Assembly: GCA_040217195.1 (NCBI GenBank)
Contig: JAVJNR010000001.1
Coordinates: forward strand, 64,001 to 128,000
Length of the DNA: 64,000 bases
Direction: 5' to 3'
Source: Leptospiraceae bacterium
GTDB lineage: Bacteria; Spirochaetota; Leptospiria; Leptospirales; Leptonemataceae
In this document: positions 1 to 64,000 of the stretch, in pieces
Position numbering within the stretch: position 1 is the first letter of the stretch
How the letters are laid out: the number at the start of each line of letters is the position of its first letter
Notes under the pieces: model-generated
Seen by the model: the letters and a program-made list of their open reading frames with translations, nothing else
Told to the model about the DNA's origin: nothing
The model's database searches: none
Made by a program: the position numbers and the translations under genes

Positions 1-347
1 GCCCCGGCAGCCAGCTCTGTTTCCAGAAGCCTCTGGAGATAGAAACCACCTAGAGTGAGTCGATGATCCAGGATAAGACAGATCTGTCCCGGTAAGAGGG
101 ATTTATAGGCCCGGAAGATTTCTGGATTCCCGGCTCCCAGTATTACAAGAATCTGCGTGCGCTTTAAGCCCTGAGCTCCGGAAAGAATCCGCTCCGCCTC
201 TTTCTCAGGTCCATACCGGGTGCATAGAGGCCTGCCATCTTCGGCAGGAATAGCGGTTCCGTCCCGGGCAGTCTGAAGGGTCAGGCCCGGTGACGATTTT
301 CCACGCAGGAATTGCAGATAGGGCTTTCTTCTGAACACTTCTTCCAT
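1..347 (-). CDS. 5' part of a probable motility-associated factor (MAF/DUF115-like) protein; runs off the window edge
   Basis: Hand translation from ATG at 347 is open to the edge: MEEVFRRKPYLQFL...DGRPLCTRYGPEKEAERIL...ILVILGAG. This resembles the N-terminus of the DUF115 ORF at 29345-30634 (GHSIHSSRAPLKEAHRF...LLLCGLG). Not in the ORF track. Confidence 0.55.
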   Translation of the reverse strand, partial: MEEVFRRKPYLQFLRGKSSPGLTLQTARDGTAIPAEDGRPLCTRYGPEKEAERILSGAQGLKRTQILVILGAGNPEIFRAYKSLLPGQICLILDHRLTLGGFYLQRLLETELAAG

Positions 348-516
348 AACGTGGCCAGTGGACCTTATGTCGTCAGCATATCTGGTGGCCTCTGACGGTC
401 CAGCCATCCCCAACTGCTTGACAGTCAGGGTTGGCGTCGGCCTGCTGAATCCTTCCTGGATCCGGCAGGATCGCTTTTCCGAACCAACGGGCCTGCTTTG
501 CAGGTAGAGGAATTTC

Positions 517-3294
517 ATGCACGTAAAAAGAATACGCATGGTAGGATTTAAATCCTTCGCGGATGAAACCGTGATAGAGCCTGGCACCGGCATAACTGCG
601 GTGGTGGGCCCAAATGGATGTGGAAAATCCAATATTGTAGATGCCGTGCGCTGGGTGCTGGGAGAGAAATCCGGTCGGGCCCTTAGAGGAAAGAACATGG
701 AAGATGTTATCTTCCTGGGTTCAGAAAAGAGAAAGCAGGCTGGCATGGCCGAAGTGGAGATTGCTTTCGATAATTCAGATCGGTCCCTTTCCGTGGACCA
801 GGATGAAGTGAGCATCGGTCGAAGACTGTATCTAAATAGTGCCAGCGAATACATACTAAACGGCAAGCGCACCACTCGTAAGGAAATCGAAAAGGTGCTC
901 ATGGATACTGGCATTGGCAAAACTGCCTACTCCATCATGGAGCAGGGCCGAATGTCCGAGATTCTTCGTGCCAGTCCCGAAGACCGCCGGCTACTTTTCG
1001 ATGAGGCTGCTGGAATCTCCCGCTTCAAGGCGGAGCGCCAGGAAACTCTGAAACGTCTGGATGATACGGAGCAGAATCTGCTTCGTCTGGGTGACATTCT
1101 TAAAGAGAAACAAAGAGAGCTGGAAAACCTGGAAAGGCAGGCCCGAAAGACCAGACAGTATCTGAAATTGAAGGAGCATCTGGACAAGCACGACAAGAAT
1201 ATTCGCTATATTAAGATATCCGATAATCAATCCAGACAGAAGTCCATTGAAGAGAAGTTACAGAAGCTTGCTGAAAAGAAACAGGCCATCCTGGATAGAA
1301 TCGAAAAATCCGAGTCCCAGGCCCAGGATCTAGAGATTCAAAACCAGGATGATCTGGAAAAGCGTCATGCTCTGGACAGACAGTATCATCAGACTCTATC
1401 GGTCATTGAATCCCTGGAAAAGAATCAACAGCGGGTAGCCGAAGAAATCGATGAACGTACGCGGCAGAAAGATCAAATCCAGGAGCGTCTCAATGCGGAG
1501 GATAAATTTCTTAAAGCCTCCCGCAGTAAGTTAGAACAATCCATGCAGCTTGAACTGGATTTAAGCTCCGAGATTGAAAATCTAACGAAGAAGTCTGCAG
1601 ATCTCCAGAAAACCGTGGATGAGCTAGAAATCCAGGTGCAGGAATCTCAAAAGAAAGAAGAGGCAAATGTAAGCGAAAGCGAACAGATTGAAAAAGATCA
1701 GAAAGCAGTGATGGATCAGTTACGAGCCCTCACCGAGCAGTTGATCAATGATCTGGAAGCTAGAAAGAAAGACATTGAGGCTGCGGAAAAAAGTCGCAAA
1801 GCGTTGTCCGATGAGATGCTGTCCAGGATTCAGGAAGGAAAATCCACAGTCGATTCTCTGCTTAAAGATCTGAAGTCTACGGATGAGCCCGATGAGATGA
1901 AGCAGAAGAAATCTACCTGGATCAAACAGGTGGAGGGCCTTTCTTTTTCCGTTCTATTAAAGGACTTCGATCAGTACCAGAAGCTGGATGCGGAATTTCG
2001 CTCCCTTTTCTTTGGCGAATCAGGCTTAATTTCCAGAAAGGAAGAGCTGGATCAAAAAATGAATGGATTCAACCAGAGAAAGGTTGAAATACATAAAGAA
2101 AACCAGAAGTTACAGCAGCTAAGAAAACAGAATCTGTTGCGAATTGAAAAAGAGAAGAATCGGCGCGTAGAACTGGAACTGCAGATTCGGGATTATCAGG
2201 CCAGAAAAGATTCCTCTCAGGAAGCCAGAGACCAGCTAGAAAACCAGATTGAACAATCCAGCGCTCGATTAAACTACTTAAGCGATGAAATCAAAAGTGT
2301 AGATGCTTTGCTCTTGAAGCTCACTGAAGAGCAGAAGCAACAAAAAGAGGAACTGGAACGAAATAATAAAGAAACCAGAGAAAAAGCCAGCACTCTGGAA
2401 AGCATGCAGAAAAACATCGAAAAGGTGCGAAATCGAATCGCCGAGCTAAGAGAGAAAACTCGCAAAGATCGGGACTCCATTGAGCGATTATTACCCGAGA
2501 TGTCCAGAGAGGAAAGAGCCCAGGAAAACATCAATGTAGCTCTGCAGACTCTGGAAGAAGAGCTATACAACGATTTTCAGATGAGTCCTGGCGAGCTGGA
2601 AGAGGAATGTGGAAATCGTCGACTGAACAAGGAGACGGAACAATCCGAATATCGCAGAATCAAAGGTGAGATCCAGGGGCTTGGACAGTTCAATGCACTG
2701 GCCATCGATGAATATGCTAGATGCGAAGAAGGCCTGAACGAACTATTAAAGCAAAAGCAGGATATAGAAGAAGCTCGTAAGAATATACTTTCCATACTTC
2801 AGGAAATCGATGATAGTTCTAGAACTCTGTTCCGGGATACATTCGAACGGATTCAAAACAATTTCACCGAAGTATTCCAGACTTTGTTTGGAGGAGGCAA
2901 TGCCAGCCTGACTCTTACGGATGAAAACGATCCAATGAATAGCGGCGTAAGTATTATGGTTCAGCCTCCAGGAAAGAAAAACAGTTCTATTACTCTTCTT
3001 TCTGGCGGGGAGCAGAATATGACTGCCATCGCTCTTATGTTTGCTACCTATCTGGTTCGACCGTCACCTTTTTGCCTGCTGGATGAAATTGATGCACCTC
3101 TGGATGATAGCAATGTGCATCGATTTCTGAAAATGCTGGGCAGTTTTGCCCCCCGAAGCCAATTTCTTGTAATCACTCATAATAAATTAACTATGGAACG
3201 GGCCGGAGCCATTTTTGGAGTTACCCAGGAAGAACCTGGCGTGACTCGTATTGTCTCTGTGCGATTTCAGGATAAGAAGCAGACAGTATCCTGA
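517..3294 (+). CDS. smc: Chromosome segregation protein SMC (short, 925 aa)
   Basis: GFKSF, Walker A GPNGCGKSN, Q-loop MEQG, long coiled coils, signature LSGGE, Walker B LLDEIDAPLD, switch ITH. Confidence 0.95.
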   Translation: MHVKRIRMVGFKSFADETVIEPGTGITAVVGPNGCGKSNIVDAVRWVLGEKSGRALRGKNMEDVIFLGSEKRKQAGMAEVEIAFDNSDRSLSVDQDEVSIGRRLYLNSASEYILNGKRTTRKEIEKVLMDTGIGKTAYSIMEQGRMSEILRASPEDRRLLFDEAAGISRFKAERQETLKRLDDTEQNLLRLGDILKEKQRELENLERQARKTRQYLKLKEHLDKHDKNIRYIKISDNQSRQKSIEEKLQKLAEKKQAILDRIEKSESQAQDLEIQNQDDLEKRHALDRQYHQTLSVIESLEKNQQRVAEEIDERTRQKDQIQERLNAEDKFLKASRSKLEQSMQLELDLSSEIENLTKKSADLQKTVDELEIQVQESQKKEEANVSESEQIEKDQKAVMDQLRALTEQLINDLEARKKDIEAAEKSRKALSDEMLSRIQEGKSTVDSLLKDLKSTDEPDEMKQKKSTWIKQVEGLSFSVLLKDFDQYQKLDAEFRSLFFGESGLISRKEELDQKMNGFNQRKVEIHKENQKLQQLRKQNLLRIEKEKNRRVELELQIRDYQARKDSSQEARDQLENQIEQSSARLNYLSDEIKSVDALLLKLTEEQKQQKEELERNNKETREKASTLESMQKNIEKVRNRIAELREKTRKDRDSIERLLPEMSREERAQENINVALQTLEEELYNDFQMSPGELEEECGNRRLNKETEQSEYRRIKGEIQGLGQFNALAIDEYARCEEGLNELLKQKQDIEEARKNILSILQEIDDSSRTLFRDTFERIQNNFTEVFQTLFGGGNASLTLTDENDPMNSGVSIMVQPPGKKNSSITLLSGGEQNMTAIALMFATYLVRPSPFCLLDEIDAPLDDSNVHRFLKMLGSFAPRSQFLVITHNKLTMERAGAIFGVTQEEPGVTRIVSVRFQDKKQTVS

Positions 3295-3319
3295 GTTCTT
3301 TCCGCTGTAGTATTTCGCG

Positions 3320-5095
3320 ATGCCCCGGGACCGGCCTTGCATGATGGTAACATTAAACAGAAAAGGAAGCAAGGCAAACATTGGAACCAATGCAGGTTTG
3401 CTCCGATCCGGATCAGGGGCTAAGAAGGCATCGTTACCATTGCGATTTCTGTCTGGTTGCCTGACTGCGATCCATTTATGGTTTATTGTAATTCCTCTGA
3501 CATTCTCAAGCCTGAAAGCTGAAGATATTCCTGTGGTCACCGCCAGTCCTGTTTCGCGTAGCCTGAAAATCATTCCATTTGTTAATCTTACAGGATCCAG
3601 CAATCTGGATTATCTAGAAACTGGTCTTCCACAGATGATACTTAATGGAATGACGCTTCCAGTGTTTTTGAGGGATTTTCGACCTCCAGACATTGTTCTT
3701 GATCCTTCCGGAGAGGCCAGCGTTCAAAGTCCTTACTCCAGTCCGCAGCTGGCCGAAAGTGTCATCGGAACCACTCGCCAGAAGATTCGTCTGGAAGGCA
3801 ATGTTCATCGCTGGGGCCCCAATGAAGGAAACCTGGTAGAACTTGAATCCGGGTTTCCTGTGGCAGCAAGCATCAATGCTGACTATTTGATTCAGGCAAA
3901 GATACGCGGTGATCGGAATAATCCGGTGCTGGAGCTGGAATTCTATGATGCGGTCTGGGGCAAAAAGTCAGTAACCATAATCAATCTACCTGCAAGAAAT
4001 CCATACGATGAGGCCACTCTGTTACGCATTCGAAGGTTCATTAGCAGCCGATTACCGGGCCTGGGATCGGGCAGGATTCGAGTGAATTCTGAAAAATCGG
4101 GAGCCCTGGTATTTCTGGATGAAGTGTATCTTGGTAAGACTCCTTTGAATGAATCCGTGGCCCCGGGTACCTATGATCTGCGTGTTAGTCATGAAGAATG
4201 TGAAGATGAAACTAAGAGCGTCGATCTAAATTCACAGCAGGCGTTTCGTTTCGAATGCAGGCCGCGGCAAGGAAATGCGACTCTGGTGGTGGACAGTGAC
4301 CCTCCCGGTGCAAGCGTGTTTTTAAATGTTGAGTTTCTGGGAAAGACCCCCCTCAAAGTGGAAAATCTAAAGGAAGGAACTCACCGAGTTCGAATCAGTC
4401 TGGATAAGCATATAGATCGATTCAAAGGAGTGGAGCTTAAATCCGGCCAGACTTCCACGGTTTCCGTCAATATGGACGAAGGCGACACAGAACAGTATTT
4501 CCGTGATCCCGGTTATGTTCTGGGTGACTGGACGCATCATGATCTGGCTCTTGGACTGATGATTCAGAGCCTGGCTCTTGGCGGTGGCTGGGCCTATAGC
4601 TCTATTCGAGCCAACGATGTCCGGGACTCCATCCGAAGTCAGATACCGTCTCTGGCAATTACAGATGTTCCTTCTTTTTCCATCTATCAGTTCCAGCAAA
4701 TCGAATCCAACCGACTGGATGCAAAGGCCTGGGATAATCGGGCCAATCTTTTTTCCGGTGCTGCCATAGCTTCTCTAACTTTTGCTGGAATATTTCTCTG
4801 GCTTGGGTATGAACACGATGATAAGGAGTTCGGTGAGCTTAGCCTTCTGGAGAATCATCTTCGCAGACAGTATTCAGAATCCGGTGATCTTTCGCATACC
4901 GAACTGAAGGATGGCGGATTCTACAGTTCAGGCAACGGAAATCCTCAATTTTCTGGCTTTCTATGGGATATGAAAGGGATGGGCCCAACTACTTCAGACT
5001 TTGGAGGTATGCAGAATCATGGCCCGCCTACCTTCTCGAATTCCAGTAAAAATAACGAGTTCCAGCATCGTCTGGGCATTCGGTTGAATTTTTAA
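3320..5095 (+). CDS. PEGA-domain membrane/exported protein (start probably further downstream)
   Basis: Two PEGA repeats (VNSEKSGALVFLDEVYLGKTP; VDSDPPGASVFLNVEFLGKTP), hydrophobic segments, C-terminus ...LGIRLNF. Confidence 0.8.
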   Translation: MPRDRPCMMVTLNRKGSKANIGTNAGLLRSGSGAKKASLPLRFLSGCLTAIHLWFIVIPLTFSSLKAEDIPVVTASPVSRSLKIIPFVNLTGSSNLDYLETGLPQMILNGMTLPVFLRDFRPPDIVLDPSGEASVQSPYSSPQLAESVIGTTRQKIRLEGNVHRWGPNEGNLVELESGFPVAASINADYLIQAKIRGDRNNPVLELEFYDAVWGKKSVTIINLPARNPYDEATLLRIRRFISSRLPGLGSGRIRVNSEKSGALVFLDEVYLGKTPLNESVAPGTYDLRVSHEECEDETKSVDLNSQQAFRFECRPRQGNATLVVDSDPPGASVFLNVEFLGKTPLKVENLKEGTHRVRISLDKHIDRFKGVELKSGQTSTVSVNMDEGDTEQYFRDPGYVLGDWTHHDLALGLMIQSLALGGGWAYSSIRANDVRDSIRSQIPSLAITDVPSFSIYQFQQIESNRLDAKAWDNRANLFSGAAIASLTFAGIFLWLGYEHDDKEFGELSLLENHLRRQYSESGDLSHTELKDGGFYSSGNGNPQFSGFLWDMKGMGPTTSDFGGMQNHGPPTFSNSSKNNEFQHRLGIRLNF

Positions 5096-5126
5096 TAAAT
5101 TTTGATTCGCTGATGTTTCTTCGTGC

Positions 5127-5275
5127 GCATCTTCGCATCTTTGCATCTTTGCATCTTTGCATCTTTGCATCTTTGCATCTTTGCATCTTTGCATCTTTGC
5201 ATCTTTGCATCTTTGCATCTTTGCATCTTTGCAGCTTTGCAGCTTTGCAGCTTTGCAGCTTTGCAGCTTTGCAGC
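5127..5275. repeat. Intergenic 8-bp tandem repeat: GCATCTTC, (GCATCTTT)x12, (GCAGCTTT)x5, GCAGC
   Basis: Counted directly from the sequence. Confidence 0.97.
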
Positions 5276-5495
5276 GCGGCCAGAGCCTGAACCGAAGAAA
5301 CACTCCCGGGAATTGCTTTCTAGAACCGGGCTCTGCACCAGGCGCGGCAGAGGAAAATGAAAGATTCTACGGATAGGGAGGTATTGAGATCAATTCTGAT
5401 TATCCATACTTACAGGAATTCGAATTCATGAGCTTATCGCTAAGTCTATTTTAGTTTTCCGGTTTTCTATCTGACTGCTCGCTAAAGGGTGCACC

Positions 5496-7595
5496 ATGGC
5501 ATCACAATTGCGCGAAAGCGTTCCTACCGAAAATATAGGAATGAAACCCAATTCACTTCTTTGCGACAATGAACTTGACTTTAATCGTCCTGTGGAAGTG
5601 GCTCCGAATATCTTCTGGGTTGGAATCTATCTGGAAAACGATCCTTTTCAATGTCACCCTTACTTCATTGAGAACGGAAACGAATCTATCCTCATCGACC
5701 CGGGTTCCATGCTTCAAAGGCAGGACATTGTTCGAAAAATAGAAATGGCCTGCGATCTAAAGGATGTGAAGTATATCATCCTGCATCATCAGGATCCGGA
5801 CCTATGTGCTGCGGTGCCCTACCTGGAGAAGCTCATCGACCGAGCGGATTTGCAGATTGTGACACATAGCCGAATGTCCGTATTGATCAAGCATTATGGT
5901 TTGAAATCCAGCTATTACAACATTGACGAAAATGACTTTCAGCTCAAGGCCGGGAATCGTCTTCTTAAGTTCTATACCACTCCTTACTGTCATTCACCCG
6001 GTGCCTTTGTTACATACGATGGGCAGACCAGGGTGCTTTTCTCTGGTGATATCTTTGGCGGGCTGGAAGACTCCTGGCATTTTCTTGCGGATGAACATTA
6101 TTTCAGACACATCGAAGGCTTTCATATGGCCTACATGCCCAGTCGAGATATCCTGAACTATGCTCTGCGAAAGATTGAATCTCTGGATATAGATCTAATA
6201 GCTCCGCAGCATGGATCCATAATCCAGCGAAAGTATATTTCAGAGCTGATCCAGAAGATGAAGCAGATGGAATGCGGGCTTTACATTGATCGAAAGTACG
6301 GTCAGGATCTGATGCGAACCATCGAAAAGCTAAACAATCTGCAAACGGAATTTGAAGTATCTCTGGATGAAATCAAGAAGCTAAAGAGAAGTCAGGATGG
6401 AGACTATTTCCTCACAACTCTTCTGATGAAGCCATTAATGAATGAACTGAATAGAAGTCAGGAAGTGAATACCGATTGTGTACTGATTCAAAAGAAGGCT
6501 TTCCTGTTCAAAGAGCGGTTCCAGCATCTTGGCGGAGATTTCAACATGACCGGGCAGCTTAACTTTGCAGGTGAAGACTATGTAATGTTTTTCAATGGAG
6601 ATGGAATGGGAAAATCCATGCAGGGTGCCGGAGGAGCTCTTGTAATGGGCACTGTTCTAAACTCCTTGATAACCAGAGCCACCGGTTCCGGTCAGGTCCT
6701 GGCTCTTTCTCCGGAACGCTGGCTGGAAGATACCTATAAAGAAATTCAAACCCTATTCTTATCTTTCGATGGCGCTATGATGTTTTCTGGAATTCTGGGC
6801 CTTATAAATGAACGATCGGGAGAGCTATTTTTCATAAATGCGGAACATCCGTTCTTGATACTGTATAGAGGCGGTCATGCAGAGTTTATTGAATCCGAGC
6901 TGACCATGCGAAAGTTTGGCTGTCCTTCCGAGCTGGGTTTTCATTTGCAAAGGTTCAGGCTGGAACCTGGAGATGTGCTGATAGCTGGATCGGACGGAAA
7001 AGACGATATCAATCTGAAACCGGGCACGGAGGTGCCGGAAATAAATTATGATTACCGGTTAATTCTTGGTCTGGTGGAGAAGAGCCAGGGAAAGCTAAAG
7101 AAGCTGGTGAAGTCTATCTACCATACCGGGGAGCCCACCGATGATCTATCGTTGATTCGCATAGGGTTTCAGGAAAGTCAGCACAATACCGAAGATCATC
7201 GAATCGATGATGATTTGATTTACAAACTAAAGATCTCCAGTTTCATTCGGAATCGAAATTACGAGAAAGCTCTGGAACTGATGGAAGGGGATTCAGAAAA
7301 ACAGAATGCAGAGATTCTAATGTATCGCGGCTACTGCTTGATTCGCGAAAGGAGATATCTGAAATCATTAAAATACCTGACCCGGGCCCTGCAATTGAAA
7401 GAGGATTACTTTCCTGCATTGAAGTATGCCGGAATGGCCCATTACTTTCTGGGCAACTACAAGAAGACCGAAGATTACTGGTCCGCTGCGTTGTCTCTGA
7501 GACCCGAGGATTCTCTTCTGAAAAAAAGATTTCCGCAATTACTCCATCGGCTGGAGAAACAGAAGGTGCTTCTGGGACAAAGGCAAATGAATTGA
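5496..7595 (+). CDS. MBL-fold di-iron (ODP/FprA-like) sensor fused to a SpoIIE/PP2C phosphatase and TPR repeats
   Basis: LIDPG, HHQDPD, HSPG, FSGDIFG and APQHG motifs. PP2C motifs GGDF, GDGMGK, GSDG and DDLS. C-terminal TPR helices. Confidence 0.85.
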   Translation: MASQLRESVPTENIGMKPNSLLCDNELDFNRPVEVAPNIFWVGIYLENDPFQCHPYFIENGNESILIDPGSMLQRQDIVRKIEMACDLKDVKYIILHHQDPDLCAAVPYLEKLIDRADLQIVTHSRMSVLIKHYGLKSSYYNIDENDFQLKAGNRLLKFYTTPYCHSPGAFVTYDGQTRVLFSGDIFGGLEDSWHFLADEHYFRHIEGFHMAYMPSRDILNYALRKIESLDIDLIAPQHGSIIQRKYISELIQKMKQMECGLYIDRKYGQDLMRTIEKLNNLQTEFEVSLDEIKKLKRSQDGDYFLTTLLMKPLMNELNRSQEVNTDCVLIQKKAFLFKERFQHLGGDFNMTGQLNFAGEDYVMFFNGDGMGKSMQGAGGALVMGTVLNSLITRATGSGQVLALSPERWLEDTYKEIQTLFLSFDGAMMFSGILGLINERSGELFFINAEHPFLILYRGGHAEFIESELTMRKFGCPSELGFHLQRFRLEPGDVLIAGSDGKDDINLKPGTEVPEINYDYRLILGLVEKSQGKLKKLVKSIYHTGEPTDDLSLIRIGFQESQHNTEDHRIDDDLIYKLKISSFIRNRNYEKALELMEGDSEKQNAEILMYRGYCLIRERRYLKSLKYLTRALQLKEDYFPALKYAGMAHYFLGNYKKTEDYWSAALSLRPEDSLLKKRFPQLLHRLEKQKVLLGQRQMN

Positions 7596-7718
7596 TCTGG
7601 CGAAACGGAGAGGCTCAGGCCAGTGCTGGACTACAGGTATTCAGTCCAGGGAACTGATTTGCACCGCTTCGGCACCAGGTCAGTCTGGCTTCAGATCGAA
7701 GTGCCTTACTCTAGATTG

Positions 7719-8558
7719 TCAAAGCTGTCTTGCACGGGTTTTTCGCGGAACCTCTCTTCCTCTGGATCGTCTTTCCGGATGGAGGGTTAGAGCATAGACC
7801 TGCTTCTGAAGGTCTTCGGTTAGAGCCCTTGCAGCTGCCTTTTCACCCAGTTCCCTGTCTGGAAAATCGGAGGGCTGGATTGGGTTTCCAATGTTATAGT
7901 AGATGCCTCTTTGAAACGCTTCTCCGGATAGAAAGGTTCGAACATCTGAGAATCCATGTGCACCTCGAATTCCACTGGGAATAACAGGAACTCCTGCTTT
8001 CAAAGCCAGTTTGGCTGTAAGTGGTTTGAAAGGGGACATGACTCCGGTGTCACTTCTGGTGCCTTCTGGAAAGATGGATAATAAATGGCCTTCTTTCAGC
8101 AATTCCAGCATTTGATCTTCAACTTCCTGATAGTAGGCCACTGCATCCCGGGCCGAATCCCCTTTGAAGGCCCTCCGAATGGGATGCCCTCCCCAGGTTT
8201 CCATCTGGCTTCTGTGATATAGACCGTACAACTTCAGCATTCCTTCTACAGTAAGCCGAACCGGTGAAAAGATTGGATGGCTCCATCCCGGGGCCTGGGA
8301 CAGGGTTTCCAGAATTTGATCATCCGGACGAAAAAGCTCTTCTTTGCCCAGGAAATGAATTCTGCGATCGCTGTACAGCCCCTGTATCATGGGATCCAGG
8401 TAATCTGTATGGTTGCAGACCAGGATAGCACCGCCGGACTCCGGAATATTCTCCATTCCGGTAACTTCTACATGAAATAGCTGGTCCAGGGCTGTACGGA
8501 GTATGTCCCGTACTGGCTCAAAGGGTATGGTAGCCACGGTAAACTGTGTATCTGTCAT
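7719..8558 (-). CDS. plsC: 1-acyl-sn-glycerol-3-phosphate (lysophospholipid) acyltransferase family
   Basis: NHTDYLD (HX4D) and FPEGTRS motifs. Confidence 0.85.
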   Translation of the reverse strand: MTDTQFTVATIPFEPVRDILRTALDQLFHVEVTGMENIPESGGAILVCNHTDYLDPMIQGLYSDRRIHFLGKEELFRPDDQILETLSQAPGWSHPIFSPVRLTVEGMLKLYGLYHRSQMETWGGHPIRRAFKGDSARDAVAYYQEVEDQMLELLKEGHLLSIFPEGTRSDTGVMSPFKPLTAKLALKAGVPVIPSGIRGAHGFSDVRTFLSGEAFQRGIYYNIGNPIQPSDFPDRELGEKAAARALTEDLQKQVYALTLHPERRSRGREVPRKTRARQL

Positions 8559-8597
8559 CTGGTTGCCTGGAATTCCTGATTTACCCCTGAACGGAGA

Positions 8598-9176
8598 GTG
8601 ATTCGATGGTACGTTGTGGGTTTTCTAGAGCAATCGAAATTTCCGCCTGTTGGTCTTTTCAGCCTTCTGCTTTTCACTCTATCCTGCGGGTTTTACAATC
8701 CTGAGGTGTCCGGACAGGGGCAGGTGTTTCGTCCGGAAGTGGATCTGGTGGGTGAATCCAGGGGCCGCCGAATTGTATACGATCGTAATGATTCCATAAT
8801 CGAGACAGCCATCATAAATCGTAGTTGTGAACTGGTGGATGGTCCGGTGGTTTCCTGCAAGCTGGACATACTGTACGAAAGAAGCGGCGATCGAGTGGTG
8901 CTGAACCGTTCTTATGCATTGAAATACCGGGAAGCGCTGGATGCATCTATCCATCTTACAAGCGAACGAGAGGACCTGACTGGAGAGATCCATGGAGCCG
9001 CTTTTCACCTGACCGGCACCGGAGAGGTGCCCGGTTCATCGGAAGAAGTTAGTCAAGAGATCCGTTTCATTTCCCTGTCTGAGGGAGAAGCGCTGGAGAC
9101 TATCCTGTATAGTTATCTGGGATTGAGGTCTGGTAAGTCCGTGACTTTCTGGCAAAAAAACAATCGGGGGCAATGA
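8598..9176 (+). CDS. Hypothetical lipoprotein
   Basis: Hydrophobic stretch ending LLFTLSC. Its stop overlaps the glpX start (ATGA). Confidence 0.6.
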   Translation: MIRWYVVGFLEQSKFPPVGLFSLLLFTLSCGFYNPEVSGQGQVFRPEVDLVGESRGRRIVYDRNDSIIETAIINRSCELVDGPVVSCKLDILYERSGDRVVLNRSYALKYREALDASIHLTSEREDLTGEIHGAAFHLTGTGEVPGSSEEVSQEIRFISLSEGEALETILYSYLGLRSGKSVTFWQKNNRGQ

Positions 9177-10132
9177 TGCCGGATAATACCTGGATAGAAC
9201 GAGGCAAGGAACTGGCCGGAGTCACAGATGCAGTGGCTCGAGCTGTAATTGAACTGTCCGGAAAGAATGAGAAAAACAGAGCCGACCATATCTGTGTAGA
9301 GGCCATGCGCGAAGGATTGAACAGCCTTCCCTATAATATGACGGTTGTCATTGGTGAAGGGGAGAAGGATGAAGCTCCCATGTTGTTCTCCGGTGAGGAG
9401 CTGGGAGCAGGCGGTGAGGCCCTGGATTTGATTGTGGATCCTCTGGAATGCACCACAAACTTTGCTCGTGGTTTACCAGATTCCATGACTGTTATCCTGG
9501 CCGCAGAGAAGGGATCGGTCATCCATGTTCCCGGAACCTATATGGAACAGATTCTACTGCCCATTCAAGCAGACCCGGGGCCTGAAATCTTTGACATGGA
9601 CAGAAAAGAGATTCTAAAGCGGGTTTCGACTTCCCTGGATGTGCCCCTTTCCAGTCTTACCGTAATTGTCCAGGATCGCCCCCGTCATGAAAAGTTGATA
9701 GATGAGATTCGAAGTGCAGGCGCTTGCGTAGCACTGATTGAATCAGGTTCGATTTCAGCAGCCTGTGATATCTTTGCTAGACCTCAGAATCGATATCATA
9801 TGCTATGGGGCTCCTTTGGCGCTCCAGAAGGTCTGGTTCTTGGGTTTCTGTCCAGGGCCAATGGTTATCGTTTCTATGGAAGAATTGATCCCCATAATGA
9901 AAAAACCGAAGCAGAAGCCCGGGAACTGGGAGTGCTTGGAAAGGTGCTTCGCGGGGATCAATGGATTGCAGGCTCAGGAGTTCTGGTTATGACCGGGCTG
10001 CACGATTCTACCTGGTTGCGAGGAGTTCGAAGGAGCTACAGTGATGGCCAGGTGGATCATACAACTACCACGGTAATCTGGAGTCTGGGAAACAAACTGG
10101 AACTGGAATGCTTCAACGGGCGCTTTCATTAA
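9173..10132 (+). CDS. glpX: Fructose-1,6-bisphosphatase class II
   Basis: VIGEGEKDEAPML, VDPLECTT, DRPRH and GAPEG motifs. Confidence 0.9.
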   Translation: MMPDNTWIERGKELAGVTDAVARAVIELSGKNEKNRADHICVEAMREGLNSLPYNMTVVIGEGEKDEAPMLFSGEELGAGGEALDLIVDPLECTTNFARGLPDSMTVILAAEKGSVIHVPGTYMEQILLPIQADPGPEIFDMDRKEILKRVSTSLDVPLSSLTVIVQDRPRHEKLIDEIRSAGACVALIESGSISAACDIFARPQNRYHMLWGSFGAPEGLVLGFLSRANGYRFYGRIDPHNEKTEAEARELGVLGKVLRGDQWIAGSGVLVMTGLHDSTWLRGVRRSYSDGQVDHTTTTVIWSLGNKLELECFNGRFH

Positions 10133-11445
10133 TCGGTGAAAGCAGACGTCTGGGCAAGATCGCCGGGCTTTTTCTTTCCCGTTCATTTCATTCATTCAGC
10201 TCACTGGTGTTTTCGCTGGTGGTGGGCAAACTTCTCATCGTGGAAGATCACGGTGTTTACGGTCAGTTTGTAGCCCAGGTAACTGTAATTCAGGCAATAA
10301 CCGAGGCCGGATTGCAGTATTCGCTCATTCGATATCTGTCTCGCAGTCTTCATCATGGTCATCATGGAGAAATGGCCTCCATTCTGCGGGCCTCTCTATC
10401 ACTGAAATTCTATGCATTCTTAATAGCATTCATTCTCATTGCCTCCTGGGCCACGGCCGGATTTTTTCCCATTCTTGGCGGCCCCTTGAGGCTGGCGCAT
10501 TCGCCGGATCATCTTTCCATTTTACTGATGGTTCTTCTTTCCGGTTTTGGAATGAGCATCTTTTCCTTTCTGGATGCCATACTTGTGGCGCATCAAAAAT
10601 ACAGGGAGCTGGTTTACTGGATTCCTTCCACGGGTGTAGTAAGACTTACATTATTGACTCTATTTTATTTCGGGGATTCAGGACATCTGACGGTTCAGCA
10701 AGCGCTCTTTAGCTTTATGGCCGGGCCCTACATCTCGGTGGCCATTTTCTTTGCCATATTTCCAGCGTCCTTTTTTGAGCAGTCTGCGCCCGGGGATCAC
10801 CGTTTTTTTTGGATCAAGAAGCTCTTTTCCTACAATCGATGGCTCATAGCTGCCAGCTTTTTCTCTATATTAAGTGATTGGATGGAGGTTCTAATCCTGG
10901 GCCAGAGAGCGGATGCAGCGTTCTTTCATGCGGCGCGAATTCCCATGCAGGGATTTCTCATACTTCTGGCCACCATGCAAAGTGTAATCCTGCCGCGGTT
11001 CAGTGTTCTGGAGAGTTCCAGCCAGTACGCAGAAAGCTTCCGGCAAATCTATAAGTACATCATTCCCGGCCTAATAGCATTGATCCCGGGTTTCTGGATT
11101 TTTGCCTGGTTTTTGCCATTCTGGTATGGAGAAGAGTACATTCGATCCGTCTCTGTATTCTGGATTCTGTATCCTGGATTCTTGCTCAGGCTGGTTTTTG
11201 CTCCTCTGGGAACAGCATTGCTGGCCCTGGACCGTCCCGTGGTGGTTGGTCTGGAAGCGGGCCTACGTATGGTTTCAGGTATTCTTTTCAATTCTATATT
11301 GATTCCGGCTTACGGAATTCATGGGGCAGCCTGGGCTTCTTTGATTTCTCAGACCCCTGGATGGATCTTTTTACTCGTTCTCTTCTATAGATACTTCCAG
11401 TCTGGTGTGTTTCCTCGTATTCTGGGTGGAAAGCTGGTTGAATAA
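10108..11445 (+). CDS. Oligosaccharide flippase (Wzx/MOP superfamily)
   Basis: About 12 hydrophobic segments; C-terminal LIPAYGIHGAAWA typical of Wzx-like flippases. Confidence 0.8.
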   Translation: MLQRALSLIGESRRLGKIAGLFLSRSFHSFSSLVFSLVVGKLLIVEDHGVYGQFVAQVTVIQAITEAGLQYSLIRYLSRSLHHGHHGEMASILRASLSLKFYAFLIAFILIASWATAGFFPILGGPLRLAHSPDHLSILLMVLLSGFGMSIFSFLDAILVAHQKYRELVYWIPSTGVVRLTLLTLFYFGDSGHLTVQQALFSFMAGPYISVAIFFAIFPASFFEQSAPGDHRFFWIKKLFSYNRWLIAASFFSILSDWMEVLILGQRADAAFFHAARIPMQGFLILLATMQSVILPRFSVLESSSQYAESFRQIYKYIIPGLIALIPGFWIFAWFLPFWYGEEYIRSVSVFWILYPGFLLRLVFAPLGTALLALDRPVVVGLEAGLRMVSGILFNSILIPAYGIHGAAWASLISQTPGWIFLLVLFYRYFQSGVFPRILGGKLVE

Positions 11446-11474
11446 TGCGCTACCCTGGCGGAGCTTGACGCTGC

Positions 11475-14171
11475 ATGGCCAGCAAGGATCCATCGGACCG
11501 TTCAAATCCACGACCCAGGGGTACTTCCAGTAAAAAGGGCAAGTCCTCTAAAAAATCGGACCCGGTTCCATCCACCACCAGAAAGAAAGCCTCCATCGGC
11601 AAGTCGAAGACAGCTGCAGGAACCAAACCTGCTTCCGGCAAAAAAGCCAGATCGTCGGTGAATCAACCCGGTCCGCAGAAAAGTATTCGGAGTGGAAGAG
11701 CCATCCAGGGAGTTGTGGATGTTGAATCCTATCGGCAGGGTGTTTTTGATCCTCCGGAAGGAGTGGGTCTACTAAGCCGAGTTTTCTTTTTCTCCATAGG
11801 CGGAAAGCTTGAGAAACTGGCCCGGGGATCATTGCTTCGCGCCCTTGTTTTTACCGGCCTGGTCGGATCAGGAATTATCTTCTGTATCACATTTACCTTT
11901 GCAGATCCATTTCTGGTCTGGAACGATGCCGGTTACGATGAACCTTCTTCCCTTTACGGCGTAGGATTGGATGGAAAGCCAGAGCTTATTGCACGGTATG
12001 TGCGTAGCGACTCAGGTAGAGAGATCATTGATCTGAAAGAGGAAGATCTAAAACTTCCTGTGGCCCGAGCCTTTATTGCCACCGAAGACAACAATTTTGA
12101 AGACCACTGGGGTCTGGATTTATACGGTATAGCCCGTGCCGCTGTGGTGAACTTTCTGGCCGGCGGAATCAGGGAAGGGGCTTCAACAATCACACAGCAG
12201 GTGGCCCGTTTAAGATATTTAAGTCGGGAACGATCCATTGCGCGAAAGGCCCGGGAGGCCAGTCTGGCTCTTTTTCTGGAAGCTCGATTGCCCAAACATG
12301 AAATCCTGGAACTCTACTTTAATGAAGTGCCCCTGGGTCATGGCACAAACGGAGTGCAGGCAGCCAGTCAGTTCTACTTTGAAAAGGATTTCAGAGATCT
12401 GAACTGGGGCGAAGTGGCTGTTCTTTCTTCTTTAACCACCAGGCCCAATGATTTGAGCCCGCTAAAATATCCATCGGATTCAGCCCGAAAGATTCGTGTG
12501 GTCTTCCAGCGATTAATTGAAACCGGAATGATTACACCCCGGGATGCCACCGAAGCACACAATTACCTGGCTACTGAATACTATCCGTCTTTGTTTAACC
12601 GCTACCCGGATGAAAATTATTTTGGTGTGAGGACCAATCGATTTCCTTATGCTACTGCTTACGTACTGGATCAGCTTTCCAGTCGGCTACGTCGAAAAGT
12701 GTACACAGGTGGGTATCGCATTTACTCCACGATCAATGTACAGCATCAACAGGCTGCTGAAGATCAGATGATTCCCTGGCTGGAAAGGCTTAATGAAAGA
12801 CCCAAAAGGTCCGCTTTCAAGCGGTATGAAATATTTGATCGAGAAGCCGGGGATTTCATGCCCCTGGTTCAGAAACTGTTTGGGCTGCCTGATTATTCGG
12901 TGAAGCGTACCCGGGCGCAAAGAGATTTCTCTCTGGAGCTGGCCCGTAACTGGAGAAATGAATTTACAATGCTTAATCTCCTGACTGGAGGGGAGAATGT
13001 GGCTCGTGCTTTTGAAGAAGAGCTGAGAAGTTCCAACGAAAGCAATGATGATGACGATAAGGGCATTCAAGGAGCTTTAATCAGTCTCAGACCGGAGACA
13101 GGGGCCATTACTGCAGTGGTAGGTGGTACCGGCTTTGAATCCAGAAATCAGCTACTTCGCTTTGATTCTGCACAGAGGCAGCCAGGTAGCTCTTTTAAGC
13201 CAATTGTATATGCGGCTGGTATTGATTACACCGGCAGAAATCCAGGTGCAGACAGAAAATTGACTGCCAGCACGGTCCTGGATGATTCGCCACAGCACTG
13301 GTTATCCGCAGATTTATCCGAATACTCACCAGAGAATTACAGCGGAAGTTATATGGGCCCAATTCGAATGCGACCGGCACTGGTCCAGAGTCGCAATACA
13401 TGGGCCATCCAGGCATTCACTTATATGCAGCCAGCCAGATTGTTACCTGGTATTGCGGCCATAACTGGTGTGGCAGAAGATCAATTTCCCAGGAACGCTA
13501 CACTGGCTCTTGGCAGTAAAGAAATGACTCCTCTACAAATGGTTCAAGCCTATGCGGTGTTTGCATCCGGTGGTTACCGGGTTGAGCCTTACCTTATTCA
13601 GAGAATTGAGGACCGAAACGGAACAGTAATATATGAAACTGATCCGTCCGGTCAGAGAAAAGAGCGAATATTGCTGGAAGCCACTGTATTTATCATGACA
13701 TCGTTGCTCCAGGATGTGGTCCAGGAAGGCACCGGCACTGCAGCAAGACTCTACGGTCGACCGGCTGCAGGCAAAACTGGAACAACAGATAGATCCACCA
13801 ATGCCTGGTTCGTAGGCTATACGCCCAATCTTGTTACCGCTATATATATTGGTTATGATCGTAACATCAGTCTTGGTCGTTCCGGCACAGGTGGAGGCAT
13901 GGCTGCCCCCATCTGGGGAAGATATATGAACCGAGCTCTTGAAGGGGAGCCGGTTATGCGATTTCCAGGACCACCGGAAGGCGTTGTTCAAGCTACGGTT
14001 TGTGAAACTTCAGGCAAACGACCACTTCCTCAGTGTCCAAAAACTATTACGGAATATTTTATTCGAGGAACCGTTCCCGATGAACCATGTGATGCTCATT
14101 CGGTGGAAGGAACCTCACCGGTTATTATGCCGGAATCAACAGAGCCTGTTCTTGATGAGGATGACTTCTAA
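11475..14171 (+). CDS. mrcA: Class A penicillin-binding protein (PBP1A family)
   Basis: Transglycosylase motifs EDNNF..HWG and GASTITQQ. Transpeptidase motifs SxxK (GSSFKP), SxN (SRN) and KTG (GKTGTT). C-terminal Cys-containing domain. Confidence 0.92.
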   Translation: MASKDPSDRSNPRPRGTSSKKGKSSKKSDPVPSTTRKKASIGKSKTAAGTKPASGKKARSSVNQPGPQKSIRSGRAIQGVVDVESYRQGVFDPPEGVGLLSRVFFFSIGGKLEKLARGSLLRALVFTGLVGSGIIFCITFTFADPFLVWNDAGYDEPSSLYGVGLDGKPELIARYVRSDSGREIIDLKEEDLKLPVARAFIATEDNNFEDHWGLDLYGIARAAVVNFLAGGIREGASTITQQVARLRYLSRERSIARKAREASLALFLEARLPKHEILELYFNEVPLGHGTNGVQAASQFYFEKDFRDLNWGEVAVLSSLTTRPNDLSPLKYPSDSARKIRVVFQRLIETGMITPRDATEAHNYLATEYYPSLFNRYPDENYFGVRTNRFPYATAYVLDQLSSRLRRKVYTGGYRIYSTINVQHQQAAEDQMIPWLERLNERPKRSAFKRYEIFDREAGDFMPLVQKLFGLPDYSVKRTRAQRDFSLELARNWRNEFTMLNLLTGGENVARAFEEELRSSNESNDDDDKGIQGALISLRPETGAITAVVGGTGFESRNQLLRFDSAQRQPGSSFKPIVYAAGIDYTGRNPGADRKLTASTVLDDSPQHWLSADLSEYSPENYSGSYMGPIRMRPALVQSRNTWAIQAFTYMQPARLLPGIAAITGVAEDQFPRNATLALGSKEMTPLQMVQAYAVFASGGYRVEPYLIQRIEDRNGTVIYETDPSGQRKERILLEATVFIMTSLLQDVVQEGTGTAARLYGRPAAGKTGTTDRSTNAWFVGYTPNLVTAIYIGYDRNISLGRSGTGGGMAAPIWGRYMNRALEGEPVMRFPGPPEGVVQATVCETSGKRPLPQCPKTITEYFIRGTVPDEPCDAHSVEGTSPVIMPESTEPVLDEDDF

Positions 14172-14366
14172 GAAGAAAGCTTTGTTAATCTAAAAAATTG
14201 AACAGTGGATGCTGGCTTTACCTGTAAAGATAGGTTTTTTGTTGTAAAGATCTCGGCAGGGTGCTTTCGCATATGGTGGATTTAAGAATGAAGGGAAACA
14301 GCTTCCGATAAAGCGGTGCTTATGTCCCGGAAGGAGAAGCAAATCCATCAAAAATTCTTTTTTTTC

Positions 14367-14395
14367 TTGAAAAGAAAAGCGGCACAGCCCATTAT
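14367..14395 (+). promoter_or_regulatory. Candidate sigma70 promoter for cfpA (TTGAAA-17-CATTAT)
   Basis: Hexamers 17 bp apart, preceded by an AT-rich tract, about 60 bp upstream of the cfpA start. Confidence 0.4.
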
Positions 14396-14456
14396 CCGAT
14401 AAAACAGAAAACCGGGTGAACCCGTTTCCACCTGTTATACCTTGATGGAGGAAAAT

Positions 14457-16514
14457 ATGGCAATGGGGCAGTTCCCAAAGAGTCCAAATAAAATCGACCC
14501 AACAGTTCCCAGCGCGGTGACTTCGCGTACCTCACTTGTATGGGAGGGTCGAAATAAGATCGCAGAATCAAAGAAAATTATCGATGATGCTGCGAATCGA
14601 GTAAAAGGGTTTGTACAGACTAAACTTCCGCCTGAGGTCCTGAAAGATGTGGATATCATGGCGAGTATCGAGGACAAGGTTTATAACTATGTAAACCAGG
14701 CCTATGTTAACATGTTCAATCGCTACACTGTAACGGTTGAAGATGAAATGGTGAAGAAGGTTCGTGATTTCATCGACAAAGAGGAATTGCGATCCCTGGC
14801 ACGTTACACTCCGCGTGAAATCGTGGAAGTGCTGGATAAGCTGGCCGGACCGGACAAGTTTAACACCGGTGAGATTGAAAAATCCATCGTAAACATGTAT
14901 GGTCACCTGCAAGGGCACATCCAGCGGGGCGTAAACGACCTTGAAAACGAAACTAACTCCATTCTTCGTCAGAAGACAGATGTGGGTGCTTTCGTTCGAG
15001 GTGAGAATGCCTACTCAATTGTGAAATGCGTTTTCAAAGACAATGCGTACAAGCCCAAGACTGTAACGGACATCAAACTCTCCATCAACATCCTGGACTC
15101 TGAGCTTATCAGTCCTATCTTTCACTATCAGACTACTGTAGAGTATCTGCTGAAAGATAACCTGGCCAATCACATTATGGAGCTGATTGACCGGGAGATT
15201 GAAGCTCTCAAAGAAGAGATCGTGGATAGTGGTCGGGCAGAATTGACCGACAACGAGGTGATGTTCGAGCGCATCAAGCTGGTGGATAAGTTCACTGATG
15301 ACAATATTTCTGATCCAAATTCTCGTCGTTACACGGTACTTGGTAAGAAATTTATCGATAAAATCGAGGGTCTGAGAGCTGAAATCGACCAGGAGGACTA
15401 TGATCCTCTGAACATGCGTGAGGCGATTAAAGAGATTATCGACTCAGAAAACATTCGAAACCGAGGTTTCAATACTGCAGTTAACACCCTGACTTCCATT
15501 CTGGATACGTCCAAGCTTGGTTATCAGGTATGCGACAACAAGAAGAATGCTCGCGACTGTTACATCCGAGAATACGAGGATGAAGATGAAACCCAGCTTC
15601 CGGATGAGAGATATTCAATCCGACTGGTGTATTTCGATCAAAGCCAGATTCGAGAACTGAAGCGTATCTTCGATACCAGAATGTCTGCTTTCATGCGAGA
15701 AGTGGATGCTGCGTGGGAAGTAGTGCATCAGATCTACGATCAGAAAAAATCCAAGTGGCTCGGTCTTAAGAAGACTGTGCTGGATTTTGAAGATCTGGCC
15801 AACAATGTAATGCCCAAGAAGTGGAACAAAGAGCGAAAAGAGCTCCACTCCGATCCAGATGAACTGAAATGGGATCATCTGAATTTCCGGGACACTACCA
15901 ACACCTTCGTAGAGAAGAATAACCGTACCTACACTGTAGAAACGCGAAACACTGCTCAGAAGATTCGCTACCTACGGGAAAAGCTGCAGGATATGTATGG
16001 TTACCAGAATCCGGTAGAACGAGTGGTTGTGGATGAGCGACTGACCATCCTGGAAAATCAATTCCACAAGTTCACTTACGAAATCAACCCGCACCATCTA
16101 CAGCCAGGTCTGTTGCTTGATGTGGATCTTGCTACCAGTAAGCGTAAGCAGTACATGCTCAAGGGCATGGCAAACGTTCTCAACGAATTCCTGCACGGGG
16201 TTTCTCGAGGATTCGCGGATGCAGCTTTTGCAACCTTCAAGCGTCGTCGATCCACTGTTCGTGGTGATGAAGAGATGTCTTTTGCCAGTCTGCCAGGTGG
16301 TGACGAAGGTCATCACGGTGGAGGCCACCATGGCGGAGATGATGAAGGCCATGCTCAATATGCAGCACCTTCAGCAGGGGGCGCCAATACGGACCCGGCT
16401 CCTTCGCCGTCGAGTTCCTCTGAAAGCTCCTCCGGCGGGGTAAAGGGATCAGCCGATGTGACTCCCAAGTCCTATGAGGATAAACTGAAAGACATGGGTC
16501 TTAAGGAACTTTAA
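14457..16514 (+). CDS. cfpA: Cytoplasmic filament protein CfpA
   Basis: PKSPN...NMFNRYTVTVEDEM...DKFNTGEIEKS..NMYGHLQGHIQRGVN...DVGAFVRGENAY matches treponemal CfpA as I recall it. GGAGG SD before the ATG at 14457. Confidence 0.9.
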   Translation: MAMGQFPKSPNKIDPTVPSAVTSRTSLVWEGRNKIAESKKIIDDAANRVKGFVQTKLPPEVLKDVDIMASIEDKVYNYVNQAYVNMFNRYTVTVEDEMVKKVRDFIDKEELRSLARYTPREIVEVLDKLAGPDKFNTGEIEKSIVNMYGHLQGHIQRGVNDLENETNSILRQKTDVGAFVRGENAYSIVKCVFKDNAYKPKTVTDIKLSINILDSELISPIFHYQTTVEYLLKDNLANHIMELIDREIEALKEEIVDSGRAELTDNEVMFERIKLVDKFTDDNISDPNSRRYTVLGKKFIDKIEGLRAEIDQEDYDPLNMREAIKEIIDSENIRNRGFNTAVNTLTSILDTSKLGYQVCDNKKNARDCYIREYEDEDETQLPDERYSIRLVYFDQSQIRELKRIFDTRMSAFMREVDAAWEVVHQIYDQKKSKWLGLKKTVLDFEDLANNVMPKKWNKERKELHSDPDELKWDHLNFRDTTNTFVEKNNRTYTVETRNTAQKIRYLREKLQDMYGYQNPVERVVVDERLTILENQFHKFTYEINPHHLQPGLLLDVDLATSKRKQYMLKGMANVLNEFLHGVSRGFADAAFATFKRRRSTVRGDEEMSFASLPGGDEGHHGGGHHGGDDEGHAQYAAPSAGGANTDPAPSPSSSSESSSGGVKGSADVTPKSYEDKLKDMGLKEL

Positions 16515-16537
16515 TTCCCCATGACCTCCGGGAAAAG

Positions 16538-16567
16538 GCCCGCATCCTACGATGCGGGCTTTTTTTT
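16538..16567 (+). terminator. Intrinsic terminator after cfpA
   Basis: GCCCGCATC-ctac-GATGCGGGC followed by T8. Confidence 0.9.
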
Positions 16568-16666
16568 GTAGTCCTAATGAGCCAGGTCCGTTTTTGGTTG
16601 AAGGATCTGTGATTTGTGCAAAATAAAGGCCTGCGGAGCCAAGGCTCCCATCTAGGAGATGTGCCA

Positions 16667-17614
16667 ATGAATCCCAAACTTTTTAGCTCTTTGAGTACGC
16701 GTACCAGCTTTAATAAAGTACTGCGTCACCTGGTAAGTGTATCCGGACTGATCGAAGCCATAGATAGAAATGAGAATCTGGCAGATCATCTCAACGGAAT
16801 GCTTGAGTCTGGACAGATCCAGAAGAACCAGGTTGGAGCCATTGTTAATGTTATTTTAAATAGTAGATTGCAGCTGCCCTTTCAGAGCAAGAATATGGAG
16901 GAGAGCATTTCTAGCTTTGTTCCTATTGTTACTTCCTTCTCTCGATGGAACGGAGTTTCTTTGACTCTAGTATACTATCATCCCACTCTAGGACAGCTAC
17001 TCGTTAATCCTGCCAATGAGGAGCACTGGGCTTCAGTGCAAGAGCTCAAAAAAGATGAACTGATTGTTGTATATGCTCGATCCAGGGATGGAAAACGCGA
17101 AACCGCTGAAAAAGCTCTAGAGGCTTTTTATCAACTACTGGCGGGAAAAGTACCGGAAGAAGCAGCAGGGTTTATCGACACCTCTGCTCCGGAGCCAAAG
17201 CCGGAGCCCAAACCTGCGGCTCAAGCGGCGCCTCAGCAGGCCGGCCCATCTGCCCAGAAGGCTGCAGCGCCGCCCACCGGGAAACGAAATATTACTCCCA
17301 AGTATTCTGTGCAGGTTACCAATGAGCTTTTCCACAATGGAAATGTGGAGGCCTGGAAAAACATTATTGAATCCTATGAAGCGAAGCATGCAGGAAACAA
17401 GGTAATTGTTTACCATGAAGGGGAACTGATTCAGGATTTGAATGCTCTTTTCAAATGGGGCAAGGTCAAGCATGGAGGGATCATCATGTTTCAGGTGGCC
17501 GGAGCACAGATCAAAGGTGTGAGCCGCTTGCAAAAATACCTGCATGAAGGTGCTTCTTCCAGGTTTGAATCATTTATGAAGCATGACATGAACAAAGTGC
17601 TGAATCTGTTTTAG
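16667..17614 (+). CDS. Conserved spirochaete hypothetical protein downstream of cfpA
   Basis: AGGAG SD before the ATG at 16667. Two domains joined by a Pro/Ala linker; C-terminal motif PKYSVQVTNELFHNGNVEAWKNIIESY. Confidence 0.8.
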   Translation: MNPKLFSSLSTRTSFNKVLRHLVSVSGLIEAIDRNENLADHLNGMLESGQIQKNQVGAIVNVILNSRLQLPFQSKNMEESISSFVPIVTSFSRWNGVSLTLVYYHPTLGQLLVNPANEEHWASVQELKKDELIVVYARSRDGKRETAEKALEAFYQLLAGKVPEEAAGFIDTSAPEPKPEPKPAAQAAPQQAGPSAQKAAAPPTGKRNITPKYSVQVTNELFHNGNVEAWKNIIESYEAKHAGNKVIVYHEGELIQDLNALFKWGKVKHGGIIMFQVAGAQIKGVSRLQKYLHEGASSRFESFMKHDMNKVLNLF

Positions 17615-17634
17615 GAGGTGCCGAAGTTTAGAGT

Positions 17635-18360
17635 ATGTTTTCTGAACATTTTGCCCGCCAGACCGATGAGCTCAAAGGAGCCCTTGATAAACGCCTTACG
17701 GCTCGTGGTACAGCCGCGTTACCAGGTAAGGAAAAGGACCTCCGGATCTATAAAGAGTTCTATGAATATGTCAGGGATTTATTGCCCCCCTTGTTTTCTG
17801 TGGGGATGGGAAAGGTTCGAAGCAAGAAGCATGTTCTAAATCGTACGGTAGATCTAATCATATTCCAGAAATGGTGTAAGCGATTTCTGGATCTAACAGG
17901 TGGATACGTTCTGGCAGATCAGATCTTTGCTTTCGGAAGTATGGAAACGGATCTGGAAACCAGGCATATTTACAATCACTCTTCCATTACGGAAGCAGTG
18001 AAGACATTGTATGCACAGGATGCAGAGTTGGAAGAGAATGATCTGGTACCATGCTTTTCCATCCTGCTTTCCTTCAAATCTTCGATTCCGCTGCTTTCTC
18101 ATAAGAAGGCTCTGGAGGACATCGCTGTGGAGAAGGATATTGCATTGAATAGAGAGACAGACCTGGTTTGTGTGCTGGGTCAGGGGATCATTGTTAAGGA
18201 CTGGGAAAACCAGGGAGCCTTCAAGGTCATTGAAACCGGGGAGGACACTCTGATGTGGCTATACATTCTGTTACTCGAATATCTTGACAGAGATGGAAAC
18301 CTGGGCTTTGATCCAAGAGACTATATAAAAGAAAACAAAGATTACAGAGAGTATAGCTAA
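17635..18360 (+). CDS. Hypothetical protein (possibly DUF6602-like)
   Basis: 241-aa ORF within the operon; stop overlaps the next start (TAATG). The family guess rests only on LLPPLFSVGMG...VDLIIF. Confidence 0.7.
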   Translation: MFSEHFARQTDELKGALDKRLTARGTAALPGKEKDLRIYKEFYEYVRDLLPPLFSVGMGKVRSKKHVLNRTVDLIIFQKWCKRFLDLTGGYVLADQIFAFGSMETDLETRHIYNHSSITEAVKTLYAQDAELEENDLVPCFSILLSFKSSIPLLSHKKALEDIAVEKDIALNRETDLVCVLGQGIIVKDWENQGAFKVIETGEDTLMWLYILLLEYLDRDGNLGFDPRDYIKENKDYREYS

Positions 18361-19544
18361 TGGGGGCCAATTTGAATGGCAAAGGGAAAACCTTAATCAG
18401 GTTTGCAGTATTTTTTCTACTAATCGGCCTGACTCAGTGCGGAGAGGAAGGTCGAGATTTTTACATGGTCATGGATACATCCGGATCCATGTCATCGGGC
18501 ACAATGGATGATGTGCACAAATCTCTGCCGCAAATCACTGATCTTCTAAAGAAAGGGGACCGGGTGCACCTGGTGCGATTTGATGAGTCCGCCTATCTGG
18601 AAAAGTCCATAGATATTGAAGGGGACCTGGATAAAGCCGAGGTGCTGAGCTGGGTAGACAAGCTTAAAGCGAAAGGTCGCTACACGGACATTGCCGTGAT
18701 GCTGCAATCCCTGAAGAAGATTCAGGCCGAGAACACTCCAGAAGGCAGAAAGTCATTTTTCATAGTCTTGAGTGATGGAAAAGACGATCCCGCGCCTGAT
18801 TCCAGATCGGACAGAATCAATCTGAAGGATTTTGAAGCCACGGATGCTCCTCCAGGACCCAAAAAAAGCTTTGTATACTACATCAGTCTGGGACCGGAAA
18901 AGAGCAAAGAACTGGAAGAGGGTCTAAAGGGAATCAGTCCAGATGTAAAAACCGTTGATACTTCCAGGCAGAATAAGCCCGGTACAGACGGACAAACGGC
19001 TGCCACCGGCGACGGAGATCAAGGCCAGAACGCTATGGATACCACCCGGGATGGTCCTATCGACCTTTCCGGCGCAGCCGAAGATATTGAAGAAAAATCT
19101 TCAAGCGTCTGGGATGGTCTCTGGAACAAGATCAGGGCTAACTGGAAATGGGTTGCAGGTGGCCTGGCTGCTCTACTGGCCCTGCTACTTTTAATCTGGC
19201 TGCGGATTCGTGGCAAGCGAGCCCACGTCTTAAAAGGGCAGCTTCACTTCTGGGAAGCCAGTACTCATCCGGATCTAGGTAAAACTGTGCGACTGAACAA
19301 GCTGGCCGGTAAAAAAGTGACCGTGGGAGAGAAGCCAGGAAGCAAGATACGAATTAAAGACCTGGGAGCAAGCCAGGTAGTTCTAAAAGGAACAACTAAA
19401 AAGGGAATACCCGTCCTGAAACCTGCGGGAGCAAAGGGCATTGAATTCTCTTCGCAAAAGACAAAAGGGATGATTTCTCCAGGAGATTCATTCCAACTGG
19501 GAAACTATAAATTCGAGTACAAAGATGGCAACGAAAAGGGATAG
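18360..19544 (+). CDS. von Willebrand factor A-domain membrane protein (probable lipoprotein signal)
   Basis: MIDAS DTSGS, YTD and LSDG motifs; N-terminal LIGLTQC; one TM helix followed by a small beta-rich cytoplasmic domain. Confidence 0.85.
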   Translation: MGANLNGKGKTLIRFAVFFLLIGLTQCGEEGRDFYMVMDTSGSMSSGTMDDVHKSLPQITDLLKKGDRVHLVRFDESAYLEKSIDIEGDLDKAEVLSWVDKLKAKGRYTDIAVMLQSLKKIQAENTPEGRKSFFIVLSDGKDDPAPDSRSDRINLKDFEATDAPPGPKKSFVYYISLGPEKSKELEEGLKGISPDVKTVDTSRQNKPGTDGQTAATGDGDQGQNAMDTTRDGPIDLSGAAEDIEEKSSSVWDGLWNKIRANWKWVAGGLAALLALLLLIWLRIRGKRAHVLKGQLHFWEASTHPDLGKTVRLNKLAGKKVTVGEKPGSKIRIKDLGASQVVLKGTTKKGIPVLKPAGAKGIEFSSQKTKGMISPGDSFQLGNYKFEYKDGNEKG

Positions 19545-22110
19545 AAAATTACCTTCGGAATATCGTGGTCCAGAAAGGGCCTTTCAATTCGATCGCGATA
19601 CCTTTCTGATATATACGGGCATCCACGATGCGGACATGCGTCCGTTTTCGCGGATTGGTGCGGGAACTTCCGTACCGGCAGGACTGCTTCCGCAGATCGA
19701 GAACGTAGTCGTTCCGGAAGAAAATCTGTGGAATGTAGGTCTGGAGGCTGCCTGGCTTAAAGAGTCTCTTGCAGCCGGGTCCGGACATATTCGCTACGTG
19801 GGCTCCAAAGAGAGGACCACTCAGCTACATCGGTATCTGGATCCAAACGAGGATGAAATGTCCGGGTCCAAAGAGGATGCCGGTAATGATCCAGTGGAAT
19901 ATTCCTCCTATTCGGCTCCGGAAAAAGGGGTGTCTCAGAAAGACCGATGCACCATTACCTATATGGCCACCGGTGAATACCAGGTGACTGTGGGAGGCTC
20001 CAGAGTGCTGGACTCTCAATCCCTGAGCCGAGGGCGTATGGGCCTGGACCGGGAGTATGAACAGGTAAACAAGATTCTGTCCAAGCAAGGTCGACGGATG
20101 GAGCATGGTTGGTCCTTCTTTCCTCTGCAAACCGATGGAGATATGCTATCTGTGTACTGGGGTCTGCAGGGTAAAGGTCTGGCTCTTAACCCTCCTGTAG
20201 ATGTCCATTATCACTTCCTGGCAAATGCAATTGATCCAGAAAGACTGCAGATGGTTATTGCAGAAACGGCCGAATTACCCGGGCTTGCAGAGCAGTTTCG
20301 CAGAAACAATACACTGGAACGCCAATTCGGTGCTTATTGCCCGGAAATGGAAAGAATCATTCATCTAAAGCGGATGTATAATCGGGCTCAGGTGAAGACT
20401 TTCGATGATTCCAGAACCCTGCCATTCTCTAAAGAGACTGTATTCTTCTGCTCTCGATCCAAGAGTCATGGTGCTTTCGCGATGAAGGCAAATCCGGAAG
20501 CGGAATACCCGATGCAGATCATCTTTCCACTGCAAAAGGGCAAACAATCCCGCTCCTTCGATTTTACCAAAGGGCCTTTTGACCTAGAAATCATGCGCCT
20601 TGAGGAAGGGCAAAAGTTCGAAGGAGCCGGCTCCTATCTCACATTGATAGGTCGAGGTCATGCTTCGCCAAAGAAATTTAGCAAGTCTAAACTAAAAGGA
20701 GCAGCTTTTCCTCTACTGTCCGGAAGCGAATACAGGCTGCAGCAAATTGTAAATCTGTCCAATCTGGCCGATGAACTGTCCCTGGGCCTGAAGGGTAGTG
20801 AATTCGAACAAACCGTGCCGGAGCTACTGTCTCTGATGGGCCAGAGTGGCCCGAACCTGGATGAAGAGGCGGTACTGGATCTGCTTTATCGAATTCGAAC
20901 CCAGGCAGTCCCGGATAACATTCTGCTTCGAATTAATCTAGGGGAAGCCACTCGTGCAGTCCATAGTTACCTGGGTACTCTGAAGGATAAGTTCCCAAAA
21001 GTGGCCAAACTGTCCGAGAAGGTTTTCAAACGCTATTCAACCGATAAACTCAAGGTCCGAGACCTGGAAGCTCTGGAAGGGGCGGTGGCCTTTGATGTAT
21101 ATGCGGTACAGGCTCGAATCAGCATTCTGCAAGTTCGTCCGGTGCATGCACCTCGAATTGCCATTGTATTCCCTCCGGAAATCGATACTATCAAGGCCGA
21201 GCAAAAGGAATACAGGAAGTATCTAAAGGAACAGAACCGTATTCTGGACAAAGGCGACGAGTCTCCTTCGGAGCGAGCCACACTGGAGTTTCTAGAGAAG
21301 CTACTGGAAGAGAGACTGCATCTTGCAGAAGAAAGGGAACGGCTGGGTGATCTGCTCCAGGATCTGGATTTATCGGGGCCGGTGGAAGACAAGGGTGATC
21401 TCCCTTTCCACATGAAGCTGCCTTACTGGTTACGAAGAACCTTCGAATTCCTGCGAATTCCAGAATTCGTTGAATGGGTGAAAGGCCTGTTCGGTGGAGG
21501 CAGCAATCGAGAAAAGGGATCTCTGACAACCGGGCTGTCTGCCTGGCTACTGATTCCTCTGGCGGCGGTTTTGCTTGGACTACTCGGGTTGGGCCTGTAT
21601 GCGACCACTGATAATGAGACCGGAGAGAATTCGGTGGTAACCATGGTCAAAGGCTGGTTCTCCAGCGATGAGGCACCTGAATCTGAGGATCCGCTATATC
21701 TCACAGACTCCTCTTCCACAGATCCGGGAACACCCGAGGTTGCTGGACTGGATCCAGCCCTGAGCATTGCCGCTCCAGGAGGCATCCAGGAGAATCGAAC
21801 TGTTCCGGGAGAAGAGGATGTTCAGGTCACAGATCAGGAAGTCTTCCAGTTCTCCAATCTTCTGGCTCGAAGAAATGGGTTTGCGGCCCTGCGTGAACAA
21901 GACCCGGATCTGAGAAATCCGGACCTGGTCTTTCCGGGAGATCGATTGAACCTGCCGGATGGAAGAATCCTGCAGATTACTCCAGGAGAATATATCTGGG
22001 AGATATCAAGGAAGCAGTATAGAAAAGATATGGCCAGACTGCAAATCCTGGATCGGCAGGTGCGAAACCTGGGCCAGGAGTATCAAAAAAAAAAGAGCCT
22101 GATGTCCTGA
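19525..22110 (+). CDS. Large bitopic membrane protein with C-terminal LysM-like motif; may extend to 22211 by frameshift
   Basis: Coiled coil, TM helix WLLIPLAAVLLGLLGLGLY, LysM-like DPDLRNPDLVFPGDRLNLP. A10 tract at 22085-22094. Confidence 0.75.
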   Translation: MATKRDRKLPSEYRGPERAFQFDRDTFLIYTGIHDADMRPFSRIGAGTSVPAGLLPQIENVVVPEENLWNVGLEAAWLKESLAAGSGHIRYVGSKERTTQLHRYLDPNEDEMSGSKEDAGNDPVEYSSYSAPEKGVSQKDRCTITYMATGEYQVTVGGSRVLDSQSLSRGRMGLDREYEQVNKILSKQGRRMEHGWSFFPLQTDGDMLSVYWGLQGKGLALNPPVDVHYHFLANAIDPERLQMVIAETAELPGLAEQFRRNNTLERQFGAYCPEMERIIHLKRMYNRAQVKTFDDSRTLPFSKETVFFCSRSKSHGAFAMKANPEAEYPMQIIFPLQKGKQSRSFDFTKGPFDLEIMRLEEGQKFEGAGSYLTLIGRGHASPKKFSKSKLKGAAFPLLSGSEYRLQQIVNLSNLADELSLGLKGSEFEQTVPELLSLMGQSGPNLDEEAVLDLLYRIRTQAVPDNILLRINLGEATRAVHSYLGTLKDKFPKVAKLSEKVFKRYSTDKLKVRDLEALEGAVAFDVYAVQARISILQVRPVHAPRIAIVFPPEIDTIKAEQKEYRKYLKEQNRILDKGDESPSERATLEFLEKLLEERLHLAEERERLGDLLQDLDLSGPVEDKGDLPFHMKLPYWLRRTFEFLRIPEFVEWVKGLFGGGSNREKGSLTTGLSAWLLIPLAAVLLGLLGLGLYATTDNETGENSVVTMVKGWFSSDEAPESEDPLYLTDSSSTDPGTPEVAGLDPALSIAAPGGIQENRTVPGEEDVQVTDQEVFQFSNLLARRNGFAALREQDPDLRNPDLVFPGDRLNLPDGRILQITPGEYIWEISRKQYRKDMARLQILDRQVRNLGQEYQKKKSLMS

Positions 22111-22220
22111 ACCGGATCAAGGCATTAATAAACGTGATGGATCGGCTGGCCGTTACCGAGCGTATGCGCAATCTGCAAAATCAGACTGCCCGGTACGCCC
22201 GGTCCCTCTGAATCCCCGAG

Positions 22221-22427
22221 TCAGGAATTCCCTTGAGAGTTATTTTCAACCAATTGAATGATATCGTCTATGAAGACTCTGTGCTCCACAAGCATGCCAT
22301 GGAGCCTTTGATGTTGTCCGCTGTTAATAAGTCCAGTTACAAGTTCGCCCAGATGTTTTCGTATAATTGCATCATGCTGGCTGGCTTCATCCTGAGATTG
22401 ACTTTCCGGTTGCATACATCTAATCAT
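22221..22427 (-). CDS. Possible small hypothetical protein
   Basis: 68-aa ORF filling an otherwise empty gap; plausible helical composition, no recognisable motif. Confidence 0.3.
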   Translation of the reverse strand: MIRCMQPESQSQDEASQHDAIIRKHLGELVTGLINSGQHQRLHGMLVEHRVFIDDIIQLVENNSQGNS

Positions 22428-22489
22428 CGGCAGAAGCGCACATTGAAAAGTATTTTTCTAAACGATTCCAGCCTGGAAAGGTGCCAACC

Positions 22490-23542
22490 ATGACTGTTTC
22501 CGAACTGGATCGACTGAAGCAGGAGAATGAAAAGCTCCTGGAGACCCTGGAAGTAAACCGCGTGGTCTCTTCCAGTTTGAATCTGGAAGTGGTGCTTGGA
22601 ACCTTGATGGAAAAGGCCAAGACACTCCTGGAAGCAGAAGCATCCAGCTTGATGATGGTCGATGATGAGGTGCAGGAGCTGTATTTTCATACCGTCCGTG
22701 GCGAAAAGAGCGATGCGGTGCGCAAAATTCGACTGAAAATGGGAGAAGGCATAGCTGGATGGGTGGCCCATGAAGGAAAACCTGTGCTGGTGCCTGATTG
22801 CTCCCAGGACCCCAGGTTCTATAAGCGGGCGGACCAGCTTACGGAATTTGTAACGCGCAGTATGATGTGTGTACCTCTGAAAGCCAGGAAGCGAATCATC
22901 GGCACCGTGCAGGTCTTAAATAAGACAGGCGAAAGGCAATTCGATGAATGGGATTTGAAGATATTTGAAGTGATGGCCGATCAGGCTGCTGTGGCCATTG
23001 ACAACGCCAGATTACATGAAATGGCCACTGTGGATGCCATGACCGGCCTTTACATGAAAGCGTATTTCCTTGCAAGGCTGGATGATGAGGTAAAGAGATT
23101 CAAAAACCAGGGAGTCCCTGTGGCGCTGCTGATGAGCGACATTGATCATTTTAGAGTGGTGAACAATGAATACGGTCATCAGGCTGGAGATGCGGCTCTG
23201 GTGGAACTGGCACAGGTTATTCTGGATACGGTACATGAGCTGGGCGGTGAGGATATGGCCGGCCGTTATGGCGGTGAAGAATTCTGTGTACTTCTGCCTG
23301 AAACCGGTCCAGAGCGGGCCATGGAAGTGGCCGAAAGGATCAGGAAAAACATCGAATCCAGGCCCATACCGATTGACGGCAAGGATGTGCACATTACCAT
23401 CTCCATCGGAGTTTCATGCCTGCCTGAGCATAGAGACCATTTGCAGGTATCCGAGGATATGGTTAAGTTTGCGGACGAAGCACTTTATATCTGCAAGGAC
23501 AACGGACGAAATTGTGTTGCCCTGTATGAACAACGGAATTGA
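22490..23542 (+). CDS. GAF-sensor diguanylate cyclase
   Basis: GAF domain (GEGIAGWVA, DPRF, MMCVPL); DIDHF..VN..YGH..GD; GRYGGEEF. No RxxD I-site (GGED instead). Confidence 0.92.
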   Translation: MTVSELDRLKQENEKLLETLEVNRVVSSSLNLEVVLGTLMEKAKTLLEAEASSLMMVDDEVQELYFHTVRGEKSDAVRKIRLKMGEGIAGWVAHEGKPVLVPDCSQDPRFYKRADQLTEFVTRSMMCVPLKARKRIIGTVQVLNKTGERQFDEWDLKIFEVMADQAAVAIDNARLHEMATVDAMTGLYMKAYFLARLDDEVKRFKNQGVPVALLMSDIDHFRVVNNEYGHQAGDAALVELAQVILDTVHELGGEDMAGRYGGEEFCVLLPETGPERAMEVAERIRKNIESRPIPIDGKDVHITISIGVSCLPEHRDHLQVSEDMVKFADEALYICKDNGRNCVALYEQRN

Positions 23543-23574
23543 AATAAAAGATCATTTTGCGATAGGAGATAGAC

Positions 23575-26172
23575 ATGCCTGATTTTTATCCATTTAGCCA
23601 GAAGGGATGCACAAACGACGAAGAAGTCTGGGAAAAGTCCGGACGCCGTGGACAGCGAGCCTTTGAGCTGGCAGCCATGGGCCTTCCCATCGTCCCCGGT
23701 TTTGTACTGGATTCTGGACTCACCCCTAACATGGCCAGTACGAACCTGGCCCCCATAGTTAAAGAAGGTGTTGGTGCCATCGAAGAGGGAATCGGCCGAA
23801 AGTTTGGCGATATTTCCAATCCATTGCTGGTGAAGGTAGTTGTAAGCTCCAATCTGAGCCTGCCCATCTATCCCACAGTATTTAACATAGGTCTGTCCCC
23901 TGTAACCATGGCTGGCTTTGCATCATTGATTGGCGAAAAGTCTGCCTGGTTCGAGTATTGCTATCTTCTGCGAACTGCAGGAACGAAAATCTATGATATT
24001 GAAGCAGCCCGATTTGATGAAATCCAGAAGAAATATCCGGATACCGTAGAAGGGCTGAAATCCTGTGCTCAGGAAATGCTCGGTCTGGTTGGCAAAGATA
24101 ATATTCCCGACGACCCGTTGGAGCAACTGGCAGTAATCTGTAAGAACCTGGCCAAGCGCTATTATGATCCAGAAATGGATTCTGAAGATCCGGCAGCCCT
24201 GATAGTACAGGGAATGGTATTCGGCAATCTGGGCGAAGATTCTGCAGTGGGTATGTACAATACTCGCAACATCGTATCCGGTGACAATAACCTGGATGGA
24301 AGCTTCCTTCGCAATGTTTACACCCTGGAAAAGAAAGGGGACGATATCCATCAACTGGATTCTGCCTATCTGGACGAGCTAAAGAATATTGGCTCATCTC
24401 TGGAGAAGAAGTTCCGGGAAATCCGAGAAGTTAAATTTATCATCGAAAAGAAGAAGCTATGGCTTCTGAATCAAACCACAGTAGATCGAAAGTCCACTCA
24501 GGCTCATCTGCGAACCTTACTGGATCTTCTGAAAGAGGGTGTTGTAGAAGAGAAATGGGTCGTGGAGCAAATCCCTCCTGGTCAGCTGGCTACGCTTCTA
24601 CACTCCGTTGTGGATCCTGAGACCATGGAAAAGATGCCCACCATTGCCGGTGGACTTACCGGTGCTCCAGGAGCGGCAGTTGGTCGAGTATTCTTTACTG
24701 CAGACCGATTGATGGAGGTACATCGTGAGGCGATTCAAAAAGGTGAGGATACACGTCTTATTCTTGTTGTTTCTGCCTCCTATGCAGAGGACGTAAAGGC
24801 CATCGAAGTGGGCCAGGGTGTAATATCCAATGAAGGTGGATATTCGTCCCACGCTCCTGTAGTGTCCCGATCTCTAGGAAAAGTGAGTATTGTTCAGCCT
24901 GAGATGAAGATCGGAGCTGATTACCTGGAAATTGACGGCCATCGCATCAATGAAGGTGATTACGTAACCATGGATGCGCCGGTTTACAAGGCTCCTACCC
25001 TGGGAATTGGAAAGGCAGATCTGATCAGTCCAGATATCCATACAAATGGACTGGTAGAGTTCATTGCCATAGTTAAGAAATACATCACAGACGATTTTCT
25101 GGTTCGTGCAAATGCCGACCTGGGCCGGGATGCCAGGACAGCCAAAACCATGGGTGCCTATGGAATCGGGCTGTGTCGTACCGAGCACATGTTCTTTGCA
25201 GAAGATCGTATTCAGAGATTCCGGGAAATGATTCTCTCCAAAACCGAGGAAGAGAGACTGAAGGCTCTGGAAGACCTGCGGCCCATGCAAAAGCAGGACT
25301 TTACAGACCTTTTTGCTACTATGGCTCCTCATCATGTAACCATTCGATTACTGGATGCTCCTTTGCATGAATTCCTGCCACGCAGTGAAGATACTTTGAA
25401 CGATTATCTGAAGTATCTATCTAACAAAGGTGCCACCGCAGATAAGAAAGAAATCGAAGAGAGAATTGAAAGACTTCATGAATTCAATCCGATGCTGGGA
25501 CACCGAGGATGTCGAGTAGCGGTAACGTATCCGGAAATCTATCATATGCAGGTTAAGGCTATCTTTGAGGCAGCCTGCGAACTCAAGAAGCAGGGAACAG
25601 ATATCATTCCTGAAATCATGATTCCTATTGTGATGAACCCCAATGAGCTGAAGTTTATCAAAAACGGAAAGGTCATCGAGGGTAAATCGATCAAGGGGAT
25701 TCGAGATATTGCCAAAGAGGTCTTCACGTCCATGGGAATCGAAGTGCCTTATAAAGTTGGAACAATGATTGAGCTGCCTGCAGCCGGTCTGCTTTCCGAT
25801 GACCTGGCCCAGTATGCAGAATTCTTTAGCTACGGAACCAATGACCTGACCCAGACTACCTTCGGTTTAAGCCGGGATGATGCTAACTCCTTCTTCCCTG
25901 CTTATACAGAGTTTGACCTACTGGCAAACAATCCATTCCAGGTGCTGGGTAAGCCAGTTAAGGAATTGATTGGTATTTCTGCGGAACGGGGGCGGATTGT
26001 TCGACCGGACTTGAAGCTGGGTCTTTGCGGCGAGCATGGAGCCGATCCGGAAAACATTGAATTTTGCGTGGAAGCCGGACTGGATTACGTATCCTGCTCT
26101 GCTTACAGTGTGCCCATCGCATTGCTCTCTGTGGCTCAGCTCAATCTCAAGCGCGAAGCAGAAGCGAAATAG
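23575..26172 (+). CDS. ppdK: Pyruvate phosphate dikinase-family protein with divergent nucleotide-binding domain
   Basis: Phospho-His motif GGYSSHA; GIGLCRTEHMFF, EFNPMLGHRGCR, FFSYGTNDLTQ and GLCGEHG. AGGAG SD. Confidence 0.85.
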   Translation: MPDFYPFSQKGCTNDEEVWEKSGRRGQRAFELAAMGLPIVPGFVLDSGLTPNMASTNLAPIVKEGVGAIEEGIGRKFGDISNPLLVKVVVSSNLSLPIYPTVFNIGLSPVTMAGFASLIGEKSAWFEYCYLLRTAGTKIYDIEAARFDEIQKKYPDTVEGLKSCAQEMLGLVGKDNIPDDPLEQLAVICKNLAKRYYDPEMDSEDPAALIVQGMVFGNLGEDSAVGMYNTRNIVSGDNNLDGSFLRNVYTLEKKGDDIHQLDSAYLDELKNIGSSLEKKFREIREVKFIIEKKKLWLLNQTTVDRKSTQAHLRTLLDLLKEGVVEEKWVVEQIPPGQLATLLHSVVDPETMEKMPTIAGGLTGAPGAAVGRVFFTADRLMEVHREAIQKGEDTRLILVVSASYAEDVKAIEVGQGVISNEGGYSSHAPVVSRSLGKVSIVQPEMKIGADYLEIDGHRINEGDYVTMDAPVYKAPTLGIGKADLISPDIHTNGLVEFIAIVKKYITDDFLVRANADLGRDARTAKTMGAYGIGLCRTEHMFFAEDRIQRFREMILSKTEEERLKALEDLRPMQKQDFTDLFATMAPHHVTIRLLDAPLHEFLPRSEDTLNDYLKYLSNKGATADKKEIEERIERLHEFNPMLGHRGCRVAVTYPEIYHMQVKAIFEAACELKKQGTDIIPEIMIPIVMNPNELKFIKNGKVIEGKSIKGIRDIAKEVFTSMGIEVPYKVGTMIELPAAGLLSDDLAQYAEFFSYGTNDLTQTTFGLSRDDANSFFPAYTEFDLLANNPFQVLGKPVKELIGISAERGRIVRPDLKLGLCGEHGADPENIEFCVEAGLDYVSCSAYSVPIALLSVAQLNLKREAEAK

Positions 26173-26278
26173 AAATGATCTACAGGTATGGCGATCCGGC
26201 AACGGATGGCCATGTCCGGGTCATAGGGAAATAAATTGAACTGCCGGTCCAATCATTCGGACCGGGTATTAGGGAAAG

Positions 26279-26301
26279 GCGGCTCCCGGAGCCGCTTTTT
26301 T
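26279..26301 (+). terminator. Intrinsic terminator after ppdK
   Basis: GCGGCTC-ccg-GAGCCGC followed by T6. Confidence 0.8.
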
Positions 26302-26340
26302 ACGTTTCACCGTCAGAGGGCCGTTCTGTAGAGCTGAAAC

Positions 26341-26523
26341 TCATTGATCGGCATTGCCAGTTGCTGGTTTGTTTATTTGTCGCATTCCATGCAGAAGCAT
26401 CCCGGTCAATTCCAGCAATTCCTCTCTGGTGAGCTGCAATGAAACACTACAAATATTTAATCGAAGATGGCCACAGTCGGCTCGGCAGAGGCTGCCAATC
26501 TCGCTTTTTGACAGAGCTCTCAT
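26341..26523 (-). CDS. Small Cys/His protein (60 aa), apparent paralogue of its upstream neighbour
   Basis: ATGA overlap with the upstream ORF; motif CRADCGHLRLNICSVSLQLT. Confidence 0.6.
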   Translation of the reverse strand: MRALSKSEIGSLCRADCGHLRLNICSVSLQLTREELLELTGMLLHGMRQINKPATGNADQ

Positions 26524-26714
26524 AGTCTTAGCTCCCTGGCATCCTGAGCTTCCCAGTCCACGGATTGCATTGCATGGGCCATGCTGAAAAACTGCACCGC
26601 ACTTAGATGTATTGTGGTTCTACCCACGGATAAATGATACTGCCCACAGCTGCAACGATCGATCTGACAGCTGGCATTTCGATGTAAATTCTGCACTTTA
26701 TGTTCTGTTTCCAT
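26520..26714 (-). CDS. Small Cys/His protein (64 aa)
   Basis: AGGAGG SD before the ATG at 26714 (METEHK...); motif RCSCGQYHLSVGRTTIHLS. Confidence 0.7.
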   Translation of the reverse strand: METEHKVQNLHRNASCQIDRCSCGQYHLSVGRTTIHLSAVQFFSMAHAMQSVDWEAQDARELRL

Positions 26715-26766
26715 AGACCCTCCTGAGAGGCTACTATGAGCAACACGCAGAAATCCGTCAATTAAA

Positions 26767-26783
26767 ATGAGACTCAGTCTCAT
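26767..26783. promoter_or_regulatory. Perfect 8-1-8 palindrome ATGAGACT-C-AGTCTCAT, Fur-box-like operator
   Basis: Seen directly in AT-rich context 52 bp upstream of the ORF starting at 26714; geometry resembles the 7-1-7 TGATAATnATTATCA Fur box. Confidence 0.6.
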
Positions 26784-26951
26784 AAAGTGAACTGCCGACA
26801 CCTCTGTATCTTCCCGGATGTAATCGAAGGGCAGGGGGATGAAAGTCAAAGTCCAGGATTCGGATAGGACCCTGCCGCTAATGCCCGATATTCGGCTGCA
26901 GTCGCGGCAGGGTAAACTAAGACGGGCCAGACACGGCCCGAAATCGAAGTG

Positions 26952-27845
26952 CTAGGTTGTGGCGGATGGAGGGTGCTTCAACTGATAGCTCTTCACCATT
27001 CGTCCGAATATTACCACGGCAACGAATCCAGTGGCAAACATGACCAGGCTGTATATAGCAGGGGCCAGGGCCATCTTGGAATTCTTAATAATTTCAGCGG
27101 CGATGGCAATACCCAGGGTTCCATTCTGAAGGCCAGATTCCATGGATATGGAAACACCCATGCGTATATCCTTAAGTAGCAGCCGGGCTGAAAGAAATCC
27201 TAATAGCATGGTGGCGATGTTCAAAGCCAGGGTAGCAGGCCCCAGTGTCCTGAAGGCATCCACGATAATATCTTTTTCCTGAAGGATTGCGCCGGCGACT
27301 ATCAGGATTAAGAGGATGGTGGAGAGTATGCGGACCGGCCGTTCTGCTTTGTGGGAAAGAGATGGCTTGAAGTATCGAAGCAGCATACCAATGGAAATGG
27401 GTAGAATCGTAATTCCTATCACTTTCAGCACTGTTTCAAGAACATCGATTTGTTTTGCCTCGGCTCCCATGAACTCCCCAATGGCAAAATTTACAATCAA
27501 TGGTATGGTCAATACAGCCAGGCAACTGGAAAGTGCAGTGAGCGTGATGGACAGAGCAGTATTCCCGCGAGCCAGGTGTGCAAATAGATTTGAAGTTACC
27601 CCCCCGGGGCAAGCAGCCAGAATCATGATACCCACGGCATGCTCGGGTTCCAGATCAAATGAGGTCGCTATTGCGAAGCCAATAAGGGGCAGCAGAATGA
27701 TCTGATTGGTGAGGCCCAGAAAAACAGGTCCCGGATATTGCAATACTCTCTTAAAATCGTCCAGCACCAGGGTAAGGCCCATGCCGAGCATGATAATGCC
27801 CAGGGCCACCGGTAGGCCCACACTTGTTAAAAAACTCTCTTCCAT
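26952..27845 (-). CDS. Bile acid:sodium symporter family transporter
   Basis: IMLGMGLTL, CPGGVTSN and ESGLQNGTL motifs. Confidence 0.92.
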   Translation of the reverse strand: MEESFLTSVGLPVALGIIMLGMGLTLVLDDFKRVLQYPGPVFLGLTNQIILLPLIGFAIATSFDLEPEHAVGIMILAACPGGVTSNLFAHLARGNTALSITLTALSSCLAVLTIPLIVNFAIGEFMGAEAKQIDVLETVLKVIGITILPISIGMLLRYFKPSLSHKAERPVRILSTILLILIVAGAILQEKDIIVDAFRTLGPATLALNIATMLLGFLSARLLLKDIRMGVSISMESGLQNGTLGIAIAAEIIKNSKMALAPAIYSLVMFATGFVAVVIFGRMVKSYQLKHPPSATT

Positions 27846-28067
27846 TAGTTTTTCCTTATTTGAATAGTTTTATATTTCAGTTCTGTTTCCGCTCAATTCG
27901 TTTCGGTGCAGATTCCAGACTCTTTATTTGAAATCATTCATGGACTGTGGCAAGCAAAATGTAACGCATTGAAGCCTCAGGCCTGCCTGCAACAGTTGTC
28001 TGCGCGTGTGTAGAATGGGGGATAGGAAGGCCTGGTAGCAAGGAATTACAGGGATGGGAATTAATGA

Positions 28068-28090
28068 AGAAAGGGCCGGATAACCGGCCC
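28068..28090 (-). terminator. Probable terminator after the DAHP synthase gene
   Basis: On the minus strand GGGCCGG-ttat-CCGGCCC followed by TTTCTT. Confidence 0.55.
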
Positions 28091-28136
28091 CTGGAATGCT
28101 CCCACTGGATGTGGAACCTTTGAATATGTCTCGAAA

Positions 28137-29210
28137 TTAGCGAGCCGGAGCCGCTTCATGAGGAGCATAGACCTTCTGATACTTTCGCACTCTCTGGTAG
28201 ATTTCTCGGGCATCCTTGATTAGCTCGGCCAATGTATCTGGAGTAATTGCCTGTTTTGGATCATCTCCGATGCCATGCTTGGGATCCACATGGGATTCAA
28301 TGCATAGACCATCTGCACCGTAAGCCACAGCAGCCAGTGCAGAATGGGGTACATAGATGGATCGGCCCACGGAATGGGAAGGGTCCACTACCACAGGGGC
28401 CCAGGTTTTCTGTTTCAATAAAGGAGTGATGCTTTCATCCGGATGATTTCGGTAGCCGTCCAATCCTGGAACCGTACCCCGGGGGCAGAGCATTACATTC
28501 GGATTGCCAGCTGCCACGATGTATTCTGCCGCACAGATGAATTCACTGATAGGGCCCATATGCATGCTTCGCTTTAGCAATATCAATGTTCCCTTGCCCC
28601 GGGTCATGGAGCCTATCTTCTTGAGTAGAGAGTAATTAAGAGCATTGCGTGCTCCTACCTGTATCATTGGAACACCGGCATCCACGGCAATGGCCAACTG
28701 CTCCTCATCCATTACCTCGGTGTTCACCGGTAGACCTGTTTCCTGAGCAGCCCGGAGTAAAATATCTATCGCTTCATTCGATCCCTGGTAGGTATGAGGA
28801 CTTGTTCTGGGTTTCCAGATACCTCCTCGAATTACATCCGCTCCTGCTTCTTTCACTGCATGTGCTGTTTCCAGAAAGTAGTTTGGATTTCTGGGATCGA
28901 TGGTACATTGTCCGGCCACCACAAGCAAATCTCTGGTTAATACCTTGCCTCCAATACCAAACTCATGATTGTACAGTTCCGACTTAATATCCATAAGTTT
29001 GTAGGCGGACTGGATGGTATCCACCCGGGAAACATAGGACAAACCTTCCAGCCGGTTTATCATCAGCTCATGGCGTTCATCGCCACGAATCGCATAGATG
29101 GTGCGAGTGGTTCCCGGTATGGTACCCAGAGAACAGGAAAATTCGCTAAGAATTTCTTCCACTTCTTTAAACTGTTCTTCGGTGAATCTATCTTCTACGG
29201 GGATAATCAT
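28137..29210 (-). CDS. aroF: DAHP synthase, class I-beta, with N-terminal regulatory domain
   Basis: RGGIWKPRTSP, QVGARN, LKRS, VDPSHS and IESH motifs. Confidence 0.9.
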   Translation of the reverse strand: MIIPVEDRFTEEQFKEVEEILSEFSCSLGTIPGTTRTIYAIRGDERHELMINRLEGLSYVSRVDTIQSAYKLMDIKSELYNHEFGIGGKVLTRDLLVVAGQCTIDPRNPNYFLETAHAVKEAGADVIRGGIWKPRTSPHTYQGSNEAIDILLRAAQETGLPVNTEVMDEEQLAIAVDAGVPMIQVGARNALNYSLLKKIGSMTRGKGTLILLKRSMHMGPISEFICAAEYIVAAGNPNVMLCPRGTVPGLDGYRNHPDESITPLLKQKTWAPVVVDPSHSVGRSIYVPHSALAAVAYGADGLCIESHVDPKHGIGDDPKQAITPDTLAELIKDAREIYQRVRKYQKVYAPHEAAPAR

Positions 29211-29344
29211 TTAATACTCCAGGGCCTATCCAATTTCAGGAAAAGGTAACAGTGCCTTCCACGACGACCTTTTTTCCGGTACAGGGGACTTACTCAATTA
29301 TCGAAGACTACAAACTTCTTCTGCAGTCCTTTAACTCTCAGAGC

Positions 29345-30634
29345 TCAGGCAGATGGCAGTGCTTGAGTTCGCTGCGCTGGCAACCCATTTCGATCGCGGT
29401 TTTCGATTCTCTGCATCCATTCAGGGCCGGCCTTCTGGAAGACTCGGAGCTCTCTCTGACTGGCTGCATTTTCAAGATCTGATACCAGGTCCCGGGAATC
29501 ACCAGCGTATCCTTTCCTGGCCAGACGGTAGAAGTAGGTGTCCAGGGAATTCAGGCGATTCTGCATTCCCAGGGCAAAGTACTCATATCCGGTACTTCTA
29601 CAATGAGACTGCAGCCCGGTACCGCCTCCATCGCTTCCCAGCAGCAGTAGATCGTTCTGCGCAGCCGACCCGGCCAGAGCTACGGCCAGACCAGCCAGGT
29701 TGCCCACAGGATTGGATATGCATTGCCAGTCCTTTTGCTGTTCGGCTGGAAAATCCGATTCGTAGAGTACCTCACTTACTGTAAGAGATCTATGATACCT
29801 GGGTCCTGCAGAATAGGTTAACAGTTTGCAATTCTCATCCAGTTGCCCGGGCGGATACTCCGTGGACTGGGAAAAGGCATACTCTGCCTGAAGTAAATGG
29901 TAGCCGGTGGCCGGCGAAGGATCCACAGATAGTACAAAGTCTGGAATTAATCCTTTTGTCAGGCAAAAGCCAAGTGCCGTATCAGAGCAGAGCAGAATAT
30001 AGAGTCTTCTATATTGCCGTAGCCAGGAAAATGGGGCTGATTCCAGGGCAGGGGCTGCACCAATAAATACAAAGGAGCTGTTTTCAGGCATACGAATGAA
30101 GGTATGCATCTCCTTACTGCGAATTCGGAAGTTCCTGGTCCAGACAGGCATCAATTTCTGGACGGTGTTTTCATTTCTGTCCGGCTGAAATGAGGCCTGG
30201 ATTTCTGGAAAATGTCGCTGGTAGGTCGGCAGAATTCGCACTACAAATTGAGAGGGCGGATTCTGCCAGACTGCAGAATCCAGGTAATGGATATCTTTAC
30301 GTTTGAGTAATTCCTCTAACTTTTTTTCAAGACCGACTCTGGAAGAGTTTCGCAGCTCCCTGCAGGGCTCATAGAGATAAACTGTGTGAGACTGGCAGAG
30401 AGAATCCAGAGCCGGTGTATTGGTAAGGAATGCATCAAGGACATATCCCAGTCCCAGTCCACAAAGCAATAGTGAGCCCCGGGGGCGGCTTTCCCTGGAT
30501 CGAGAGGGGGATGCTAATTCTTCAAGCAGGCGATCTATAAATCGATGCGCTTCTTTCAGGGGGGCTCGGCTGGAATGAATACTGTGGCCGGCAATCTTCA
30601 GTTCAGGGCCAACCGGACCGGGAAGAATTTCCAC
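29345..30634 (-). CDS. MAF/DUF115 (MptE-like) family protein
   Basis: HSSRAPLKEA, GLGLGY, IGAAPAL, SDTA, PDFVLSVDP and LLGSD motifs. GTG start uncertain. Confidence 0.75.
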   Translation of the reverse strand: MEILPGPVGPELKIAGHSIHSSRAPLKEAHRFIDRLLEELASPSRSRESRPRGSLLLCGLGLGYVLDAFLTNTPALDSLCQSHTVYLYEPCRELRNSSRVGLEKKLEELLKRKDIHYLDSAVWQNPPSQFVVRILPTYQRHFPEIQASFQPDRNENTVQKLMPVWTRNFRIRSKEMHTFIRMPENSSFVFIGAAPALESAPFSWLRQYRRLYILLCSDTALGFCLTKGLIPDFVLSVDPSPATGYHLLQAEYAFSQSTEYPPGQLDENCKLLTYSAGPRYHRSLTVSEVLYESDFPAEQQKDWQCISNPVGNLAGLAVALAGSAAQNDLLLLGSDGGGTGLQSHCRSTGYEYFALGMQNRLNSLDTYFYRLARKGYAGDSRDLVSDLENAASQRELRVFQKAGPEWMQRIENRDRNGLPAQRTQALPSA

Positions 30635-30663
30635 CGGTCCTTGGATCTCAGGAAGAGAAAGAC

Positions 30664-31152
30664 TCAGTCGTCCTCTTCCTCCTCATCGGTGTCGCTATCA
30701 TCACTATCATCGTCATCATCAGAATCGTCCGAATCATCATCATCGTCGTCGTCATCATCATCAGAATCGTCTGAATCCTCGGCATCTTCAGTACCTTCAG
30801 AGAGCACATCCACAGGTTCTGTTTCTCCGATTTCATCCAGATCCTCTTCGGAATCATCGGTGACTGGAGCAGCGCTGGTGAGGATATCCATGGCCTCAAT
30901 GCTGTCTTCATCCTGCAATTCTTCTCTGAGTTGCTGCCTGGCTTCATCGGTGATGAAACTATAACGGATCATGTCTTCAGAAAGGGCCATCATGGCCTGA
31001 ACAGCAGGCTTTCGGTTCTTCCATTTACGGGGAATGTCAAGACGCTCAGCCTGATCAATTACCTCAAAGGCAGCCACTGCGGTGGCGTACTTATCGTTGC
31101 GGGTAATCTCTAGAAGTTTAAATATTTCGAATTCGCGGGGTTCTTTTGCCAT
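30664..31152 (-). CDS. rpoZ: RNA polymerase omega-like protein with long Asp/Glu tail
   Basis: NDKYATAVAA...RKPAVQAMMAL...I fits the omega pattern (N/S)RY.LV..A...KP...AL.EI. The last ~70 aa are strongly acidic. Confidence 0.55.
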   Translation of the reverse strand: MAKEPREFEIFKLLEITRNDKYATAVAAFEVIDQAERLDIPRKWKNRKPAVQAMMALSEDMIRYSFITDEARQQLREELQDEDSIEAMDILTSAAPVTDDSEEDLDEIGETEPVDVLSEGTEDAEDSDDSDDDDDDDDDDSDDSDDDDDSDDSDTDEEEEDD

Positions 31153-31230
31153 AGAAAGACCTGAAAGGACGGGCTATGCCATGGGTGGAACGTCCCTTGC
31201 AGGAGTCAACAGGTTTTCCACATAATCCAG

Positions 31231-31301
31231 CATTTGAAGGGCCTGCAGGGTCTTCAAATGCCCTGGCAGATCCCCGCTACCCTGAACGGGGCAGCGGGGA
31301 T
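31231..31301. other. Two adjacent strong inverted repeats between trxB and the omega-like gene
   Basis: CATTTGAAG...CTTCAAATG (31231-31260) and ATCCCCGCT...AGCGGGGAT (31270-31301); no clear U-tract. Confidence 0.5.
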
Positions 31302-31358
31302 TAAGAGAAATTCCATGCTTATCTTAGAGTTATGGGGACAGGATGGATTGCTTGCGCA

Positions 31359-32321
31359 CTATTCCTGTTCGGAAAGCCAGCGTTCTGCTTCCAGAGCCGC
31401 CATACATCCGGAGCCAGCCGCCGTAACGGCCTGTCTGTATTTCTTATCCTGAACATCGCCCGCGGCATAAACGCCTTCTATGTTGGTCTGGGTGGTTCCA
31501 GGTACTGTTTTGATATAGCCTTCTTCATCCAGGTCAATTTGACCTACGAAAGGATCTGTATTGGGTTTGTGGCCGATGGCAAAAAACAGACCTCCCACAT
31601 CCAGGGTCTTTGAGCTTCCATCCTTCACATTCTTTACCTGAATGGTGCGGATTTGCTTATCATCCCCTTCAGCGGCTTCTATGACACTGTTCCAGAGCAT
31701 TTCCACTTTAGGATGTTCCACCAGTCGTTTGGCCATAATGGCTGAAGCTCTCAGTTCATCTCTTCTATGAACCACATAAACGGTGGAGCCATATTTAGTA
31801 AGATAGGTGGCTTCCTCGGCCGCTGAATCGCCGCCACCGATGACCGCAAGCGGTACATCCCGGAAAATAGGCAATGCGCCATCACATACAGCACAGGCGG
31901 AGATGCCTTTTTGCCAGTAGTTATCCTTACCCGGAATTTCTAGGGTCTTGGCGGTGGCTCCGGTGCTAATAATGACAGATCGTGCCAGAATGGGATCCTT
32001 ATCTTCTTTGTATTGCGGCCAGAGCTTGAATGGTCGTTGGGAAAGATCTACTTTTGCAATGGTTTCTGTGATGATCCTGGTTCCGAACCGAACGGACTGA
32101 GCGCGCATTTTATCCATTAGCTCTGGTCCTGAAATCCCTTCCGGGAAGCCCGGGAAGTTCTCTACATCTGTGGTTGTGGTTAGCTGTCCGCCAGCTGCAA
32201 TTCCTCCGGCCATAAAGCCTTCATAGAGTACAGGCTTTAGTTCAGCGCGGGCTGCGTATATGGCGGCCGTATGGGCGGCGGGGCCGCTTCCGATGATGAC
32301 TACATTATGTATCTCTGACAT
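31359..32321 (-). CDS. trxB: Thioredoxin reductase
   Basis: [32 protein letters not shown] and AAGDV motifs. Confidence 0.97.
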
Positions 32322-32406
32322 GTGTATAGAAAGTGTGTCCGAGCCTCTGTCGTCACCGGTTTTTTATTTTCCTTTTGCTTTCCCGGCCATTTCCAAGATT
32401 GTCCTT

Positions 32407-32766
32407 GTGAAACCCCGGATCTGGACTCTGTCCGAAGTAAGAAAGGCATTACCTGAAATTAAACGGATTACCAATGAAGCTAGAAATCAGTTCGAAGAAG
32501 CAGAGAAGCGAATTCGAACTGATATCATGCCGGAAAATGTCCAGGAAGAGCAGGAAGCAAAACTTCAGGAGATCATGGCCGCCTGGGCTATGAGTATCAT
32601 GGAACTTGGTGTCGAAGTGAAGGGCCCCTGGCTTGTGGACTTTGATCATGGTACCGGTTACTATTGCTGGCATCATGGAGAGGATGAATTATCCTTCGAG
32701 CATGGATACGATGAGGGTTTTGCAGGTCGTCGCCCTATTATAGAAGACAACCTGGAGGATCTGTAA
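32407..32766 (+). CDS. DUF2203 family protein
   Basis: WTLSEVRKALP...GVEVKG..LVDF...YYCWHHGE...HGYDEGFAGRRPI. GTG start at 32407; the upstream part of the track ORF overlaps trxB. Confidence 0.85.
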   Translation: MKPRIWTLSEVRKALPEIKRITNEARNQFEEAEKRIRTDIMPENVQEEQEAKLQEIMAAWAMSIMELGVEVKGPWLVDFDHGTGYYCWHHGEDELSFEHGYDEGFAGRRPIIEDNLEDL

Positions 32767-32867
32767 AAAAGATGACCGGTCTATCATTTCGCATAGAGTC
32801 AATGCTCAGCCAGAATCAGCGGGCGTTGGTCATGCAGAGCCGGTGATCGAAGGAGCGGAGGGTAATC

Positions 32868-33341
32868 GTGAGCATAGAAACAGGATCTAAAGTAAAGAAT
32901 CAAAGCGTGGTTCTGGAAGATGGAAGCAAGAAGAAGTTAAAGGAACTACTGGGGAAAAAAGGAATGGTTCTGTATTTCTACCCCAGGGACAATACTCCAG
33001 GTTGTACAAAAGAGGCCTGTTCCTTTCGTGATCATAATTCTGATATCAAAAAGCTGGGATACAGCATTGTAGGCGTGAGCGCAGACTCCGTAGAATCGCA
33101 CCAGAAATTTATCGCCAGGCAATCTATTAACTTTCCTCTGATTTCCGATGAGTCCACGGAGCTGTGCGAACAATTCGGAGTGTGGAAAGAAAAGAATATG
33201 TATGGAAAGAAGTTCATGGGTATTCAGCGTGCAACCTTCCTGCTGGATTCCAATCTGAAAATAATTCATGCCTGGCCAAAAGTTAAAGTAGATAACCATA
33301 CCAGAGAAATTATGGAAGTAATCAAGGGAGTGGGAAAATGA
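32868..33341 (+). CDS. bcp: Thioredoxin-dependent thiol peroxidase (Bcp/PrxQ)
   Basis: LYFYPRDNTPGCTKEAC motif; GGAGG SD. Confidence 0.95.
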   Translation: MSIETGSKVKNQSVVLEDGSKKKLKELLGKKGMVLYFYPRDNTPGCTKEACSFRDHNSDIKKLGYSIVGVSADSVESHQKFIARQSINFPLISDESTELCEQFGVWKEKNMYGKKFMGIQRATFLLDSNLKIIHAWPKVKVDNHTREIMEVIKGVGK

Positions 33342-35032
33342 CCGTTCGTTTTGAAGAAAATCCAATCAAGTTTAGCGTGGCCGACCAGTCTTCCATGGAT
33401 CGAGTGACTACGATCCTGCCAGTTCTGGAGAAAACAGAGGCTGATACAATCACAGCATTCTTGAGAAAGCCCGAAATGAGGGAACGACTACAGAGGCAAC
33501 TTTCCCAGGGTACCTTTTCGGGGAAAAATGGCTCCGTTCTGGACATCAGTGGAGAGGGCCTGATTCTAATCGGTGTTGGCAAAGCAGAAAGCTTTCATCC
33601 AGATAATCTACATTCCTCATTGCTGAAGTTCGCATCCAAATTGAAAGATTGCGAAAATAAGAAATGGATACTGGCATTTTCGCAGGAAATGGTACAGGCT
33701 ATGGATGACTATGGTGCACTTTACAGCAACCCTGAACTGGATCCGTTGCTTGCACCTCGAGCCACCCGTGAAGTGAAACATCTTAAGAAGACCACACGAG
33801 GCGGATCAGCGGCCACCAAAGAATCAGATTCAGAGCCGGCCTATCCAGATTTTCGCGGTCCCTATGATTGGTCCGAGGCTGTTAATCAGTCCGTAGCAGC
33901 AATGTGCATTGGGATAGATTCAATGGATCTTCTTAAAAAAAGCAGGCAGAAGGCGGCTCGTCCTACGGGAAAAAGCAACTCTCCCTCCATAGAAGTAGCC
34001 ATTCATGTAAACGGTGCTGATCGATCGGCAGTGCGAGAAGGAATCAAGAAAGGAGAAATTCTGGCTCGCTGTGTAAATGGAGCTCGAAGAATTGCAGCCA
34101 TGCCAGGCAATCACATGGATCCGGCTCAATTCGAACAATATGTTCGGGGGCTGGCCAGAGATACTGGATTAAAGATCAAAGTATTCCAGGCCGCTCAGCT
34201 GGAAAAGATGGGATGCGGTGGTATTATCGCAGTTGGCAAGGGTTCGGCCATTCCACCTAGAATGATTGCTCTGGAATACACCCCTACCAGAACCAGAATT
34301 TCCGGAAAGCTGGCCCTGGTAGGTAAAGGAATCACTTTCGACACCGGTGGAATTTCTTTGAAGCCGCCAGGCGAAATGCATGAAATGAAATTTGATATGT
34401 GTGGAGCCGCGCTTGCTGTACATGCAATTGCCAGTGCTGCACTGCGAAAGCTACCCATGTCCGTTGTAGCATTGATTGGCCTGGCTGAGAATATGCCTGA
34501 TGGAAATGCAATCAAACCCGGGGATGTCTATACAGCTTACAATGGAACAACGGTGGAGATTCAAAATACAGATGCAGAGGGTAGACTGGTTCTTGGTGAT
34601 GTTTTATCCTACACATGCAAGCACTATAATCCAACCATACTGATGGATTTTGCCACGTTGACCGGTGCCTGCGTCATCGCTCTGGGACATGAGGCCACGG
34701 CAGTTCTCACAGGTTCCGATGCTCTGGCCGGTCGTATCGATACTGCCTCGCGAAAATCCCTGGAGAGATCCTGGAGAATGCCTCACTGGCAAATCTATGA
34801 TGAAGGCCTGAAGTCCGATATCGCAGATACACGAAACATAGCCGGTCGTCCGGCAGGAACGGTTACGGCTATGAGATTTCTTTCCGGATTTGTGGATCCA
34901 CATATTCCCTGGGCTCATTTTGACATAGCTGGCACTGCCTGGAGAGGCAATGTTAAAGGCGGTCAGCCCAGGGGTGCAACAGGCTGGGGGGTTCGTCTGA
35001 TTCATCAATTTATGGAAGACCTGGTGAGTTGA
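33338..35032 (+). CDS. pepA: Leucyl aminopeptidase (M17)
   Basis: GKGITFDTGG, MKFDM, NTDAEGRL and ATLTGA motifs. Confidence 0.95.
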   Translation: MTVRFEENPIKFSVADQSSMDRVTTILPVLEKTEADTITAFLRKPEMRERLQRQLSQGTFSGKNGSVLDISGEGLILIGVGKAESFHPDNLHSSLLKFASKLKDCENKKWILAFSQEMVQAMDDYGALYSNPELDPLLAPRATREVKHLKKTTRGGSAATKESDSEPAYPDFRGPYDWSEAVNQSVAAMCIGIDSMDLLKKSRQKAARPTGKSNSPSIEVAIHVNGADRSAVREGIKKGEILARCVNGARRIAAMPGNHMDPAQFEQYVRGLARDTGLKIKVFQAAQLEKMGCGGIIAVGKGSAIPPRMIALEYTPTRTRISGKLALVGKGITFDTGGISLKPPGEMHEMKFDMCGAALAVHAIASAALRKLPMSVVALIGLAENMPDGNAIKPGDVYTAYNGTTVEIQNTDAEGRLVLGDVLSYTCKHYNPTILMDFATLTGACVIALGHEATAVLTGSDALAGRIDTASRKSLERSWRMPHWQIYDEGLKSDIADTRNIAGRPAGTVTAMRFLSGFVDPHIPWAHFDIAGTAWRGNVKGGQPRGATGWGVRLIHQFMEDLVS

Positions 35033-35066
35033 GATAGCTCCCACCAGGAATAGACTTTCTTCTCAG

Positions 35067-35100
35067 GGGCCGCCGAAGTATGGGTGGCCCTTTTCATTTT
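35067..35100 (+). terminator. Intrinsic terminator after pepA
   Basis: GGGCCGCC...GGTGGCCC followed by TTTTCATTTT. Confidence 0.7.
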
Positions 35101-35347
35101 CGTGCATCAACTATGCAGGCTCAGTATCCATGGTTTCTTCGGGATAGGTGCTAACTCCAGGTCGCTTCACACTTTGATGGATCTTGATCTTTGCTCAATT
35201 GTGAATAATCTATTACCTGCAAACAGGAATAATGTCAAACGCATGGCTGTGGAGCCTGCGAATCGGTTTAATACGGTATCCAAAAATTCCTATTCTGTGC
35301 AGGAATTCGATTCCTTCTAAAAAGGTATTTGAAATCTATCGGGCGGT

Positions 35348-35806
35348 TTGGAGATTCAATGCGTGACCCTTCGCTGGCAACAATTTGTTGCGAGTCTCCT
35401 GGTATGCCTGCTGGGTGTCTCGTTTTCAGGCTATACAGTCTGCCATGATGTCTGGAAAGAATCCCGGACTGGTTGGACTATAATTAACGTAGCACAGACT
35501 GATCCATTGGAGGTTACACAGAACGATTCCGGGCCTGGCTTTCAAAATAGTACGGCTTTCTCCGAATACTTCCAATCCAGAGGCTGCCAGGATAGGCATT
35601 GCATGCCGGAAAGCTTCCTGGATCATTTGCTGGAAAAGGGCGGATCGATCTGGAAAGCTACATCTGCACTTCTCATTTTTCAATCTGTAGAATCCTGTTT
35701 TGAACTGGATTTGATGCAGGTTTCTACCATTAATCCAGCACATAGAACTATCCAGGTCTCCATTCGCCGACTGCTTCCTCCCTCCCATGCTCCTCCTGCT
35801 GCATAA
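35348..35806 (+). CDS. Putative secreted leader / translation-arrest peptide (CutF/CruR-like) of the metal efflux operon
   Basis: N-terminal signal-like segment, Cys/His residues, C-terminal LLPPSHAPPAA; 29 nt upstream of the TolC start. Start may be the GTG at 35363. Confidence 0.65.
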   Translation: MEIQCVTLRWQQFVASLLVCLLGVSFSGYTVCHDVWKESRTGWTIINVAQTDPLEVTQNDSGPGFQNSTAFSEYFQSRGCQDRHCMPESFLDHLLEKGGSIWKATSALLIFQSVESCFELDLMQVSTINPAHRTIQVSIRRLLPPSHAPPAA

Positions 35807-35831
35807 AGGCACAAACCCTTTTGCAGGAGGA
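35791..35831 (+). promoter_or_regulatory. SD-sequestering hairpin (anti-SD TCCTCCTGC : SD GCAGGAGGA)
   Basis: 35791-35799 is the exact reverse complement of 35823-35831; inner stem AAAGG/CCTTT. Confidence 0.75.
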
Positions 35832-35835
35832 AAAA

Positions 35836-37134
35836 TTGAAACCATTAACCATTCGATATTTAATTCCATTGACCGGTCTATTCGCTTTCGCAGGATTCTT
35901 ATCCAACTTAAGTGCAGAGGACTCACCGGATAAACAATCCATCGAGAGTCCGGAGTGCCCGCTCAACGGTCCGTCAGATGCACTTAAGTGCGCTTTGAAC
36001 AGAAATCCAGAAGTGCTTCATGCCAGAATGCGCTTTCAGGAAAGTCAGGCAACAAAGGACATTGCCGATAACGTACCCAATCCATCTCTGGCCGGGCAGT
36101 ACATGTTTTCTTCGGGCGAAGCGGAACTGGAATACAGGCATGTGATCGAACTGGGTGATAGAAGGGAACTTAGAACCAGAGAAGCAGATGCTGAGATTCG
36201 CTTGCGAGCCCTGGAACTGGAGATGGCCAGGCAGGATACCATTCTAAGCACAGTCATGGCCCTCTATCAGCTAGAACATATACAAGAAGAGTTGAAGTAC
36301 CTGAACGAAACCATCCAGGCCTTTAATGCAGCCATATATCGATTGTATCGACTGCCCAGCCGGGATGCGAATCAGAATACAAGTCTATTTACATATCTAA
36401 TGGCCCGGGATTCCCTTCGGCAGCAAAAACTGGAAGCCCAGGACCGATGGAATCAGATCAGACGTAATCTGGAAGTTAAACTGGGCCGCTCCCTGGATGA
36501 CCAGGATCTTTCGCGAATCGCAGCGGGACATCCTCAAAAATGGCCGGCTATATCTGAAGATTTCGGGAAGTCCCTGGAACAGGCCCATGCCAGTCAGGAA
36601 GTTTCCCGGGCAACCTATAGCCATCGATTGGAGTCCAGTCGTATCTGGCCGGACATAACCATCGGTCCCAGGATTTCGCTTCAGAAATCTCAGTCCGGTG
36701 GATTTTATTCCAGAGAACGTAGCAGCAAAGAATTAGGACTGAGCTTCTCGGTGACTCTTCCTCTGTACAACCAGTATACCGGTGAGCAGGACAGGGCCCG
36801 TGCCCGGGAACACTCGAGCGAAATCCAGAAGGAGAGAACAGATCGGGGCATTCAAAGCGAATACAGGTACATCGTTCGTTCTTACAGACAACATGTCAGT
36901 GGCCTCAAAACTTCGCCCACAATGCGTATCCTCGAAGGAAGAAGGTATGCCGTTCTGGGTTATCTTCGTCGAGGCCTGTTGAGCCCGGCCCTGTTGGTTG
37001 AATTTCATAGAACCTACGGAGAACACGTGCATCAGTACCATGCAGCACAGCTAAGAGCTTTGAGCATGCTCTGGAGAAGCTATGCTCTAACAGGGAGAAT
37101 CCTGGATGAAGAGATTATCGAAAGTATTAAATAA
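35836..37134 (+). CDS. TolC/CzcC-family outer membrane efflux protein
   Basis: Signal peptide, ALNRNPEV, PNPSL, WPDITIG and SVTLPLYN OEP-type motifs. AGGAGG SD before the TTG at 35836. Confidence 0.85.
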   Translation: MKPLTIRYLIPLTGLFAFAGFLSNLSAEDSPDKQSIESPECPLNGPSDALKCALNRNPEVLHARMRFQESQATKDIADNVPNPSLAGQYMFSSGEAELEYRHVIELGDRRELRTREADAEIRLRALELEMARQDTILSTVMALYQLEHIQEELKYLNETIQAFNAAIYRLYRLPSRDANQNTSLFTYLMARDSLRQQKLEAQDRWNQIRRNLEVKLGRSLDDQDLSRIAAGHPQKWPAISEDFGKSLEQAHASQEVSRATYSHRLESSRIWPDITIGPRISLQKSQSGGFYSRERSSKELGLSFSVTLPLYNQYTGEQDRARAREHSSEIQKERTDRGIQSEYRYIVRSYRQHVSGLKTSPTMRILEGRRYAVLGYLRRGLLSPALLVEFHRTYGEHVHQYHAAQLRALSMLWRSYALTGRILDEEIIESIK

Positions 37135-37696
37135 TAGGTTCTGCAGAACTACTTACAGGAATGGTTGGATTCCTTTTCTCAAATTGACCATTGTTCTACA
37201 GTGCATCGCTTTTCTGATCCTACCGGGCTGCAAAGGACAATACCAGCAATCCGATTCCGGGAAATCCACGGAGGATAGCCAGAAGATATCGCAGCCACAG
37301 GATAGTCATGGCCATTCTCATTCCGGACATGGACAGTCCCGAAATACTGGAAAGGACATGGCCATTATTGAAGCTGATGAAAGTCGAGGCATTATCCTGG
37401 CTGCGAAAGCCATTAAAACCTGCAATATTCGATTCTCCAGTCCGGGCGCTTACGGTTTGGAAGATTTACCGGCCACTTCCCATGTTCGGACAGGTCAGGC
37501 CATACTTGTTTACGTAAGGATCAGTAACCGGATCTTTCCAGTGCTTATTTCAGGCACCATCGATGGGATCCCGGGACTTCGCTCTAAAGGTGAGGTGCCT
37601 TTCGCAGAGGTTGAAGTCGTTATTCTAAACGCAGATTTAACTCATCTGGGCTACCTGGAAGCATTTGGTGCCTCGGGTTCAGGTCATGGTCACTGA
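37106..37696 (+). CDS. Short His-rich lipoprotein in the adaptor (CzcB) position
   Basis: Lipobox-like ILPGC, HGHSHSGHG, LPATSHV...VYV and C-terminal GHGH. Lies between TolC and the RND pump. Confidence 0.65.
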   Translation: MKRLSKVLNNRFCRTTYRNGWIPFLKLTIVLQCIAFLILPGCKGQYQQSDSGKSTEDSQKISQPQDSHGHSHSGHGQSRNTGKDMAIIEADESRGIILAAKAIKTCNIRFSSPGAYGLEDLPATSHVRTGQAILVYVRISNRIFPVLISGTIDGIPGLRSKGEVPFAEVEVVILNADLTHLGYLEAFGASGSGHGH

Positions 37697-37747
37697 TGAA
37701 CCTGGACCTGCGATTCATTGTTCCATCACTTTCAATCAGGAGATTTC

Positions 37748-40700
37748 ATGTTTGATCGAATCCTTCGATATTCTGTATTTAATCCGGCAGCGGCCATCAT
37801 GCTGGCCGCGACCTTGCTTCTGGGAGCTATAGTTGCCTATCAGTATTTGCCCATCGATGCAGTCCCGGATATAACAAACGTCCAGGTGCAGATAATGACC
37901 AGAGCCGAATCTCTGGATGGAGAAACCATTGAGGCCAACATTACCTATCCCATAGAAAGCAGCATGGGGGCGGTTCCCAGAGTTCAGGAAGTGCGTTCGG
38001 TTACGCGCTTTGGTCTTTCCGTGGTTACCGTAGTCTTCGAGGAAGGCACCGACATCTACCTGGCACGTCAGCTGGTTAACGAGCAGCTTTCCACTCTGGA
38101 TCTGCAGGGTTATAAGCCCAGGATGGGCCCCATTGCCACCGGACTGGGAGAGATCTATCATTACAGTTTAGATGTTAAAAATCCGTCCAGCGATCCGCAA
38201 AAGCGTCTGGAACAATTGAGTCGGCTTCGCACGATCCAGCAGTGGGATATTAAACGAAGGCTGCTTTCCGTGCAGGGAGTGGCAGAAGTGAATACCATTG
38301 GTGGATTTGAGGAAGTCTACTTTGTGCAGCCGGACCCTGCACTCATGGCTCGATATGGAGTTCATTTCGATGACATCAAACGAGCTCTCATTGAAAGCAA
38401 TCGAAATGCAGGAGGGGGCACTTTTCAGCAATCTGCCAATCAGCTCATAGTCCAGGGTGATGGTCTGGTGCGATCTACTGGAGAAATTGAATCTCTACCT
38501 CTTAAACAACTACCGGATTTGACCACTTTACGAGTGGGTGATGTGGCCCGGGTGGGTCTGGACCGGGAAGTGCGCACCGGAGCTGCTGTAATAAACGGTG
38601 AGGAAGGAGTTCTGGGTACGGTATTTATGCTCCTGGGGGAAAACAGTCGAACTGTATCCAACCGAGTGGACCGCCAGATGCAAGAGATTCGTGCCGCACT
38701 ACCCGAAGATGTGGAATTAAGAACTCTGTACAATCGCTCTTATCTTGTGGATGGCACCATTGAAACAGTTCAGGAAAATCTGGCTTTTGGAGCCTTGCTT
38801 GTAGTTGCTATTTTGCTTTTTCTAACAGGAAATATTCGAGCAGCTCTCATTGCCTCTGCTGTGATTCCTTTATCTCTTGCAGCAACTCTTATAGGAATGT
38901 ATTTTACCGGAGTATCGGCCAATCTGATGAGTCTGGGGGCTCTGGATTTTGGTATCATCATTGATGGAGCTGTTATTGTAATCGATCAATGTGTGCATCG
39001 TGTTCAGCGCAGACGAAATGAACTGGGCCATGACCTGGATAGAAATGAGATTCGCCAGGCGGTTGCCTCGGCTTCGGTGGAAATTCGCAGGGCAGCAGGA
39101 TTCGGCCAGATAATCATTCTAGTGGTCTTCCTACCAATGTTCGCATTAACCGGAATCGAAGGTAAGATGTTTCGACCCATGGCTGCTGCTTTTTGTTTTG
39201 CTTTGCTGGCCGCCTTTGTCCTGGCTTTTACTGTTGTTCCTGCTCTGGCTGGAATCTTCTTAAAAAGTTCCTCTCGAGAGTCCAGAATTACTGCTTTGCT
39301 GGAAGATTACTATTCCAGGATGTTGGACCGGGCTTTCGAGTTTCGTAAATTGGTTCTGGGTATTGCAGTAGCTCTCATCGCCATCGCTGCTATTGCATTG
39401 AGTACGCTTGGAGGGGAGTTTATTCCCCAGCTATATGAAAGGGCCATTGCCATGCAATTTGTTCGTCCACCTTCCATTTCACCGGAAGCTTCGGTGAAGT
39501 TAGAAGAGATATCGCATGGAGTTATTCAAGAGTTCCCTGAAGTGGATCAGGTGTTTACCCGGATTGGGTCGGCAGAGATTGCCACAGATCCAATGGGAGT
39601 GAACCTGGGAGACTGCTACATAATGCTAAAGGCCAGAAGCCAGTGGCCAGCAGTGCAGGGCAGGGTAAGAAGCCCGGATGAACTTAGAACTGCATTGCGC
39701 CAGGAGCTGCAGAGTCGAGTACCGGGACAGCGAATTCTAATGAGTCAGCCAATTGAACTGCGGTTCAATGAATTGCTGGAAGGAGCCCGGGCGGATCTCA
39801 CTTTGAAGATTTATGGAGAAGACCTGAGAATTCTTCAAGATCTCAGCGAAAAAGCGGCCGTAATTGTTTCATCCATTCCCGGAGCCGGAAATGCGGAGCC
39901 AGAGATTCGAGGACAGATACCGGTAATTCGAGTGGAACCGGATCTCCAGGCCCTTCGCAGCCTGGGGCTGAGCAGAAAGGAAGTACTTGATACACTTTCC
40001 ATGGGCCTGGGAGGCGAAGACACCGGGTATCTTTATCGTGGCGTTCGCAGATTTCCCATTCGACTTCGGCTGAATGAGAGTCAGAGAAACCTGCAAACCC
40101 TTGAAAGTTTACCTGTGGGAACCACAGAAAGTTCCACAGAACCTCTTGGAACTCTGGCAAACATACGAGAGATCAAAACATTTGAGATGATCAAAAGAGA
40201 CTCCATGCAAAGAAGGGGGGCTATTCTGATCAATCCGGAAACTACCGATACGGAGGGCCTGGTGGAAGCAGCGCAACAGGCTCTGGACGAGCAGCTGGAT
40301 CTACCGGCCGGCTATTTTATGGAATGGGGAGGTAGTTTCAAGAATCTGCAAAAAGCCCGTCAGCGACTTTCCATAGTTGCACCTCTGGCATTTCTTATTG
40401 TATGTTTGATGATCTATTCTGCTTTTCGCGACTGGGTGCGAACGATTCTGGTACTGGCCGGAGTACCTTTCGCTCTGGTAGGCGGAGTCATTGGTCTGGC
40501 TATTTCGGGACAATCCTTGAGCATTTCTGCCTCAGTGGGTTTCATCGCTTTGTTTGGTATTTCGGTACTGAACGGCGTGGTACTTATGAGTCGCTATCGG
40601 GATCTAGCTGCTACCGGCATGTCCGGTCGGGAACTGGCCATATCGGGAGCGAAAAGCCGATTACGCGCCGTGGCGATGACGGCTTTAACGGACATATTCG

Positions 40701-40867
40701 GATTTATGCCCATGATGCTGGCCACCGGCCTTGGTGCCGAGGTGCAACGTCCCCTGGCTACGGTTGTGGTCTGCGGAGTCTTTACATCGTCTTTTGTAAT
40801 TCTTTTTGTACTACCCCTTATGCACTCTTTGTTGGAGCCCTTCCTTAAGGTGGATTCAGATTCTTGA
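37748..40867 (+). CDS. czcA: CusA/CzcA-family heavy-metal efflux RND transporter
   Basis: LPIDAVPDITNVQVQI, TGLGEIY, SLGALDFGIIIDG and GAEVQRPLATVV motifs. The DFG-type TM4 points to divalent cations. AGGAG SD before the ATG at 37748. Confidence 0.92.
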   Translation: MFDRILRYSVFNPAAAIMLAATLLLGAIVAYQYLPIDAVPDITNVQVQIMTRAESLDGETIEANITYPIESSMGAVPRVQEVRSVTRFGLSVVTVVFEEGTDIYLARQLVNEQLSTLDLQGYKPRMGPIATGLGEIYHYSLDVKNPSSDPQKRLEQLSRLRTIQQWDIKRRLLSVQGVAEVNTIGGFEEVYFVQPDPALMARYGVHFDDIKRALIESNRNAGGGTFQQSANQLIVQGDGLVRSTGEIESLPLKQLPDLTTLRVGDVARVGLDREVRTGAAVINGEEGVLGTVFMLLGENSRTVSNRVDRQMQEIRAALPEDVELRTLYNRSYLVDGTIETVQENLAFGALLVVAILLFLTGNIRAALIASAVIPLSLAATLIGMYFTGVSANLMSLGALDFGIIIDGAVIVIDQCVHRVQRRRNELGHDLDRNEIRQAVASASVEIRRAAGFGQIIILVVFLPMFALTGIEGKMFRPMAAAFCFALLAAFVLAFTVVPALAGIFLKSSSRESRITALLEDYYSRMLDRAFEFRKLVLGIAVALIAIAAIALSTLGGEFIPQLYERAIAMQFVRPPSISPEASVKLEEISHGVIQEFPEVDQVFTRIGSAEIATDPMGVNLGDCYIMLKARSQWPAVQGRVRSPDELRTALRQELQSRVPGQRILMSQPIELRFNELLEGARADLTLKIYGEDLRILQDLSEKAAVIVSSIPGAGNAEPEIRGQIPVIRVEPDLQALRSLGLSRKEVLDTLSMGLGGEDTGYLYRGVRRFPIRLRLNESQRNLQTLESLPVGTTESSTEPLGTLANIREIKTFEMIKRDSMQRRGAILINPETTDTEGLVEAAQQALDEQLDLPAGYFMEWGGSFKNLQKARQRLSIVAPLAFLIVCLMIYSAFRDWVRTILVLAGVPFALVGGVIGLAISGQSLSISASVGFIALFGISVLNGVVLMSRYRDLAATGMSGRELAISGAKSRLRAVAMTALTDIFGFMPMMLATGLGAEVQRPLATVVVCGVFTSSFVILFVLPLMHSLLEPFLKVDSDS

Positions 40868-40871
40868 AATC

Positions 40872-41183
40872 ATGGGGAAAAACACTCAGGGAGGCGATGT
40901 TCAGGCTTCAGTGATGGAAAGGCATATTCATACTCTGGGTATTCGTTTCCTGGGTACTGAGCGTGCCACTGCCTATCTACCGGGCTATCTGGCCCAGGGT
41001 ATTTTGAATGGAAGAAAGGTACCCACCGGAACTGTGACTCCGCTGGATTTTATCGAAAGGCATGAGATTGATCACATTCTGGCAGATCTGGCCTCCATAG
41101 ATGGAGTTGATGTTTATCGCATCAATACAGACAGAACAAGCTTCGGCAGAGGGATGGGGAGCCAGAACACCAGCCCAGAATAG
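40872..41183 (+). CDS. Hypothetical protein (last gene of the efflux operon)
   Basis: ATG 4 nt after the czcA stop; ends just before a terminator. Confidence 0.5.
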   Translation: MGKNTQGGDVQASVMERHIHTLGIRFLGTERATAYLPGYLAQGILNGRKVPTGTVTPLDFIERHEIDHILADLASIDGVDVYRINTDRTSFGRGMGSQNTSPE

Positions 41184-41189
41184 TACAAT

Positions 41190-41212
41190 AAAAAAGGGGC
41201 CGAAGCCCCTTT
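41190..41212. terminator. Bidirectional intrinsic terminator
   Basis: AAAAAA-GGGGC-cgaa-GCCCC-TTT between convergent genes. Confidence 0.85.
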
Positions 41213-41233
41213 GCTTTGCAAAGCCTTTCTGGA

Positions 41234-41458
41234 TTAATCTTCCAGTAGATTATTGAGACTATCTAGCAGTTGTTCCACAGGCACTCCATAGCCCATGCAA
41301 ACCTGCTCAATGGTTTCCAGCTCATTGATGGAGCAATGAGAACAGCCCCCCAGATGATAACTGGAGAACACGATGGCCGCTTCTGGATGAAGCTGCATGG
41401 CTTCTCCGACAGTCATGTCTGCTGTAAACTGTGATTTTTCTTGAACGTCCGATGACAT
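41234..41458 (-). CDS. DUF1858 (hybrid-cluster-associated redox disulfide) domain protein
   Basis: FTADMTVGEAMQLHPE...GGCSHC...ETIEQ...YGV..EQLLDSLN; GAGGG SD. Confidence 0.85.
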   Translation of the reverse strand: MSSDVQEKSQFTADMTVGEAMQLHPEAAIVFSSYHLGGCSHCSINELETIEQVCMGYGVPVEQLLDSLNNLLED

Positions 41459-41676
41459 GTTATCCCTCTCTTACCGCCCTGATTATTCAGATACGGCCTA
41501 TTTTGGGCCCGAGGCCCCTGCGCTCAGTGTATACCGAGCGCACAGTATACTGATGCAAAGGAAGGCAAAAAGCCGGTCCTGGTCAATAAAAATACAATCA
41601 TGTACCTGCTTCATCCGTCCAAAGCCATAGAGGTTAAACTGGTTGTCATAATCCTTTCGGAACATTGTCTGGAAGC

Positions 41677-42141
41677 ATGAACATGGACCAGAATGCCCAT
41701 CCTCACCTGCTGGAAGATCTACAGGGTTTCTCCAACCATTCAGGTGAATTTATGATCCGGATCGAGGGCCGATTTGAGTCCTCGCATTATCTTTACAGAT
41801 ATTTTCCGGATGGTTCGGACGAACCTGTGCATGGTCATTCATGGCTGGTAGAGGTTTTTCTGGCGCGCACCGACGGGGGATTGGGCGCGGACGGTATTAG
41901 CTACGATTTTCTCTCTGCTCGATTGCGGCTCAATGAGCTGGTGGATCGGATGGAGCATGTGTTAATAAATAATCTGCCGGAATTTGAAGGAATCAATCCA
42001 ACGGCAGAAAACCTGGGTCGCTGGTTCTATGCGGGCCTGAAGGAAGTGGTGAATAAAGAGGGTGCATGCGTTCGGGAGATTCGAATTCACGAGGGGCCGT
42101 CCAATTATGCGGTATTTCGTCCCTCGAAATTGGAAGCTTGA
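41677..42141 (+). CDS. queD: 6-carboxytetrahydropterin synthase (PTPS family)
   Basis: FESSHYL, HGHSW, YDF, NPTAEN and IHEG motifs. Confidence 0.85.
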   Translation: MNMDQNAHPHLLEDLQGFSNHSGEFMIRIEGRFESSHYLYRYFPDGSDEPVHGHSWLVEVFLARTDGGLGADGISYDFLSARLRLNELVDRMEHVLINNLPEFEGINPTAENLGRWFYAGLKEVVNKEGACVREIRIHEGPSNYAVFRPSKLEA

Positions 42142-42211
42142 TTCTCAGGCTTACCGGCGCCATGCTTTAAAAACCGGTCCTTTCTATTTGCCATTTGGTT
42201 TCGCCGGATGT

Positions 42212-45200
42212 ATGGCCGGACCATGTCAGAAATCTCCTAAAGCGTTATCCGCGTATTTATGTTCCTTGATACTCATGTTGGCCTTGGCGGGCCCTGCGAA
42301 TGCCCGGACATTCCTGATGGATGAGGGTTTTAGCAGTACCGACCTGCAAGGCGAATTGGAAGTATTTGTGGACACCTCCGGTCAGCTGAAGGTGGAGCAA
42401 ATTGAAAGAGCCAGTTTTCAGCCCGTGGGCGATGAAGTCTGGAATCGGGGGCTGAGTTCATCCAATCACTGGCTTAAATTCTCAATCAAGAATGGAACCG
42501 ACCTGGGCGATCCAGTTTACCTGGAGGTATTCTATCCTTTGCTTGATTACGTGACCCTGTTTCGTTCCGGCCCCGGCGGAAAATATGAACCAAGCGCCAC
42601 CGGCGATATGCTTCCTTTCGCAAAACGTGAAATGGAACATCGAAACTTTATTTTTGTTTTGAGGATTCCACCAGGTCAGACCAGAGAGTACCTTCTAAGG
42701 GTTAGCAGCCATGGACCGCTTCAGGTACCGCTCAGAGTGCGTAGCGCCCAGGATCTTCTACAGAAAGATCGCACCGTTCAGTATGCCCAGGGATTATATT
42801 TCGGTATCATGCTGGCCATGCTTCTGTACAATGCATTTCTGTACATCACCGTTCGCTACAGCGGCTATCTGCATTATGTATTCTACATTGCCGGTCTATC
42901 TCTCTTCCAGCTGCTCTATCATGGATACTTTTTTGCCATCTTTATGCCCGATTACCCTGTCCTGGTAAATGAGGCCTTGATTTTTTCTATCGCATTCATG
43001 CTATTCTGGGGGATTCAATTCAGTAGAACTTTCCTGAATACTCAAAGATACGATACCATGCTGGATCGTCCTCTTCTGGTATTGCAGACTCTGGCCGTGG
43101 TTGGTGGCCTGTCCAGCTTTATCCTGTCCTATCAGATCGCCCTAAATTTCGCTGTTCTCTCTTCGGTTACCTTTGTTGTATTCATTTTCGTTGCAGCGCT
43201 TCGTAGATTGTATAGAGGCTACCGACCGGCCAGATTCTTTCTCATCGCCTGGACCACTCTTCTAATGGCCATTCTAGTGCTGGCCATGAAACAGTATGGA
43301 TGGATCCCTTATTCATTCTTCAGTAACTATGCAATGCAAATCGGTTCCGGTATGGAAGTGATCCTATTATCTGCGGCTCTGGGCGATCGAATCAAAACCA
43401 TAGAAATGGACAAAAAGGAGGCTCAATCGTTTGCCTATCAGAGCTTGAAAAAGGCGCATCATATCAAGGATGAATTTCTTTACAACACATCGTTGGAGCT
43501 GCGGGAACCAATTGAAGGCATTGTAGGAATGACCGAAGGGCTACTTGAATTGAGCAGACGCAGTGAGGATCGACCAGGGCGGATGGAGGAACTTAGAGAC
43601 GGTCTTAGCGTTATTGCATCCACAGGCACCATTGTTAGTGGTCTGGTAAACGATATCCTGGATTTTTATCGAATCAAAAATTCGGAAATCTATCTGAACA
43701 GAACATCGGTTTCGCCTGCCAGTGTAGTGAGCGTAGCCATGGATCTGTGCAGACCCTGGGCTGTGGCCCGGGGAATTGAAATGAGTACAGATATACCGGA
43801 GTCCATAAATCTGCTTTATGCAGATGAGATTCGCCTGCGACAAATACTGCTGAATTTGCTCAACAATGGCATTAAGTTTACTCAGGAGGGCTCGGTAACG
43901 GTTCGTGCCCGGAACCTGGACCAGTTCGTAGAGTTCACTATTGAAGATACAGGCTCTGGCATTCCTTCTGATGCGCTGGAGGACATATTCTTTATATTCG
44001 AAAGGCCGGAACTTGCTGCAGGAAGAAAGGGTGGCAAAGGCCTGGGACTGACCATTACGCGAAAGTTGATTGAGCTACATGGAGGAATGATTCGAGCCGA
44101 ATCATCCAGTGAGGGAACCAGGATGATTTTTACAATTCCCCGAAGCCAGTCCAACCATCCTATTTTGCCAGGAATGATACCTTCGAAAAAAGGCGTGGAT
44201 CCAGTCTCGGACTTTATTCCAGCTCATGAGGGCAGCCATACAATCCTTATTGCCGATGACGATAACATACATTTGAGAGCACAGGAGCGAAGGCTAATAC
44301 AGGCCGGATTCAGAGTGTTATCCGCCGGAAACCTTCAGAGTTTGAAAAAGCATGTGGCCAGGGAGCCTGTGGATCTTATGATCATCGACCTGTACCTGAA
44401 TGGACAGAATGGCTACGAGCTCTGCCGGGAAATCCGTCAGGATTTTTCTCTCTATGAGCTACCGATTATTATTGTGGGCAGAGGTAGAAGTCAGGCAGAG
44501 CTGGAGACTGCCATGGATAACGGGGCCAACGACTATATTTCCCGGCCTGTGGATCGGGTGGAACTATTAAGTCGAGTGCAAATGCTTCTTGAGTTAAAGG
44601 ATTCCATTCTTGAGAGGGAACGTCTTCTTAGCTTTGAAAAGGAACTGGATGTAGCTCGTTCCATCATGGAGAAGCTTCTACCGTTGAAGCCCGAGTTCCC
44701 GGATAGCCTGGATGTATCTATTCTGTATTTGCCTGCAGGCTCCATTGGTGGAGATATATATGATTTTCGCAGTGAAGAATGGTTCAATGTCTTAATCGCC
44801 GATGTCACCGGTCACGGTGTACCGGCTGCACTGTATGCCTCCATGGTAAAGATTGCACATAACGTGGCCCTGCGGGAAGGACACTGCAAACCGGATGAAA
44901 TTCTAGAAAGTATTCATGGAACCATTCGAAATCAACTTGGCGAGCACTTTGTTACGGCAGGCTATTTAAGAATCCATCCGCAGTCTGGCCGGTTGGAGTA
45001 TAGCAGGGCCGGGCATCTTCCTCTGCTCATTTATCGCAGGATCACAAATGAGTTCATCGAGTTGAATCCGGGGGGGCGACTGCTTGGACTTGTGGATGAA
45101 TTGAATCTTCAGCGCGAAGAGCTCCAGGTTCAGTCTGGTGATAGAATTTTTTGTTATACAGATGGAATCCATGAAACTCTGACCGAGCAGGGAACTCACT

Positions 45201-45355
45201 TTGGAGATCTAGAATTTAGAGCCCTGGCCGCTGAAACCATTGAACTTGGGGCGGATGCCACTATAGAAGCTATCTGTGATCGATTGTCGGAGCTTGGCGA
45301 AATCTCAGGCCAAATTGAAGACGACCGAACTATGATTCTAATCGATGTAAAGTAG
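42212..45355 (+). CDS. 7TMR-DISM sensor - histidine-kinase-like core - receiver - SpoIIE/PP2C phosphatase
   Basis: DISMED2 extracellular domain, 7 TM helices, N/G1/G2 boxes, REC (IADDD...IIDL), PP2C (GGDIYD, ADVTGHG, YTDG, DDRT). The H-box reads TSLELREP. Start uncertain (track start 42062 overlaps queD). Confidence 0.88.
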   Translation: MAGPCQKSPKALSAYLCSLILMLALAGPANARTFLMDEGFSSTDLQGELEVFVDTSGQLKVEQIERASFQPVGDEVWNRGLSSSNHWLKFSIKNGTDLGDPVYLEVFYPLLDYVTLFRSGPGGKYEPSATGDMLPFAKREMEHRNFIFVLRIPPGQTREYLLRVSSHGPLQVPLRVRSAQDLLQKDRTVQYAQGLYFGIMLAMLLYNAFLYITVRYSGYLHYVFYIAGLSLFQLLYHGYFFAIFMPDYPVLVNEALIFSIAFMLFWGIQFSRTFLNTQRYDTMLDRPLLVLQTLAVVGGLSSFILSYQIALNFAVLSSVTFVVFIFVAALRRLYRGYRPARFFLIAWTTLLMAILVLAMKQYGWIPYSFFSNYAMQIGSGMEVILLSAALGDRIKTIEMDKKEAQSFAYQSLKKAHHIKDEFLYNTSLELREPIEGIVGMTEGLLELSRRSEDRPGRMEELRDGLSVIASTGTIVSGLVNDILDFYRIKNSEIYLNRTSVSPASVVSVAMDLCRPWAVARGIEMSTDIPESINLLYADEIRLRQILLNLLNNGIKFTQEGSVTVRARNLDQFVEFTIEDTGSGIPSDALEDIFFIFERPELAAGRKGGKGLGLTITRKLIELHGGMIRAESSSEGTRMIFTIPRSQSNHPILPGMIPSKKGVDPVSDFIPAHEGSHTILIADDDNIHLRAQERRLIQAGFRVLSAGNLQSLKKHVAREPVDLMIIDLYLNGQNGYELCREIRQDFSLYELPIIIVGRGRSQAELETAMDNGANDYISRPVDRVELLSRVQMLLELKDSILERERLLSFEKELDVARSIMEKLLPLKPEFPDSLDVSILYLPAGSIGGDIYDFRSEEWFNVLIADVTGHGVPAALYASMVKIAHNVALREGHCKPDEILESIHGTIRNQLGEHFVTAGYLRIHPQSGRLEYSRAGHLPLLIYRRITNEFIELNPGGRLLGLVDELNLQREELQVQSGDRIFCYTDGIHETLTEQGTHFGDLEFRALAAETIELGADATIEAICDRLSELGEISGQIEDDRTMILIDVK

Positions 45356-45396
45356 CTGCGAGTGGTCAGGTCAGACGACTCGCAGCCCGGAATGTA

Positions 45397-48300
45397 TTAG
45401 CTGTTGGACGCGATGACTGATTTTACCACAGCTGGATCCAGTTTCATTCGCTCAGCGATTAGATCCGGTTCCCATTTATGGTTTAGATACAGGCTCAGGA
45501 TACCTTCCTTCTTCCAATCAGAAAGTGAACTCTGGGAACGTCCGGATTTTCGATTTCCTGCAGTGGCCGGTTCCCTGGAACCATCGGCCCGGGAAAGCTC
45601 GAACTGTTCTTCCATTTGATGAACCCGTTCTGCTTCTTCCAGCATACGATCTACAGTCTGATAAAAAGCTCCCAGGCGATCCATTTTTTCGTCTGCTTCG
45701 GACAGGATGCTTTCCAGTTCGGTTCGTACCACTTCTCCGGAGGACTGAATGCCCTCTATCTTTCGTGCCATGGAGCCAATCTGGCTTTGCTTCGCTTCCA
45801 GGTCAGACATGAGCCCTTCCATTTGTTCGAATCTGGATTCTACTCTCTGAATCTCAGTATCCAGATGCTTCAAGGTATTGGCACGGCTTTCCATTTTTTC
45901 CAGGTCCTGCTCCACATTCTCTGTGCGCATTTCCATTCTTTCCATCTGGCCCATCATTTCCCGGGCAAAGTCTCCTGCAGTAACTGCTTCTTTGCGGGAT
46001 TTTTCAATGTGGCGAATGGCGCCTTCGATGAACTTTCGTCGCTCATTTAGATCTTTGAAGAAGTCTTCAAAGGTTCGGCGATATTCTTCGAATTTCATCA
46101 TTCTTGCTTCAATCTTTTCTGCAACTTTTTCGGCACCCTCAACGGTTACGAATTTGGCCATCAGTTCTTCCATTCTGTATTCAAGATCCTGGAAGCGATT
46201 CTCTACTTTACCAATTCGTTCCTTGCGGCCTTCCAGTTCTTCCAGTTCTCTATCCAGAATCTCTCTGCCTTCTGACAGAGTATCGATTTTCTCGAAGAAA
46301 TCGGAAAGGTTTCTGCGTTCTTCCCTGGCCTGATCCAGCCTTTCAGATAGAGTGCGAACCGAATCATCCAGGGAATGGGCCAGTTCATCAGCTTTTTCAA
46401 CCATGGAGAGTTTTTCTTCAAAGGCTGCTATTCTGGTCTGATCTCTTTGCATCTGGCGGAAGATCTCATCTTTGATTTCGGTCATTCGATCTGATTCTTC
46501 CGTAACTTCCTGCTTCATGCGAGAGAATTTATCGCGGGCTTTATTGACCTCTTCTTCCATACGATGCATGGATTGTTCAATATTCTTGGAAGTTCGTTTT
46601 TCCAGTTCGTCGATGTGTAGCTGACCCCGATCCACCAGATGACTGATTTGAGAGCTGATCTTTTCATCCAGGGTATCATTCAATCGACCCAGTTTTTCAT
46701 CCTGTTCGGACAGGAATCGGGATGCTCGTTTCTCCAGCTCTTTCAATAGTTCATCTCTTGCATCCAGTATGTCGGATTTTGCCTGATCCGACTGGTCCTG
46801 TAGTTTATTTCTGGCTTTGGAAAGCTCTCTTGTATGCTCTTCCACAGCTCCAAGAACATCTACCAGTTCCTCTTTCAGTTTATAGAAGTCTGCGCGAGAT
46901 TTATCCATTTCGCGCTGTTGATCCCGGGCTGTATCTTTGAGGTCTTCGCCCAGTTCCTGGGTTTTTCGTGCCAGCGCTTCTTTAAGGCGATCGGAAAGTC
47001 CTTCAAATTGCTCGTATAGCTCTTCATAATTACGTCGAGCTTCTTCAATTTTCTGCTCTTCTTCCCGGGCCGCTTCATGAAACTGTCGGCGGCTGTCCTG
47101 GAGTATACCCTGGAGCTGTTCCTGCACAGAACTGGATTCTGTGCGCATTTCCTGGCGGATTCGCTCTGCATCGGCACCCAGTGCCTGAACCTGCTGCTTT
47201 CGCACGCCTTCTATGTTCTCATCAAGGCCTTCCAGTTTTTCCTGCAGTGCTTCCAGTTTTTCCGCTTCTATCTGGGACCAGTGCTCTTCCAGCTCCTGCA
47301 TCCTGGTTTCCAGAGTTTGTTTCTGAGTTTCGCCTATCTTGAGTAGACGATTTTCTATAGCCAGGAATTTCTCCTGAAAGTTTTGAATTTGATCGGCAAT
47401 ACCGGATGCCATGCGACGAGTTTCGTTTAAAATCTCATCCCTTCGAGACATGGTTTCCAGGCTGAATCCATCCAGTTCATTGCGGATTCGCGCTACCTCA
47501 TCCTTCATTGACTCCACTGAAGCCTGACGGATGGATGCCAGCCCGGATTCCATTCCATGAATTCGTTCGTTATACAATCTTTCCAGAGCGGTGAAGCGAT
47601 CTTCCAGCCTGGCTTTTTCGATTTCCCATTGCTCTTCTACTCTCTGGTCCGTGGATTCTACACGATCGCTCAATCTCTCGATCTGAGAGATTTCATCGTC
47701 CAGCCGTTTATGAATTTTATCTGACCGGTCATGAAGTATGCGAAGTGATTCCGTTTCCTGATCCACAAATCCGCGAGTTTTTTCTCGGGCTTCTTCCAGC
47801 AGTTCGCCCAGAGCTTGATCCAGCTCTTCTCTGGTGCTGCGGGTTTTGTTCTGAAGATCGTCCTGAACTCCTTGCACTCGGTGATCCAGTTCTTCAATTT
47901 CGCGGCGCGTACTGTTGATTCTTTCCAGACCATCTTCCAGAATGTGAATCTGTCCCTGAACTTCCCTGGCATTTCCTGCGATTTCATGAAGCTGTCCGGA
48001 AAGGCTATCAATGCGCTGCCGGTCTTCCTGTAGACTTTGCAGCCTGGTCTCGAACCCGTCCGCTTCTTCCCGGAGGCGGTCCAGGGTCTGACGAGACTGA
48101 TGAAACAGCATCTCAAACTCCAGGCTGGCATCCTTCATGGACTGAAGATGCTCCTGGGCAGATTTTTCCAGTTGCTCGATTTGCAGTTCTCCGATTCTCT
48201 TGATCTGAGTCAGTTGATGGGCCGGACGGTCCAGCTTCCGCAGGAATAGAGAAAAGGCAATGGAGCCCAGAAAAGATATGGCAATTAGTGCGAGGGTCAT
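45397..48300 (-). CDS. SpiroCoCo-type membrane-anchored long coiled-coil protein
   Basis: N-terminal TM then RKLD...LTQIKR, ~850 aa of heptads, C-terminal HTH-like WEPDLIAERMKLD..VV..VI. Confidence 0.8.
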   Translation of the reverse strand: MTLALIAISFLGSIAFSLFLRKLDRPAHQLTQIKRIGELQIEQLEKSAQEHLQSMKDASLEFEMLFHQSRQTLDRLREEADGFETRLQSLQEDRQRIDSLSGQLHEIAGNAREVQGQIHILEDGLERINSTRREIEELDHRVQGVQDDLQNKTRSTREELDQALGELLEEAREKTRGFVDQETESLRILHDRSDKIHKRLDDEISQIERLSDRVESTDQRVEEQWEIEKARLEDRFTALERLYNERIHGMESGLASIRQASVESMKDEVARIRNELDGFSLETMSRRDEILNETRRMASGIADQIQNFQEKFLAIENRLLKIGETQKQTLETRMQELEEHWSQIEAEKLEALQEKLEGLDENIEGVRKQQVQALGADAERIRQEMRTESSSVQEQLQGILQDSRRQFHEAAREEEQKIEEARRNYEELYEQFEGLSDRLKEALARKTQELGEDLKDTARDQQREMDKSRADFYKLKEELVDVLGAVEEHTRELSKARNKLQDQSDQAKSDILDARDELLKELEKRASRFLSEQDEKLGRLNDTLDEKISSQISHLVDRGQLHIDELEKRTSKNIEQSMHRMEEEVNKARDKFSRMKQEVTEESDRMTEIKDEIFRQMQRDQTRIAAFEEKLSMVEKADELAHSLDDSVRTLSERLDQAREERRNLSDFFEKIDTLSEGREILDRELEELEGRKERIGKVENRFQDLEYRMEELMAKFVTVEGAEKVAEKIEARMMKFEEYRRTFEDFFKDLNERRKFIEGAIRHIEKSRKEAVTAGDFAREMMGQMERMEMRTENVEQDLEKMESRANTLKHLDTEIQRVESRFEQMEGLMSDLEAKQSQIGSMARKIEGIQSSGEVVRTELESILSEADEKMDRLGAFYQTVDRMLEEAERVHQMEEQFELSRADGSREPATAGNRKSGRSQSSLSDWKKEGILSLYLNHKWEPDLIAERMKLDPAVVKSVIASNS

Positions 48301-48446
48301 GTCCCAACTCCCGGATTATGTCGCATGAATGGTTTACACTTGCCCTGTACAGGGGCCTGTAAAGCAAATTTTATGTCGCTATATAGAAGAAAGTTTGAAA
48401 CGCAGCGCTGATAGGAAACAGGGGAGTAAGGAGGCCAGAGCCGCCA

Positions 48447-49199
48447 ATGAAAGAGGATTCCAGAAAGAAAAGAGCCAGTCATTTGAGACTGATTAAACCC
48501 GAGTCGGAAAACACTTCTGATGATGGACTAATTGAGGAGGAGGAAGACCGGAATTGTGAATCGCAACAAGGGGATTTTGGCCCGGGTATTGATGTTTCTA
48601 CGGGAGACTCCGGAGCAGGGTTCGGTGGCGGTACCGAAGATTCGGATGAAGTGGGTTGGTCCGGTGACACGGCGAAAAAGCGAGATGGATCCGCAACCGG
48701 ACAGGGGCTTTCGGATCTGCTAACGGATCGAGATGAAAGGGCCCTTGCCAGGTATTTAGGTACACGCGAAAGAGCTCCCACTGAGGTGCGCCAGTACCTG
48801 ACGCGCAAAGGCATCCTGAAAACCTGGCATGACTCGATTCTGGATCGACTGATGGAAATGGATCTCATAAATGAGCAACGATTCTGCTTCAATCGAATCG
48901 AGCATCGTTTGAAGTCCGGCCAGGGCCCTCGGAGGATTGAGCAGGAGCTGGGCTCCCTGGGAATCGATCGTTACGTTGCCCGGGACAGTCTGGCCTCGGT
49001 GGAAAGGCATGAATGGGAAGAAAACTGCCTTGAAGTAGCATCGGAAAAGCTGGAATCCATTATGGACCGGGAAGATAGCTACTGGAAGGTGATGCAATTT
49101 CTGAACTACCGCGGTTTCGAGTCCGTCCATATAGAGTGGGCCATAAATGCTTTGAAGGATCGTTACCCTCTCTGGGCCAAACGATTTTCCAGGGGCTAA
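48447..49199 (+). CDS. recX: Regulatory protein RecX with acidic N-terminal extension
   Basis: YLGTRER...EVRQYL, LINEQRF, GPRRIEQEL..LGI and FLNYRGF motifs. Confidence 0.88.
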   Translation: MKEDSRKKRASHLRLIKPESENTSDDGLIEEEEDRNCESQQGDFGPGIDVSTGDSGAGFGGGTEDSDEVGWSGDTAKKRDGSATGQGLSDLLTDRDERALARYLGTRERAPTEVRQYLTRKGILKTWHDSILDRLMEMDLINEQRFCFNRIEHRLKSGQGPRRIEQELGSLGIDRYVARDSLASVERHEWEENCLEVASEKLESIMDREDSYWKVMQFLNYRGFESVHIEWAINALKDRYPLWAKRFSRG

Positions 49200-49298
49200 T
49201 CACCCTCTGAAATTGACTATAAATCGTCTGGTTCTTGAATATCCCGGGATTTCAATTTGCACTCCGTCAGGGGGCCCACCGAAACCTAAAAATGTGGA

Positions 49299-49327
49299 TT
49301 GACCAGGCTTGCAAATCTATCTAAGAT
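49299..49327 (+). promoter_or_regulatory. Sigma70-type promoter TTGACC-17-TAAGAT
   Basis: Near-consensus hexamers; ATG follows 6 nt after the -10. Confidence 0.6.
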
Positions 49328-49333
49328 ACAGTT

Positions 49334-49642
49334 ATGCCAGAAAAGATTCACCATGCCGTACCTGCAGGAAAAGAAGAACCTAGAGATTCTGAGCAGGAAG
49401 AGAAAGCCACCGGATGGCTTAGAATCGTCTGGATCGTTGTCGCAGTTCTATCAGGAGCTTACATCCTGTACCCTGAACCTTCCGATCTATTTCCCATCAT
49501 AGGCTGGCTGGACGAGGGATTGGCCGCAGTTTTCCTGACAACGGCCCTGGGAAAGCTTGGAATTCGCATACCCATCCTGGATGCATTCATTCGTCGAAAA
49601 GGCCGAAAGAGTAGCAAAGCCAGCGCAAAAGATGCGAGCTAA
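49334..49642 (+). CDS. DUF1232/YkvA family membrane protein
   Basis: YILYP..SDLFPIIGWLDE motif. Confidence 0.8.
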   Translation: MPEKIHHAVPAGKEEPRDSEQEEKATGWLRIVWIVVAVLSGAYILYPEPSDLFPIIGWLDEGLAAVFLTTALGKLGIRIPILDAFIRRKGRKSSKASAKDAS

Positions 49643-49762
49643 AATACGTTGTTATTGCGGCTTCGCAGCCTGATACTCAAAGCGTTTTTGCGTACATCCG
49701 CACTGAACTCTAATATTGTTGGGGTTGAGTTTACCCCGCTTATGCAAAACCCTCACCCTGGA

Positions 49763-51052
49763 CTATCTTTGATCCATGGGAATGTAGCTTCTATGCATCT
49801 TCCCTGTGTAGACCTGGCGAGGACGAAAGCTGCGTCTTTCGGTTTCATTTCTCTGTTCCAGCCAATGCGAAAGCCAGCCGGATAATTTTCCGATTACTCG
49901 AATCACGTTATTCATTTCGGACGGTATGCCCAGCAAATGGAATATCAGAGCCGAATAAAAATCCAGATTTGGATACAGCTTCATCTCCTTGAAAAATGGA
50001 TGGCCCATTGTATACTCTTCCACTTCCAGTGCCTTACGAATCAAAGGAGACTTCATTGCATCTGGGTGGTTCTTCCTATACTCATGAAAGATTCTTCGAC
50101 TGATGGTTGCCCGGGGGTCTTCTGGCCCATAGGCAGAATGGCCCAGGCCGTTTGAGATGATTGGTTGGCCTTTCTTAATGAATCGATCGAAATACTGGTC
50201 CGGGCTTTCGGAATTCTGAATCATTTCCCGAAGAAGTACGATGGGCGGTAAATTCGCATCGGATTCTCGAGCGCCCCAGAGAGTCATGATTCCTGCATTG
50301 ATGCAGGCGAACAGGTTTGCCCGGGTGCTTGCCACAAATCGCATGGTAGTGGTTGCTACATTGTATTCATGGTCACTATAAAGAATCAGGATCTGATTCA
50401 AAACACGATCATCAGCATCGCCTACGGTGTGTGCTTCTGCCGGAACTGCAAACATCATATTCAGAAAATTCTTACAATAGGGCAACTCGTCTCGCGGATA
50501 GATCGTGGGTTGACCAACGGACTTTTTGTAGGCCCAGGCAGCCAGGGTTCGCACTTTGGCCAGGAGTCGGGTACGAACATCGACTCCTTTTTGAATATTT
50601 TCTTCAAAGCTTTGCGGATAGTAGCTGGATAGTGCCGTTACCATCGTTGCTAGAATTGCAAGAGGGTGGGCATTGCCAGGAAAGGAATCGAAAAAGTTCC
50701 GCATGGATTCATGGATCATGGAATGCTTGGACAGGGAACGGGAATATTCGTCCAGCTCAGATTGAGTGGGAAGCTCACCTTTGCTTAACAGGTAGGAAGT
50801 TTCCACAAAGCTGGAGTGATTCACCAGATCTTCTACATCGATGCCGCGGTAGAGCAGACGACCCGATTTAGAATCGATCCAGGTAATTGCACTGCGAGCA
50901 ATCGCTGTATTATGTAAATCCGGGTCGTAGGCCGAAAGCCCGGTCTTTTCCTTGAGTTCGCGGACATCAAAAAACTGGCTTCCATCGGAAGCGGTCATTA
51001 GTGGGAAGCTGAGGCTTCCGCCATCATATTTTATTTCTACCTGATCGGCCAT
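49763..51052 (-). CDS. gltA: Citrate synthase family protein (type II-like, divergent active site)
   Basis: SAITWID..GRLLYRG, AHPLA, DHE, GLGH and YPNLDFYS motifs; LWGARESDAN replaces GPxHGGAN. Confidence 0.8.
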   Translation of the reverse strand: MADQVEIKYDGGSLSFPLMTASDGSQFFDVRELKEKTGLSAYDPDLHNTAIARSAITWIDSKSGRLLYRGIDVEDLVNHSSFVETSYLLSKGELPTQSELDEYSRSLSKHSMIHESMRNFFDSFPGNAHPLAILATMVTALSSYYPQSFEENIQKGVDVRTRLLAKVRTLAAWAYKKSVGQPTIYPRDELPYCKNFLNMMFAVPAEAHTVGDADDRVLNQILILYSDHEYNVATTTMRFVASTRANLFACINAGIMTLWGARESDANLPPIVLLREMIQNSESPDQYFDRFIKKGQPIISNGLGHSAYGPEDPRATISRRIFHEYRKNHPDAMKSPLIRKALEVEEYTMGHPFFKEMKLYPNLDFYSALIFHLLGIPSEMNNVIRVIGKLSGWLSHWLEQRNETERRSFRPRQVYTGKMHRSYIPMDQR

Positions 51053-51138
51053 GATTCATGAAACCAGTCAGGAAAGCACACAGGCAAATCTTTTTTAGAG
51101 TGCCCGACCTGCAAAGCCCATCCTGTCCTTTCCAGGTC

Positions 51139-51637
51139 GGGCCAGTGTTGCGGCCCCTGGCCTTGGCAAACTTCCTGTTTGCGGGTGTTCTGTTTACGGA
51201 ACACCGGGTCCATGGACCATCCGAGGTACCCCTTTTGAAAATCCTCCTCCATGGGTTATTAAAAGGGTTGGCAGCTTGACGGACCTTCGGTCCTTGCAAA
51301 CTTCCTGTTTGCGGGTGTTCTGTTTACAGAACACCGGTTCCATGGACCATTCGAGGTACCCCTTTTAAAATCCTCCTCCATGGGTTTTCAAAAAGGGTGG
51401 CAGCTTGAGGGACCTTCGGTGCTTGCAAACTTCCTGTTTGCGGGTGTTCTGTTTACAGAACACCGGGTCCATTGACCATTCGAGGTACCCCTTTTAAAAA
51501 TCCTCCTCCATGGGTATTCAAAAGGGGTGGCAGCTGGACGGACCTTCGGTGCCTGCAAACTTCCTGTTTGCGCGGGTAGGGCCAGTGTTGCGGGCTTCGG
51601 CCGGCGTTTGCTGGTGTTCTGCCGAGGGCAACCTCGG
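51139..51637. repeat. Tandem array of three ~130-bp palindrome-rich units plus the start of a fourth
   Basis: GCAAACTTCCTGTTTGC at 51166, 51296, 51425 and 51555 (periods 130, 129, 130). Flanked by the direct repeat GGGCCAGTGTTGCGG at 51139 and 51579. Confidence 0.95.
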
Positions 51638-51879
51638 TAACTCCGTCAGAGCTACGCAAGATTCCTTTTTGCTGGTGTCAGACTCTGAAAAATAGGAGTA
51701 AAGGAACCAATCTTCAGGGAGCATTGGAAGGATTTTTCGAATGGGAAAACCGGAGTAGAAAACCGGTAACCGGGCATCCTTTGAAGCGGAAGGTATATCG
51801 GGACCGCTGGAGAGCTAGCGGGCTGGTCCCGAGATTAAGAAAAAAGACATTAGATCTCAGGGATTTGACAGGAGATGCG

Positions 51880-52041
51880 ATGACCGTTCAAAGCACCGAA
51901 ACAAAGCAGGAACTGAGGCAAACGCTGCAGGATTTTTACGGAAGGCAGATTCAAAAATAGGCAGATCTGTAGACCAATGCATGCTGCCATGTGGATAGCA
52001 TGCAAAAGTACTCCCGAATAGTGCTCGATGCAGAAAGGTGA
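51880..52041 (+). pseudogene. N-terminal relic of an arsenite-methyltransferase (ArsM/AS3MT)-like gene
   Basis: AGGAG SD; translates as MTVQSTETKQELRQTLQDFYGRQIQK*ADL*TNACCHVDS..., matching the (V)QxYYGxxxxxxxDLxTxACC N-terminal motif, with two TAG stops and truncation. Confidence 0.6.
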
Positions 52042-52052
52042 AAGTTAACGGA

Positions 52053-54026
52053 TCAGGCGGATTTCTTGAATTTCTGTTTTACCCACATTACAAACTCGGA
52101 TGTAGTCATATTGGCATGAAACTGCACTTCTGGTATTCGCTCTTCGCTGGAAGCGGCGGCCCGGGCCAGGGCTTCAGCCTCCTTATCCTGCTCTACAAGA
52201 CTAACTACTCTTAATCCACGATCTTCTCTTTCCAGGTGCTCCTCTGCGGGAAGATGAGCATCCAGTCGAACGTCTATACAGAGAAATTTTCGATTCAGTA
52301 TTCGAACCTGAAGGTTACCGTCCAGAATTCGGATAATCTCCTGAATAATGCCCCATTGAATCCAGAGGCCTTCCAGGTCCGGTAGCTTTCCGGTCAGGAT
52401 TCGTTGCATTCGGCGCATGGTCTTTCGATCATCGTGCTGTAGCAGAAAGCGAAAATGCAGGTTTTCTTCCAGGTCAGACGTTACAATCAAATCAATGTGT
52501 CGAAAGGTTTGAAATCCAGGAAAATCCACCAGGCGAATAACTGCAGAGTGCACAAGATCAAGGCTACTCTCCAGTTCCAGGTTTGGATGCACTTTCACAG
52601 TGCACGTTACTCCGCTTGTGGGAAGCACAGCGCTTAGAAAGTCCCCAACATTCACCGGCACCCGGGCTTCCGGTTCTTCCATTACTTCCAGGCGGCTCAG
52701 TTCAAGTACATCATCCAGGCTCTTTTCAAGCTCGGTTAGATGGAACTGAACACCAGCAGCTTCCTTCCTGGAAAAACCAACCTTTAACTTGGTGCGAACC
52801 TGCTCCGTGATCTCCAGTACAGGCTGCGAGATCGCCAGATGGATATGATGAAAGATCCTGGTACGAAGTTCATTCACAGATTCCATTTTCAGGCGACCCA
52901 GATCCACATCTCTCTGAAGGCCTACAAGCTGAAGTACAATGATTGCAGCTGGAAGTAGTAGAGCTACCACAGAGAAAAAACCCAGCTGTATAGCGCCCGG
53001 AACCCAGAACTGTTGGTTAATGATGGATGCCAGACCATGAATCGTAAAAAACAGGAATCCTGTAGCTATCATGAATCCGCCGGTGGATTGCTTCTCAATG
53101 AACTGGCGAAAGGTAATGTATAGTGCGTAGAAAAAAATCGGAATGTTGATTAGCTTCCAGGATAGCTCTACAATTTCTACGATTGCATTTAATCGTAGAG
53201 CGTAAAGCAACGCGGCCACAAAGGCCACTGCAATTACAGACCACCAGTAAGTTCTATAATGGGCCGGGGTTTCCAATTCGAAGTATCTAATCACAAATGG
53301 ATAGAAAAGAGCAGGGATTAAAATTCCTGAAACTGTACCGGTAATTTCCAGAACTCCATGGATGGGCAATACCCAGTGCAAGATCTCATTTTCGCACATA
53401 AAGTGAAGTGCTAGCACACCATAACCCAATCCGGAAGGCAGGTAGATTCTACCTGCTTCAACGCGAAAATGAAGCAGAATGAAGAAAATACTGGATGAGA
53501 AGAATAGAAGTGAGAAAACAAAGTTTGTAATCTGAGATTTCCAGAATACTTCCCTGGCCAGATCGGTATTCTGCACAGATAGAGGCCCCTGAAGGATACC
53601 TGCCGAGATTTTTCTGGAGCTTTCCAACCGAAGCGCAATGAAATTCAATCCTGGTTTTAGAATACTTCCCGGAATTGTCACTACAAGTGGTCTACCCGGG
53701 CTTTCTGGCCCTCCACCAATGCGAATGCCGTTTACGTACACATCCAGTCTGTCGTAGATGGGCCCGGATAAAAAGCTCAGGTTGTACCGGCCAGGCTCAA
53801 CGGTCAGTTCTTTGCGAAGCCAGATAATGTTACCGGTTTCTTTGAGGGCAGGGGCAACATTTCCTGGCAGCTTTACTACCGGCCAGGCCTCATCGTTGGG
53901 ATCCTCCATTCTGCCTGATGGAATCACTTTCCAGGGCCCCGATAAATCCAGCACCGTTCTGGCCTGCAATGTACCGGTCAGGAGCAATAATGCCACTACA
54001 AGGAAACCTTTGAGGCGCAGAAGCAT
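52053..54026 (-). CDS. Sugar-binding jelly-roll + 7TM sensor with degenerate kinase-like C-terminus
   Basis: LDLSGPWK, WLRK and VYVNGIRIG (GH2-type sugar-binding domain); 7 TM helices; LDDVLELSRLE, but no clear N/G boxes. Confidence 0.75.
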   Translation of the reverse strand: MLLRLKGFLVVALLLLTGTLQARTVLDLSGPWKVIPSGRMEDPNDEAWPVVKLPGNVAPALKETGNIIWLRKELTVEPGRYNLSFLSGPIYDRLDVYVNGIRIGGGPESPGRPLVVTIPGSILKPGLNFIALRLESSRKISAGILQGPLSVQNTDLAREVFWKSQITNFVFSLLFFSSSIFFILLHFRVEAGRIYLPSGLGYGVLALHFMCENEILHWVLPIHGVLEITGTVSGILIPALFYPFVIRYFELETPAHYRTYWWSVIAVAFVAALLYALRLNAIVEIVELSWKLINIPIFFYALYITFRQFIEKQSTGGFMIATGFLFFTIHGLASIINQQFWVPGAIQLGFFSVVALLLPAAIIVLQLVGLQRDVDLGRLKMESVNELRTRIFHHIHLAISQPVLEITEQVRTKLKVGFSRKEAAGVQFHLTELEKSLDDVLELSRLEVMEEPEARVPVNVGDFLSAVLPTSGVTCTVKVHPNLELESSLDLVHSAVIRLVDFPGFQTFRHIDLIVTSDLEENLHFRFLLQHDDRKTMRRMQRILTGKLPDLEGLWIQWGIIQEIIRILDGNLQVRILNRKFLCIDVRLDAHLPAEEHLEREDRGLRVVSLVEQDKEAEALARAAASSEERIPEVQFHANMTTSEFVMWVKQKFKKSA

Positions 54027-55996
54027 CAGGCTGCCTCCGCATGAGGTATAAAGATTTCCATGCTGGTATAAAAGCCGGGCCCACTGTCCAGTCTGAGACT
54101 GGCTCCTATACGGGCTGCAATTTCATCCACAATAGTTAATCCAATGCCGCTGCCCGCCACAGAGTGATCATCGGCTCCGCGAACAAATCGTTCAAAGATC
54201 AGTTCCTGCTGGTCCGCTGGTATTCCAGGTCCTTCATCTCGAACATTCAGGGTTATTCCACGATCATCGTTAACCAGTCGGATTTCAACATCACTTTCCG
54301 AATAGAGAAGAGCATTTTCCACAAGATGGTAAACCATTGCATGAAACAGTTCCGGATCTCCTCTAAATATAATTTCATCTGCAGAGGAGTGAACAATTAA
54401 TCTAGACTGCTTGGCCTGGGTGGCGCGAAGAGCTCTATCTGTTACTAGCTTTATCTGATCCAGCAGGTTGAAGCGAACATTCTTATCGGGATATTCATCG
54501 TTTTCCAGCTGGCTTAATAGTCTACTATCCAGTATTAGATTTTCCAGATTCGTAAGATGGCAATCCAGGTCCCGGCCGGTTTTATTCTGTGCTCTGGCAT
54601 TTTTCTTTTTTTCAGAAACAGTTCCAATCAGCTTCTTAATTCCCTCAAACAGATGCTGGAACTCCTGAGAAATATTCAAGATTGTACCGGTCTTCTTTCT
54701 TTCCAGTTGTCTAAGTTCTTTCTCCTGTTCTTTCACCGCTGCATTCAGTTGAATGATTCCGTCGGATAGCTGCAGCGCGATAAATCCCAGAAATACAGGA
54801 AATGCAAAGACCAGGATTCTGGGAGTATTGATCAGACCCAGAGTGGAAAACATGTCATTTAACACAGGAGGAATGAGGCACATGAAACCTATTCCGATAA
54901 AACGTAGCTGGTCTCTATGCGGACCATAGGTCCTCTTGAACATGGAAATACCGTAAATCAGAACTACAGTAACTCCCACCAGGTTGGAATAGATGGTTAC
55001 ATCGAACCAGAATACAGAACTGTTTTCGCCCAGGAAGGGAATGGAAATTGTAGGTATAGCGAGACCTGCATAGAAGACTTCCAGAACCTTCAAAACAAGA
55101 GGTCTTTCCCTTTCAATCCAGGAGATAAAGAAATTCAAAAATAAAATGGGCAACATAAACAGGCAGAGCAGTTCCACCTGATAGGAAAAAACAAAGTCAT
55201 CAAAGATAACGTAGCGATAGCCAGAGCGAATTAAATGGTAAAAGCCCAGGCTAAGGGTAAACAATCCCAGAAAGAGATTTTCCTTTTTTCTGGATGTGAA
55301 AATTACAAAAGAAAAGAAATACAGAGATATAAATAAAAAGAGAAAGCTAAATCCGGCCGCTACTCTGGAAGAAAGCATATTCTCCGTTAACAGTTCCCCC
55401 TGATGATCTACCCGGGGATCGTTCAAGATTCCGGCACCACCAGTGCTTCCAAATAATCGGATGGCTACAATGTTCTCTTCCTGCCAGAGGCCATAGGGAA
55501 TGGAATAGATTCGTCTGGACTCAACGTCCGGACTGAATGGCTGCACCGAGCCAGTTTTGCCCACCGGCACACCATTGAAATATACCTGGTCTGCATCCCT
55601 GACTCGTCCCAGAAACAATGCAGCATGCTCCGGGGCATCACCGGTTAGGACTATACGACAGCGAAGCCAGATTTCTCCCCGGTATCCTTTCGCGCTACTG
55701 CTATCGAAGGTAAAGGGCAGGGAGATGATCTGCCAGTGAGAATCGTTCAGTGATGGATTCTGTCCTCCGGAAAGAGGACCTTTATAGACTTTCCAGTTCC
55801 CTTTAAGCTCCAGAGCAGAACGACCATTGTAATACACCGGGCAATCGGCCTGCAGGCTCAAAATCGGGGCTAGAAATAGAATGAATGCAAGAAGGCCTGC
55901 TTTACCCACTCTACCAGTATCGGTTAAGCGAAATCCATAATTGAAACACCGGAACACTTTGTTTCGGGCAATGGCAAGATTTCCGGAGCCTATCAT
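54026..55996 (-). CDS. Sugar-binding jelly-roll + 7TM sensor histidine-kinase-like protein
   Basis: LKGNWK, DADQVYFNG and 7 TM helices; N box LVENALLYS, G1 DEGPGI, G2 GSGIGL. The H-box reads ISQEF. Confidence 0.82.
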   Translation of the reverse strand: MIGSGNLAIARNKVFRCFNYGFRLTDTGRVGKAGLLAFILFLAPILSLQADCPVYYNGRSALELKGNWKVYKGPLSGGQNPSLNDSHWQIISLPFTFDSSSAKGYRGEIWLRCRIVLTGDAPEHAALFLGRVRDADQVYFNGVPVGKTGSVQPFSPDVESRRIYSIPYGLWQEENIVAIRLFGSTGGAGILNDPRVDHQGELLTENMLSSRVAAGFSFLFLFISLYFFSFVIFTSRKKENLFLGLFTLSLGFYHLIRSGYRYVIFDDFVFSYQVELLCLFMLPILFLNFFISWIERERPLVLKVLEVFYAGLAIPTISIPFLGENSSVFWFDVTIYSNLVGVTVVLIYGISMFKRTYGPHRDQLRFIGIGFMCLIPPVLNDMFSTLGLINTPRILVFAFPVFLGFIALQLSDGIIQLNAAVKEQEKELRQLERKKTGTILNISQEFQHLFEGIKKLIGTVSEKKKNARAQNKTGRDLDCHLTNLENLILDSRLLSQLENDEYPDKNVRFNLLDQIKLVTDRALRATQAKQSRLIVHSSADEIIFRGDPELFHAMVYHLVENALLYSESDVEIRLVNDDRGITLNVRDEGPGIPADQQELIFERFVRGADDHSVAGSGIGLTIVDEIAARIGASLRLDSGPGFYTSMEIFIPHAEAA

Positions 55997-57132
55997 TTAT
56001 TCCTCATTCGACCGGTGGGTTTTATATAATCCCCTTTTCTCACCCGGTCCGGACTCTTCAATGATTCCAGCATCTGATCCAGGCTTTTTTGTCTTTCTGG
56101 AAATAAGATTTCTTCACCGTCTCCCTGGAGGATTCCCTGAACGGCACAATTTAGAGAGCCTTCGGTATGGTCACAGTTTCGAAACCTGCAATTATCCGAA
56201 GCCTCCTCCAGTTCAACAAAGGATTCCAGTAGCTCCTTTCTATCCAGATGAGCAACGCCCCATTCTTTTATTCCTGGAGTATCGATTACCATTCCTCCAT
56301 CCGGAAGAACCATCAGTATTGGATTGGTCGTAGTATGTCTTCCTTTCCTGGTGCTTTCGCTTACATCTGACGTTTTCTGAGCTCCATTACCAAAGAGTCT
56401 GTTAAATAGAGTAGATTTACCTGTACCCGAATGACCGGTGAGCAGTGTGGTTCCCCGAGTTACAACTTCCTGAAGTCTTTCCAGATCAGGTGAAGATTCA
56501 TCGGAAATTAGATCCAAAAAGTAGCAGGGGTATCCAAGTCTTCGATAGTTTAATGCAGTGAGAAAATCATAGGATTCTGCGGTAAAAGACTCCCGGTCTT
56601 CAAGAGGAGGATCAGGCTCTTTTTGCGGGTCCACCAGGTCTCGAAGCAGCTCCAGGCATTCTATACTTCCTGCGAAATCCACGGTTGCTTCGGAAAGTAA
56701 ATCGGTCTTTGTAAATGCCAGGTGAGGTTCTACATTTCCGGTTTCGCAGGCACTCAAGAACCGATCAATGAAACCCGGCCGAAGGGAGGGGTCTTTCAGT
56801 GCACACACTGCAATGGCACGGTCTACATTGGCTGCCAGTACATGGGTCTCATGAGGCGAGGAACGGGCCAGAAAACTGTCCCGGGGCAATATCTCCTCAA
56901 TTATGGCTTCTTCGGTTCCATCTTCTTCGGAATAAACGATGCGGTCCCCCACTGCCACTGGATTACGCTGATTATCCTGCTTTTCCAGACGCAGCCGGCC
57001 CCGAAGAACCGCCCGCAGCTCAGGGCTGTGTCGGGGTTCTGGAAGGATGCTGTAGTAGGCTCCAAAAATACGGCATACTATGGCTTCTTTTTGTTCAGGT
57101 TGCTCCCTGTTCCTTTGGTCTGTATCGGGCAT
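55993..57132 (-). CDS. rsgA: Ribosome small subunit-dependent GTPase A
   Basis: AVGDRI, TKTD, GHSGTGKS, GRHTTT, DTPG and zinc finger CRFRNCDH...C. Confidence 0.95.
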   Translation of the reverse strand: MPDTDQRNREQPEQKEAIVCRIFGAYYSILPEPRHSPELRAVLRGRLRLEKQDNQRNPVAVGDRIVYSEEDGTEEAIIEEILPRDSFLARSSPHETHVLAANVDRAIAVCALKDPSLRPGFIDRFLSACETGNVEPHLAFTKTDLLSEATVDFAGSIECLELLRDLVDPQKEPDPPLEDRESFTAESYDFLTALNYRRLGYPCYFLDLISDESSPDLERLQEVVTRGTTLLTGHSGTGKSTLFNRLFGNGAQKTSDVSESTRKGRHTTTNPILMVLPDGGMVIDTPGIKEWGVAHLDRKELLESFVELEEASDNCRFRNCDHTEGSLNCAVQGILQGDGEEILFPERQKSLDQMLESLKSPDRVRKGDYIKPTGRMRNK

Positions 57133-57185
57133 GCAATGGGAATTGTTCTTGTAATCCCGGCTGAGGTCATCCGAAATTTGGTCTA

Positions 57186-59177
57186 TTGAACATACTTGAA
57201 CAAATCCTTTCCGTAATATCCGGTGCCCTGGATGGGGCCATCAATGCAATGCGAGATCCCGGCCGACGTGGCTCGGATCGAATAGTTACTGTGGGTCGCC
57301 GTCGACTGGATCAATTCAAGTATGCTTTGATCCAATTAAGGCCCACAGAAGAGGTTTGCGAGGAGCTGGTGGATTTCCTGGTAGATTATCTACAGTCGGA
57401 TCATATTGGAATCTACCTCTGGGATGAAAGCGAAGGAACCTTTTCGCTTCAAAAGGAAATGCCTGGAGTTCGCCATGGCTGGAGAGTGTTTGAGCCATTC
57501 TTGATGCACATGGCAGATCACGATGCAATTATTCAGAGGGATCAGCCTGTGCCTGGATTGCTGCCCGAGGTGGCAGCCCAGAGAGATAGTTTCTTCAAAG
57601 AGACCAATTCTGAGGTTATCTTACCACTGGTATTGAATGAATCTTTGCTTGGTATCTTATTTATTGGCCCGCCTGGAACTATAGATTGGACTGCGGCTCG
57701 ACTGAATGCTCTAAGCGAAGTACGATCCCTGGTAACCATGGCTTTGAGCAATTCCATCCTTTATGCCCGCTTACAGGGAATCCTGGAGCACCTGGAAGAA
57801 AAGGTTAAGGAGAGGACCAGAAAACTGGAGGAAACCCAGGCTCATCTGGTTCAGTCAGAAAAGATGGCCATGCTCGGTGTAATGATTGCCGGAATTGCGC
57901 ATGAGATCAACACCCCTGCAGGAGTGATATTCGGCGGCTCCATGAATCTACAGCAAAACCTGGACGGAGTTCTGGATCATATTCCTGCGCTGCTGGCAAT
58001 CCTGGGCGAAGAGAGATTGCGAGAGCTATTACATTTATCTCTGGAGCAGTCCAGACAGAAGATTCATGTATCCGGTGCATTCAAGAAAAAGAAAGAACTT
58101 CAAAAAGAACTGGAGAATCGTTGGCCAGGAGTGGATCTGCAAAAGCTTGTTGGGCATCTGGTAGAAACCGGCTTCTATAAAGGTTCCGAGGATCTGCAGT
58201 CGGCGGGAATCGGGAAAATCCTATCTGCTTATGAACTGGTTCGCTCGGCAGAGAAAAATGCAATCCAGCCTGAAGCCAATGCGGACTTTCCTCCAGACGA
58301 ACTAAGTGGCAGCGGGAATGTATCCCGGAATCTAGAAGACTCCGGGCCGACGGATGCGAAGGAATCCGAAACAGGAGGCATTCGCAGTCAGACCAGCATT
58401 GAACGCAGATCTCCCCGGGAACAGTTGCTGGAATTCTTGAAATTAATCTCTTCTACCGGAAAAAACCTCAGCAACATCCATGGCTCCATTGAAAGCATTG
58501 TTCGTATTGTTCGAGCTCTAAAGAGCTATTCCCATCCAGGACAGAAAACCTTCGGAGCGGCTCCTGTGGAGGAAGGCTTGAGCAATACATTGATTATACT
58601 GTCTTCGGTCTGGAAGGGCCAACTCCAGGTAAATCGAAACCTGGGCGAAACACCGGAGATCGAATGCGATGCAGATGAGCTAAACCAGGTATGGACAAAT
58701 CTATTCACCAATTCCTGGCAGGCTTTGCAGGGGCAGTCGGATGCTCAAATAACTGTGAGCACTCGCTTTTTGAAAGATGCCAGCTCAGAACTAATAGAAG
58801 AACATAGAAGCGGAAATGGAGTGGTGGCTGCTCTGGTGGGTAAGGTAAAAGGGCCGGCGGTTTGTGTAACCATAGAGGACAATGGTCCTGGAATCCCGGC
58901 GGCTCACATTGAAAAAATCTGGGATCCATTCTTCACCACAAAAGATCAGGGAGAGGGTAGCGGTCTGGGGCTAAGTATTGTTCGTAGAATTGTTGAGGAA
59001 CATGGAGGATCCATCGGTGTGCGAAGTAGAACCACCGACAATACCGGCACGCGATTCACGGTGGCCCTTCCATTGCATCAAGGGGAGGACATGGTTCGAA
59101 AAAAGGAGGCAAGAGGACGAGAGCTTTCGCAGATACGAAACGATAGTCGCAACTCCATGCCTTTTAAGTTTCGCTGA
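57186..59177 (+). CDS. GAF-domain sensor histidine kinase
   Basis: QSEKMA.LG...GIAHEINTP, N box NLFTNS, DNGPGI, DPFFTTK and GSGLGL. Confidence 0.9.
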   Translation: MNILEQILSVISGALDGAINAMRDPGRRGSDRIVTVGRRRLDQFKYALIQLRPTEEVCEELVDFLVDYLQSDHIGIYLWDESEGTFSLQKEMPGVRHGWRVFEPFLMHMADHDAIIQRDQPVPGLLPEVAAQRDSFFKETNSEVILPLVLNESLLGILFIGPPGTIDWTAARLNALSEVRSLVTMALSNSILYARLQGILEHLEEKVKERTRKLEETQAHLVQSEKMAMLGVMIAGIAHEINTPAGVIFGGSMNLQQNLDGVLDHIPALLAILGEERLRELLHLSLEQSRQKIHVSGAFKKKKELQKELENRWPGVDLQKLVGHLVETGFYKGSEDLQSAGIGKILSAYELVRSAEKNAIQPEANADFPPDELSGSGNVSRNLEDSGPTDAKESETGGIRSQTSIERRSPREQLLEFLKLISSTGKNLSNIHGSIESIVRIVRALKSYSHPGQKTFGAAPVEEGLSNTLIILSSVWKGQLQVNRNLGETPEIECDADELNQVWTNLFTNSWQALQGQSDAQITVSTRFLKDASSELIEEHRSGNGVVAALVGKVKGPAVCVTIEDNGPGIPAAHIEKIWDPFFTTKDQGEGSGLGLSIVRRIVEEHGGSIGVRSRTTDNTGTRFTVALPLHQGEDMVRKKEARGRELSQIRNDSRNSMPFKFR

Positions 59178-59180
59178 AGT

Positions 59181-60677
59181 CTACTCGGCCCAGTCCTTCA
59201 CTCGGCCGATGGCCTTGTTCCAGTAATGAATTTCTCTTTTGCGTCTTCCAGGTTCCATGGCAGGCTTGAAAACAGTTTTATCGCCCATCAGTTTAAGTAG
59301 ATCCTTCGCATCCTTCCAGATTCCAGCATGAATCCCTGCCAGATAAGCAGATCCCAGAGCTGTGGTGTCAACATTGGCCGGTCTTTCCACTGGCTTATTC
59401 AAGATATCTGCCTGGAACTGCATTAGATAGTTATTGGCTGTGGCTCCTCCATCCGCTCGGAGAAAAGGTAGATCCTGTCCGGTATCCTTTTCCATGGCGC
59501 TGACCAGGTCATAGGATTGGAAGGCTATAGACTTCAAGGCCGCTCGTGTAATTCGCGCCGGATCTGTATCCCTTGTAAGTCCAAAGATTGCGCCCCGAGC
59601 ATTCATATCCCAGTGAGGTGCACCCAGGCCGCTAAAGGCTGGAACAAAAACTACATCGTCTTCTTCATCTTTAATATTCTCGATCAATCCTTCCGTATCC
59701 GGGGCCTGAGCAAAGAATCGAGCATAATCCCGGAGCCACTGCACAACTGCACCGGCGATAAAAACCGCTCCTTCCAGAGCATAGCATACGCCTCCCTGTC
59801 CATCCACCGCAAGTGTGGTTAGAAGACCCTGTTGGCTGATCAGGAACTGATCTCCGGTGTTAAAAAGTAAGAAACAGCCGGTGCCGTAGGTGTTCTTCGC
59901 TTCTCCTGGATTAACGCATACCTGTCCAAAAAGGGCGGCTTGCTGGTCTCCAAGCATGGCGCAGACCGGAATTCCATCGGGCAGGGCCTGGATGCCTCGG
60001 GTTTTTCCAAAGTCTGCACGACTGGGATGCACTTCAGGCAGCATTTTTTTGGGAACTTCAATTAGACGGCACAGGTCATCGTCCCATTTTTTTTCTTCGA
60101 TGTTATAGAGCAAAGTCCTGGAGGCGTTGGTATACTCGGTCTTGAATTCTCCGGTGAGTTTATAGAGTAACCAGCAATCGATGGTGCCTGCATATAATTC
60201 ACCCTTTTCAGCCCTGGATCGGGCCCCGTTCACATTGTCCAGTATCCAGGCTATTTTGGTTCCGGAAAAATAGGCATCAATGACCAGTCCTGTTTTCTTT
60301 CGGATGGTGGTTTCGTATCCTTTGCCTTTTAATCCCTGACATACACTGGAGGTTCGTCTGCACTGCCAGACAATTGCATTATGGATGGGTTTTCCAGTGG
60401 AATGATCCCATACTACCACGGTTTCGCGCTGATTTGTAATCCCGATGGCCTGACAATCCTTGCCATTCAGTTTTCCTTTCTGGAGCGCCTCACCTATCAG
60501 GTCCTGCACGCCGGACCAGATTTCCTCGGCATCGTGCTCTACCCAGCCAGGTTTGGGGAAGTGCTGCGTGAATTCCTTGTAGGCACTGGAAATTACATTT
60601 CCCGAGGTATCGAAGCAGAACACTCGGGAGCCAGTAGTGCCCTGATCTATGGACATTATAAAATCACTCATGGGCAC
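59181..60677 (-). CDS. glpK: Glycerol kinase
   Basis: IDQGTTGSR, ITNQRET, WQCRRT, GDQQAALFG and KNTYGTGCF motifs. Start may be the ATG at 60671. Confidence 0.97.
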   Translation of the reverse strand: MPMSDFIMSIDQGTTGSRVFCFDTSGNVISSAYKEFTQHFPKPGWVEHDAEEIWSGVQDLIGEALQKGKLNGKDCQAIGITNQRETVVVWDHSTGKPIHNAIVWQCRRTSSVCQGLKGKGYETTIRKKTGLVIDAYFSGTKIAWILDNVNGARSRAEKGELYAGTIDCWLLYKLTGEFKTEYTNASRTLLYNIEEKKWDDDLCRLIEVPKKMLPEVHPSRADFGKTRGIQALPDGIPVCAMLGDQQAALFGQVCVNPGEAKNTYGTGCFLLFNTGDQFLISQQGLLTTLAVDGQGGVCYALEGAVFIAGAVVQWLRDYARFFAQAPDTEGLIENIKDEEDDVVFVPAFSGLGAPHWDMNARGAIFGLTRDTDPARITRAALKSIAFQSYDLVSAMEKDTGQDLPFLRADGGATANNYLMQFQADILNKPVERPANVDTTALGSAYLAGIHAGIWKDAKDLLKLMGDKTVFKPAMEPGRRKREIHYWNKAIGRVKDWAE

Positions 60678-60846
60678 AAAGATTCATCCAGGGCGGTCAG
60701 AATTGCAAGTAGAAACGAAGCTCAATAAGCAAGGCCGGCGGCCAGTGGAAAGGTTCTCGGATAAAGGACAATGGCACCTTTTGAGGATTTGCCGTGTAAC
60801 GACCGCCCTGTAGCGACCCTTGAAGAAAATCCAGGCAATTCAATGA

Positions 60847-61158
60847 TTATCGATCTACTTCAGTGCAACTGGCCCTATCACAGATGGCTTCCAGCTTGTA
60901 CTTCGCGATGCAGCCCGGTTCTACGGTTTGTCCCCCGGAATTTACGAAAGGCTGAACGGTATAGCAATCCACAACCCGGTAGCCTCCCTTTCGGTCAGGA
61001 AGTTTGTAAACGTAGGAGTACTTGATTTGTTGGTTATCCGCCGCTTCCCATTCAGCGGGTAAGGTATAATTTTCGGATTTGAACTGGGTGTATAGCATTG
61101 CACCGCCCACAACCACAAGGCTGCCAATGATTCCCATGATGGACATCTTGCTTTTCAT
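60847..61158 (-). CDS. Small membrane-anchored hypothetical protein with four Cys
   Basis: GGAG SD, N-terminal hydrophobic segment. Confidence 0.6.
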   Translation of the reverse strand: MKSKMSIMGIIGSLVVVGGAMLYTQFKSENYTLPAEWEAADNQQIKYSYVYKLPDRKGGYRVVDCYTVQPFVNSGGQTVEPGCIAKYKLEAICDRASCTEVDR

Positions 61159-61236
61159 GTTTCATTCTCCCGGACACTGGTATTGGCTGCAAGGTCTGCC
61201 AGGTTTTCTCACCTGGCTGGGCCCTAACTGAAGCAG

Positions 61237-61259
61237 AAAAAAGGCGCCCGCAGGCGCCT
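61237..61259 (-). terminator. Intrinsic terminator
   Basis: On the minus strand GGCGCC-tgcg-GGCGCC followed by T6. Confidence 0.8.
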
Positions 61260-61315
61260 AATTACGATTGTAAGATCAATTCAAATCTACTGTATTTCGT
61301 AGTTGATCTGAATTC

Positions 61316-61897
61316 TTAGCTTTTGGCCAGCTTCTTGTAGATCTCAGCTGAGATTCCAAGGCTAACAGGAGTGAGCGCAATAAATCCTATGAAGTAGAGG
61401 AAACCGCCCAGGTATTCGCTGATGGCCATTCCGATGCCAGCTATCAGGAAAATCCCGAACGGAGGCAGAGCTTTCGCAAAAAAGATGGTCCATTTGTTTC
61501 CATAGGTAAGTTCATTACTCTTTCGCAACGCAGCCAGTGGCTCCAGCTTTTGGTCCAAAACTAAAAGGACAGCGAGGCTCCAGGCAGTCAAGAGAACGTA
61601 TCCGGGGAAAAATACCAGAAAGAAGGCTGGCATGACGCCCATGCTTATGAGTCCAACAGTAATAAAGAACTCTCCGAAGGACTTTCTGTATTCAGGATTG
61701 AAGATTTCAGTCATGGATAAAGTTTCGTCGCTTGCCATTTTTGCTGGCAGATTCGCCATACCAATTGTGGTTCCTGCATTCAAATACGGAATCCAAGCAG
61801 TCAATGCCCAGAGAATGCCATTTACAATCAAGGCCGGGGCGTTTTTTAATCCTCGCTGGATACCGTTCTGGATGGTTTCCATTAAATCTAGTTTCAT
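61316..61897 (-). CDS. Integral membrane hypothetical protein
   Basis: GGAGG SD; multiple TM helices; AL.KS.ELT.GNKW.IF motif typical of DUF975-like membrane proteins. Confidence 0.8.
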   Translation of the reverse strand: MKLDLMETIQNGIQRGLKNAPALIVNGILWALTAWIPYLNAGTTIGMANLPAKMASDETLSMTEIFNPEYRKSFGEFFITVGLISMGVMPAFFLVFFPGYVLLTAWSLAVLLVLDQKLEPLAALRKSNELTYGNKWTIFFAKALPPFGIFLIAGIGMAISEYLGGFLYFIGFIALTPVSLGISAEIYKKLAKS

Positions 61898-62145
61898 GGG
61901 TTATTCCTCCAGCTGCCAGAGGGCAGCTAATATTGGCGAACCGATGGTTCGCACAGAGGCAGATTCCAGGGCAATGCCGGCCATCTGTCAATGGTTTTTA
62001 GTTTTCCGCGAGGGCAAAAGTTGGAAAGTCCGATTTTTCCAGTTTTTCTTAACCATGCGAAGGCGTTGACCGGCAGCATCGATAGAGCGTTACAAATCAA
62101 GCATACCAGTACCTGGTACGCTTTACAGGGCCAATGGATGATTCC

Positions 62146-63288
62146 TTACCCGGCTGTCTTCTTGCCCAGATTCAATATATACTGAATGGTAAACGTACCC
62201 ACAATCAGGTTTATGAAAGGGATCACCATTAACAATTCAAGCACCCAGCTTGGATCGTTTCCGGTTTTCTTTTCCAGTCTGCGATAGTAACGGGAGAAAA
62301 TTACTGAGAGTGGAAGAAAGATTCCCAGAAAGGTGACTGAGATTATTGTAAATGGATCATCGCCCATGAGTTTTGCCGTTCGAGCCAGCCAGATAAACAG
62401 ATACAGTCCCTGGGTGGAGCCGATTAGAACTACAAGAGCTATTAAATTAATGTCCAGTCGTCTTGCCTCATTGGCATTTACCCAGGAACCCTGGCTATTT
62501 CCGGGTGCACTTTCTTCCAGAACAGAGCGAAAGCAATGCTTAAACTCGCTCACTTCATTTGTTACAAAAGTGAAATAGGAGGTAATGGTAAGATTTAATC
62601 GCATTAGCCGCAGATGTAGATCCACCAGAGTGAAAATATACTTTCCAGTAATTGCATTGTGAATCCAGATAATGAGCAGGATTAATCCCAGCCCCAGAAG
62701 AATTAGACCTCCCAGGACTCCCAGAACGATTCCGAAGTAGGGTATATGTCTGATGGCCAGTGCGAACAGTAGAAAAACAATACCTAGAGTTACAAGAATG
62801 GCCAGGCGTAATAGAATCCACCTAACCGGTATGTCTTCGGCAACCTTGAAACGAAGCCCCATAAGACCGGTTCCTGCATCGCTGGAGTAAAGATCTACAT
62901 GCGGAACATTGGGAGTCAGTCCCAGAATAGATAGACCTATACGGGTGCGCATATTCAGGAATTTGATCATGAAATAGACCAGCTCTTCGTTGTTCTTTTG
63001 AAGAATCAAAATGTGCACCAGGTTGAGAAGAGCAAGAATGGAATAGGAAAAGCTGTAGAGGATTAGCATGAAAAGAGACGGTAGCAGATAAATCCAGACC
63101 AGGTTGGCAAGAGATAGCAATAGGCCAGGATAGCGCAGGATGGCAGCAACAACGGATAGATCCTGAGCTTCCAGTACCTGTGCCAGTAGTACCAGCAGGG
63201 CTCCCAGAAGACCAATCAATCGGGCCAGATTGGTCCATCGTGCATTTTCACCGTCCGGTCTAACTTTGAATAATATGCTTTTTTCCAT
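62146..63288 (-). CDS. Polytopic membrane protein with C-terminal DUF4234-like segment
   Basis: GAGG SD; many TM helices; GSTQGLYLFIW...TIQYILN resembles the neighbouring ORF. Confidence 0.7.
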   Translation of the reverse strand: MEKSILFKVRPDGENARWTNLARLIGLLGALLVLLAQVLEAQDLSVVAAILRYPGLLLSLANLVWIYLLPSLFMLILYSFSYSILALLNLVHILILQKNNEELVYFMIKFLNMRTRIGLSILGLTPNVPHVDLYSSDAGTGLMGLRFKVAEDIPVRWILLRLAILVTLGIVFLLFALAIRHIPYFGIVLGVLGGLILLGLGLILLIIWIHNAITGKYIFTLVDLHLRLMRLNLTITSYFTFVTNEVSEFKHCFRSVLEESAPGNSQGSWVNANEARRLDINLIALVVLIGSTQGLYLFIWLARTAKLMGDDPFTIISVTFLGIFLPLSVIFSRYYRRLEKKTGNDPSWVLELLMVIPFINLIVGTFTIQYILNLGKKTAG

Positions 63289-63476
63289 TTTCTTCCTCTT
63301 ACTCGGATGCGGTCCTAATTGAAACGTTCAGCCCTCAACAGAATCGAACCATAAGCTGTTTAGACGATAGTAGGCCCAAACACATTGCATAGTGCTAAAG
63401 GAAGACTGAATAGCAGTCAATGATTAATCTGGCTGGATGATCCAGGGAACACCGGCAGCCCGGTGGAAACAATAGA

Positions 63477-63503
63477 GCCGCAAAGGAGGGTCCCCTTTGC
63501 GGC
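63477..63503 (-). terminator. Hairpin after the DUF4234 gene (probable terminator)
   Basis: GCCGCAAAGG...CCTTTGCGGC 10-bp stem; weak U-tract. Confidence 0.55.
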
Positions 63504-63514
63504 ATCATTAGAAA

Positions 63515-63856
63515 TCAAGCTGCGATCTTATTGATACGCTCTTGAATAATATAGAGTGCGGCAGGTGAGAAAAAGATCCCCAGAAGTAAAAGCAATGTGC
63601 CTTCATTTTCTAGAGTTTTTCCGTGTTTTTGTCCGGCCTTTTGTAGCCACTCGCCCATTTTGTAGTACCAGATCAGAGAGTAAATCCCGCAGGTAACAAA
63701 AGATAGAAGTATTACCATCCCCGGGTTTATGCCCTCTTCAGGCAGTTCCTGCGATAGAGCAGCTGAGACCTGGTAAATCCAGATCAGCCCATAGATCCCA
63801 CAGGTTACAAAAGTTAATAGCAGAACCTTAATTGGGTCCTGTACGATTTCCTTCAT
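63515..63856 (-). CDS. DUF4234 domain membrane protein
   Basis: Twice LL(T/S)FVTCGIY.LIW.Y; ends IQERIN. GGAGG SD before the ATG at 63856. Confidence 0.85.
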   Translation of the reverse strand: MKEIVQDPIKVLLLTFVTCGIYGLIWIYQVSAALSQELPEEGINPGMVILLSFVTCGIYSLIWYYKMGEWLQKAGQKHGKTLENEGTLLLLLGIFFSPAALYIIQERINKIAA

Positions 63857-63886
63857 GCGCATTCCTCCAGCAGCAAATCTGGGCGG

Positions 63887-63914
63887 ATTGTAAGGATTCC
63901 CTTTGCCTGGTCAA
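63887..63914 (-). promoter_or_regulatory. Sigma70-type promoter TTGACC-16-TACAAT
   Basis: Near-consensus hexamers about 30 bp upstream of the DUF4234 gene. Confidence 0.55.
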
Positions 63915-63940
63915 GCAGATCATTTTTTGGGAAACGATTT

Positions 63941-64000
63941 CTATGCATCCGGTTTCCTTAGATGGAGCAGGTATTTCTTCAGTACCGATCTTAAAGAGTT
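63941..64000 (-). CDS. Probable 3' end of a gene entering from the right edge
   Basis: Open frame NSLRSVLKKYLLHLRKPDA* ending at 63941. Confidence 0.3.
   Translation of the reverse strand, partial: NSLRSVLKKYLLHLRKPDA

Follow-up and report, generated by a model that had tools for sequence, protein, structure and literature searches.

The window, i.e. the whole 64,000-nt stretch of Leptospiraceae DNA analyzed here, carries a heavy-metal efflux operon that is preceded by an ORF for a small protein with a signal-like N-terminus and a diproline close to its C-terminus. Does this leader govern translation of the pump, and would metal be what it senses? The original prediction had proposed that a ribosome paused at the leader's HAPP codons melts a hairpin covering the Shine-Dalgarno (SD) sequence of tolC, thereby licensing pump synthesis. 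Our analysis favors, at a probability of roughly 0.6, a cis-acting translational switch of the CutF type for a divalent-metal efflux operon. That the window harbors a real, conserved SD-gating leader is well supported by sequence comparison. Much of the predicted mechanism survives, as leader, xPP ending, metal-ligand residues and SD-covering helix recur in front of genes for outer membrane efflux proteins (OEPs) and CzcA; its novelty was overstated, and the weight placed on the His of HAPP had to be given up.

A putative leader heads a TolC-CzcA operon

The following features, all on the plus strand, define the locus:

35065–35099, plus strand: terminator-like hairpin of pepA (M17 aminopeptidase), with ten pairs and a T tail
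35329–35356, plus strand: putative promoter proposed from the sequence (TTGAAA, 16 nt, GAGATT)
35363–35806, plus strand: leader ORF of 147 aa, member of an unnamed family, with signal, two candidate metal sites, linker and xAPP
35836–37134, plus strand: gene for a TolC/CzcC-type outer membrane efflux protein of 432 aa with a TTG start (PF02321, 51.5 bits)
37106–37696, plus strand: 196-aa His-rich lipoprotein-like ORF (mini-CzcB), resembling the C-terminal domain only of a CzcB adaptor
37718–40867, plus strand: gene for a CusA/CzcA-family heavy-metal RND pump (TIGR00914, 1041 bits)

Leader and tolC are separated by 29 nt on the same strand, and the PF02321 and TIGR00914 matches downstream bear out the prediction that the leader heads a TolC-CzcA operon. 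Given the terminator-like hairpin 3′ of the upstream pepA, the leader operon presumably has a promoter of its own. The putative promoter stops 6 nt 5′ of the leader's GTG, a placement also seen in L002–L004, and from this position the leader mRNA might possibly be leaderless or near-leaderless; a consensus promoter scan did not flag 35329–35356.

The GTG at 35363 is the most likely leader start, since it agrees with the public gene call P0001 and lies at an orthologue-like distance from the His site. We therefore dropped the TTG at 35348, which opens a longer frame (35348–35806, ending RRLLPPSHAPPAA), and the secreted leader of about 150 aa with metal-ligand candidates that had been described stands as an ORF with a signal-like N-terminus, corrected to 147 aa. 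With respect to tolC, the TTG at 35836 sits 5 nt from GGAGG, a spacing identical to that of the orthologues' ATG, which supports the predicted weak start codon. As a component of the switch we rejected it: TTG occurs at one and GTG at one of the 34 distinct loci compared below.

The CzcA-type pump carries DFG-x3-DGA in its fourth helix—reported as the motif of divalent-cation pumps (PMC3637150)—with the VEN that comes next replaced by IDQ, and its nearest solved structure is ZneA. Judged from the pump, the sensed metal would be Zn, Co, Cd or Ni, with Cu still allowed. The mini-CzcB ORF has no Pfam match; an Atlas feature match of 0.94 to the CzcB_C cluster serves as a lead only.

The leader belongs to an unnamed family with candidate metal sites

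Within the leader, we distinguish four segments:

35363–35431, plus strand: signal-peptide-like N-terminus, residues 1–23, from the sequence and a model helix spanning residues 2–21
35441–35446, plus strand: candidate metal site 1, Cys27-His28, corresponding to HxHH in the family
35585–35635, plus strand: candidate metal site 2, Cys75-x4-Cys80-x2-Glu83-x4-His88-x2-Glu91, from the alignment
35786–35797, plus strand: HAPP codons, candidate pause site, the first Pro (35792–35794) being placed in the P site

The N-terminus is basic, with a hydrophobic helix 2–21 in the model, and Gly23 is present in 40 of 47 aligned members. The predicted structure otherwise consists of a helix 85–93 and mostly unfolded chain, at low confidence (mean pLDDT 61.9, pTM 0.30). 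Pro144-Pro145 forms the terminal diproline of the 147-aa protein. Pfam and NCBIfam searches matched the leader ORF to no family.

A first profile built from 13 leaders returned 57 family representatives at E ≤ 0.001 in a full HMMER search, as compared to three proteins in a word-index protein search. Their layout comprises a signal peptide, GxHxHH, CxxxC-xx-ExxxxH, a stretch of ~60 residues and, in 38/57, a terminal RAPP. Altogether, 55/57 members carry xPP no more than a few residues from the C terminus (RAPP 38, QAPP 4, RSPP 3, RGPP 2, RPPP 2, single variants 6, none 2), counts that are partly circular because the profile itself contains RAPP. The alignment retains 47 of the 57 members, ten having been dropped as extended, truncated or without PP, so the invariance of the prolines in it is partly by choice.

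Between signal and tail, the only conserved residues of the 47-row alignment are His, Cys and Glu. In the site 1 region these are His25 (38/47), His27 (40/47) and His28 (43/47); in site 2, Cys75 (33/47), Cys80 (38/47), Glu83 (44/47), His88 (47/47) and Glu91 (38/47). Arg142 is found in 38/47. In the window's leader, Thr25 and Cys27 replace two of the His residues, and His142 replaces the Arg; the CHD and CQDRHC singled out beforehand as metal-ligand candidates are present in the sequence. The spacing from His88 to Pro144 amounts to 55–69 residues in 44/47 members (median 63; overall 55–81) and to 56 in the window.

A DUF2946 model, suggested earlier as a way to identify the family, finds no leader here, and the leader is not DUF2946: none of the 13 leaders matches the Pfam entry (PF11162), one of 54 family members scores weakly (16.3 bits against a cut-off of 23.7), and neither the window's genome nor the leader loci of five other genomes contain a match. 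DUF6769 was tried as a family name and has no match at the leader loci. A cluster look-up returned no family names for the leader family, and no member reaches any Pfam cut-off.

xPP leaders recur before heavy-metal efflux operons

The window's TolC was matched in 13 of 61 relatives, at 19 loci. At 17 of these 19, the OEP gene is preceded by an ORF whose N-terminus is hydrophobic and whose ending is xPP; of the other two loci, one is cut off and the other produced no match on re-search. Two of the 17 leaders differ in the length of a poly-C run, which shifts the tail or fuses the leader to TolC. The copies affected by these length changes are two copies of a plasmid paralogue, broken or fused.

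Among 401 genomes from the phylum, the 47-row profile matched 19, and among 156 from the order, 20. Through the leader profile alone, 24 loci were added that had not been reached via TolC, with an OEP (20), an RND pump (1) or a 110-aa secreted ORF (3) as the next gene; among the 20 OEPs, one is truncated and below the cut-off and one is at the cut-off. Of the three loci with the small secreted ORF, one continues into an OEP and one into a copper P-type ATPase region. Twenty regions, 18 of them new and two found through TolC, were extended, and 17 encode a DFG-type CzcA; the remaining three comprise one that ends inside the pump, one with a broken OEP and one without CzcA. Leaders of such kind precede three of the five heavy-metal-type RND operons of the window's genome. 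The four loci returned by a metagenome scan were each a near copy of a known one.

The 29 full-length OEPs share a median identity of 16%, with more than 60% in 6 of 406 pairs, implying that the loci represent old and largely separate lineages, though they are not statistically independent. The proposed search for leader ORFs upstream of czcC/cusA homologues thus came out in favor of the prediction: xPP leaders and an SD-covering helix recur across the phylum.

The leader's last codons cover the tolC SD

Three elements make up the predicted hairpin:

35791–35799, plus strand: anti-SD arm, forming the outer stem on its 5′ side, TCCTCCTGC, from sequence and folding
35805–35821, plus strand: inner stem-loop spanning the stop codon, pair probabilities 0.62–0.82
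35823–35831, plus strand: SD arm of the tolC gene, GCAGGAGGA, from sequence and folding

The complementarity noted in the original prediction is present, together with the inner stem and the TTG at 35836. The two arms are exact reverse complements, and the inner stem joins AAAGG (35805–35809) to CCTTT (35817–35821) across the TAA at 35804–35806. Folding, which had been put forward as a check, turned 35760–35850 into an SD-burying hairpin of −18.4 kcal/mol (z −2.08; 4/200 shuffles equally good), and 35777–35846 gave z −3.08 (2/200 shuffles equally good). The outer stem occurs in two registers with pair probabilities of ~0.6 and 0.35–0.4, and the SD is covered in both. Folding and comparison together make it very probable that, as long as the mRNA is free, tolC initiation is blocked through pairing of its SD with the final codons of the leader.

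Gating was computed as the energy required to free six SD bases, in naked mRNA versus mRNA in which 15 nt, counted from the P-site Pro onward, were masked, this being the ribosome footprint length used. In the window, opening the SD costs 11.0 kcal in naked mRNA and 1.6–3.3 kcal with a ribosome at HAPP; a ribosome at an upstream LPP leaves the hairpin untouched (11.3 kcal). A terminating ribosome at the leader stop brings the cost to 3.6 kcal and thus opens the hairpin almost as well, so the RNA data cannot separate pausing from plain coupling.

Plain translational coupling is accordingly the main rival to the CutF-type switch, its released, CzcI-like product binding periplasmic metal and tuning the pump. 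The 3.6 kcal reached by termination alone speaks for it, as does the combination of an export-signal-like N-terminus with conserved His and Cys; CzcI is reported to precede czcC in Cupriavidus and to quench CzcCBA activity (PMC10127602). We nevertheless consider this account unlikely: it leaves unexplained the xPP of 55/57 and the RAPP of 38/57 members, although proteomes reportedly avoid the RAPP-type motif (PMC12992588), CzcI is described as being without a proline motif (PMC9973294), and the leader model predicts no folded domain.

Taken by itself, the window's helix is only modest evidence: no Pro-Pro dicodon is commoner in the genome than CCTCCT (161/1250), and when the leader tail was recoded synonymously, 19 of 600 versions occluded the SD as strongly as the native sequence. 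The strong evidence for the hairpin is comparative rather than the window match alone.

Computed SD gating recurs at most leader loci

For the comparison, 34 distinct loci were kept from 44, after ten near-identical copies had been dropped, and set against 95 ordinary same-strand gene pairs of the window's genome, which rely on crude ORF calls and a pseudo-P site placed four codons ahead of the stop. Under the stalled footprint, the SD-opening cost fell by at least 2 kcal/mol at 28/34 leader loci versus 9/95 control pairs, with a median fall of 5.0 among the former and a mean of 0.08 among the latter. Six loci showed no fall (L009, L040, L056, L058, L061 and L070). The native codons exceeded the synonymous mean at 29/34 loci (mean +2.6 kcal) versus 53/95 controls (+0.03), based on 60 recodings per leader locus at local codon usage and 30 per control at genome usage; in this comparison, single loci reached p ≤ 0.05 in only 10/34 cases.

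The partner of the SD lies on the Pro-Pro codons at 15 loci, elsewhere in the footprint at 12 and outside it at 7 (n = 34). In 7 of the 12, non-Pro codons supply the anti-SD (Asn-Leu, Ala-Ser, Ser-Ser, Leu-Leu, Ser-Leu). Single folds were made for 15 loci selected because of a short gap or a shifted arm, and in each of them the SD is buried (z −0.16 to −6.46), through inner stems of wholly unrelated sequence. In the paralogue L014, the anti-SD has been rebuilt from Ala-Ser-stop codons. The window's genome encodes a 187-aa His-rich ORF ending in IPPPRC, non-homologous by profile, in front of another RND gene; this leader closes a 12-bp helix on the RND gene's SD (z −4.41, 0/200 shuffles), and the opening cost at its locus goes from 14.5 to 3.2–4.3 kcal. 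That Pro codons pair with the SD by chance is plausible if the window is viewed in isolation; for the family, this explanation was rejected.

The same comparison bears on a CruR-type arrangement, in which the paused ribosome would shield a C-rich Rho or cleavage site at the leader end and the hairpin would be secondary. The window's tail (35770–35799) is C-rich and G-poor, CruR is reported to use RAPP in this manner (PMC9426467), and several family members have intergenic gaps of 90–160 nt with weak SD pairing. Here, however, the gap is 29 nt with the helix directly on the SD, the loci as a set show codon selection favoring SD pairing, and no intrinsic terminator with a U tail was found between leader and tolC, which together render a CruR-type device very improbable.

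The terminal motif has departed from RAPP in the window's lineage

The nearest orthologues of the window's leader end in QAPP, QGPP and NAPP, the wider family in RAPP. In a tree of the OEPs, those paired with leaders ending in HAPP, QAPP, QGPP or NAPP group in a single clade nested among RAPP relatives (support 0.915), suggesting that the Arg was lost once and that the His is incidental. The His of HAPP is hence not the conserved feature it had been taken for, H, Q and N replacing an ancestral R. The first His of HxHH was lost in the same clade.

Both losses would fit a decayed switch, whose leader only couples or whose helix is a by-product of Pro codons; CCTCCT being the commonest Pro-Pro dicodon and the poly-C length changes that break or fuse two plasmid-paralogue copies could be read likewise. 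Yet orthologues that are only 27–32% identical have retained PP, Cys80, Glu83, His88 and the hairpin, L014 rebuilt its anti-SD from other codons, and QAPP is also found in members with an intact HxHH, leaving decay a very slim chance.

Pausing at HAPP itself is likely in our analysis, in keeping with the CutF-type switch. The Arg is described as irreplaceable in ApcA, ApdA and ApdP, the arrest of which reportedly resists EF-P (PMC12992588). HAPP and QAPP uORFs are reported to arrest in vitro in a manner that needs the His or Gln, and to arrest less well in vivo, perhaps through EF-P (PMC10987492). The PPP pause of CutF is described as sensitive to EF-P and as being overridden in the presence of copper (bioRxiv 10.1101/2025.02.05.636593). 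EF-P is encoded in the window's genome. With the Arg replaced, HAPP/QAPP weaker in vivo, CutF sensitive to EF-P and EF-P present, a soft, tunable pause fits best; in the window's lineage, the pause would probably be weaker and EF-P-sensitive, as in CutF, and not a hard arrest as in ApdA/ApdP.

A proposed model for metal-dependent release of the SD

In the switch that we favor, one mRNA would carry leader, tolC, mini-czcB and czcA, and the leader would be threaded through SecY during synthesis. A ribosome on the Pro-Pro codons would, by computation, cover the 5′ arm of the hairpin and leave the SD free. The exit tunnel and the SecY translocon together span ~55–65 residues. With Pro144 in the P site, the Cys75–His88 site lies 56–69 residues back, and at the pause this candidate site would just be reaching the periplasm. 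Normally, export and EF-P would clear the diproline fast and the hairpin would re-form; periplasmic metal bound to the nascent chain would prolong the pause, the SD would stay open and pump synthesis would rise. That metal controls the pause is slightly favored in our analysis. CutF is described as a metal-handling switch that works by a leader pause and an SD stem-loop (PMC9973294; bioRxiv 10.1101/2025.02.05.636593); an exporter has to be switched on by metal, and this is the direction of CutF.

Alternatively, the leader might act as a SecM-like monitor, with a default pause freed by Sec pulling and the pump being made when export or the proton motive force falters. RAPP-type arrest peptides are classically export monitors, as the reports describe (PMC12992588, PMC10987492), TolC is itself exported, and the leader's Atlas features resemble SecM (0.94, 151 shared features; lead only). 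The targets, though, are heavy-metal RND systems—and once a copper P-type ATPase region—with no sec genes, and His, Cys and Glu are the sole conserved residues between signal and tail; we regard such a monitor as quite improbable.

Returning to the CutF-type switch, a broader reading is tentative and rather doubtful. The family would be an arrest leader for divalent ions (Zn, Co, Cd or Ni) as opposed to copper, and the main or only metal regulator of czc pumps across free-living spirochaetes. Made from a leaderless, constitutively transcribed uORF, its nascent chain would read periplasmic metal via SecY and gate the SD of the pump; evolution would have retuned the pause from RAPP to PPP or H/Q/N-APP, and an unrelated His-rich leader in the window's genome would have arrived at this RNA switch on its own.

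Relation to known leaders and significance

CutF-like proteins are defined by up to 150 aa, a Sec signal, PP in the last 15 residues and a metal-related same-strand neighbor within 1000 nt, and form 29 clusters reached by jackhmmer; OEPs (CusC/CzcC/SilC) of RND systems are reported as their commonest neighbor, and Spirochaetota as scarce but present among them (PMC9973294). The window's leader has 147 aa, Pro144-Pro145 and an OEP 29 nt downstream with a CzcA-type RND pump. It is probably a new member of this catalogued kind, outside DUF2946.

CutF-cutO of Rhodobacter capsulatus has a Sec-type signal, where the window's leader shows a signal-like N-terminus; in common they have a Cys/His site (a candidate one here), a proline C-terminus, a short gap and an SD stem-loop in front of a gene for metal detoxification. 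The window's locus differs in the absence of DUF2946, in its CH + CxxxxC + ExxxxH (GxHxHH + CxxxC + ExxxxH in the family), in xAPP as opposed to PPP, in a divalent-type CzcA pump as opposed to a copper oxidase, and in an anti-SD within the leader's own last codons. CruR of Bordetella pertussis, a DUF2946 protein, is likewise described as ~145 aa, exported, with a RAPP-like end and heading a metal-handling operon (PMC9426467). Its CxxC is placed 45 residues before RAPP, unlike the leader's CxxxxC 61 residues before HAPP, and its 162-nt gap, Rho-dependent termination and an importer switched off by metal contrast with 29 nt, an SD hairpin and an exporter here; the spacing spread reported for DUF2946, one to two residues, is tighter than the 55–81 of the window's family (PMC9426467).

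ApdA, ApdP, SecM and the HAPP/QAPP uORFs are described with an R/Q/H-A-P-P C-terminus, as small secreted uORFs with a secM-secA-like SD stem. The ApdA/ApdP type relies on its irreplaceable Arg, where the window's leader has His and most relatives Arg. The RQH-type leaders described as tested precede sec/yidC genes and are presented without a conserved metal site (PMC10987492), as opposed to the window's leader before OEP/CzcA. CzcI of Cupriavidus metallidurans resembles the leader as a small periplasmic protein before czcC, and czcI2 is reported as leaderless (PMC10127602); its description as being without a C-terminal proline motif and acting after release by quenching the pump (PMC9973294, PMC10127602) sets it apart.

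The tested metal-sensing leaders that we found in the literature, CutF and CruR, both concern copper and neither sits on an efflux pump. The window's locus offers a compact testable case, with a 147-aa leader, a 29-nt gap, one hairpin and a divalent-metal RND pump, and the 34 natural variants point to residues and base pairs worth changing. It also tests whether HAPP, QAPP and NAPP act as tunable pauses in vivo. Operons of the czc type are reported as metal-induced though no regulator adjoins them in Caulobacter (PMC3637150), and CzcRS reportedly does not control czcICBA in Cupriavidus (PMC10127602). The locus bears on such metal-induced czc operons lacking a neighboring regulator and, were the family reading true, would supply a mechanism. 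Specialists would expect a leader of this kind, yet it is a clean system for arrest leaders sensing non-copper metals on czc-type pumps.

Our literature searches, with most subscription papers outside their coverage, found leaders of this sort studied experimentally neither on CzcA-type operons nor in spirochaetes; the family's motif set and conserved anti-SD were likewise not found described. The novelty once claimed for the locus is overstated, since leaders before TolC/CzcA have already been catalogued in silico (PMC9973294, PMC12992588). RAPP uORFs in particular are listed 530 times before TolC, 620 times before RND adaptors and 50 times before CusA/CzcA, a 28-fold enrichment (PMC12992588), and one row of that paper's source data is a leader with the window family's layout before TolC.

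Further leader-linked operons in the window's genome

The genome that holds the window (G000; C, contig) encodes further secreted ORFs ahead of metal-efflux operons, with L-numbers referring to loci of a leader and its target gene:

L097:9310-9949 (G000:C1), minus strand: His-rich secreted leader of 187 aa, ending IPPPRC
G000:C9 77895-81963, on an 82-kb contig: paralogous NAPP leader-TolC-CzcA operon (L014, L098)
G000:C2 44627-45088, minus strand: secreted Cys/His ORF of 153 aa lacking a terminal PP, upstream of a CusA-type operon

Profile comparison revealed the first of these leaders to be non-homologous to the window's leader family. On folding, its Pro codons paired with the SD of the following RND pump gene in a helix of 12 bp. 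This pump gene has a TTG start, as does the window's TolC, and is itself followed by an OEP gene. At the CusA-type operon, the SD of the gene next to the PP-less ORF lies within a hairpin confined entirely to the gap. Among 95 ordinary same-strand gene pairs of this genome, one showed a computed fall in SD-opening cost (naked mRNA versus stalled-ribosome footprint) of 10.6 kcal, as large as among the leaders.

The NAPP operon is probably mobile, given its copies of 98-99.7% identity in three further species of the genus and on two metagenome contigs. Its CzcA gene spans the ends of the 82-kb contig, which is circular, and a ParA-like gene lies close by. The poly-C run within the NAPP codons varies in length at the leader end of two copies (L015 and L017), of which one has a shifted tail and one is joined in frame to TolC; four further copies are intact at this run. 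The length difference may reflect either assembly error or phase variation.

Leader variants and operon layout in relatives

In leaders from one genus of the neighbouring family (L052-L055, L069), the GxHxHH site is retained, the cysteines have been lost, an additional hydrophobic segment has been acquired and the chain terminates in PPP; their leader-target gaps measure 24-28 nt, with strong SD hairpins upon folding. Locus L092 (G028:C78 1-20000) holds three leaders within 12 kb, which precede an RND pump gene whose SD is also buried, a small secreted ORF plus copper ATPase region, and a small ORF-OEP-CzcA operon, respectively.

An N-terminal Gly-x-His constitutes an ATCUN-like Cu/Ni site. 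Were the signal cut before the conserved Gly at the start of family consensus residues 23-28, most members would start with this motif, whose His is absent from the window's protein.

Operon composition varies at the adaptor gene:

Window 37106-37696: adaptor gene reduced in size, its product being a short, lipoprotein-like chain rich in His and similar to the C-terminal domain of CzcB

At several loci among L077-L096, CzcA directly follows the OEP gene and the operon lacks an adaptor gene.

Leader starts

An SD was present before 7 of 31 leaders, as opposed to all 31 of their target genes. A TTG-type -35 box occurred 33-39 nt upstream of a candidate leader start at 14/31 loci (three loci being without a start) compared with 10.5% of background windows, with the pattern having been broadened after a first look at the loci. 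The scarcity of SDs, together with the position of this box, suggests that the leader mRNAs are leaderless. The comparison covered the window's locus (35329-35365) and its orthologues. A leaderless czcI2 has been reported previously (PMC10127602).

Follow-up and report, generated by a model that had tools for sequence, protein, structure and literature searches.

What does an array of tandem hairpins do immediately upstream of a citrate-synthase gene in a marine spirochaete? The array lies in a 64,000-nucleotide stretch of DNA (the window), and its GGA-bearing loops fall on the strand that is also the sense strand of the gene. A preliminary description, made from the letters of the window, offered four readings: a CsrA sponge, a CsrA-controlled leader, a cluster of anti-Shine-Dalgarno (anti-SD) small RNAs, or a dispersed REP/BIME-like element carrying such sites. 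The last of these has held, whereas the dedicated sponge, the gltA leader and the anti-SD cluster have not. The array is one tandemly amplified copy of a hairpin element that is dispersed throughout a genus of marine spirochaetes, represented here by a Leptospirales genome (G000; 4.6 Mb, 93.7% complete).

Layout of the array

Tandem-repeat analysis recovers the 130-nt array as claimed, with a period of 130, 3.1 copies and 93% matches over 51166-51572, and with repeat spacings of 130 and 129. The same holds for the GGA tally across 51121-51570 (21 on the minus strand, 7 on the plus), the four minus-strand CAGGAAG hairpins (51166, 51296, 51425 and 51555), the three copies of AUGGAGGAGGA (51242, 51371 and 51501), the placement of ACAGGAUGG at 51118-51126 and the GCAA-loop hairpin at 51622-51637. 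The count of three units needs amending: three alike units do exist, but 51096-51222 forms an extra, fourth unit, divergent and built on a different long hairpin. Similarly, the CTTCGG motif indeed occurs four times, but it belongs to a hairpin of five base pairs and three loop bases and makes no tetraloop. Of the chain of five hairpins ascribed to each unit, two of the three copies have a damaged third small hairpin. Within 450 nt, the minus strand bears eight GGA-bearing hairpin loops, four on the CAGGAAG hairpins and four on longer hairpins, and the array folds better than shuffled sequence on each strand (z -5.9 minus, -8.8 plus). The features of the locus are as follows.

49763..51052, minus: gltA-like gene for a 429-aa homologue of citrate synthase; matches the NCBIfam family at E 2.8e-125 but falls short of its equivalog cut-off
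51053..51096, minus: A-tract and -35-like box (51082-51087), probable gltA promoter, 35 nt before the ATG; conserved host stretch
51096..51100, plus: TAGAG pentamer, sharp element end and probable target site; a T-N-N-A-G pentamer precedes most element ends
51096..51222, plus: unit 0, divergent; long hairpin 51102-51142 (ACAGGAUG on the minus strand), small hairpin, CAGGAAG hairpin 51166-51182 and two more hairpins
51223..51352, plus: unit 1; long hairpin 51229-51267, triloop hairpin 51281-51293, CAGGAAG hairpin 51296-51312, extra hairpins 51314-51335 and 51336-51348
51353..51481, plus: unit 2, module order as in unit 1; 51359-51397, 51410-51422, 51425-51441, 51443-51464, 51465-51477
51482..51572, plus: unit 3, partial; long hairpin 51488-51527, triloop hairpin 51540-51552, CAGGAAG hairpin 51555-51571
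51573..51665, plus: degenerate tail, fuzzy far element end; spacer repeat, small hairpin 51592-51602, GCAA-loop hairpin 51622-51637
51880..52040, plus: broken methyltransferase remnant, divergent from gltA; 18 of 26 residues identical to a G004 protein
52053..54026, minus: upstream gene for a 657-aa membrane protein without a family match

The array also varies among populations. A contig of metagenome run X1, which differs at one position in 701 bases over gltA, joins 51100 directly to a unit-1-type hairpin (45 letters beyond the junction, likeness threshold 88), and unit 0 is therefore absent from that conspecific allele; the allelic joint falls exactly at the end of the TAGAG pentamer. The summed contig depth in X1 is higher over the array than over its flanks, a depth sum that does not equate to copy number. 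Pieces of the repeat, with variants of their own, occur in contigs of three other marine metagenome runs, X1 among them. Elsewhere in the window, positions 5127-5273 hold an 8-base unit repeated 18.4 times with 98% matches.

The gltA gene and its neighbours

The gltA-like gene is a neighbour of the element and lies outside it. The genome encodes two citrate-synthase homologues, 40% identical to each other, and the one beside the array is the more divergent-looking. Its A-tract and -35-like stretch is kept in all six aligned gltA orthologues, array present or absent. Across 1975 upstream regions of the genome, TTG[AC][CA] is most frequent at positions -34 and -35 relative to the ATG (81 and 53 occurrences, compared with about 12), which suggests that many mRNAs of this genome are leaderless; the box between the array and the ATG is, by its sequence and position, probably gltA's own promoter. 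A transcript starting at this box would not contain the array. The position of the box, together with three relatives that lack the array, makes a gltA leader unlikely. On the far side, the methyltransferase gene, broken by stops in the window, is open in G004 and matches Methyltransf_31, and in G001, which has no array at gltA, about 35 nt separate the end of the gene for the 657-aa protein from the promoter-like stretch of gltA. There is probably nothing special about the gltA locus, and the array is probably not a dedicated regulator.

Dispersal through the genome and the genus

A 40-base covariance model of the two-hairpin core (R1), built from 25 rows, has 32 matches in G000, spread over 10 loci, and many of these had served to train it; unit 1, at 54.9 bits, is itself one of the training rows. 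End motifs add three more loci. All six other genomes of the genus contain matches (2-39 per genome), as opposed to three of 30 other genomes of the family, once each, and none of 24 from the sister family. Together with the one filled versus five empty alleles described below, this genus-wide distribution bears out the REP/BIME-like option of the preliminary description. Of the follow-ups that it had proposed, a BLAST search for further copies finds short modules elsewhere in the genome and the full 130-nt unit at the gltA locus only, and the accompanying search for RAYT/TnpA finds no RAYT/Y1 transposase; covariation analysis shows that the stems do covary across copies, and Infernal/Rfam yields no family match, the scan of the gltA region and 15 related loci returning only tRNAs and chance matches. 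Nor did we find a description of the element in the literature on Leptospira/Leptonema intergenic hairpin repeats and CsrA-linked palindromic repeats.

Other searches draw similar boundaries. A loop-descriptor search returned 16 clusters, mostly intergenic and in one strand orientation, compared with 0-5 for five control loops. An exact-pattern scan of 185,579 genomes returned 28 stretches, 23 from the genus and five lacking the hairpin; these five extra-genus stretches are taken as chance. Most loci are common to several species, with the stems rewritten and the loops kept, and many are shared by four to six species; with so many loci old and common, current mobility may be low. Homogenised arrays of the same kind occur at many loci of independently assembled relatives.

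A three-armed subfamily with two GGA/CGA loops is found mostly behind tRNA genes in G000, with up to four or five tandem copies directly behind them. Three-armed relatives exist in one other spirochaete family (two of 150 genomes, including G283). Several observations at the dispersed loci stand on their own. A VapB/PIN toxin-antitoxin pair (L016 353-936, plus strand) lies between three-armed copies; at L030 1500-1660 (G024), a related element begins, by eye, directly behind the 3' end of a candidate tmRNA; and a 44-aa, Lys/Arg-rich open reading frame without a Pfam match (L013 745-876, plus strand) follows the element directly and is conserved in six genomes. G000 also harbours a second, unrelated tandem repeat family, of the GTTCG...CGAAC type with periods of 41-110, which lies upstream of five of the six Rpn/YhgA genes examined.

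L016 985-1722, L017 525-677, L018 354-505, L019 313-419; also L146, L148, L150, L152: three-armed subfamily copies
L027, L037, L047, L060, L074: orthologues of the 44-aa reading frame
G000 C1:37.6k; C4:132k, 241k, 312k, 325k, 552k, 598k; C5:523k, 605k, 613k; C6:25.7k, 28.5k; L140-L144: GTTCG...CGAAC repeats

Stem covariation and a DNA-type signature

The stems of the element covary extensively, and they do so in Watson-Crick terms. An alignment of 134 distinct rows (A2), fitted to a model whose training rows were poor in G-U, has 97.6% of its 1401 cells paired, with 358 double changes and 11 G-U pairs; none of 500 shuffles scores as high, which points to selection on the structure. The 25 unfitted seed rows contain 51 double changes and a single G-U. 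The preliminary description had seen G-U-compatible variation on the plus strand, but family-wide no such excess exists: G-T (11) and A-C (14) are equally rare, so that neither strand displays an RNA-style excess of wobble pairs. Template-switch repair of palindromes can also yield Watson-Crick-only stems.

The small hairpin carries a second signature. It consists of a 5-pair stem and a three-base loop, and the pair flanking the loop covaries, which means that it is not a cUUCGg tetraloop. Read on the GGA strand, its loop (n=134) is GAA in 62 rows, GTA in 23, GGA in 11, GCA in 9 and AAA in 10; it conforms to GNA in 105 of the 134 distinct rows, and the closing pair is C-G in 131 of 132. Among 60 hairpins outside the model matches (a set that omits six loci of mixed orientation, weak or outside the genus, and in which eight are GGA/CGA-loop hairpins), GNA occurs 33 times versus twice for TNC, and the full C-GNA-G arrangement is present in 25, versus 4% of 554 intergenic background loops. 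According to PMC13037366, it is GNA triloops alone that form very stable DNA mini-hairpins, and their RNA versions are much weaker. Watson-Crick covariation, C-GNA-G triloops and insertion without duplication together suggest a mobile element constrained as single-stranded DNA. The three-armed subfamily (alignment A6, six rows) differs, having about nine G-U versus two C-A on the GGA strand; these G-U pairs are RNA-like and run counter to a purely DNA reading.

Ends, insertion events and the search for a mobiliser

The element has one sharp end, a T-N-N-A-G pentamer followed by GTAC or TTAC, and one fuzzy end. The tag at the foot of the first hairpin is GTAC in 49 of 57 cases, TTAC in six, and GTAG and GCAC in one each, counts to be read knowing that the search pattern fixed part of the tag. 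The cleanest view of an insertion comes from G004, where a 129-nt copy replaces 27 nt inside an Rpn/YhgA gene. One of six alleles is filled; the five empty alleles, three of them within G004, are open across the insertion site. At the junction the TGGAG pentamer is host sequence and there is no target duplication, and since 27 host bases were lost, the far end is not a clean transposase junction. The gltA site is likewise polymorphic: G000, G003 and G004 each carry a mosaic of their own there, and the other three genomes (G001, G002 and G005) have an empty site.

We searched for an enzyme that could move the element. The RAYT/Y1 transposase domain Y1_Tnp is absent from all six genus genomes scanned (77-94% complete) and gives one weak match among 41 family genomes; the search for reverse transcriptase (RVT_1) found none, and that for Y2_Tnp had no match, its control being silent as well. 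A Pfam scan of 44 of the 92 called neighbour reading frames revealed no transposase except Rpn/YhgA, and this candidate is not accepted because the Rpn genes are tied more to the GTTCG...CGAAC repeats (five of six) than to the element (three of six). Four tyrosine recombinases were found, none adjoining element copies. A likeness of the element end to group II intron domain VI, to Helitron/IS91 ends or to attC sites is conceivable. Separately, a 3.6-kb segment adjoins an element end at G000 C10:419.9k-423.5k (L135, L136); it is shared by G000 and G004, in part at 99% identity, and absent from G002, a pattern that makes a recent transfer possible.

A possible link to CsrA

On the minus strand the loops follow the pattern C-A-(N)-GGA-N-G and come in forms of five and of six bases; natural variants across the family include CAGGAAG, CAUGGAGG and CACGAUG. 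The CsrA motif as given in PMC4005645 is A(N)GGAX on a C-G pair, with core bases that cannot be substituted. On this likeness of sequence, the element loops are plausible CsrA sites. In the second hairpin, 34 of the 111 loops with seven bases have CGA in place of GGA, as do 14 of 50 loops of the long hairpin. The third base of those 111 loops is G in 75, C in 34 and T in two, with no A, and this near absence of T and A implies that C is tolerated and not a product of decay, something that strict CsrA rules disallow.

The host has one csrA (89 bits) with fliW adjoining, and fliW is present in six of seven genomes of the genus. Leptospira CsrA is described as binding GGA hairpins, with FliW as its expected antagonist (PMC8668096). 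In G000, two of the four flagellin leaders carry AAGGAUG hairpins (C1:74065, minus; C3:203283, plus), upstream of the ribosome-binding site in the classic layout of a CsrA target. A further line of evidence concerns an analogue, the TwoAYGGAY family, and not the element itself: among 150 Clostridia (drawn from set G066-G218, 17 candidates scored per genome), TwoAYGGAY occurs in 17 of 50 csrA-positive but one of 100 csrA-negative genomes, the exception being a sub-threshold match. The Fisher p of 1e-8 is overstated, as kin are not independent and genome size is not controlled. In Spirochaetota (n=150), csrA is present in 147 genomes and model R2 matches two, and the co-occurrence comparison has no power there.

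Position relative to genes is less telling. Of 61 clusters, 48 have their sharp end directed at a gene start (p 1e-4; three more clusters have no flank). Once orthologues are merged, however, 12 of 18 do so against a background of 0.556 (p 0.24), and the bias toward gene starts is not significant; the merging was done by hand and dropped three other-genus clusters, one weak match, contig-broken duplicates and an in-gene copy. The genes downstream of element loci are functionally mixed. At several other loci the element end abuts the ribosome-binding site, so that control in cis is possible there.

Proposed explanation and alternatives

The unit of the element comprises a long hairpin with an A(N)GGAN or ACGAN loop, a C-GNA-G triloop hairpin, a second GGA/CGA hairpin and variable extras. 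It occupies at least 10 loci per genome; one of its ends is sharp and the other fuzzy, and it inserts beside a TNGAG-type pentamer without target duplication, its modules being swapped or lost within species. We propose that an enzyme acting in trans, possibly of the HUH type by analogy with IS200/IS605, would move or copy the element in the form of folded single-stranded DNA, and that local slippage or recombination would build the arrays. The GGA loops would be kept through CsrA binding whenever read-through or a promoter close by leads to transcription of the GGA strand. The family would then scatter CsrA sites as a distributed, low-level decoy, and where its end abuts a ribosome-binding site it might become a cis-acting CsrA operator; at gltA, where the promoter-like box of the gene itself lies downstream of the array, the array probably does not serve as a leader. 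Taken jointly, this picture of a tandemly amplified, non-autonomous mobile element of the TwoAYGGAY/REP-BIME type, moved as single-stranded DNA and with loops kept by CsrA, seems to us evenly poised between right and wrong.

The loops could instead be read as DNA by a protein that mobilises or binds the element, in which case their resemblance to CsrA sites would be incidental. This alternative, which is rather unlikely but deserves serious weight, would account for a third loop base that is G or C in defiance of strict CsrA rules, for the GNA triloops and wobble-free stems as DNA-type features, for the GGA strand being antisense to the tRNA at all three tRNA loci, and for the lack of a significant bias toward gene starts after merging. 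It sits less easily with the loops themselves, whose invariant C-A, optional N, GA, free N and closing G follow the grammar of Csr/Rsm sites, and with the near confinement of the TwoAYGGAY analogue to csrA-positive Clostridia. A dedicated CsrB/RsmZ-like sponge transcribed from the minus strand of the gltA-side locus is unlikely. Such a role has been proposed for TwoAYGGAY (PMC4333381; bioRxiv 10.64898/2026.09.22.753630), and eight GGA loops on one strand in a genome with csrA would suit it, but no Rfam CsrB/CsrC/Rsm family matches at E up to 10, a simple consensus scan of the minus strand found no promoter- or terminator-like sites bounding the array, and the site is empty in three of six genomes and differently built in the three that are filled. 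The adjoining fliW, whose product is the expected antagonist of CsrA in Leptospira (PMC8668096), argues in the same direction.

We regard a CsrA-controlled leader of the citrate-synthase gene as very unlikely. Although the GGA strand and the gltA sense strand coincide, most clusters (48 of 61) face gene starts when orthologues are left unmerged and several ends abut ribosome-binding sites, the -35-like box intervenes between array and gene, 35 nt before the ATG and at the genome-wide peak position; no Shine-Dalgarno GGAG precedes the ATG, the array is absent in G001, G002 and G005, and the downstream genes elsewhere are mixed. Little credence at all is due to a plus-strand cluster of cuckoo/CcsR-like anti-SD small RNAs. 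The plus strand folds better (z -8.8 versus -5.9) and carries three UCCUCCUCC loops and one GCAA tetraloop, but the UCCUCCUCC loop is unchanged in run X4, shorter by two bases in the populations of runs X1 and X3, and replaced by a CCUCCAUGG or CCUCCUGG type loop at the orthologous gltA site in G003 and G004, so that the cuckoo-like reading rests on an unfixed allele. Its UUCG loops, moreover, are triloops, and there is neither a wobble excess nor an Rfam match. An assembly artefact multiplying one unit is just as improbable: no contig of the three DNA runs covers the entire array, but its units differ from one another by about 7%, and alike arrays stand at many loci in relatives assembled independently.

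If the mobile-element reading with CsrA-kept loops is extended, the element may represent a class bearing two codes on the same strand, one for single-stranded DNA (GNA mini-hairpins and a five-base transposase target) and one for CsrA-binding RNA loops, a tentative idea that could be right but probably is not. Were it true, CsrA operators and decoys would be spread through FliW-type genomes (spirochaetes and Clostridia), in which sponge RNAs have yet to be validated, with TwoAYGGAY as one branch of the class; repeats of that type have been proposed as CsrA decoys outside Gammaproteobacteria since 2014 and recently as mobile-like. The interest lies in the family and not in the gltA locus. The family offers experimental handles, namely a defined end, a target pentamer, a filled/empty allele pair and a DNA mini-hairpin signature, its natural GGA and CGA loop variants make the CsrA link directly testable, and the Clostridia survey provides a first look at the co-occurrence of TwoAYGGAY and csrA.

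Comparison with known systems

Cuckoo/CcsR sRNAs have conserved CCUCCUCCC loops, whereas the array loop varies within the species and between orthologous sites, and no Rfam family matches it. The CsrB/CsrC/RsmX/Y/Z RNAs (as described in PMC4005645) resemble the array in their many A(N)GGAX loops on C-G-closed stems of one strand; the element differs in having no Rfam match and no bounded transcription unit seen, in being multi-locus and polymorphic, and in the presence of FliW. With IS200/IS605 elements, as PMC13565253 presents them, it shares the lack of terminal inverted repeats and of target duplication, subterminal DNA hairpins and insertion beside a 4-5-base target. It differs in lacking tnpA and tnpB, in its single sharp end and in the 27-base loss at the one clean insertion.

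REPINs are mobilised by RAYT. REP/BIME sequences are, like the element, intergenic and palindromic, assembled into modular mosaics and tandem clusters, and marked by a four-base tag at the foot of the first hairpin; the tag described for them is GTAG or CGTC (PMC3733652), whereas that of the element is mostly GTAC and rarely GTAG. The element further differs in having no RAYT/Y1 gene, in its conserved GGA/CGA loops and in occupying 10-14 loci rather than hundreds.

TwoAYGGAY (Rfam RF01731; PMC2864571; PMC4333381; bioRxiv 10.64898/2026.09.22.753630), proposed as CsrA-binding in PMC4333381 and as mobile-like in bioRxiv 10.64898/2026.09.22.753630, is matched by RF01731 neither in the window nor at 15 related loci, the best hit in G000, elsewhere in the genome, scoring 19.5 bits against a gathering cut-off of 43. 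The element loops, A(N)GGAN or ACGAN, are related to AYGGAY without following its strict consensus, and CGA, a point of difference, occupies about 30% of them. Two hairpins on a common basal stem are absent from the window units and present in the three-armed subfamily. Tandem G-A pairs, judged by eye, belong to the canonical long arm at other loci and are missing from the window copies. The gltA subfamily also adds C-GNA-G triloop hairpins and head-to-tail arrays. The likenesses comprise dispersal, variable copy number, paired hairpins, CsrA-type five- and six-base loops, a proposed mobile-like expansion and proposed binding by Csr/Rsm proteins, and the three-armed subfamily (A6) has the same layout, a tandem G-A loop in one arm being part of the TwoAYGGAY description. 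Falling outside each named family by its membership tests, the element is a TwoAYGGAY/REP-BIME-like variant.
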